The notes under the pieces: model-generated
What the model was told of the DNA's origin: nothing
The model's database searches: none
The model's input: the letters and a program-made list of their open reading frames with translations, nothing else
In this document: positions 1-4,389 of the stretch, piece after piece
How positions within the stretch are numbered: position 1 is the first letter of the stretch
How the letters are laid out: each line of letters opens with the position of its first letter
IMG/VR virus record: IMGVR_UViG_2711768053_000013
Span: 1 to 4,389 of that record
Length of the DNA: 4,389 nucleotides
Reading direction: 5' to 3' (one strand)
Origin: a virus
Taxonomy: Duplodnaviria; Heunggongvirae; Uroviricota; Caudoviricetes
Made by a program: the position numbers and the translations under genes

Positions 1-1
1 T

Positions 2-958
2 CTGATAGTCACAGACCCGCCATACTTTAAAGTGAAGCCCGAGGGCTGGGATAACCAGTGGAAGGGCGACGATGATTACCTGAAATGGCTGGATCAGTGT
101 CTGGCGCAATTCTGGCGGGTACTGAAACCTGCCGGAAGTCTCTACCTGTTCTGTGGTCATCGTCTGGCATCTGACACCGAAATCATGATGCGTGAGCACT
201 TTAATGTGCTGAACCACATTATCTGGGCGAAGCCGTCCGGGCGCTGGAACGGATGCAACAAGGAAAGCCTGCGGGCGTATTTCCCGGCAACAGAACGCAT
301 TCTGTTTGCAGAACATTATCAGGGGCCATACCAACCCAAAAATGACGGCTATGCGGCAAAGGGGCGCGAGCTAAAACAGCACGTCATGGCCCCGCTGATT
401 TCTTACTTTCGTGATGCGCGTGAATCACTGGGAATAACGTCAAAACAGATAGCGGAAGCCACCGGAAAGAAAAACATGGCTTCGCACTGGTTTGGTATCT
501 GTCAGTGGCAGTTACCGAACGAGGGTGATTACAACAAATTGCAGGCGTTGTTTGCGCGTGTTGCGGCAGAAAAACATCAGCGCGGGGAACTGGAAAAGCC
601 ACACCGCCAACTGGTAAGCACATACAGTGAACTGAACCGGCAATATGCCAGCTTGCTGGAAGAGTACAAATCCCTGCGGCGTTATTTTTCCGTATCGGCA
701 GCTGTTCCTTATACGGATGTCTGGACGCATAAACCCGTGCAGTTTTATCCGGGCAAACATCCCTGTGAAAAACCAGCCGATATGTTGCGCCAGATAATTA
801 CTGCCAGCAGCCGTCCGGGTGATTTGGTTGCTGATTTTTTCATGGGCTCAGGCTCAACAATAAAAGCAGCACTTTCACTGGGACGCCGTGCGATTGGCGT
901 GGAACTGGAAGAAGAGAGATTTAATCAGACTGTAACTGAAATAAAAAATATCTGTTAA
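2..958 (+). CDS. DNA N6-adenine (amino) methyltransferase, beta-class; 5'-truncated by the window edge
   Basis: Frame 2 is open from the window edge and begins LIVTDPPYFK (DPPY catalytic motif IV). An AdoMet-binding FxGxG motif (DFFMGSGST) lies near the C-terminus, giving the motif IV-before-motif I order of beta-class amino-MTases. Stop TAA at 956-958. The ORF track starts at GTG 32 only because the true start lies upstream of the window. Confidence 0.85.
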   Translation: MIVTDPPYFKVKPEGWDNQWKGDDDYLKWLDQCLAQFWRVLKPAGSLYLFCGHRLASDTEIMMREHFNVLNHIIWAKPSGRWNGCNKESLRAYFPATERILFAEHYQGPYQPKNDGYAAKGRELKQHVMAPLISYFRDARESLGITSKQIAEATGKKNMASHWFGICQWQLPNEGDYNKLQALFARVAAEKHQRGELEKPHRQLVSTYSELNRQYASLLEEYKSLRRYFSVSAAVPYTDVWTHKPVQFYPGKHPCEKPADMLRQIITASSRPGDLVADFFMGSGSTIKAALSLGRRAIGVELEEERFNQTVTEIKNIC

Positions 959-1038
959 TTGTGTATGGTGTTATTTCTTATAATTCCGGAATAATAAAAA
1001 TATATATGTATATTTACAATTGCTGACGAGCATTTTTA

Positions 1039-1066
1039 TTGAAAGCGTCCGGGGTATTCGTATTAT
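1039..1066 (+). promoter_or_regulatory. candidate sigma70 promoter for the tRNA array (-35 TTGAAA, 16-bp spacer, -10 TATTAT)
   Basis: TTGAAA at 1039-1044 and TATTAT at 1061-1066. An A+T-rich tract (about 990-1035) lies upstream, UP-element-like. A GC-rich stretch (GCGCTGCGCC, 1068-1077) follows the -10, resembling the discriminator of stable-RNA promoters. Position fits a start roughly 25 nt before the first tRNA. Confidence 0.4.
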
Positions 1067-1098
1067 TGCGCTGCGCCAGAGCAATGATGCAATGGGCA

Positions 1099-1175
1099 GG
1101 CCCTTTAGCTCAGTTGGTCAGAGCGAGCGACTCATAATCGCCAGGTCGCTGGTTCAAGTCCAGCAAGGGCCACCA
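1099..1175 (+). tRNA. tRNA-Ile2 (anticodon CAT, lysidine-type; a Met reading cannot be excluded from the anticodon alone)
   Basis: Cloverleaf read by hand: 7-bp acceptor stem GGCCCTT/AAGGGCC, T8 A9, D-stem GCTC/GAGC, anticodon loop CTCATAA (CAT at 1133-1135), T-arm GCTGG-TTCAAGT-CCAGC, discriminator A, encoded CCA. Closely resembles my recollection of E. coli tRNA-Ile2 (ileX-type). Confidence 0.9.
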
Positions 1176-1176
1176 G

Positions 1177-1253
1177 CCGCCACTAGCTCATCCGGATAGA
1201 GCATCAACCTTCTAAGTTGATGGTGCGAGGTTCGAGTCCTCGGTGGCGGGCCA
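1177..1253 (+). tRNA. tRNA-Arg (anticodon TCT, reads AGA)
   Basis: Acceptor CCGCCAC/GTGGCGG (7 bp), T8 A9, D-stem GCTC/GAGC, anticodon stem TCAAC/GTTGA with loop CTTCTAA (TCT at 1211-1213), T-arm CGAGG-TTCGAGT-CCTCG, discriminator G, encoded CCA. Begins only 1 nt after the previous tRNA. Unusually starts with C1-G72. Confidence 0.85.
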
Positions 1254-1255
1254 GT

Positions 1256-1331
<76 letters not shown>

Positions 1332-1334
1332 TAT

Positions 1335-1409
<75 letters not shown>

Positions 1410-1544
1410 GCAGAGGACGATAGATACTAGGTTGTGTTTAGGCACTGACACATTTTATGTGGGGCGTTTTTCCTGACTCCTTACCTCGCCCTGTACTGTA
1501 ATGAGAGATATCTGTTGCAGCACCAGTGCCATTTTTTACGCCAC

Positions 1545-1610
1545 CGGAATGGTGCATTATTGGTAGAGATTTGCAATGTCTCTGGCAGGGGCTGGTAATG
1601 CATCATTCCG
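1545..1610. repeat. long imperfect inverted repeat (15-bp arms) with a nested 6-bp hairpin
   Basis: Arm 1 CGGAATGGTGCATTA (1545-1559) and arm 2 TAATGCATCATTCCG (1596-1610) are reverse complements at 14 of 15 positions; the one mismatch is a G-T (G-U in RNA). The 36-nt spacer holds a nested hairpin, AGAGAT (1565-1570) / GTCTCT (1578-1583) around loop TTGCAAT. Confidence 0.7.
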
Positions 1611-1681
1611 ATGTTGTAAGCATCGCTCAGAATAACGTTGAGATTAATCGCGTACTAAGCAAAACCTGGAAATACATCCTT

Positions 1682-1707
1682 AACCGCCGCACTAGGCGGT
1701 TTTTTTT
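1682..1707 (+). terminator. rho-independent terminator candidate
   Basis: GC stem CCGCC (1684-1688) / GGCGG (1695-1699), 6-nt loop GCACTA, followed directly by eight T (1700-1707). Confidence 0.6.
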
Positions 1708-1792
1708 ATTCATTTTTTTCATGGCTCGCTACGGCGGGCCTTTTCATATCCTCGCCACACCCGGCGTATATCACATCAAATAACGCCGCGCA

Positions 1793-1814
1793 AAAGGCAT
1801 CTGCGGGTGCCTTT
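1793..1814 (+). other. stem-loop (7-bp stem AAAGGCA/TGCCTTT, 8-nt loop) without an immediate U-tract
   Basis: AAAGGCA (1793-1799) pairs with TGCCTTT (1808-1814). No T-run follows, so this is not a canonical terminator; it may be a processing or regulatory structure. Confidence 0.3.
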
Positions 1815-1831
1815 GACGGGGTGTTTTTTAC

Positions 1832-1853
1832 GGGCCGCTGGTGGCCCTTTTTT
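1832..1853 (+). terminator. rho-independent terminator candidate immediately upstream of the holin RBS
   Basis: Stem GGGCC (1832-1836) / GGCCC (1843-1847), loop GCTGGT, then TTTTTT (1848-1853). Ends 7 nt before the AGGAGA Shine-Dalgarno of the holin gene. Confidence 0.55.
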
Positions 1854-1871
1854 ATTTACAGGAGAAAAAGT

Positions 1872-2264
1872 ATGTCTGAACCCTTATCCGGTTCCGGCAC
1901 GGCTGCGGCGCTCGGCGGGGCGACGGTGTACGGGCTGTTTACCGGAACGGATTTCGGGATTGTGTTTGGTGCGTTCGCCGGGGCGTTATTTGTGGCAACG
2001 ATGCCACAGACGCTTTCAGCCTGGCGTGTGGCAGCGCATTTTCTGGTGTCGTTCATTATCGGCGTGCTGGGCGCAGAGGTTCTGGCTGTCTGGCTGGTAA
2101 AGCACACAGGATTTGACAGTGCGCCTGTTGACGCATTGTGTGCAGTACTGGTGTCAGTGGTGTCGGTGAAGATTCTCTCGTTCATCCACCAGCAGGATAT
2201 TGCATCGCTGGTGTCCGGCCTGTTCTCCCGCCTGCGGGGGGGAGGAGGCGGCAATGTTAAGTAA
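1872..2264 (+). CDS. putative holin (130 aa, multi-TM membrane protein); first gene of the lysis cassette
   Basis: ATG at 1872 preceded by AGGAGA (1860-1865). The translation has three to four hydrophobic helices (GGATVYGLFTG, FGIVFGAFAGALFVATM, AAHFLVSFIIGVLGAEVLAVWLV, ALCAVLVSVVSVKILSFI) and a mildly basic tail. It lies directly upstream of, and overlaps, the other lysis genes. Family not identified. Confidence 0.65.
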   Translation: MSEPLSGSGTAAALGGATVYGLFTGTDFGIVFGAFAGALFVATMPQTLSAWRVAAHFLVSFIIGVLGAEVLAVWLVKHTGFDSAPVDALCAVLVSVVSVKILSFIHQQDIASLVSGLFSRLRGGGGGNVK

Positions 2265-2529
2265 CCTTCCCGGATTACTGAATGTGGCGTTATGCATGGT
2301 TATCGTGCTGACGCTCTTTTTTTATCGTCGCCGTGATTCCAGGCATAAACCGCTGATGTCATGGCTGGCCTGGTTGCTGATGCTGCTGTATGCCTTTGCG
2401 CCCCTCAGCTATCTGTGTGGTCGCCCGTTAGCAACGGGCTGGCTGGAAGTGTTTTTTAATCTGCTGTTCTGCGTGCTGGTGATACGCGCGCGCGGGAATG
2501 TCACAAAAATCTTTCCATTGTTGAGGTGA
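2254..2529 (+). CDS. small 3-TM membrane protein (91 aa); possible second holin or antiholin-like lysis accessory
   Basis: ATG at 2254 preceded by GGAGGAGG (2241-2248); overlaps the holin 3' end by 11 nt in another frame. Three hydrophobic segments separated by short basic loops (YRRRDSRHK; RARGNVTK at the C-terminus). Stop TGA at 2527-2529 sits 2 nt before the endolysin start. Confidence 0.6.
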   Translation: MLSNLPGLLNVALCMVIVLTLFFYRRRDSRHKPLMSWLAWLLMLLYAFAPLSYLCGRPLATGWLEVFFNLLFCVLVIRARGNVTKIFPLLR

Positions 2530-2531
2530 AT

Positions 2532-2909
2532 ATGTCGGGTAAATTCAGATTCAGTCGTCGTAGCGAAAAAAATCTGGAGGGCGTCAAACCACAGCTGGTT
2601 GCTGTCGTTCGCCGTGCGCTGGAGCTGACGGAGGTTGATTTCGGTATTACGGAAGGTCTGCGCAGTAAGTATCGCCAGAAACAGCTGGTTGCAGAAGGTA
2701 AGAGCCAGACCATGAACAGCCGCCACCTGACCGGTGATGCTGTGGATGTTGTGGCTTATGTTGGCAGCCAGGTGTCATGGGACTGGCCTCTGTACGAGAA
2801 AATCGCGCAGGCATTTAAGCAGGCTGCCGCAGAGCTGGGAACCGCCATCGAATGGGGCGGGGACTGGAAAACACTGAAAGACGGACCTCACTTTCAGTTG
2901 AAACGATGA
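2532..2909 (+). CDS. endolysin, peptidase M15 family (L-alanyl-D-glutamate peptidase type)
   Basis: ATG at 2532 with GAGG 5 nt upstream. The translation carries an SRHLTGDAVD motif (His65, Asp72) plus a C-terminal His (DGPHFQ), the Zn-ligand arrangement I recall for T5-type L-Ala-D-Glu peptidase endolysins. Size 125 aa, no signal or TM segment. The ORF track start at 2526 is a GTG two codons upstream in the same frame. Confidence 0.85.
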   Translation: MSGKFRFSRRSEKNLEGVKPQLVAVVRRALELTEVDFGITEGLRSKYRQKQLVAEGKSQTMNSRHLTGDAVDVVAYVGSQVSWDWPLYEKIAQAFKQAAAELGTAIEWGGDWKTLKDGPHFQLKR

Positions 2910-2938
2910 CAGCTTTTATTCTGCAGGAGAATGTTTTG

Positions 2939-2982
2939 AAAAAAAATAAACAAAAAGCCGCAGCATCGGCAAATGCAGCGGC
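2939..2982 (-). terminator. rho-independent terminator for the minus-strand gene 3042-3311
   Basis: On the minus strand an imperfect GC-rich hairpin (plus-strand 2957-2982: GCCGCAGC...GCAGCGGC, 7 bp with one A-A mismatch, 10-nt loop) is followed by a T-rich run (complement of the A-run at 2939-2956). Confidence 0.55.
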
Positions 2983-3041
2983 TGGCACAAAAACCGAATT
3001 GTCATTTTTTGAGCAAATTCAGTCAGAGATTATGGCAATAT

Positions 3042-3311
3042 TTAATGAAGTAGTCCGTTAATCTCTCCTCTGATGTTCTCTTGTGATTGTTCCTCGCCTG
3101 CCTCAATACCCCTGGCAATCTGGCTGAAAATAACATTGGCGAGCTTGCCATTGTGTCTGGTTAGCAGGCGTTCACCCTCCTGAAGGAATGAATTGGCTAG
3201 CTCCTGCTTGTCGCAGCCAGTGAGGCTTGCGACTTTTAGTGAGAGGTGAGTCAGAGCCATTTGCTGGCTGCTGATTAAGGCGACAATTACTTCCAGTTGC
3301 TCTTTAGTCAT
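3042..3311 (-). CDS. hypothetical protein, 89 aa, predicted soluble and helical; independently expressed accessory gene
   Basis: ATG (complement of 3309-3311) preceded on the minus strand by AAAAAGGAGTGTTC, an AGGAG Shine-Dalgarno with 5-nt spacing. Own terminator downstream (2939-2982). Opposite orientation to the flanking late genes. No motif recognised in MTKEQLEVIVALISSQQMALTHLSLKVASLTGCDKQELANSFLQEGERLLTRHNGKLANVIFSQIARGIEAGEEQSQENIRGEINGLLH. Confidence 0.6.
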   Translation of the reverse strand: MTKEQLEVIVALISSQQMALTHLSLKVASLTGCDKQELANSFLQEGERLLTRHNGKLANVIFSQIARGIEAGEEQSQENIRGEINGLLH

Positions 3312-3395
3312 GAACACTCCTTTTTGCGTTTAGTTCAGCGGGGATTGTATCAAGTGAATTGCAAAATTATGAGCCGAAAGCACTGGACACACAGA
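3312..3395. promoter_or_regulatory. divergent promoter region between the minus-strand 89-aa gene and the lipoprotein gene
   Basis: The 84-bp gap between the two divergent start codons has a minus-strand extended -10 candidate, TGATACAAT (complement of 3344-3352). It overlaps a plus-strand candidate: -35 TTGTAT (3345-3350), 17-bp spacer, -10 TATGAG (3368-3373). Both are weak to moderate matches. Confidence 0.35.
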
Positions 3396-3551
3396 ATGCC
3401 GCGAACGGCGGCGAAATGGGCACTGGTAGCGATACTGGTGCCTTTTTTCCTGGTGGGATGCGTCAGCCTGGATAAAGCGCGCCAGCTTTTCGATACAGCT
3501 TCTCAGGTCTGTGAAATTGTCGACGGTGTTCGGCAGTGTCTGCAGAACTGA
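3396..3551 (+). CDS. small lipoprotein (51-aa precursor; lipobox LVGC; about 30-aa mature peptide with two further Cys)
   Basis: MPRTAAKWALVAILVPFFLVGC has a basic n-region, a hydrophobic h-region and an L-V-G-C lipobox. The mature part CVSLDKARQLFDTASQVCEIVDGVRQCLQN has two more cysteines. An in-frame ATG at 3369 would add nine residues (MSRKHWTHR). Neither start has a strong Shine-Dalgarno. Confidence 0.5.
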   Translation: MPRTAAKWALVAILVPFFLVGCVSLDKARQLFDTASQVCEIVDGVRQCLQN

Positions 3552-3562
3552 TCACCTGTAAA

Positions 3563-3578
3563 AGCAAAATATTTTGCT
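3563..3578. repeat. perfect 16-bp palindrome AGCAAAATATTTTGCT
   Basis: The sequence equals its own reverse complement. It lies 12 nt after the lipoprotein stop, in the 170-bp gap upstream of the 99-aa gene, and is not followed by a T-run on either strand. Confidence 0.6.
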
Positions 3579-3722
3579 GAAAAATGAAGGATGCGCCAGC
3601 GTCCGGAAAGCATGAAATTCTGTGTTTGTGGCTATTCAATAAAATAAATTCTTTCTGTCGCCGCGAATACTCAAATGTTGAACAGTGCCCGGTGCGGCGA
3701 CGGGCTTCGATATCAGGAGACG

Positions 3723-4022
3723 ATGATGGAAAAAACAGAAAACAAACCGATTGTAATTGGTGCTGATGCTGCTCCGTTTATGTTTGAGTTGTCTCAACTG
3801 GTGGAGATGCGCATCAGTGATGAATGGGGTGAGGTTAAAGCCCGCGCGCAGTATGCGGATGGCGAAAACCAGTACTTGATCCACTACAAAGCAGCTGATG
3901 GTCGCGCCACAACGGAGTGGTTTGGTGAGTCAATGCTGGAAGCAACAGAAGATGATCGCCATCCGGGCTGTCCGGTATTTGCCGGTATGAAATTACCGGA
4001 AGGCGCAGTTGTTACTGAGTAA
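3723..4022 (+). CDS. hypothetical small acidic protein (99 aa)
   Basis: Tandem ATG ATG at 3723/3726 preceded by AGGAGA (3714-3719). About 19 Asp/Glu against 9 Lys/Arg, no hydrophobic segment. Same strand as, and directly upstream of, the HNH endonuclease gene. Confidence 0.6.
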   Translation: MMEKTENKPIVIGADAAPFMFELSQLVEMRISDEWGEVKARAQYADGENQYLIHYKAADGRATTEWFGESMLEATEDDRHPGCPVFAGMKLPEGAVVTE

Positions 4023-4083
4023 CAGGCATTACAGCAGCCCTTCAGTGAGGGGCTGCGATAATGCCGGTATTAAGGAGATTCCA

Positions 4084-4389
4084 ATGCCATCACGAATACC
4101 CCGCGCCTGTCGTAAGCGTGGATGTGCAGGCACAACAACAGACAGTTCGGGTTACTGCGATAAGCATCGCGGTGAAGGCTGGGTGCAGCACCAGCGCGGA
4201 CTGAGCCGCCACCAGCGTGGCTATGGCTCAAAATGGACGGTGATTCGTGCCCGTATTCTGAAGCGCGATAAAGGTCTGTGTCAGTTGTGTCTGCGTGTCG
4301 GTGTGGTGAGCGAGGCGAAAACCGTCGACCACATCATCCCGAAAGCGCATGGCGGAACAGACGCAGATAGCAACCTGCAGAGTCTGTGC
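4084..4389 (+). CDS. HNH endonuclease (phage packaging-associated type); 3'-truncated by the window edge
   Basis: ATG at 4084 with AAGGAG (4072-4077) 6 nt upstream. Hand translation MPSRIPRACRKRGCAGTTTDSSGYCDKHRGEGWVQHQRGLSRHQRGYGSKWTVIRARILKRDKGLCQLCLRVGVVSEAKTVDHIIPKAHGGTDADSNLQSLC shows Cys pairs (CxxC...CxxC) and the DHIIPxxxGG...N HNH core. Open to the end of the window. Confidence 0.85.
   Translation, partial: MPSRIPRACRKRGCAGTTTDSSGYCDKHRGEGWVQHQRGLSRHQRGYGSKWTVIRARILKRDKGLCQLCLRVGVVSEAKTVDHIIPKAHGGTDADSNLQSLC

Follow-up and report, generated by a model that had tools for sequence, protein, structure and literature searches.

The window, by which I mean the whole 4,389-nt stretch of phage DNA analyzed here, carries on its plus strand a DNA methyltransferase gene (32-958, PF01555), a tRNA array (1099-1409) with a CAU anticodon, Arg-UCU, Thr-UGU and Gly-UCC, the interval under study (1410-1871) and then the genes for lysis. 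The tRNA with the CAU anticodon is called Met by ARAGORN and Ile by PGAP. The first gene of the lysis cassette encodes a holin (1861-2264, counted from its ribosome-binding site GGAG at 1861-1864, with the ATG at 1872; the coding part, 1872-2264, matches Pfam Phage_holin_8 at 4.1e-22 and PHROG 198, holin, at 5.9e-42), and a second holin gene (2254-2529) and an M15 endolysin gene (2532-2909) follow. The prophage type is phiP27-like: phiP27 (NC_003356) shows ~93% nucleotide identity across ~75% of the window, and the interval itself is 99.8% identical to that of a prophage in Escherichia coli ESC818, where the order runs Q antiterminator, 65-aa ORF, methylase, tRNAs, interval, holin, holin, M15 endolysin, HNH endonuclease, P27-family terminase, head and tail genes.

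About 40 related loci, drawn from complete E. coli genomes, phage records and prophage contigs found by pattern scan, were aligned with the interval, and prevalence was counted in 5426 complete E. coli genomes. The scan of viral contigs with the pattern GAATGGTGCATTAT was unspecific and a BLAST filter left about 30 true homologues; a scan of genome contigs with GGCGGTTTTTTTTATTC was discarded as too unspecific, returning unrelated terminators from many phyla, and the nmpC-essD region of K-12 DLP12 showed no similarity to the window. Across the roughly 40 loci the interval is a mosaic whose segments vary independently of one another; in strain 67-1, identity to the window is 42% in 1410-1534, 78% in a long hairpin (1535-1620) and 100% in 1621-1681.

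An earlier note on this DNA had seen no convincing ORF in the interval, and the comparison agrees with it. The 85-aa ORF at 1526-1783 matches no family in Pfam or PHROG, and its reading frame is not kept among 32 homologous loci, where it runs from the equivalent ATG for 10, 13, 18, 20-24, 46 or 61-70 codons, is broken by indels that are not multiples of three and, past the terminator hairpin T1 (1682-1707), shifts with the length of the T run. It is highly improbable that the interval encodes a small protein, be it this ORF or a 61-aa version from the ATG at 1598: PGAP does place a hypothetical protein over the corresponding ORF of strain 67-1 (WP_000904532.1) and of FDAARGOS_1268 (WP_249941054.1), several relatives have the frame open, among them a more divergent type with some conservative substitutions, and a GGGG motif lies upstream of ATG 1598, but indels or stops cut the frame to 10-24 codons in most of the 32 loci, the ORF runs through two terminators, the start codon is buried within a 34-pair stem, and the only residues kept (MHH[S/P][D/G]VV) are encoded inside the 3' arm of the long hairpin. 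PGAP annotates nothing over the interval in nearly all E. coli genomes, and the several "hypothetical protein" annotations over the region are probably spurious; judged from these alignments, the interval 1410-1871 is treated here as non-coding.

For the interval folded as a whole, z against shuffles is -5.9 (plus strand) and -3.6 (minus strand), while two coding stretches of equal length, used as controls, give about -2.1; a terminator scan of 900-2000 finds 9 terminator-like sites against 1.4 +/- 1.2 in shuffled sequence. Within the interval there are four plus-strand terminator-like hairpins, T1 (1682-1707), T2 (1723-1745), T3 (1778-1829) and T4 (1832-1853), of which T1, T2 and T4 pass the scan as intrinsic terminators, with a GC-rich stem-loop and a T run on the transcribed strand. 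The earlier note had listed two terminators and one further stem-loop, all of which are present, although its count was incomplete, T2 having been missed. The long inverted repeat that it described is there as well, its arms (1536-1559 and 1596-1619) forming the core of the hairpin at 1535-1620; the terminator that it placed at 1682-1707 consists of a stem at 1682-1701 and a T run to 1707 (dG -12.4, z -3.97), its stem-loop at 1793-1814 turns out to be the tip of the longer hairpin T3 (dG -27.5, z -5.26), and its terminator at 1832-1853 does end 7 nt (ATTTACA) before the GGAG of the holin gene.

The part of the interval nearest to the tRNAs can be read together with them. A sigma-70-like site, TTGAAA-16-TATTAT, with 10 of 12 consensus matches, lies at 1039-1066 on the plus strand, and six prophages, phiP27 and PP5 of E2348/69 among them, have TTGxxx-17-TATTAT conserved ahead of their first tRNA; I infer that 1039-1066 is the putative promoter of the tRNA operon and drives a transcript that ends in the interval. 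Downstream of the array, the 5' part of the putative trailer (segment A, 1410-1534, plus strand) varies from 39 to 95% identity to relatives and keeps its length, and each of the 28 loci whose sequence reaches upstream encodes tRNA-Thr and tRNA-Gly(UCC) in the same orientation, 135-144 nt ahead of the hairpin motif. The hairpin is then followed by T1 in every locus that extends far enough, at a distance of 132-145 nt in the type to which the window belongs, named C1 after the segment in between, and of 217-223 nt in a second type, C2. T1 itself has a 7-pair stem and a T8 run, and its stem (ACCGCC/GGCGGT) is invariant across loci where its loop varies. Because tRNA-Thr and tRNA-Gly lie upstream, because the hairpin always precedes T1 and because a promoter-like site stands before the tRNAs, the best explanation of 1410-1707 is that it forms the 3' trailer of a self-promoted phage tRNA operon with T1 as its terminator. 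The view of the earlier note that the interval is the equivalent of the cargo site of Shiga-toxin phages is therefore divided: it suits 1712-1853, but not the first ~300 nt, two thirds of the interval, which are probably tRNA-operon trailer.

The long hairpin in this trailer (1535-1620, plus strand, 34 predicted pairs) has a dG of -38.2 kcal/mol and a z of -5.05, which none of 200 shuffles equals. In 19 distinct sequences, whose identity to the window is only 69-91%, pairing is preserved in 97.7% of the cells, and sliding the partners by 1-3 columns brings this down to 36-58%; 15 pairs change on one side and remain paired, and 5 show compensatory change. None of 500 shuffles reaches the observed covariation score, although that control overstates the significance because the sequences are related, a weakness that the slid control does not have. 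Since the hairpin is rich in G.U (21% of cells, with only 8 of 646 being A.C) and the same positions read on the minus strand are paired in 77.6% of cells as against 97.7%, the fold belongs to a plus-strand RNA, made from the strand of the tRNAs and the holin gene. The pairs of 1535-1620 are kept through sequence change and on one strand, as in a conserved structured RNA element, and the small structured RNA that the earlier note had offered as one possible occupant of the interval is present in the form of this hairpin with T1 after it. The first 300 nt after the tRNAs are not junk, holding as they do a conserved terminator and a hairpin that is strand-specific and structurally conserved; 390 of the 5426 complete E. 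coli genomes (~7%) have the hairpin and 158 have the succession hairpin-C1-T1, and I found neither an Rfam entry nor a published description for hairpin and terminator. Most likely, I infer, the hairpin serves in the processing or the stability of the tRNA precursor, and a small RNA derived from the trailer (1621-1707) could also have its 5' boundary there.

Mosaic breakpoints lie at hairpin edges (about 1532, 1620, 1711, 1742, 1778 and 1853), as would be expected if the inverted repeats acted as DNA, that is, as recombination boundary sequences or as cruciforms through which modules are exchanged. Homologous recombination is, however, expected to leave breakpoints at conserved blocks, with no need for a dedicated DNA function; the long hairpin, with its G.U content and scarcity of A.C, pairs well only as plus-strand RNA, the variation in T3 is also mainly G.U, and only on the plus strand are the stems followed by T runs, all of which makes a role at the DNA level very unlikely.

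Beyond T1, the best explanation of 1712-1853 is an empty "moron" (cargo) slot with T2 at its left edge and T3 and T4 at its right. T2 (1723-1745, plus strand) has a stem of 7 pairs at 1723-1740 followed by TTTTC (dG -14.5, z -4.98), and a conserved counterpart immediately precedes stxA2e in phiP27 and TerB in CFIAFB20180511, while in strain 09-00049 a 180-aa ORF begins right after it. The cargo junction, empty in the window, is at 1746-1777, where homology breaks at ~1757-1778 against phiP27 and at 1773-1779 against a prophage with TerB and DUF3927. On the other side come the long hairpin T3 (1778-1829, plus strand), which has a T6 run in and after its 3' arm and whose pairing is kept in 19 variants, mostly via G.U changes, and the intrinsic terminator T4 (1832-1853, plus strand), with a GC stem of 5-6 pairs at 1832-1847 and a T6 run at 1848-1853 (dG -10.8; z only -1.9), 19 nt before the start of the holin gene. 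This T3-T4 block is common to two unrelated holin types, including essD, and homology stops just after the T run of T4. Not all of these hairpins need be efficient terminators; T2, with its weak tail, or T3, with its T run partly in the stem, may be mainly a structural or boundary element.

The content of the slot differs widely between these conserved flanks. T1 and T3 are 70 nt apart in the window; taken together with six other loci that likewise have T2 alone between them, the range is 70-78 nt. The gap measures 262-273 nt in 25 loci, which hold a structured non-coding module (~268 nt) with no ORF of at least 50 aa, 707 nt in a single locus (L240), 744-751 nt with TerB and DUF3927, and 1360 nt where one further ORF is present (the 180-aa ORF with TerB and DUF3927). 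Together with stx2e and L27 in phiP27, this makes for different accessory genes, a non-coding module or nothing at all in the same place, and the statement of the earlier note that the interval appears empty holds for the slot, at 70 nt against 262-1360 nt in relatives with cargo or module. Of the 5426 complete E. coli genomes, 901 contain pieces of T2-T3 and 140 have the stretch contiguous, in its empty form.

In phiP27 the late order is methylase, tRNAs, stx2e, L27, holin, holin, endolysin, which is the gene order of the window with cargo added, and phiP27 too has a T2-like hairpin behind its last tRNA and the T3-T4 block in front of the holin gene. It differs in having only tRNA-Ile and tRNA-Arg, without the Thr and Gly tRNAs, the long hairpin or T1, and in carrying stxA2e, stxB2e and L27 where the window has 32 nt. 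The T2-like hairpin lies ~55 nt before stxA2e and homology to the window resumes at 1778; since phiP27 homology flanks the stx2e cargo at these two points, the window holds the empty form of the stx2e site, as the earlier note had anticipated when it pointed to stx genes in the equivalent interval of Stx phages. The site of gain or loss of Stx2e and other cargo in phiP27-type phages is thereby pinned to about 30 bases and its bracketing terminators are identified, and the mapped slot should help to read stx-negative relatives of Stx2e phages in isolates from pigs and food.

The control of late transcription has to be sought outside the window. In the ESC818 prophage a Q protein is encoded upstream on the same strand (L003 9105-9926; PF03589 Antiterm, 175 bits), and directly after it come a PR'-like site, TTGATT-17-TAAATT, at L003 9931-9959, which was read by eye and not listed by the promoter scan, and two tR'-like terminator hairpins at L003 9960-9976 and 10007-10026, so that a PR' closely followed by tR' directly after Q is found in ESC818 at the level of consensus only. 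Q, the PR'-like promoter, the tR'-like terminators, the tRNAs and the lysis genes all lie on one strand, and the layout fits the Q-type antitermination that the earlier note had expected; of the PR', qut and tR' that it proposed to locate, none lies in the interval or in the window, the PR'- and tR'-like sites being about 2.3 kb upstream. That the interval terminators are themselves the tR' of the late operon, with PR' and qut inside the interval, is about the least probable of all the readings weighed here: terminators stacked immediately upstream of lysis genes do resemble the PR'-tR'-S arrangement of lambda, but the promoter scan of 1410-1871 gave no promoter-like site, a PR'-like promoter and two terminators stand directly after Q in ESC818, and the methylase gene and the tRNA array separate that promoter-like site from the interval.

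The overall architecture is the known layout of lambdoid phages, mapped here in detail. It shares with the late operons of lambda and the Stx phages an upstream Q with PR'-like and tR'-like sites, cargo ahead of the lysis genes, and terminators that a Q-modified polymerase would override; it differs in that a methylase gene and a tRNA operon with a promoter-like site of its own stand between PR' and the slot, in that the interval terminators are extra, downstream ones and not tR', and in that antitermination here is a prediction. My preferred interpretation, which is probably correct, is that the interval is a transcribed non-coding spacer in a phiP27-like late region, made of a tRNA trailer and an empty cargo slot, which insulates the lysis genes until Q overrides it. 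A transcript of the tRNA operon would start at 1039-1066 and run through the four tRNAs, a spacer of ~125 nt, the hairpin and a 60-nt single-stranded stretch before it stops at T1. In the lysogen T1 would end the tRNA operon, and T2-T4 would back it up and terminate any inserted cargo, so that the four terminators together block transcripts from the tRNA promoter, from cargo promoters and from a leaky PR', and the holin and endolysin genes would thereby remain silent; upon induction, Q-modified polymerase from PR' would ignore all four, and the lysis and structural genes would be expressed. I favor insulation with override because it joins the established lambda model to the anatomy mapped here, and promoter activity, termination and read-through by Q are presumed by analogy with that model. 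As a side observation, insulation alone would hardly seem to require as many as four terminators.

Insulation also leaves the pairing of the hairpin and the sequence conservation of segment C1 unexplained. C1 (1621-1681, plus strand), between the hairpin and T1, is largely unstructured, yet most variants retain its sequence blocks UUGAGAUUAAUC and UAAGCAAAACCUGGAAAU, with UAAGCAAAACCUGGAAAU found in 8 of 11 distinct ones. Such a conserved single-stranded region followed by a U-tailed terminator hairpin has the shape of an Hfq-type small RNA, and the stem of T1 with its U8 tail is typical of Hfq-binding small RNAs; C1 could then be the body of a trans-acting small RNA of ~85-90 nt (~1621-1707), released from the trailer by cleavage at or near the hairpin and pairing with host or phage mRNAs, a tentative reading that I consider possible but rather unlikely and that would add to the role in insulation and not replace it. 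There is precedent in the neighborhood, as validated small RNAs of prophages lie in late regions (PMC4104026; PMC8550237; bioRxiv 10.64898/2026.05.13.724894).

A pointer in this direction comes from other prophages, in which C1 is replaced, between the same hairpin and terminator, by the ~150-nt segment C2, which resembles the prophage small RNA STnc100/PasD. C2 scores 22.9 bits against STnc100 in Rfam (E 0.003, sub-threshold), its core CGGGAGGCACCCG is common to genuine STnc100 and to PasD2, and in the reciprocal direction nhmmer, run with a profile built from 15 C2 variants, recovers the genuine E2348/69 STnc100 at E 0.0013. This likeness is suggestive of a small RNA, although it concerns the C2 variant and not the C1 of the window, where the STnc100 covariance model has no match in the interval.

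Other results weigh against a small RNA in the window. The scan of 1410-1871 found no promoter-like site, and a small RNA would therefore depend on processing; one internal candidate picked by eye, TTGCAA-17-GGTAAT at 1571-1599, does not pass the scan and lacks conservation among relatives. At E <0.05, Rfam has no family match anywhere in 1410-1871, and searches of the window, the interval alone and 12 related loci gave nothing in the interval beyond tRNAs; at gathering score only tRNAs pass in the window, the best match in the interval being Esr41 at 19.4 bits against a cutoff of 102. There is no similarity to PasA, PasC or PasD, the PasA, PasC and PasD2 of E2348/69 sharing with the window only chance word matches of 8-12 nt. 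As for a target, pairing of C1 with the ribosome-binding site of the holin gene (CCUGGAAAU with AUUUACAGG) was tried and rejected, the duplex at -16.2 being no better than shuffles at -18.2 +/- 3.8, and the holin start region is not among the eight best C1 partners of 42 prophage start regions. A further lead, GGTTGTGTTT at 1430-1439, which presumably resembles the R1 region of GcvB, was dropped, as the segment is poorly conserved.

Comparison with known prophage RNAs places the interval among them by position. The region downstream of a Q-antiterminated PR' is, in the account of Juhala 2000 given by Tree et al. 2014 (PMC4104026), the site of moron insertion, and Tree et al. describe that it also carries short small RNA genes with conserved 3' and variable 5' parts. 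AsxR, AgvB and EcOnc (RF02702, RF02703) occupy the same neighborhood, after the cargo and before the next conserved phage gene, and likewise join conserved, terminator-containing 3' parts to variable 5' parts; they are convergent there, whereas all four hairpins here are on the plus strand, and they have no Rfam match in the window. The Pas small RNAs adjoin holin-lysozyme cassettes, TerB and tRNA genes (Pearl Mizrahi et al., PMC8550237; Zhu et al., bioRxiv 10.64898/2026.05.13.724894), and PasA, PasC and PasD of EPEC prophages and STnc100 (RF02076) are alike in being late-region small RNAs next to holin-lysozyme, TerB, DUF3927 and tRNA genes; they differ from the window in sequence, as noted above, and PasA and PasC are on the strand opposite to holin. 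Since it has no Pas similarity and nothing beyond tRNAs at the Rfam gathering score, the interval is in no named RNA family, although by analogy it would work like the moron-site and Pas small-RNA loci.

A trailer can also persist as a functional RNA, a case in point being 3'ETS-leuZ, reportedly described by Lalaouna et al. in 2015 and said to be a small RNA sponge cut from the trailer that the glyW-cysT-leuZ tRNA operon has in E. coli. The likeness is in a tRNA-operon trailer that ends at an intrinsic terminator and is able to outlast processing; the difference is that the trailer here is ~300 nt long and contains a long hairpin. If it does yield a small RNA, phage tRNA operons would be linked to the growing set of prophage regulatory RNAs. 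More speculative by a shade, and likewise improbable on balance, is the idea that tRNA-Gly, spacer, hairpin, exchangeable body and T1 together make up an undescribed class of prophage small-RNA locus, in which the small RNA would be excised from the trailer at the hairpin and its body swapped as a cassette among prophages while hairpin and T1 remain constant, with the 60-nt C1 in about 158 of the 5426 E. coli genomes and the STnc100-like C2 of ~150 nt in others.

The trailer of the tRNA operon, in which a conserved hairpin is followed by an intervening segment and the terminator-like hairpin T1, exists in other prophages in a second form (C2 in place of the window's C1 segment), found at 2593-2789 of the related locus L009 and at approximately 3395-3570 of L002, a fragment of the LT-IIb phage SerU-LTIIb. 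This C2 form resembles the prophage small RNA STnc100/PasD, with which it has the core CGGGAGGCACCCG in common; its Rfam score of 22.9 bits is below the cutoff of 47, and the match to STnc100 is reciprocal in nhmmer (E 0.0013). The C2 form may be a divergent and unannotated relative of STnc100 that is fused to a tRNA operon. In L002 the tRNA-to-holin region is itself tandemly duplicated (1122-2456 and 3028-4395), the duplication carrying both holin1a and holin1, and only the second copy has the full trailer from hairpin to T1.

In most related prophages (L005 at 3295-3562, L008, L009 and approximately 22 other loci), a module of 262-273 nt stands in the cargo slot in place of the hairpin T2. 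The module contains no ORF of at least 50 amino acids and found no match in an Rfam search; it folds into several stems with apparent covariation among its variants, and looks like a further structured RNA filling the slot. On the right of the slot, the T3-T4 block precedes two unrelated holin genes, one of the Phage_holin_8 type and the other essD, and since similarity between the window (1832-1860) and L008, L009 and L011 is lost a few bases past the T run of T4, a sharp module boundary follows T4. PGAP annotates three hypothetical proteins over the hairpin-T1 or T3-T4 region, namely WP_000904532.1 (L007 2493-2753), WP_249941054.1 (L008 2493-2813) and WP_001298832.1 (L009 3018-3143), and because their frames are not conserved, these are probably spurious gene calls.

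At the start of the operon, the promoter-like site (window 1039-1098 region) is conserved in six prophages, and the distance from the -10 element to the first tRNA is 32 nt in the window versus 10 nt elsewhere, an insertion of about 20 nt. This first tRNA (1099-1175, anticodon CAT) is Met according to ARAGORN, while PGAP gives tRNA-Ile for the identical gene; the tRNA probably belongs to the lysidine-modified Ile2 type (ileZ/ileX-like), which is typical of Stx phages. A weak fifth terminator-like hairpin, TGTGT..ACACA followed by TTTTATG, lies at 1433-1457; the copy in E. coli ESC818 passes the terminator scan whereas the window's own copy fails. The two copies differ in length by one base, the shorter being that of ESC818, which by our reading lacks a T present in the window.

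Beyond the endolysin gene, the window (2910-4389) holds several small ORFs on both strands and, from 4084 on, a gene for an HNH endonuclease, whose counterpart in ESC818 is followed by a P27-family small terminase.

Follow-up and report, generated by a model that had tools for sequence, protein, structure and literature searches.

The window, a stretch of 4,389 nucleotides comprising positions 1 to 4,389 of the IMG/VR virus record IMGVR_UViG_2711768053_000013, is the late region of a P27-like lambdoid Escherichia coli prophage without stx genes, and it shares 99.8% identity with a prophage of E. coli ESC818. According to the RefSeq annotation of ESC818, ARAGORN and Rfam, the spacer considered here is preceded by Q and a 66-aa open reading frame (both outside the window), a DNA methyltransferase gene (window positions 32-958) and tRNA genes at 1099-1409. 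In the ESC818 annotation the tRNA genes are followed by a spacer of about 460 nt without any annotated gene and then by two holin genes, an M15 endolysin, an HNH endonuclease and a P27-family terminase. The window features described below all lie on the + strand. The tRNA array, supported by ARAGORN, by Rfam scores of 58-70 bits and by the ESC818 RefSeq annotation, consists of tRNA-Ile2 (CAT, 1099-1175), tRNA-Arg (TCT, 1177-1253), tRNA-Thr (TGT, 1256-1331) and tRNA-Gly (TCC, 1335-1409). The type phage phiP27 has the same gene frame but carries stxA2e/stxB2e after its tRNAs; in the window this stx slot is filled by tRNA-Thr, tRNA-Gly and the spacer. On the same strand, the end of tRNA-Gly at 1409 is followed by a long hairpin (1535-1620) and by a terminator (1682-1709).

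Two promoters may feed this region. A consensus scan detected a promoter-like sequence 5' of the tRNA array (TTGAAA-16-TATTAT, 1039-1066; 10 of 12 consensus positions) followed by a GC-rich discriminator, and by eye a similar arrangement, TTGnnn-16/17-TATTAT (or TATTAA), is seen 5' of the first tRNA in other loci too. Judging from these motifs, the site at 1039-1066 is the likely start of the hairpin-bearing transcript in lysogens. The second promoter lies outside the window: in the ESC818 locus (numbering of L001) Q ends at 3926 and is immediately followed by a pR'-like sequence (TTGATT-17-TAAATT, 3932-3960) and by two terminators (3960-4035), about 2.1 kb upstream of the hairpin (approximately 6125-6210). 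The 1682-1709 terminator, which the original prediction called the first terminator, is therefore first inside the window but not in the late transcription unit, where the tR'-type terminators precede it. Two more terminator-like sites (1723-1748 and 1832-1857) were found by the terminator scan before the holin start codon at 1872, placed according to the ESC818 annotation, so that three such sites separate the hairpin from the holin gene; the scan gave six sites, against 1.1 expected.

The hairpin was initially recognized as an inverted repeat with 15-nt arms, which read CGGAATGGTGCATTA at 1545-1559 and TAATGCATCATTCCG at 1596-1610. They are complementary at 14 of 15 positions, exactly as had been described, and the odd position, G1552 opposite T1603, still pairs as G·U in RNA. 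The nested hairpin was also found as predicted, at 1565-1583, with AGAGAT (1565-1570) and GTCTCT (1578-1583) forming six pairs, one of them U·G, around the loop TTGCAAT (1571-1577). The inverted repeat is not a chance feature: 15-nt arms with at most one mismatch and a loop of 3-100 nt occur once in the window, and any such repeat appeared in 2% of 100 mononucleotide shuffles, in agreement with the earlier view that a chance origin is very unlikely. A repeat search extends the arms to 24 nt (1536-1559 and 1596-1619) and ranks the pair second in length among the inverted repeats in the window.

Folding was the check that the original prediction had proposed, and both the 66-nt interval first described and a longer one fold stably. 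The RNA of 1545-1610 has a free energy of -31.9 kcal/mol (z -5.78), equalled by none of 200 shuffles, and the complementary strand reaches -18.0 kcal/mol. The 66-bp extent understates the helix, which comprises 34 pairs over 1535-1620; its free energy is -38.2 kcal/mol (z -5.05) for the + strand and -27.8 kcal/mol for the - strand, and this complete hairpin is supported by folding, covariation counts, RNAalifold and covariance-model scores. Folded as single-stranded DNA, the + strand gives -17.9 kcal/mol (z -4.2). The 34 pairs are distributed over a basal stem of 8 (1535-1540/1615-1620 and 1542-1543/1612-1613), an uninterrupted core helix of 20 defined by sequence and fold (1545-1564/1591-1610), and the apical hairpin of 6 (AGAGAU/GUCUCU, loop UUGCAAU), for which there is a covariation count of its own. 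Between the apical hairpin and the 3' side of the core helix an unpaired bulge of 7 nt, GGCAGGG (1584-1590), is defined by the alignments.

A 201-nt query around the hairpin found matches in 393 of 5,426 complete E. coli genomes (approximately 7%), at 70-92% identity and in 1-5 places per genome (median 1), all of them in prophage late regions; many of these matches span the hairpin alone. Deposited phage records with the hairpin number only two, and a pattern scan of IMG/VR gave at least 120 prophage contigs. When a looser pattern was run against 185,579 species representatives (one genome each), only Shigella flexneri, E. ruysiae and E. coli were found; this pattern was still strict enough for divergent relatives in other genera to escape. 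As far as sequence matches tell, the element is confined to Escherichia/Shigella prophages among the homologues found.

The surroundings of the hairpin differ greatly between prophages, with one exception. Upstream, three kinds of Q protein occur ('antitermination protein' of 273 aa, DUF1133 and the PF03589 type) and the methylase may be present or absent; downstream, the holins are of the P27 type or of class II, with TerB/DUF3927 morons, toxin genes or nothing in between. The hairpin core, in contrast to these variable neighbours, lies 153-172 nt past the T-arm of tRNA-Gly in 121 of 132 instances. Because of this fixed spacing, combined with the variety of Q and lysis genes, we consider the hairpin to be tied to the tRNA-(Thr)-Gly module alone. 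The module is duplicated in SerU-LTIIb and in L117.

Conservation of the fold was scored on the 34 pairs of the minimum free energy (MFE) structure of the window, in an alignment of 48 distinct variants (A1). Standard pairs make up 97.0% of the pair cells, a fraction that falls to 34-54% if, as a control, the 3' side is shifted by 1-3 columns. Compensatory two-sided changes are present at nine pairs, a count inflated by the shared ancestry of the homologues, which are close relatives, all from Escherichia/Shigella, with an effective sequence number of 1.66 in the covariance model. At pair 1546/1609, for instance, G-C and A-U are found in 24 and 19 sequences, respectively, and the closing pair of the apical hairpin is GC, AU or UA depending on the variant. 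Not one of 500 column shuffles, which ignore phylogeny, came up to the real alignment in paired fraction, in covariation score or in the number of pairs with two-sided changes. Most homologues were recruited by a pattern that fixes purine/pyrimidine classes in part of the helix; however, the main compensatory changes sit in the 5' arm outside that pattern, and the loci recruited by BLAST only (L003-L016) show the same pairing.

The two strands are not equivalent in these alignments. Read as the - strand, the same cells are paired to 78.7%, against the 97.0% of the + strand. On the + strand nearly every deviation from Watson-Crick pairing is a G·U (320 cells, against 22 with A·C); selection therefore acts on the + strand transcript. 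A covariance model built from A1 (R1) scores homologues at 79-119 bits in sense and at 27-51 bits in antisense, and RNAalifold recovered the long hairpin independently from 21 diverse whole trailers (A2). The apical helix behaves likewise: 96.5% of its cells are paired, two of its six pairs show two-sided changes, and its sequence differs between variants (GGAGAU/AUUUCC; GGGYU/AGCCC) with pairing kept and a freely varying loop. Other parts are conserved in sequence, namely the bulge, as (U)GGCAGG in essentially all variants, and the centre of the helix, which is nearly invariant. The hairpin as a whole forms an island of conservation, with a mean pairwise identity of 0.79 against 0.40-0.53 in its flanks, and this pattern suggests recognition that goes beyond pairing alone. 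The hairpin is conserved and selected as a folded + strand RNA, which bears out the selection at the RNA level proposed from the single G-U pair. Uncompensated arm mutations or a conserved coding gene at this place had been named as arguments to the contrary; pairing is kept in the homologues, and the reading frame 1526-1783 is open over at least 240 nt in 3 of 76 variants.

Comparison of whole trailers demonstrates that the 3' trailer of the prophage tRNA operon (Ile2-Arg-Thr-Gly) is non-coding, measures about 300 nt and is structured, with the hairpin as its second domain. The operon is situated in the late regions of Escherichia prophages of the P27-like and other lambdoid types. The first domain (1441-1530; MFE -32.6 kcal/mol, z -3.75; also supported by RNAalifold) is multi-branched and closed by GGCACUG (1441-1447) with CAGUGCC (1524-1530). 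In the 21 trailers this closing stem has six invariant pairs and one that is G-C, G·U or A-U, and RNAalifold shows two-sided changes in the inner hairpins, for example UA to CG in 9 versus 9 sequences. Directly 3' of domain 1 is a U-run (1532-1537), conserved as 6-8 U.

On its 3' side, the long hairpin overlaps an alternative small hairpin, CGAUGUU/AGCAUCG (1609-1625), which is seen in MFE folds. All six of its pairs can form in 41 of 48 variants, compared with 13% of shuffles, and it covaries (GAUGUU/AACAUC to GGUGUU/AACACC). This small hairpin and the basal part of the long stem (1535-1540/1615-1620) compete with each other and are mutually exclusive. Just 3' of the small hairpin the homology between prophages changes, and two unrelated tails are found. 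The type A tail of the window (1621-1709), delimited by the terminator scan, alignment and fold, begins with a conserved stretch of little structure (…UAAGCAAAACCUGGAAAUACAUCCUUAA) and ends in a strong intrinsic terminator with its stem at 1682-1701 and eight U; it had no significant match in Rfam. The type B tail is a structured RNA of about 190 nt, divergent and STnc100-like, which at 24.4 bits (E approximately 0.002-0.004) stays below the gathering score of 47. Both tails look like sRNA 3' ends, and the existence of two alternative tails fits a conserved processing module placed ahead of variable cargo.

Several known identities were considered for the hairpin and rejected. An intrinsic terminator is ruled out by the letters that follow the helix, GCAUCGCUCAG, which contain no U-tract, and the sole match of the terminator scan inside the helix is a weak sub-stem at 1539-1554. 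The suggestion that it is part of a qut-like antitermination element does not hold, since the pR'-like promoter and tR' lie about 2.1 kb upstream, right after Q, and the hairpin accompanies at least three Q families rather than a single one. Rfam 15 was searched with the window in E-value mode and with 17 loci in gathering mode; at the hairpin no family, including STnc100, AgvB, AsxR, Esr41, C4, riboswitches and ribozymes, reached its gathering threshold, and elsewhere tRNAs and STnc100 copies were returned. The matches that overlap the hairpin are to miRNA-precursor models only and are at chance level: they score 16.9-23.6 bits (E 0.04-4), where the models have gathering scores of 50-100. A dispersed repeat of the REP/BIME, ERIC or MITE kind is excluded by the median of one place per genome, the restriction to prophage late regions and the fixed distance to tRNA-Gly. 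To our knowledge, there is no integrase, reverse transcriptase or Rsr gene nearby and the motifs of the corresponding elements do not fit, and an integron attC site, a retron msd and a Y-RNA-like element were dropped.

The sRNAs of lambdoid late regions were also compared. PasA and PasC adjoin holin genes, and a longer transcript is the precursor of PasA (Pearl Mizrahi 2021; Zhu, Shabalina & Storz 2026). In E2348/69 both are antisense to late genes and lie between an esterase gene and the holin gene; BLAST of the spacer against the pasA/pasC loci of this strain gave nothing better than E 5, and the hairpin is absent from its PP2 and PP5 late regions that were inspected. Nor is the hairpin a general cassette preceding STnc100-type sRNAs: R1 finds it only after tRNA-Gly and at no bona fide STnc100 gene elsewhere in these loci, and for this reason we assign it to the tRNA trailer and not to STnc100. 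A full-text literature search, by sequence and by combinations of lambdoid, tRNA, RNase III and hairpin, retrieved no description of the element. The hairpin is uncatalogued and is a candidate new RNA family for Rfam.

The reading that we favour, with a probability of roughly 40 per cent, is that the hairpin, lying in the 3' trailer of a phage tRNA operon, would serve as a double-stranded RNA processing or stability element of the RNase III type. In a lysogen the trailer would be transcribed from the tRNA array's own sigma-70 promoter; upon induction, Q-modified polymerase starting at pR' would transcribe it. tRNA-Gly would be freed by RNase P and RNase E, and the long helix, in which 20 of the 28 bp are uninterrupted and which has a short hairpin cap and the conserved 3' bulge, would act as the processing or stability element, most likely as a substrate of RNase III. 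Cleavage or binding at the helix would part the tRNA precursor from the downstream RNA and set the ends and the stability of the latter, which would be an sRNA-like tail reaching to the 1682-1709 terminator or, upon read-through, the lysis mRNA. RNase III needs a helix of about 22 bp, or about two turns (PMC6212723), and the 20 uninterrupted pairs together with the 8 basal pairs and the 6-bp apical stem provide this length. Its place, downstream of the last tRNA and ahead of the operon terminator on the same strand, is that of an RNA derived from a tRNA 3' external transcribed spacer. Two of the roles originally proposed, a tRNA-precursor processing site and a small RNA domain, are plausible candidates, the former being the best at hand. 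Among the points against the processing reading is the U-run at 1532-1537, which could end many transcripts before the hairpin is synthesized.

A possible alternative, less likely than processing, is a stable non-coding RNA that acts in trans and of which the hairpin forms one domain. The trailer, or a processed piece of it, would accumulate after release of the tRNAs, with the helix as a scaffold or protein-binding site and not as a place of cleavage. Such an RNA would work by contacting a protein or by pairing with other RNAs, and might be a sponge for sRNAs, a decoy or a ligand of Hfq or ProQ. The existence of two domains with covariation in both, the conserved unpaired bulge GGCAGGG and the nearly invariant centre of the helix are all compatible with such a function, and the terminator with a long U tail after a conserved single-stranded stretch has the usual shape of an Hfq-dependent sRNA. 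In addition, this intergenic zone of lambdoid prophages holds the sRNA genes STnc100/PasD, PasA/C, AgvB and AsxR (bioRxiv 10.64898/2026.05.13.724894). However, no significant Rfam match was obtained, the apical loop, the usual place of a seed or kissing interaction, is not conserved in sequence, and the bulge has no partner nearby: a search for pseudoknot partners of GGCAGGG gave none in the trailer and, within the window, only 6-7-mers inside the methylase gene. A more specific proposal, which we hold to be somewhat less likely again, is that the tRNA-Gly trailer (domain 1 plus the hairpin, approximately 190 nt) represents an undescribed family of stable phage non-coding RNAs, made constitutively in lysogens from the tRNA promoter and acting in trans. 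Candidate roles would include a decoy that binds a protein or nuclease, or a sponge for sRNAs or tRNA fragments. If true, such an RNA would sit in the slot that is occupied by Shiga toxin or LT-II genes in sister phages.

A role in transcription itself, as a pause, an insulator, a put-like antitermination signal or a part of a termination switch, appears improbable to us. In the switch version, the U-run, the basal stem and the small 3' hairpin would alternate and thereby set the flow of polymerase to the three terminators and the lysis genes. The conservation of 6-8 U after the closing stem of domain 1 would suit such a device, as would the mutual exclusion of the basal stem and the covarying hairpin at 1609-1625 and the series of three terminator-like sites ahead of the holin gene. 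Yet the hairpin, having no 3' U-tract, is no terminator itself, and termination at a U-run upstream could not be rescued by a structure downstream of it. Moreover, Q-dependent antitermination already serves late transcription, and the strongly conserved core helix lies outside the proposed alternatives.

Still less probable is a feature of the DNA without any RNA role, be it a linker for lambdoid recombination, a palindromic protein site or a hairpin in single-stranded DNA. Homology between prophages is often limited to the hairpin, the tail type changes just 3' of it, the module is duplicated in SerU-LTIIb and L117, and the + strand still folds as single-stranded DNA, all of which could be expected of such a feature. 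A linker, however, needs identity and not complementarity between its two halves, and it predicts neither the compensatory changes nor the asymmetry of 97% versus 79% between the strands; a cruciform or an operator would be strand-symmetric, 36 nt separate the arms, and covariation is seen in the nested hairpin too. Finally, a small protein encoded by the 85-aa open reading frame 1526-1783 is very improbable, even though the PGAP pipeline annotates the corresponding stretch of several genomes as a 'hypothetical protein' (WP_000904532.1, WP_001741616.1), since no frame is consistently open among the variants, indels of 1, 2 and 4 nt break the frame in the alignment, Pfam has no match to the product, the frame crosses two terminators, and the stretch carries no annotation in most genomes, among them ESC818 with its 99.8% identity.

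The spacer between Q or the tRNAs and the lysis genes of lambdoid prophages houses Shiga toxin (stx2e in phiP27), LT-II toxin and virulence-linked sRNAs, and the making, cutting and stabilizing of its long untranslated RNA governs all downstream expression. A conserved hairpin in a phage transcript is unsurprising in principle, yet this one is frequent, linked to phage tRNAs and located in the toxin/sRNA 'moron' slot of lambdoid prophages. The element offers a testable handle on the maturation of phage tRNAs out of the late transcript and on the fate of the leftover RNA, and a structured RNA explains away the recurrent annotation of a 'hypothetical protein' in RefSeq.

Among the known systems with which the hairpin can be compared, qut shares with it a Q-controlled late operon, but qut overlaps pR' right after Q, and the hairpin is situated about 2.1 kb further downstream and accompanies Q families that are unrelated to each other. 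STnc100 (RF02076)/PasD, PasA/PasC, AgvB, AsxR and Esr41 occupy the same intergenic space of lambdoid prophages, between Q or the tRNAs and the lysis genes. These late-region sRNAs are found in Escherichia/Shigella only, in copy numbers that vary from genome to genome (bioRxiv 10.64898/2026.05.13.724894). The hairpin matches none of them, although in many prophages a divergent STnc100-like RNA follows directly after it.

Another parallel is offered by RNAs of tRNA transcripts, 3'ETS-leuZ of the glyW-cysT-leuZ operon and 'species 1 and 2' of the T4 tRNA cluster: here, too, the RNA is non-coding, cotranscribed with tRNAs and located between the last tRNA and a terminator, and tRNA maturation would set it free. 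3'ETS-leuZ is short, largely unstructured except for its terminator, and acts as a sponge of sRNAs; the trailer described here is of about 300 nt and has two covarying structured domains. Species 1 and 2 of T4 are stable RNAs that are still unexplained, and a trailer non-coding RNA would be their lambdoid counterpart.

With the phage hairpins cut by RNase III (T7 R0.3-R18.5, the lambda N-leader and sib) and with those of rRNA operons, the element shares a long imperfect hairpin in an untranslated spacer. In shape it resembles phage RNase III sites, with an asymmetric bulge between its lower stem and a short upper stem-loop, but the bulge is one-sided here and the lower stem (20-28 bp) is much longer than those of the T7 sites; the likeness is one of shape and length, and we claim no similarity of sequence. 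As in those systems, the hairpin would stand between RNAs that need to be separated, in this case the tRNAs on one side and, on the other, an sRNA-like tail or the lysis mRNA.

Two alternative tails follow the conserved hairpin (window 1535-1620) in these prophages. The window itself carries the type A tail (1621-1709), in which a conserved single-stranded stretch, UAAGCAAAACCUGGAAAUACAUCCUUAA, leads into a terminator with a GC-rich stem of 7 bp and, after it, eight U. In shape this tail resembles the 3' end of an Hfq-type sRNA; no Rfam family matches it. Type B prophages encode a divergent STnc100-like RNA directly 3' of the hairpin (2580-2776 in the homologous prophage locus L013), and the same position is occupied by such an RNA in L012, L014, L015 and many IMG/VR loci. 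The score of the type B RNA (24.4 bits, E ~0.002-0.004) lies below the Rfam gathering score of 47, and the RNA has the core CGGGAGGCACCCG in common with STnc100. The STnc100/PasD family may thus be wider than the Rfam threshold captures.

Some prophages contain two modules composed of tRNA-Gly and the hairpin, located 1-1.9 kb apart: at 1399-1506 and 3299-3407 in L002 (SerU-LTIIb), and at 7123-7231 and 8126-8236 in L117. Such paired copies within one prophage indicate that this module has been duplicated in tandem or has been a site of recombination. L011 (NZ_OU342919, 2420-2545) carries the hairpin in a degenerate form, shortened and rich in AT, which the covariance model did not detect; it lies 3' of a subtilase-type AB5/enterotoxin A gene cluster, with no tRNA-Gly nearby.

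In some genomes, RefSeq/PGAP annotation places 'hypothetical protein' genes (WP_000904532.1, WP_001741616.1 and WP_201479416.1) across the hairpin and terminators. The stretches concerned are 1526-1783 in the window, 2493-2753 in L005, 2493-2804 in L007 and 2494-2826 in L015. Because the frame is not conserved, these are probably mis-annotations.

The sequence directly 5' of the tRNA array in the window (1039-1066) resembles a sigma-70 promoter, TTGAAA-16-TATTAT, and its discriminator is GC-rich. By eye, sites of the form TTGnnn-16/17-TATTAT or TATTAA are also visible in L003-L005, L008 and L012-L016, at the corresponding place before the first tRNA. Expression of these tRNAs and of the trailer in lysogens is therefore probably independent of Q.

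The first gene of the array (1099-1175) was called tRNA-Met, anticodon CAT, by ARAGORN; the identical gene in E. coli ESC818, which carries a prophage 99.8% identical to the window, is annotated in RefSeq as tRNA-Ile, i.e. of the Ile2/lysidine-modified type. The tRNA-Ile 3' end together with the tRNA-Arg start (1165-1181) is complementary at 16 of 17 nt to the stem of the third pre-holin terminator (1833-1849), which could be coincidental, reflect a long-range RNA contact or mark a remnant derived from a tRNA. In a further inverted repeat (4022-4068), the 23-nt arms are 83% complementary and enclose a loop of a single nucleotide. This repeat separates the HNH endonuclease gene from the stop of ORF 3675-4022 and has the appearance of a terminator or some other RNA hairpin.

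In phiP27 (AJ298298, 2599-4178), the gene order is methylase, ileZ, argO, stxA2e, stxB2e and then holin. Shiga toxin genes stand in phiP27 where the window has tRNA-Thr, tRNA-Gly and the structured trailer.

What the first reader, a model, noticed from the sequence alone, without database searches (positions are those of the whole stretch)
1872..2909. Lysis cassette with two holin-like membrane proteins and an M15 endolysin but no spanin genes
The cassette is compact and translationally coupled (11-nt overlap between holin and the second membrane protein; 2 nt between that protein's stop and the endolysin start). No ORF of at least 60 aa with an N-terminal TM (i-spanin) or an embedded lipoprotein follows the endolysin. 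A terminator for a convergent gene lies there instead. Either the spanins are missing (lysis would depend on another route), or the second 3-TM protein has an unappreciated role, or the divergent lipoprotein is a displaced o-spanin remnant.
Basis: partly seen in the sequence, partly recalled or inferred. Interest (0 to 1): 0.45.

Follow-up and report, generated by a model that had tools for sequence, protein, structure and literature searches.

The report
Spanin-less lysis cassette ending in lipoprotein
This prophage's cell-bursting gene cluster (two holins and a wall-cutting peptidase) has no normal spanin pair for breaking the outer membrane, but a tiny conserved outer-membrane lipoprotein, pushed 460 bases downstream here by an inserted gene, sits in the spanin position in about 145 related cassettes and may break the outer membrane alone.

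Summary
Window 1872-2909 encodes a PF16931 holin, a PF05449 3-TM holin and a cytoplasmic M15 L-Ala-D-Glu endolysin, with the stated 11-nt overlap and 2-nt gap. No canonical spanin exists in the window or anywhere in the 40-kb phiP27-like prophage.

The cassette does not end at 2909, though. The 60-aa lipoprotein at 3369-3551, on the same strand, is its conserved last gene. In 145 non-redundant related contexts it always lies downstream of an endolysin, often -4 to 17 nt away. It occurs with two holin types and three endolysin types. In relatives, Rz/Rz1 occupies exactly the same slot instead. In this window a convergent 89-aa gene with its own terminator was inserted between endolysin and lipoprotein.

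The published spanin census lists phiP27 as having a two-component spanin: this lipoprotein plus a 64-aa "i-spanin". That i-spanin is an antisense ORF. It is truncated to 36 aa here and absent from nearly all other contexts.

Most likely the lipoprotein (30-aa mature amphipathic helix, three invariant Cys) performs the outer-membrane step without an inner-membrane partner. This is inferred, not shown.

The parts
1682..1847 (+). Three terminator-like hairpins with T-runs (1682-1701, 1723-1740, 1832-1847) just upstream of the cassette. Probably read through only by Q-antiterminated late transcription.
   Evidence: An antiterminator Q gene lies upstream in the ESC818 prophage. The function is inferred.
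1872..2264 (+). Holin 1, 130 aa, Phage_holin_8 family, with 3 strong and 1 weaker hydrophobic segments.
   Evidence: Pfam PF16931 E 4e-22. phrog_198 holin E 6e-42. Hydropathy.
2254..2529 (+). Second holin or antiholin, 91 aa, 3 TM, predicted N-out/C-in. It overlaps holin 1 by 11 nt.
   Evidence: Pfam PF05449 E 6e-22. phrog_217 holin. Loop charges 0/+5/+1/+3.
2532..2909 (+). Endolysin, 125 aa, M15 L-alanyl-D-glutamate endopeptidase with no signal or SAR domain. It carries the SxHxxGxAxD motif at residues 64-73 and a C-terminal His.
   Evidence: No hydrophobic stretch.
2906..3061 (+). Doubtful small ORF (51 aa; PGAP calls 2935-3060; equals phiP27 L31). It lies over the terminator and 3' UTR of the convergent gene, and its Lys-rich and Ala-rich stretch is encoded by the terminator. 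Probably not a gene.
   Evidence: No Pfam, PHROG, NCBIfam or PADLOC hit. Overlap with the hairpin. Not resolved.
2937..2983 (-). Intrinsic terminator of the convergent 89-aa gene: hairpin at 2956-2983, U-run at 2937-2955.
   Evidence: RNA fold of 2925-3045 on the minus strand.
3042..3311 (-). Inserted convergent gene, 89 aa, all-helical, function unknown (phrog_36812). It has two alleles that are 46% identical (window type and phiP27 type). It separates the endolysin from the lipoprotein.
   Evidence: Present in only 7 of 145 lipoprotein contexts.
3073..3183 (+). 36-aa antisense ORF. It is the truncated counterpart of the 64-aa phiP27 ORF that the 2018 spanin census called an i-spanin. Not a gene.
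   Evidence: PMC6139136 supplementary file 5..
3369..3551 (+). Lipoprotein, 60 aa. Basic conserved n-region 1-16, h-region, lipobox LVGC with Cys31 (codon 3459-3461), Val at +2. The mature part is 30 aa, an amphipathic heptad helix with invariant Cys48 and Cys57. It is the conserved terminal gene of the lysis cassette and the proposed outer-membrane disruptor.
3418..3449 (+). Conserved terminator-like hairpin (11-bp stem) plus a T5-6 run, inside the signal-peptide coding part of the lipoprotein gene.
   Evidence: Fold z = -4.5. All 11 pairs kept in 87 of 92 gene variants.

Best explanation
The window carries the late region of a phiP27-like E. coli prophage with a four-gene lysis cassette. A moron has split that cassette.

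Step 1. Q-antiterminated late transcription reads through the terminators at 1682-1847. This is inferred.

Step 2. The PF16931 and PF05449 membrane proteins act as holin, or as holin plus antiholin, and open the inner membrane. The family membership is shown; which protein is the true holin is not known.

Step 3. The signal-less M15 L-Ala-D-Glu endopeptidase escapes through the holin holes and cuts peptidoglycan cross-bridges. The family, catalytic motif and lack of an export signal are shown.

Step 4. The outer membrane is dealt with not by a spanin pair but by the 60-aa lipoprotein at 3369-3551. After lipidation at Cys31 and Lol sorting (Val at +2), it leaves a 30-residue amphipathic, Cys-containing helix on the inner face of the outer membrane. 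I infer that it destabilises the outer membrane without a phage-encoded inner-membrane partner. In size and anchoring it resembles colicin-release lysis lipoproteins more than a periplasm-spanning fusion machine. Its unusually conserved signal peptide may contribute to the function.

In this window and in phiP27, an 89-aa convergent gene with its own terminator was inserted between endolysin and lipoprotein. That insertion is why the cassette looks as if it ends at 2909.
For: Position. In 145 non-redundant contexts, an intact lipoprotein gene always lies downstream of an endolysin on the same strand. There are 17 distinct junctions of only 0-17 nt, or a 4-nt overlap. Examples are E. coli W at 14 nt with an AGGTG ribosome-binding site and Yersinia with an ATGA overlap.

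Module independence. The lipoprotein follows PF16931+PF05449 holins with an M15 endolysin, the same holins with a GH108 endolysin, an unrelated single 115-aa holin with M15, and that holin with a third 175-aa endolysin. The downstream packaging modules vary.

Slot equivalence. E. coli KFu019 has cassette + small C-terminal-TM ORF + Rz/Rz1 + L33 + HNH. ETEC H10407 has cassette + the same small ORF + lipoprotein + L33. NY1601 and L160 have Rz/Rz1 directly after the endolysin. More distant cassette relatives (mEp390, HK639, a Klebsiella phage) carry a small overlapped spanin pair there.

Decay alongside spanins. In Stx phages that carry S-R-Rz/Rz1, the lipoprotein homologue is a pseudogene with 4 stop codons.

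Sampling from the holin side. Of 76 informative loci found with the second holin, 71 have the lipoprotein, 1 has Rz/Rz1 and 4 have neither.

Only candidate. It is the only lipobox ORF in the 40-kb prophage, and no type-II inner-membrane protein is present.

Constraint. pN/pS is 0.26 overall, 0.22 for the mature part and 0.33 for the n-region. The lipobox and three Cys are invariant even in members about 45-60% identical.

Expression. The gene is co-oriented with the cassette and has no room for its own promoter where it abuts the endolysin. That implies late expression.
Against: There is no experiment and no homology to any characterised outer-membrane disruptor. Pfam, NCBIfam and PADLOC give nothing, and its PHROG family has unknown function.

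The mature peptide is short (30 aa) and slightly acidic (net -1), unlike the cationic disruptin.

Exclusivity with spanins is not strict. NY1601 has Rz/Rz1 plus an intact 47-aa copy of the lipoprotein further downstream.

Some cassettes have neither lipoprotein nor spanin: L122, L134, L136, L153, EC43 and Rac-SA53. So the function may be dispensable, or those prophages may be defective.

In this window the native ribosome-binding context was lost, because homology to the adjacent type starts 2 nt before the ATG. A terminator-like hairpin also lies inside the gene.

Most loci come from E. coli prophages and are not phylogenetically independent.
Confidence: 0.5

Rival explanations
1. Canonical separated two-component spanin, as listed in the 2018 census. 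The lipoprotein is the o-spanin, and a small TM protein encoded on the + strand inside 3042-3311 (64 aa in phiP27) is the i-spanin. Together they bridge the periplasm and fuse the membranes.
For: PMC6139136 lists phiP27 among the separated spanins. It gives the i-spanin at 20348-20542 and the o-spanin at 20706-20861, with 32 + 30 periplasmic residues, the shortest of all.
Against: The i-spanin ORF starts with TTG and is antisense to a gene whose 89/90-aa frame is kept between alleles only 46% identical. In this window it is cut to 36 aa, leaving 6 residues after the TM. It hits no spanin model. The region that encodes it is absent from 138 of 145 lipoprotein contexts, including those where the lipoprotein abuts the endolysin. 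Sixty-two residues can hardly span the periplasm.
Confidence: 0.03
2. Non-canonical spanin. The lipoprotein is a true o-spanin whose inner-membrane partner is not type II. Candidates are one of the holins, a small C-terminal-TM protein of the cTM57 family where present, or a host envelope protein.
For: The census itself notes that proteins of other topologies could act as i-spanins. A 37-60-aa C-terminal-TM ORF lies immediately upstream of the lipoprotein in about 69 of 145 contexts. The mature peptide has a heptad pattern and two conserved Cys, as expected for disulfide-linked coiled-coil contacts.
Against: cTM57 is absent from this window, from E. coli W and from Yersinia. In Stx phages and in KFu019 it sits in front of complete Rz/Rz1 pairs. 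The lipoprotein occurs with two unrelated holin types. No candidate has a periplasmic domain longer than about 20 residues.
Confidence: 0.15
3. Truly spanin-less cassette. The lipoprotein is a late-expressed accessory with another job, such as lysis timing, envelope modification or exclusion. The outer membrane fails mechanically, or is broken by spanins of co-resident prophages.
For: Some cassettes carry neither lipoprotein nor spanin. NY1601 carries both. The stretch between the lysis genes and the terminase is a known hot spot for morons; ais-like, Bor and toxin genes appear there in relatives. About 13% of phages of Gram-negative hosts have no identifiable spanin.
Against: The gene tracks the endolysin 3' end, not the tail or receptor modules. 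It is translationally coupled to the endolysin in several lineages. It is interchangeable with Rz/Rz1 between the same flanking genes, and it decays where Rz/Rz1 is present. It associates with three enzymatically different endolysins, so it is not a specific endolysin modulator.
Confidence: 0.25

Closest known systems
Stx2e phage phiP27 lysis region (L28-L30, plus the spanins assigned in Kongari et al. 2018, PMC6139136)
   Same: It matches over 75% of the window at 93% identity. It has the same holin pair, M15 endolysin, convergent gene, lipoprotein, L33 and HNH. The lipoprotein is 96.7% identical.
   Different: phiP27 has stx2e between the tRNAs and the holin, and another allele (46% identity) of the convergent gene. 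GenBank annotates the lipoprotein region in the wrong frame (L32). The census adds a 64-aa antisense i-spanin that has no intact counterpart here.
Lambda Rz/Rz1-type two-component spanins
   Same: Both have an outer-membrane lipoprotein with periplasmic Cys, encoded at the 3' end of a holin-endolysin cassette. Rz/Rz1 occupies the identical slot in close relatives.
   Different: There is no i-spanin. The mature lipoprotein is 30 aa, helical and not Pro-rich. It is not embedded or overlapped, and there is no sequence similarity.
mEp390 / HK639 cassette (PF16931 holin, PF05449 holin, lysozyme, overlapped small spanin pair)
   Same: It has a homologous holin pair (about 45-50% identity) in the same order, followed by an endolysin and then the outer-membrane function.
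   Different: Those phages carry a 91-aa i-spanin (phrog_1026) and an o-spanin of about 75 aa as precursor (phrog_1275). BLASTP gives no alignment with the lipoprotein.
Phage T1 gp11 unimolecular spanin
   Same: Both are a single gene with an N-terminal lipoprotein signal in the spanin slot.
   Different: The lipoprotein has no C-terminal TM domain, and its mature part is far too short to span the periplasm.
phiKT gp28 disruptin (bioRxiv 10.1101/515445)
   Same: Both are small, amphipathic helical, single-component alternatives to spanins in an E. coli phage.
   Different: gp28 is a 56-aa cationic peptide. The lipoprotein is exported and lipid-anchored, and its mature part has net charge -1. 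No homology.
Colicin lysis / bacteriocin release lipoproteins (Pfam PF02402) and entericidin B
   Same: From my own knowledge: these are very small lipoproteins (mature about 28-33 aa) whose overproduction permeabilises the envelope. Colicin-release proteins have functionally important, stable signal peptides. The lipoprotein here has the same size class, a lipobox and an unusually conserved signal peptide.
   Different: No Pfam match even at E <= 10. Dependence on phospholipase A is untested. The resemblance is an analogy, not membership.

Membership tests
Two-component spanin (i-spanin + o-spanin) | i-spanin: a type-II inner-membrane protein with an N-terminal TMD and a helical periplasmic domain, encoded next to the o-spanin | tested here: not met
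   There is no such ORF in 2815-3884 or in the whole prophage. The published candidate is an antisense ORF, 36 aa here.
Two-component spanin (i-spanin + o-spanin) | o-spanin: an outer-membrane lipoprotein (lipobox, no Asp at +2) in or next to the lysis cassette | tested here: met
   Lipobox LVGC, Cys31 and Val32. It is the terminal cassette gene in 145 contexts. Lipidation itself is not testable here.
Two-component spanin (i-spanin + o-spanin) | Combined periplasmic domains long enough to bridge the inner and outer membranes | tested here: not met
   Only 30 mature residues are available. Even the census total of 62 is its shortest value.
Two-component spanin (i-spanin + o-spanin) | Periplasmic cysteines for intermolecular disulfides | tested here: met
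   Cys48 and Cys57 are invariant, spaced 8-9 residues apart, across the family. Disulfide formation was not tested.
Two-component spanin (i-spanin + o-spanin) | Complements a lambda Rz/Rz1 lysis defect (spherical cells in Mg2+) | not testable with these tools
   Needs an experiment.
Unimolecular spanin (T1 gp11 type) | N-terminal lipoprotein signal plus a C-terminal TMD in one polypeptide | tested here: not met
   The only hydrophobic segment is the signal peptide, residues 13-37.
Disruptin (phiKT gp28 type) | Small cationic amphipathic peptide | tested here: not met
   The mature part has net charge -1. The amphipathic helix is present (muH 0.53 over 18 aa), but the protein is a lipoprotein precursor.
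Colicin lysis protein / BRP (PF02402) | Sequence membership in the Pfam family | tested here: not met
   No hit for 22 family members at E <= 10.
Colicin lysis protein / BRP (PF02402) | Mature lipoprotein of about 30 aa that causes OMPLA-dependent envelope permeabilisation | not testable with these tools
   The size and lipobox fit. The activity needs an experiment in a pldA host.
Phage_holin_8 (PF16931) | HMM score above the gathering threshold; several TM segments; first gene of the lysis cassette | tested here: met
   79 bits against a cut-off of 26.4. Hydropathy. Hole formation was not tested.
Phage_holin_3_7 (PF05449) | HMM score above the gathering threshold; 3 TM segments | tested here: met
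   78 bits against a cut-off of 25.4. Three TM segments, with positive charges in loop 1 and the C-terminus.
Peptidase M15 L-Ala-D-Glu endolysin (T5 Lys / ChiX type) | HMM match, similarity to solved enzymes, and the Zn-binding His/Asp/His motif | tested here: met
   PF13539 scores 48 bits against a cut-off of 25. 5opz E 6e-43 and 2mxz E 2e-23. SRHLTGDAVD and the C-terminal GPHF are read from the sequence.

The most novel reading that the evidence does not exclude
The 60-aa lipoprotein family is a further class of phage outer-membrane disruptor, alongside two-component spanins, unimolecular spanins and the disruptin. It would be a stand-alone, lipid-anchored 30-residue helix, possibly helped by its conserved signal peptide. 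It replaces Rz/Rz1 in a prophage lysis cassette found in about 7% of complete E. coli genomes and in the Stx2e phage P27.
Probability: 0.4. Interest if true: 0.8.

Novelty: new variant of a known kind. Interest (0 to 1): 0.58.

Why it matters
How phages without spanins breach the outer membrane is an open question, and only one alternative (the phiKT disruptin) has been characterised.

This cassette offers a genetically easy E. coli test case. It is a single 183-bp gene sitting in the spanin slot. It is interchangeable with Rz/Rz1 between the same neighbouring genes. It is widespread: the holin pair is in 361 of 5426 complete E. coli genomes and the lipoprotein region in 363. It is also part of toxin-converting prophages (Stx2e, LT-II, pertussis-like toxins), where lysis governs toxin release.

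The result also corrects a published assignment, because the phiP27 i-spanin is an antisense artefact. It explains why that pair was the extreme outlier in periplasmic length.

If the lipoprotein turns out to have another role, then this common cassette is truly spanin-less, which would be informative too.

Tried and rejected
Sequence searches on the lipoprotein:
- Pfam, NCBIfam, PADLOC and PHROG gave no functional hit.
- A profile search of 1.84 billion representatives found only 23 relatives, all small lipoproteins of the same pattern. No bridge to a known family emerged.
- BLASTP of the lipoprotein against the mEp390-type o-spanin gave no alignment.

Structure prediction:
- AlphaFold2 of the lipoprotein gave a single helix at pLDDT 67.
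- AlphaFold2 of the 89-aa gene gave pLDDT 57.
- Both models are too weak for fold searches, so I ran none.

Wider context sampling:
- The genome-contig scan with a holin alignment returned only 2 loci. Deeper sampling had to come from IMG/VR, phage records and the look-up of encoding contigs.

Coding-strand test on the 89-aa gene:
- The codon-position test fits the minus frame (identity 0.58/0.71/0.39).
- It cannot by itself exclude the antisense ORF, because third codon positions coincide on the two strands.
- Rejection of the antisense ORF rests on its truncation and its absence elsewhere.

Ideas considered and dropped:
- A disruptin-like role for the small ORF at 2906-3061. Its net charge is +1, it is acidic in phiP27, it overlies a terminator and it is absent from most cassettes.
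- YmfR (2 TM, 60 aa) as a partner. It belongs to the packaging module, which varies while the lipoprotein stays.
- A Tat signal in the lipoprotein n-region. There is no twin-arginine motif in this subfamily.

Literature:
- Searches for PF16931/PF05449, orphan o-spanins and Rac-SA53 found nothing relevant.
- The phiP27 genome paper (PMC127862) is not held.
Full report
WHAT THE WINDOW IS.

The window is the late-region start of a phiP27-like E. coli prophage. It is 98.8% identical over its full length to a prophage of E. coli ESC818, and 93% identical over 75% of its length to the Stx2e phage phiP27.

The genes, in order, are:
- a DNA methyltransferase (32-958);
- four tRNAs (1099-1409);
- three terminator-like hairpins (1682-1847);
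- holin 1 (1872-2264);
- a second 3-TM holin-family protein (2254-2529);
- an M15 endolysin (2532-2909);
- a doubtful small ORF (2906-3061);
- a convergent 89-aa gene (3042-3311, minus strand);
- a 60-aa lipoprotein (3369-3551);
- a 99-aa ORF (3723-4022);
- an HNH endonuclease (4084 onward), which precedes a P27-family terminase in the full prophage.

Where phiP27 carries stx2e, this prophage has only about 460 nt of terminator-rich spacer.

CHECK OF THE OBSERVATION.

The 11-nt overlap and the 2-nt gap are exact. All three proteins pass the curated Pfam thresholds: PF16931, PF05449 and PF13539. The endolysin is close to solved L-Ala-D-Glu peptidases: ChiX 5opz at E 6e-43 and T5 endolysin 2mxz at E 2e-23. 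It has the SxHxxGxAxD motif and no hydrophobic segment, so it depends on holin holes for release.

The second membrane protein has three TM segments. Its positive charges lie in loop 1 and the C-terminus, which is the N-out/C-in topology of class I holins.

On the minus strand, a GC-rich hairpin (2956-2983) followed by a U-run (2937-2955) ends the convergent gene.

No canonical spanin is present. Ten six-frame ORFs between 2815 and 3884 give no PHROG spanin hit. The same library recognises the spanins of relatives at E 1e-23 to 1e-70. The complete 40-kb prophage has a single credible lipobox ORF and no type-II membrane protein. Its only membrane proteins are the two holins, the lipoprotein, YmfR and HokD.

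WHAT THE LITERATURE SAYS, AND WHY HALF OF IT FAILS.

The 2018 spanin census (PMC6139136) does not list phiP27 as spanin-less. It lists a "separated" two-component spanin with the shortest periplasmic length of all, 32 + 30 residues.

Its o-spanin (phiP27 20706-20861) is the lipoprotein of this window.

Its i-spanin (20348-20542) is a 64-aa, TTG-initiated ORF lying antisense inside the convergent gene. Several observations count against it:
- The convergent gene keeps an 89/90-aa open frame between two alleles that are only 46% identical. Codon-position identities of 0.58/0.71/0.39 fit the minus frame.
- In this window the antisense ORF is truncated to 36 aa, with only six residues after its hydrophobic stretch.
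- It matches no spanin model.
- The region that encodes it is missing from 138 of 145 lipoprotein contexts.

I conclude that the i-spanin assignment is an artefact.

THE LIPOPROTEIN BELONGS TO THE CASSETTE.

In E. coli W the same holin-holin-M15 cassette is followed 14 nt later by the lipoprotein gene, preceded by an AGGTG ribosome-binding site. Homology to the window begins 2 nt before the ATG. So the window and phiP27 differ from that arrangement by an insertion: the terminator region plus the 89-aa gene.

In Yersinia enterocolitica the lipoprotein start overlaps the stop of a GH108 endolysin (ATGA). Cronobacter has the same cassette with two small ORFs in between.

A divergent subfamily of the lipoprotein (about 45-65% identity) again follows the endolysin by 3-9 nt. 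In those cases the cassette has a single unrelated 115-aa holin with either M15 or a third, 175-aa endolysin.

Pooling all fetched loci gives 145 non-redundant upstream contexts. Every one has an endolysin upstream on the same strand. There are 17 distinct junctions of 0-17 nt, or a 4-nt overlap. The window-type insertion occurs in 7 contexts.

Sampling from the other side, with the second holin as query, gives 76 informative loci. Of these, 71 have the lipoprotein, 1 has Rz/Rz1 and 4 have neither.

The gene is under purifying selection. pN/pS is 0.26 over 72 variants, and 0.33 even in the signal-peptide n-region.

The family is tiny and unannotated. It has 140 clusters at 90% identity, all from Enterobacterales, and 23 representatives at 50% identity among 1.84 billion proteins.

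IT SITS IN THE SPANIN SLOT.

Close relatives of the cassette carry classical spanins exactly where the lipoprotein otherwise is:
- NY1601 and L160 have Rz with an embedded Pro-rich Rz1 directly after the endolysin.
- KFu019 has cassette + small C-terminal-TM ORF + Rz/Rz1 + L33 + HNH.
- ETEC H10407 has cassette + the same small ORF + lipoprotein + L33.

More distant relatives with a homologous holin pair (mEp390, HK639, a Klebsiella phage) have a 91-aa i-spanin and an overlapped o-spanin after their lysozyme.

In Stx phages with lambda-type S-R-Rz/Rz1, the lipoprotein homologue downstream is a pseudogene with four stop codons.

Exclusivity is not perfect. NY1601 keeps an intact 47-aa copy beyond an ais-like moron. 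A few cassettes have neither function: L122, L134, L136, L153, EC43 and Rac-SA53. In Rac-SA53, LT-IIa toxin genes follow the endolysin.

WHAT THE PROTEIN LOOKS LIKE.

The precursor has:
- a 16-residue basic n-region (invariant R3, H5, T7, H8, R9, P11);
- a hydrophobic core;
- the lipobox LVGC, with Val at +2, which predicts outer-membrane sorting.

The mature part is about 30 residues. It has two further invariant Cys spaced 8-9 residues apart, a heptad-like amphipathic pattern (muH 0.53 over 18 aa) and net charge -1. AlphaFold2 gives one long helix at low confidence. Thirty residues cannot bridge the periplasm.

MOST LIKELY MECHANISM.

Shown:
- the holin and endolysin family memberships;
- the lack of an export signal on the endolysin;
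- the absence of any i-spanin;
- the conserved terminal position of a lipoprotein under selection, and its positional interchange with Rz/Rz1.

Inferred:
- The lipoprotein is expressed late with the cassette.
- It is lipidated and sent to the outer membrane.
- It provides the outer-membrane step on its own.

In size and anchoring, the nearest functional analogues are colicin-release lysis lipoproteins (from my own knowledge). Their stable signal peptides contribute to lysis, which would fit the unusual conservation of the signal peptide here. This is an analogy only, because there is no Pfam match.

The rivals are:
- an o-spanin with a non-canonical partner (confidence 0.15);
- a truly spanin-less cassette whose lipoprotein does something else (0.25);
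- the published two-component reading (0.03).

phiP27 is, to my knowledge, an inducible and transducing phage (Muniesa et al. 2000). I could not check this in the held library. If correct, this gene set suffices for phage release under laboratory conditions.

NOVELTY AND VERDICT.

The holins and endolysin are ordinary members of known families. The arrangement is that of a sequenced phage, and the lipoprotein has already been flagged once as an o-spanin.

What is new is the evidence on three points. It has no i-spanin. It is nevertheless the constant last gene of a widespread, mosaic lysis cassette. It swaps with Rz/Rz1.

I therefore rate this a new variant of a known kind. There is a substantial chance (about 0.4) that it represents a separate class of outer-membrane disruptor, and one complementation experiment would settle that.

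Noticed in passing
window 3418-3449: There is a terminator-like hairpin (11-bp stem, fold z = -4.5) with a T5-6 run inside the signal-peptide coding part of the lipoprotein gene. All 11 pairs are kept in 87 of 92 distinct gene variants, and the changes seen preserve pairing. Synonymous divergence is lowest there (pS 0.12 against 0.19-0.24). It may block expression of the lipoprotein and downstream genes unless Q antitermination is active.
   Followed up: partly
window 3042-3311 (minus strand), terminator 2937-2983: This is a convergent 89-aa all-helical gene of unknown function (phrog_36812) with its own terminator, inserted between endolysin and lipoprotein. It has two alleles only 46% identical (window type and phiP27 type). 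There is no Pfam, NCBIfam or PADLOC hit, and the AlphaFold2 model has pLDDT 57.
   Followed up: partly
L002 (phiP27) 7201-7395 and 7483-7638: The i-spanin assigned to phiP27 in the 2018 census is an antisense ORF. GenBank's L32 is called in the wrong frame, so the lipoprotein (7526/7559-7714) is missing from the phage's annotation.
   Followed up: yes
L003 5507-5680; L006 2630-2782; L255 3675-3788; L256 3671-3784; L171 5662-5844: A family of small proteins (37-60 aa; phrog_4493/1115, function unknown) has a C-terminal TM segment. It sits immediately upstream of either Rz/Rz1 (Stx phages, KFu019) or the lipoprotein (about 69 of 145 contexts). It may be an unrecognised lysis accessory. It is absent from this window.
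   Followed up: partly
window 1410-1871: The spacer between the tRNA cluster and the holin holds three terminator-like hairpins (1682-1701, 1723-1740, 1832-1847). It corresponds to the slot that carries stx2e in phiP27, pertussis-like toxin genes in Rac-SA53 and Cronobacter, and TerB-family genes in other relatives. Here the cargo slot is empty.
   Followed up: no
window 1099-1409: There are four phage-borne tRNAs: CAT (called Met by ARAGORN and Ile by PGAP), Arg-TCT, Thr-TGT and Gly-TCC. phiP27 has only two (Ile, Arg).
   Followed up: no
L178 (Rac-SA53) 4298-5438; L254 (EC43); L122/L134/L136/L153: Some cassettes of this type have neither lipoprotein nor spanin. In Rac-SA53 the LT-IIa toxin genes directly follow the endolysin. 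In others an ais-like phosphatase or Bor gene on the opposite strand does. Whether these prophages can still lyse is unknown.
   Followed up: partly
L005 (PP818812.1) and L174 (JAEWMQ010000075.1): A record named Actinobacillus phage vB_Apl-pPE4 is about 90% identical to this E. coli prophage DNA. A 2.7-kb contig of a 'Bacillota' MAG encodes a 77% identical holin. Both look like host mislabelling or contamination.
   Followed up: no
window 2852-2909 and L008 3431-3502: An alternative-frame ORF starting MGRGLENTERR inside the 3' end of the endolysin gene is open in all relatives. In E. coli W it runs in frame into the lipoprotein, which is why many database entries are 84 aa. It is probably a by-product of the conserved endolysin sequence, and the true start is the MSRKHW methionine.
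   Followed up: partly

Follow-up and report, generated by a model that had tools for sequence, protein, structure and literature searches.

A lipoprotein gene at the end of the phiP27-type lysis cassette: a candidate for outer-membrane lysis without an i-spanin

The lysis cassette of a phiP27-like E. coli prophage ends with a gene for a very small predicted lipoprotein, with no recurrent i-spanin candidate within 2.5 kb. The balance tips, if only slightly, toward the reading that its product is a late outer-membrane lipopeptide, which would breach the outer membrane at lysis with no i-spanin encoded by the phage. The evidence for this is genomic, and from it we infer the mechanism proposed below. 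The window, that is, the whole stretch of DNA analyzed, comprises 4,389 nt; its features are listed in Table 1.

Table 1. Features of the lysis region in the window
Feature	Coordinates	Strand	Basis or remark
Lysis cassette gene 1, holin (Pfam Phage_holin_8)	1872..2264	+	Pfam E 4e-22; phrog_198 holin
Lysis cassette gene 2, holin or antiholin (Phage_holin_3_7)	2254..2529	+	Pfam E 6e-22; phrog_217 holin
Lysis cassette gene 3, M15 metallopeptidase endolysin	2532..2909	+	Peptidase_M15_4 E 1.5e-12; phrog_465 endolysin E 5e-75
Insertion between endolysin and lipoprotein gene, 459 bp	2910..3368	.	Absent from canonical cassette (gap 14 nt)
ORF41, within insertion	2936-3061	+	
ORF89, within insertion	3042-3311	-	phrog_36812
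Truncated counterpart (36 aa) of the phiP27 i-spanin ORF of Kongari et al.	3073..3183	+	Antisense shadow of ORF89
Lipoprotein gene, most likely complete CDS with stop codon, 60 aa	3369..3551	+	phrog_7528 profile, N-terminal conservation, ATGA overlaps
Predicted signal peptide: n-region MSRKHWTHRMPRTAAK, h-region WALVAILVPFF, lipobox LVG before Cys31	3369..3458	+	Rule-based
Terminator-like element, codons 17-27: 11-bp hairpin (3418-3443), then TTTTTT	3418..3449	+	Consensus scan
Predicted mature 30-aa lipopeptide CVSLDKARQLFDTASQVCEIVDGVRQCLQN	3459..3548	+	Cys31 = predicted lipidation site

The lipoprotein gene and its start codon

As first called, the ORF began at ATG 3396 and ran for 51 codons to a TGA stop (3549-3551), with the product MPRTAAKWALVAILVPFFLVGC and then VSLDKARQLFDTASQVCEIVDGVRQCLQN. 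This 51-aa sequence matched a single PHROG, phrog_7528 (E 1.9e-29), annotated as 'unknown function'. A protein search gave 141 protein clusters, and the gene is present in 349 of 5426 complete E. coli genomes (~6%). An HMM search of 1.8 billion representative proteins returned 23 clusters only, all in one narrow enterobacterial family. Pairwise dN/dS was 0.13-0.27; the lipoprotein is under purifying selection at the protein level. An earlier note on this DNA had placed a gene at 3396-3551, and the phrog_7528 match and dN/dS confirm that the ORF is a real, conserved gene.

The start codon fared differently. Both the earlier version and that of PGAP begin at an internal ATG, and the true start is most likely ATG 3369, which prepends MSRKHWTHR and gives a protein of 60 aa. 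We moved the start because Met10 (3396) is replaced by T, I, V, A or Q in homologues, codons 2-16 are constrained (dN 0.06-0.24 versus dS 0.5-1.75), and in GH108-type cassettes (loci L088, L091 and L100) the lipoprotein ATG overlaps the endolysin stop as ATGA. The motif MxRKHWTHR is conserved, with 3-4 synonymous codons used among homologues for Arg3 and for Arg9. Moreover, the 51-aa version aligns to positions 10-60 of the 60 in the phrog_7528 profile; members of that family are therefore nine residues longer at the N-terminus. An 84-aa N-terminally extended ORF (MGRGLEN...), running from the endolysin interior into the lipoprotein frame, was rejected as a mechanical read-through that is impossible in GH108-type cassettes.

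The gene would be transcribed late only, under Q antitermination, as the fourth and last of the cassette (holin, holin, endolysin, lipoprotein). Before the first holin gene lie a promoter-like site and three terminators, which together resemble a pR'/tR' leader, and a Q antiterminator gene is found upstream. A scan of 2800-3800 revealed no promoter-like site, leaving the lipoprotein gene without a promoter of its own; we count this, with its position in a Q-dependent late operon, as evidence of late-only expression. An Rfam scan returned only the four tRNAs, and no signal or SAR sequence was found in the M15 endolysin. In the window, the insertion uncouples the lipoprotein gene from the endolysin, and no clear Shine–Dalgarno element was found before the gene. 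Megablast homology to most E. coli copies starts sharply at ~3367. The minus-strand ORF89 of the insertion has a 46%-identical allele in phiP27, aligned over its full length (E 3e-21).

Signal peptide, embedded hairpin and mature peptide

Judged by sequence rule, the precursor has the basic n-region, h-region and lipobox of a signal peptidase II substrate. The n-region MSRKHWTHRMPRTAAK contains five K/R and two H, and a long, strongly basic n-region is found in every family member. The lipobox, LVGC, fits [LVI][ASTVI][GAS]C, with Cys31 encoded at 3459-3461. Across 24 diverse homologues drawn from both subclades of the family (see below), only M1, G30, C31, C48 and C57 are invariant, and the codons of the invariant Cys and Gly vary synonymously. 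The earlier note had described a textbook lipoprotein signal, with basic n-region, hydrophobic core and LVGC lipobox, and a mature peptide of about 30 residues with two extra cysteines. Both descriptions stand: G30 and C31 are invariant, the predicted mature peptide CVSLDKARQLFDTASQVCEIVDGVRQCLQN is 30 aa, and C48 (3510-3512) and C57 (3537-3539) are invariant and constrained.

In E. coli, the residue at +2 decides lipoprotein sorting by the Lol system. Here it is Val, and Asp never occupies this position in the family; therefore, sorting to the outer membrane is predicted. The mature lipopeptide lacks proline and carries a net charge of -1 (-1 to +2 across the family). It appears moderately amphipathic, with a hydrophobic moment of 0.53 for the best 18-mer and 0.33 for the whole peptide, the latter equaled by 6% of shuffles. 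AlphaFold2, given the 24-sequence alignment, predicted one long helix at low confidence (pLDDT 65), and Jpred assigned 83% helix to the phiP27 lipoprotein (PMC6139136 supplement). If helical, the 30 residues would extend ~45 Å. There is no C-terminal hydrophobic segment in the sequence, which ends ...VRQCLQN.

In the homologue alignment, the n- and h-regions are more conserved than the mature part. Part of the reason lies in the nucleic acid. A terminator-like hairpin, with a fold energy of about -19 kcal/mol, is embedded in the signal-peptide codons, and its nucleotides are identical in the Yersinia, Cronobacter, Citrobacter, Salmonella and Lelliottia copies. Synonymous differences amount to 6.5% in the stem codons versus 36.7% in the rest of the gene. 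Conservation of the h-region is thus largely explained by a constraint that the hairpin imposes at the nucleotide level. This conserved element might gate the amount of lipopeptide made.

These features bear on one alternative, a role like that of colicin lysis proteins, in which the lipopeptide, with or without a stable signal peptide, would perturb outer-membrane lipid asymmetry and activate PldA, leading to permeabilization. Colicin lysis proteins permeabilize the envelope without a partner and have precursors of ~50-60 aa, mature parts of ~30 aa and an LVGC-type lipobox, a format that the phage lipoprotein matches in a lytic context; its conserved signal peptide also recalls their stable, functional signal peptides. 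Yet they are Gly/Ser/Thr-rich and unstructured with no extra Cys, whereas the phage lipoprotein is predicted to be helical and has two invariant Cys. A Pfam-A scan of the latter, the colicin lysis family included, gave 0 families at E<=0.1, its signal-peptide conservation lies partly at the RNA or DNA level, and to our knowledge PldA-dependent lysis has not been described for any phage. We consider this alternative quite unlikely.

Position among lysis cassettes and the search for a partner

To place the gene in context, we compared 87 loci plus 14 more distant ones (~100 in all) from Escherichia, Salmonella, Citrobacter, Cronobacter, Yersinia and Lelliottia. In these ~100 loci, the endolysin directly precedes the lipoprotein gene, usually with a 14-nt gap or an ATGA overlap; the 14-nt gap is the canonical layout, seen in locus L004 and most of the 87. 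The surroundings vary. The endolysins belong to two families (M15 or GH108+PG_binding_3) and the holins to three (Phage_holin_8 with Phage_holin_3_7, or Phage_holin_3_1). Downstream lie five unrelated packaging modules (P27-type Terminase_4/HNH, Terminase_6, Terminase_2, GpA and Mu-like), and the backbones are sipho-, myo- and Mu-like, with differing packaging and tail modules. We count this fixed post-endolysin position across varied holins, endolysins and packaging genes in favor of a lone lipopeptide. A megablast block at 3367-3720 hinted at linkage to the downstream phrog_1935 gene and HNH; this was dismissed, as downstream neighbors vary among loci. The junction between endolysin and lipoprotein gene is a hot spot for moron insertion, and small membrane ORFs (phrog_4493/1115 and phrog_4906) are often inserted beside the lipoprotein gene.

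Related cassettes reveal what the gene replaces. Among Stx phages, 277 of 279 have Rz, and the two without it are Stx2e/P27-type (PMC8136144). In Seifer and mEp390, a homologous holin pair and endolysin are followed by an i-spanin and an o-spanin in the very slot of the lipoprotein gene, which we count for replacement of the spanin by the lipoprotein. In P88, a DUF2570 protein comes next after a related M15 endolysin. Two elements with an S-R-Rz/Rz1 arrangement, the 933W-like phage GER2 and the ML35 prophage, carry a lipoprotein homologue with a frameshift and three in-frame stops. Decay where Rz/Rz1 is present is counted for redundancy with the spanin, and this pseudogene evidence represents a single evolutionary event. 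GER2 and ML35 are the only 2 of 106 loci with Rz homologues; across the comparison, Rz or DUF2570 homologues are confined to loci in which the lipoprotein gene is dead or missing. SerU-LTIIb shares the holins and endolysin but carries neither lipoprotein gene nor spanin, so the gene is not needed, at least for a prophage to persist.

This distribution weighs on the function that the earlier note had put forward, superinfection exclusion or receptor masking of the Cor/Llp kind, or a Bor-like envelope role. Small phage lipoproteins often have such roles, and lambda bor lies just after Rz/Rz1. The insertion hot spot would also fit, and a late product could in principle mask receptors on debris, like T5 Llp. 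But homology to Cor, Llp, Bor and Rz1 was undetectable (Pfam 0 families, NCBIfam 0), and no PADLOC model matched. The gene lacks its own promoter and in canonical loci is co-oriented and translationally coupled with the endolysin, so no expression is expected in lysogens. It is tied to lysis cassettes across unrelated tail and packaging modules, hence different receptors, whereas tail genes would be the expected companions of a receptor blocker. Finally, it is pseudogenized where a spanin exists. An exclusion or envelope factor is thus very unlikely.

The family comprises two subclades. Subclade 1 occurs with Phage_holin_8 and Phage_holin_3_7, and subclade 2 with Phage_holin_3_1, each with either endolysin type; this correlation rests on two independent groups from few sampled lineages. 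It raises the possibility of a lysis accessory rather than an outer-membrane breaker, either a periplasm-facing regulator of holin triggering (antiholin-like, or for lysis inhibition) or a timing factor. The pairing of subclades with different holin families would suit such a role, as would the absence of the gene from SerU-LTIIb and the membrane ORFs often inserted alongside. Yet, besides the small number of groups, holins offer almost no periplasmic domain for binding, and a lipoprotein sorted to the outer membrane (+2 Val) would be ill-placed to regulate an inner-membrane holin. Decay beside Rz/Rz1 and replacement by spanin pairs favor a spanin role, and we regard an accessory function as improbable.

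No recurrent type II membrane ORF was found within 2.5 kb of intact lipoprotein copies in the ~100 loci, in agreement with the earlier remark that no partner i-spanin lies nearby. Kongari et al. (2018) filed the ORF as the phiP27 o-spanin, 'separated' and a singleton family, and the phiP27 pair with its published partner is the shortest (62 aa) of 528 systems (PMC6139136). That partner, a 64-aa ORF, was rejected: it is an antisense shadow ORF without a PHROG family, it is absent from most loci, and its tblastn alignment to the window crosses a stop codon. Two phiP27 records are corrected here, this 'i-spanin' and the wrong-frame L32 CDS. Three further partners were discarded. The phrog_4493/1115 and phrog_4906 ORFs, which have C-terminal TMDs and lie immediately upstream of the gene at some loci, are absent from the canonical cassette and the window and have almost no periplasmic domain. 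As for the holins, Seifer and mEp390 have the same pair alongside true i-/o-spanin pairs, and the subclade 2 holin differs. A YmfR-like 60-aa membrane protein, encoded between terminase and portal, is confined to the P27-type packaging module.

The protein could still be a genuine o-spanin whose inner-membrane partner goes unrecognized, be it the product of an unlinked phage gene, a protein of the host or the lipoprotein's own precursor, left uncleaved and held in the inner membrane by its unusually conserved signal peptide. It resembles an o-spanin in its predicted outer-membrane lipoprotein signal, in its position by the lysis cassette and in its two invariant, presumably periplasmic Cys (C48 and C57, putative disulfides), as in T4 PseT.2. 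The 'separated' o-spanin listing for phiP27 (PMC6139136 supplement) agrees, a Lelliottia homologue weakly matches phrog_1275 'Rz-like spanin' (E 0.008), and conservation of the n- and h-regions above the mature part would fit a precursor function. The earlier note had argued from the lack of proline that the protein is no o-spanin; proline is indeed absent, but the argument is weak, as o-spanins need not be proline-rich: members of the T4 PseT.2 family lack such a region and have two C-terminal Cys that are essential (PMC6139136). The commonest spanin Cys combination is 0 in the i-spanin and 2 in the o-spanin (PMC6139136). What the cassette lacks is a cognate i-spanin, and what the 30-aa peptide lacks is the length to span the periplasm. 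Against an unrecognized partner, the published one shadows a conserved gene on the minus strand, and no recurrent candidate emerged near the gene. The cassette crosses unrelated backbones, making a conserved unlinked phage partner unlikely, and holins are excluded by their presence beside real spanin pairs. Conservation of the h-region is largely at the nucleotide level, and 30 + 30 residues would barely be enough for the periplasm. Taken together, we see an o-spanin with a hidden partner as unlikely, though worth keeping in mind.

A lone-lipopeptide model and comparison with known systems

We return to the preferred reading, that a lone lipopeptide takes the place of the spanin. Counted for it are the absence of a partner ORF in the loci compared, the lipoprotein signal with two C-terminal Cys, late-only expression and purifying selection. 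As to localization, disulfides and action on membranes, we infer the following from sequence rules. The precursor would be exported, lipidated at Cys31 and cut by signal peptidase II, and Lol would sort the lipopeptide, a 30-residue helix with two invariant Cys, to the inner leaflet of the outer membrane. There, disulfide-linked homo-oligomers may build up harmlessly before lysis, because a ~45-Å helix is too short to cross the intact wall. Once the endolysin has removed the wall, turgor would push the inner membrane onto the outer membrane. The amphipathic lipopeptide might then insert into or bridge the apposed membrane, destabilizing or fusing it, and in the spanin's place would perform or enable the outer-membrane breach that follows the holin and endolysin steps.

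Several points count against this reading. A 30-aa mature peptide cannot span the periplasm, its amphipathicity is only moderate, and it is not cationic. SerU-LTIIb lacks the gene, and the pseudogene evidence amounts to one event. Subclade tracks holin family, so the role could instead be holin-linked. In the window, the 459-bp uncoupling from the endolysin and the lack of a clear Shine–Dalgarno element are also unfavorable. We are aware of no demonstrated case in which an outer-membrane lipoprotein acting alone disrupts the outer membrane during phage lysis. That a 30-residue, disulfide-bonded lipopeptide suffices alone for the outer-membrane step is a tentative proposition, possible and somewhat short of an even chance.

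Among surveyed phages of Gram-negative hosts, 91 of 677 (~13%) have no recognizable spanin, and 31 of these have a lipoprotein but no i-spanin (PMC6139136). The phiP27-type lipoprotein offers a clean case for outer-membrane breach without a spanin, in an easily manipulated host. If the reading is correct, outer-membrane disruptors would gain a third class besides spanins and the cationic disruptin, and this one would be by far the smallest. The outer-membrane step would then need no protein bridge through the periplasm, and both the spanin membrane-fusion model and the automated annotation of spanins would have to be revised. So small a peptide able to breach the outer membrane would also be of interest for endolysin-based antibacterial design.

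Like Cor, Llp and Bor, the protein is a small phage-encoded, predicted outer-membrane lipoprotein. Those genes have their own promoter or early expression and lie beside tail genes or antisense to late genes; unlike them, the lipoprotein gene is coupled to the endolysin, and homology is lacking. With colicin lysis proteins it shares size class and LVGC-type lipobox, yet it belongs to a phage late operon rather than an SOS-controlled colicin operon and has no homology to them (Pfam Lysis_col). Searches of NCBIfam, PADLOC and PDB sequences yielded nothing meaningful. According to a preprint (bioRxiv 10.1101/515445), coliphage phiKT, which has no spanins, disrupts the outer membrane with a small protein in their place, the disruptin gp28; this is described there as a cationic, antimicrobial-type peptide, unlike the lipoprotein, which is predicted to be lipid-anchored, contains Cys and has a net charge of -1 to +2.

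Among spanins, the lipoprotein resembles the T1 gp11 u-spanin in that one gene closes the lysis cassette, its product has an outer-membrane lipoprotein signal at the N-terminus, and the accompanying holins and endolysins vary. Unlike gp11, it has no C-terminal transmembrane domain, hence no covalent link to the inner membrane. Moreover, u-spanins are beta-rich, with periplasmic Cys in 0 of 58 surveyed (PMC6139136), in contrast to the predicted helix and two invariant Cys of the lipoprotein. No similarity above threshold to any spanin family was found, and its mature length of 30 aa is the shortest in the PMC6139136 survey. It differs from two-component o-spanins in having no cognate i-spanin and no proline and in being predicted fully helical. 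Yet, like the lambda Rz1 and T4 PseT.2 o-spanins, it is a predicted outer-membrane lipoprotein encoded as the last element of the lysis cassette, and, like T4 PseT.2, it carries two conserved, presumably periplasmic Cys near its C-terminus.

The lipoprotein gene and its product

The window matches a prophage of E. coli ESC818 at 100% identity; its lysis-to-packaging region shares ~95% identity with that of the Stx2e phage phiP27. The very small Cys-containing lipoprotein described in the earlier note holds up: the ORF, its LVGC lipobox, a 30-aa mature peptide and two extra cysteines are all present. The ORF is a member of phrog_7528 ('unknown function'; E 1.9e-29), with homologues in 141 clusters, every one from Enterobacterales, and 349 of 5426 complete E. 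coli genomes carry the gene. When 1.8 billion representative proteins were searched exhaustively with an HMM, only 23 clusters emerged, in two subclades, across which only Met1, Gly30, Cys31, Cys48 and Cys57 are invariant. Pairwise dN/dS is 0.13-0.27. This is a real, conserved gene.

Features of the window
Feature	Position	Strand
DNA methyltransferase	32-958	+
Promoter-like site	1039-1066	+
Four tRNA genes: CAT (Ile per PGAP), Arg-TCT, Thr-TGT, Gly-TCC	1099-1409	+
Three terminator-like hairpins, upstream of holin	1682-1701, 1723-1740, 1832-1847 (span 1682-1847)	+
Holin (Phage_holin_8)	1872-2264	+
Holin (Phage_holin_3_7)	2254-2529	+
M15 endolysin	2532-2909	+
ORF41 (small ORF)	2936-3061	+
ORF89 (89 aa, phrog_36812)	3042-3311	-
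Lipoprotein ORF	3369/3396-3551	+
phrog_1935 ORF	3723-4022	+
HNH endonuclease, ahead of P27-type terminase	4084 onward	+

The start codon at 3396, assumed in the earlier note, is probably wrong. The Met at this position is T, I, V, A or Q among homologues, the nine residues before it (MxRKHWTHR) are conserved while their codons change synonymously, and in several cassettes the upstream ATG overlaps the endolysin stop as ATGA. These features point to the upstream ATG, which would give a 60-aa precursor with an unusually long, basic n-region. Neither candidate start in the window has a good Shine–Dalgarno element, and PGAP calls in E. coli genomes vary (51, 60 or 62 aa, or none). We rejected the phiP27 RefSeq CDS P27p32 ('L32', MHGDFISRL...; 4847-5002 of L001, the phiP27 locus, NC_003356) as the lipoprotein, as it lies in another frame than the lipoprotein ORF (4896/4923-5078). 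By the Lol rule, a +2 residue other than Asp directs a lipoprotein to the outer membrane; Asp occupies this position in no homologue, which predicts outer-membrane sorting.

Codons 17-27 (3418-3449, + strand) contain a terminator-like 11-bp hairpin followed by T6 (about -19 kcal/mol). Copies from Escherichia, Salmonella, Citrobacter, Yersinia and Lelliottia agree at every nucleotide of it, Lelliottia despite only 58% protein identity; in the Cronobacter copy, two changes preserve or lengthen the stem. Synonymous variation is strongly depleted in the stem, at 6.5% in stem codons versus 36.7% elsewhere, figures for which only the effect size is meaningful, since the pairs are non-independent. 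Distant members with other h-region sequences have a weaker hairpin (loci L096 and L098) or none (L100). Because the hairpin nucleotides are constrained, the signal peptide appears more conserved than the mature peptide. The element could serve as an intragenic terminator, an mRNA 3' end, a translational pacing signal or a recombination boundary.

Position in the lysis cassette

Across about 100 loci gathered for comparison, the lipoprotein gene is the final gene of the lysis cassette, directly 3' of the endolysin gene. Most often the order is two holins, then an M15 endolysin, with 14 nt between it and the lipoprotein gene (e.g. locus L004). Some cassettes carry a GH108 + PG_binding_3 enzyme as endolysin, and those of subclade 2 (L096-L099) have one Phage_holin_3_1 protein as holin; the Lelliottia cassette (L007), with a holin judged by size rather than typed, is probably also of this single-holin kind. 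Downstream lie P27-type HNH/terminase, Terminase_6, Terminase_2, ParB/GpA or Mu-like head modules. Given constant lysis neighbours and varied downstream modules, the gene evidently travels with lysis genes, not with packaging or tail genes. Upstream of the cassette, a Cronobacter locus (L090, 2489-3217) has a gene for a pertussis-toxin-S1/scabin-like ADP-ribosyltransferase, and a Yersinia locus (L088, 1144-1717) encodes a HigB-like toxin and HTH antitoxin.

These data do not support the superinfection-exclusion or envelope-factor role proposed in the earlier note. A Q-type antiterminator gene lies upstream of this region in the genome, which places the holin and everything after it in the late operon. 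Window 1039-1862 looks like the leader of that operon, with a promoter-like site, tRNAs and hairpins preceding the holin; phiP27 has stx2e at this position, and the window prophage is thus a toxin-free relative. An exclusion factor would be at odds with a gene that sits behind three terminators in the late operon, is translationally coupled to the endolysin in canonical cassettes, and keeps company with lysis genes, not receptor-binding ones. The gene lacks its own promoter, and the protein shows homology neither to Cor, Llp or Bor nor to defence models.

The endolysin-lipoprotein junction is an insertion hot spot. ORF41 and ORF89 occupy it in the window and phiP27; other insertions are small membrane ORFs, genes for a KilA-N protein and an ais-like phosphatase, and the LT-IIb toxin genes. 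In the window the insertion is 459 bp (2910-3368), accounting for the abrupt onset, at ~3367, of megablast homology to most other copies. ORF41 and ORF89 are convergent, their 3' ends sharing 20 nt; in phiP27 the ORF89 allele is 46% identical and the plus-strand ORF 59% identical. Neither has a match in Pfam, NCBIfam or PADLOC, and they could constitute a moron or a small toxin-antitoxin-like pair. In many loci the lipoprotein gene is immediately preceded by one or two small membrane ORFs, some ending at its start codon (L019, L021, L035, L062 5826-5999; L033, L057, L072 5662-5844 and 5862-5996; L090 4662-4996). These belong to phrog_4493/1115 (57-60 aa, C-terminal TMD) and phrog_4906 (44 aa), and are absent from the window. 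On the 3' side, a 171-bp non-coding spacer (3552-3722) is conserved alongside the gene in many E. coli copies and absent where HNH follows directly; it holds a perfect 16-bp AT-rich palindrome, AGCAAAATATTTTGCT, at 3563-3578.

The spanin slot and the published partner

As a phage lysis-cassette lipoprotein flagged earlier as an o-spanin, the protein is ordinary. Kongari et al. 2018 list phiP27 as having a 'separated' two-component spanin, with an i-spanin at 20348-20542 (64 aa, 32 periplasmic residues) and an o-spanin at 20706-20861 (51 aa, 30 mature residues, 83% helix); the pair is the shortest among 528 systems, and each member is a singleton family (PMC6139136). We reject this i-spanin. 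Its ORF (L001 4565-4759) has a TTG start and runs antisense to a 90-aa minus-strand gene whose conservation between phiP27 and the window extends along the full length (46% identity, E 3e-21). The plus-strand counterpart in the window (3073-3183) has an in-frame stop codon, the 64-aa ORF has no PHROG family, and the canonical cassette and most related ones lack the entire segment. With its partner spurious, the published phiP27 pairing should be dropped. A generic scan for ORFs with a single N-terminal TMD within 2.5 kb of intact lipoprotein copies found nothing recurrent, bearing out the earlier view that no partner i-spanin exists. An unrecognised partner, the uncleaved precursor itself included, is possible. 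What is unusual about the gene is that it is minimal and partner-less.

Other phages indicate that its slot is the spanin slot. After a homologous holin pair and GH108 endolysin, Klebsiella phage Seifer encodes a type II membrane protein of 128 aa and an 87-aa protein annotated as o-spanin; in mEp390 the holin pair and a lysozyme precede an i-spanin-like protein of 91 aa and a small lipoprotein that overlaps it; and in P88 a related M15 endolysin is followed by a DUF2570 protein. Rz homologues occur in only 2 of 106 loci, the 933W-like phage GER2 (L102, 2988-3171) and an E. coli ML35 prophage (L103, 3502-3685). Both have S-R-Rz/Rz1 plus a downstream lipoprotein-gene copy, located between an ais-like phosphatase moron and the terminase, with a +1 frameshift and three in-frame stop codons. 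This pseudogene evidence represents a single evolutionary event; about 31 E. coli records share this 60-80% identity class. In an independent survey, 277 of 279 Stx phages had Rz; the other two are Stx2e, P27-type phages with a metallopeptidase endolysin (PMC8136144).

A candidate role in outer-membrane lysis

We consider it likely that the lipoprotein gene supplies, or is required for, the outer-membrane step of lysis, all mechanistic variants taken together. Two observations run counter to this: the SerU-LTIIb phage (L108, 3327-3602), in which the same holin pair and a GH108 endolysin are followed by LT-IIb enterotoxin genes, has neither the lipoprotein gene nor a recognisable spanin, and in the window an insertion parts the gene from the endolysin.

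Among variants, we lean slightly toward one in which an outer-membrane lipopeptide engages the inner membrane, with less confidence in its details. The mature lipopeptide would form a disulfide-linked homo-oligomer seated in the outer membrane's inner leaflet. Because a helix of ~45 A cannot reach through the wall, it would be inert until the endolysin acts; turgor would then press the inner membrane onto the outer membrane, allowing the amphipathic segment to engage it. That segment has a hydrophobic moment of 0.5-0.6 over 18 residues. Hydrophobic residues at mature positions 4, 7, 11, 14, 18, 21, 24 and 28 form an i+3/i+4 pattern, which would place Cys18 in a helix-helix interface.

A route through PldA, like that of colicin lysis proteins, is a serious rival, as these are the only lone lipopeptides in this size range known to permeabilise the envelope; yet they share no homology with the lipoprotein family, and the family's composition differs. 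Bearing on the preferred variant, the family's two invariant cysteines near the C-terminus resemble T4 PseT.2, in which both C-terminal cysteines are required (PMC6139136).
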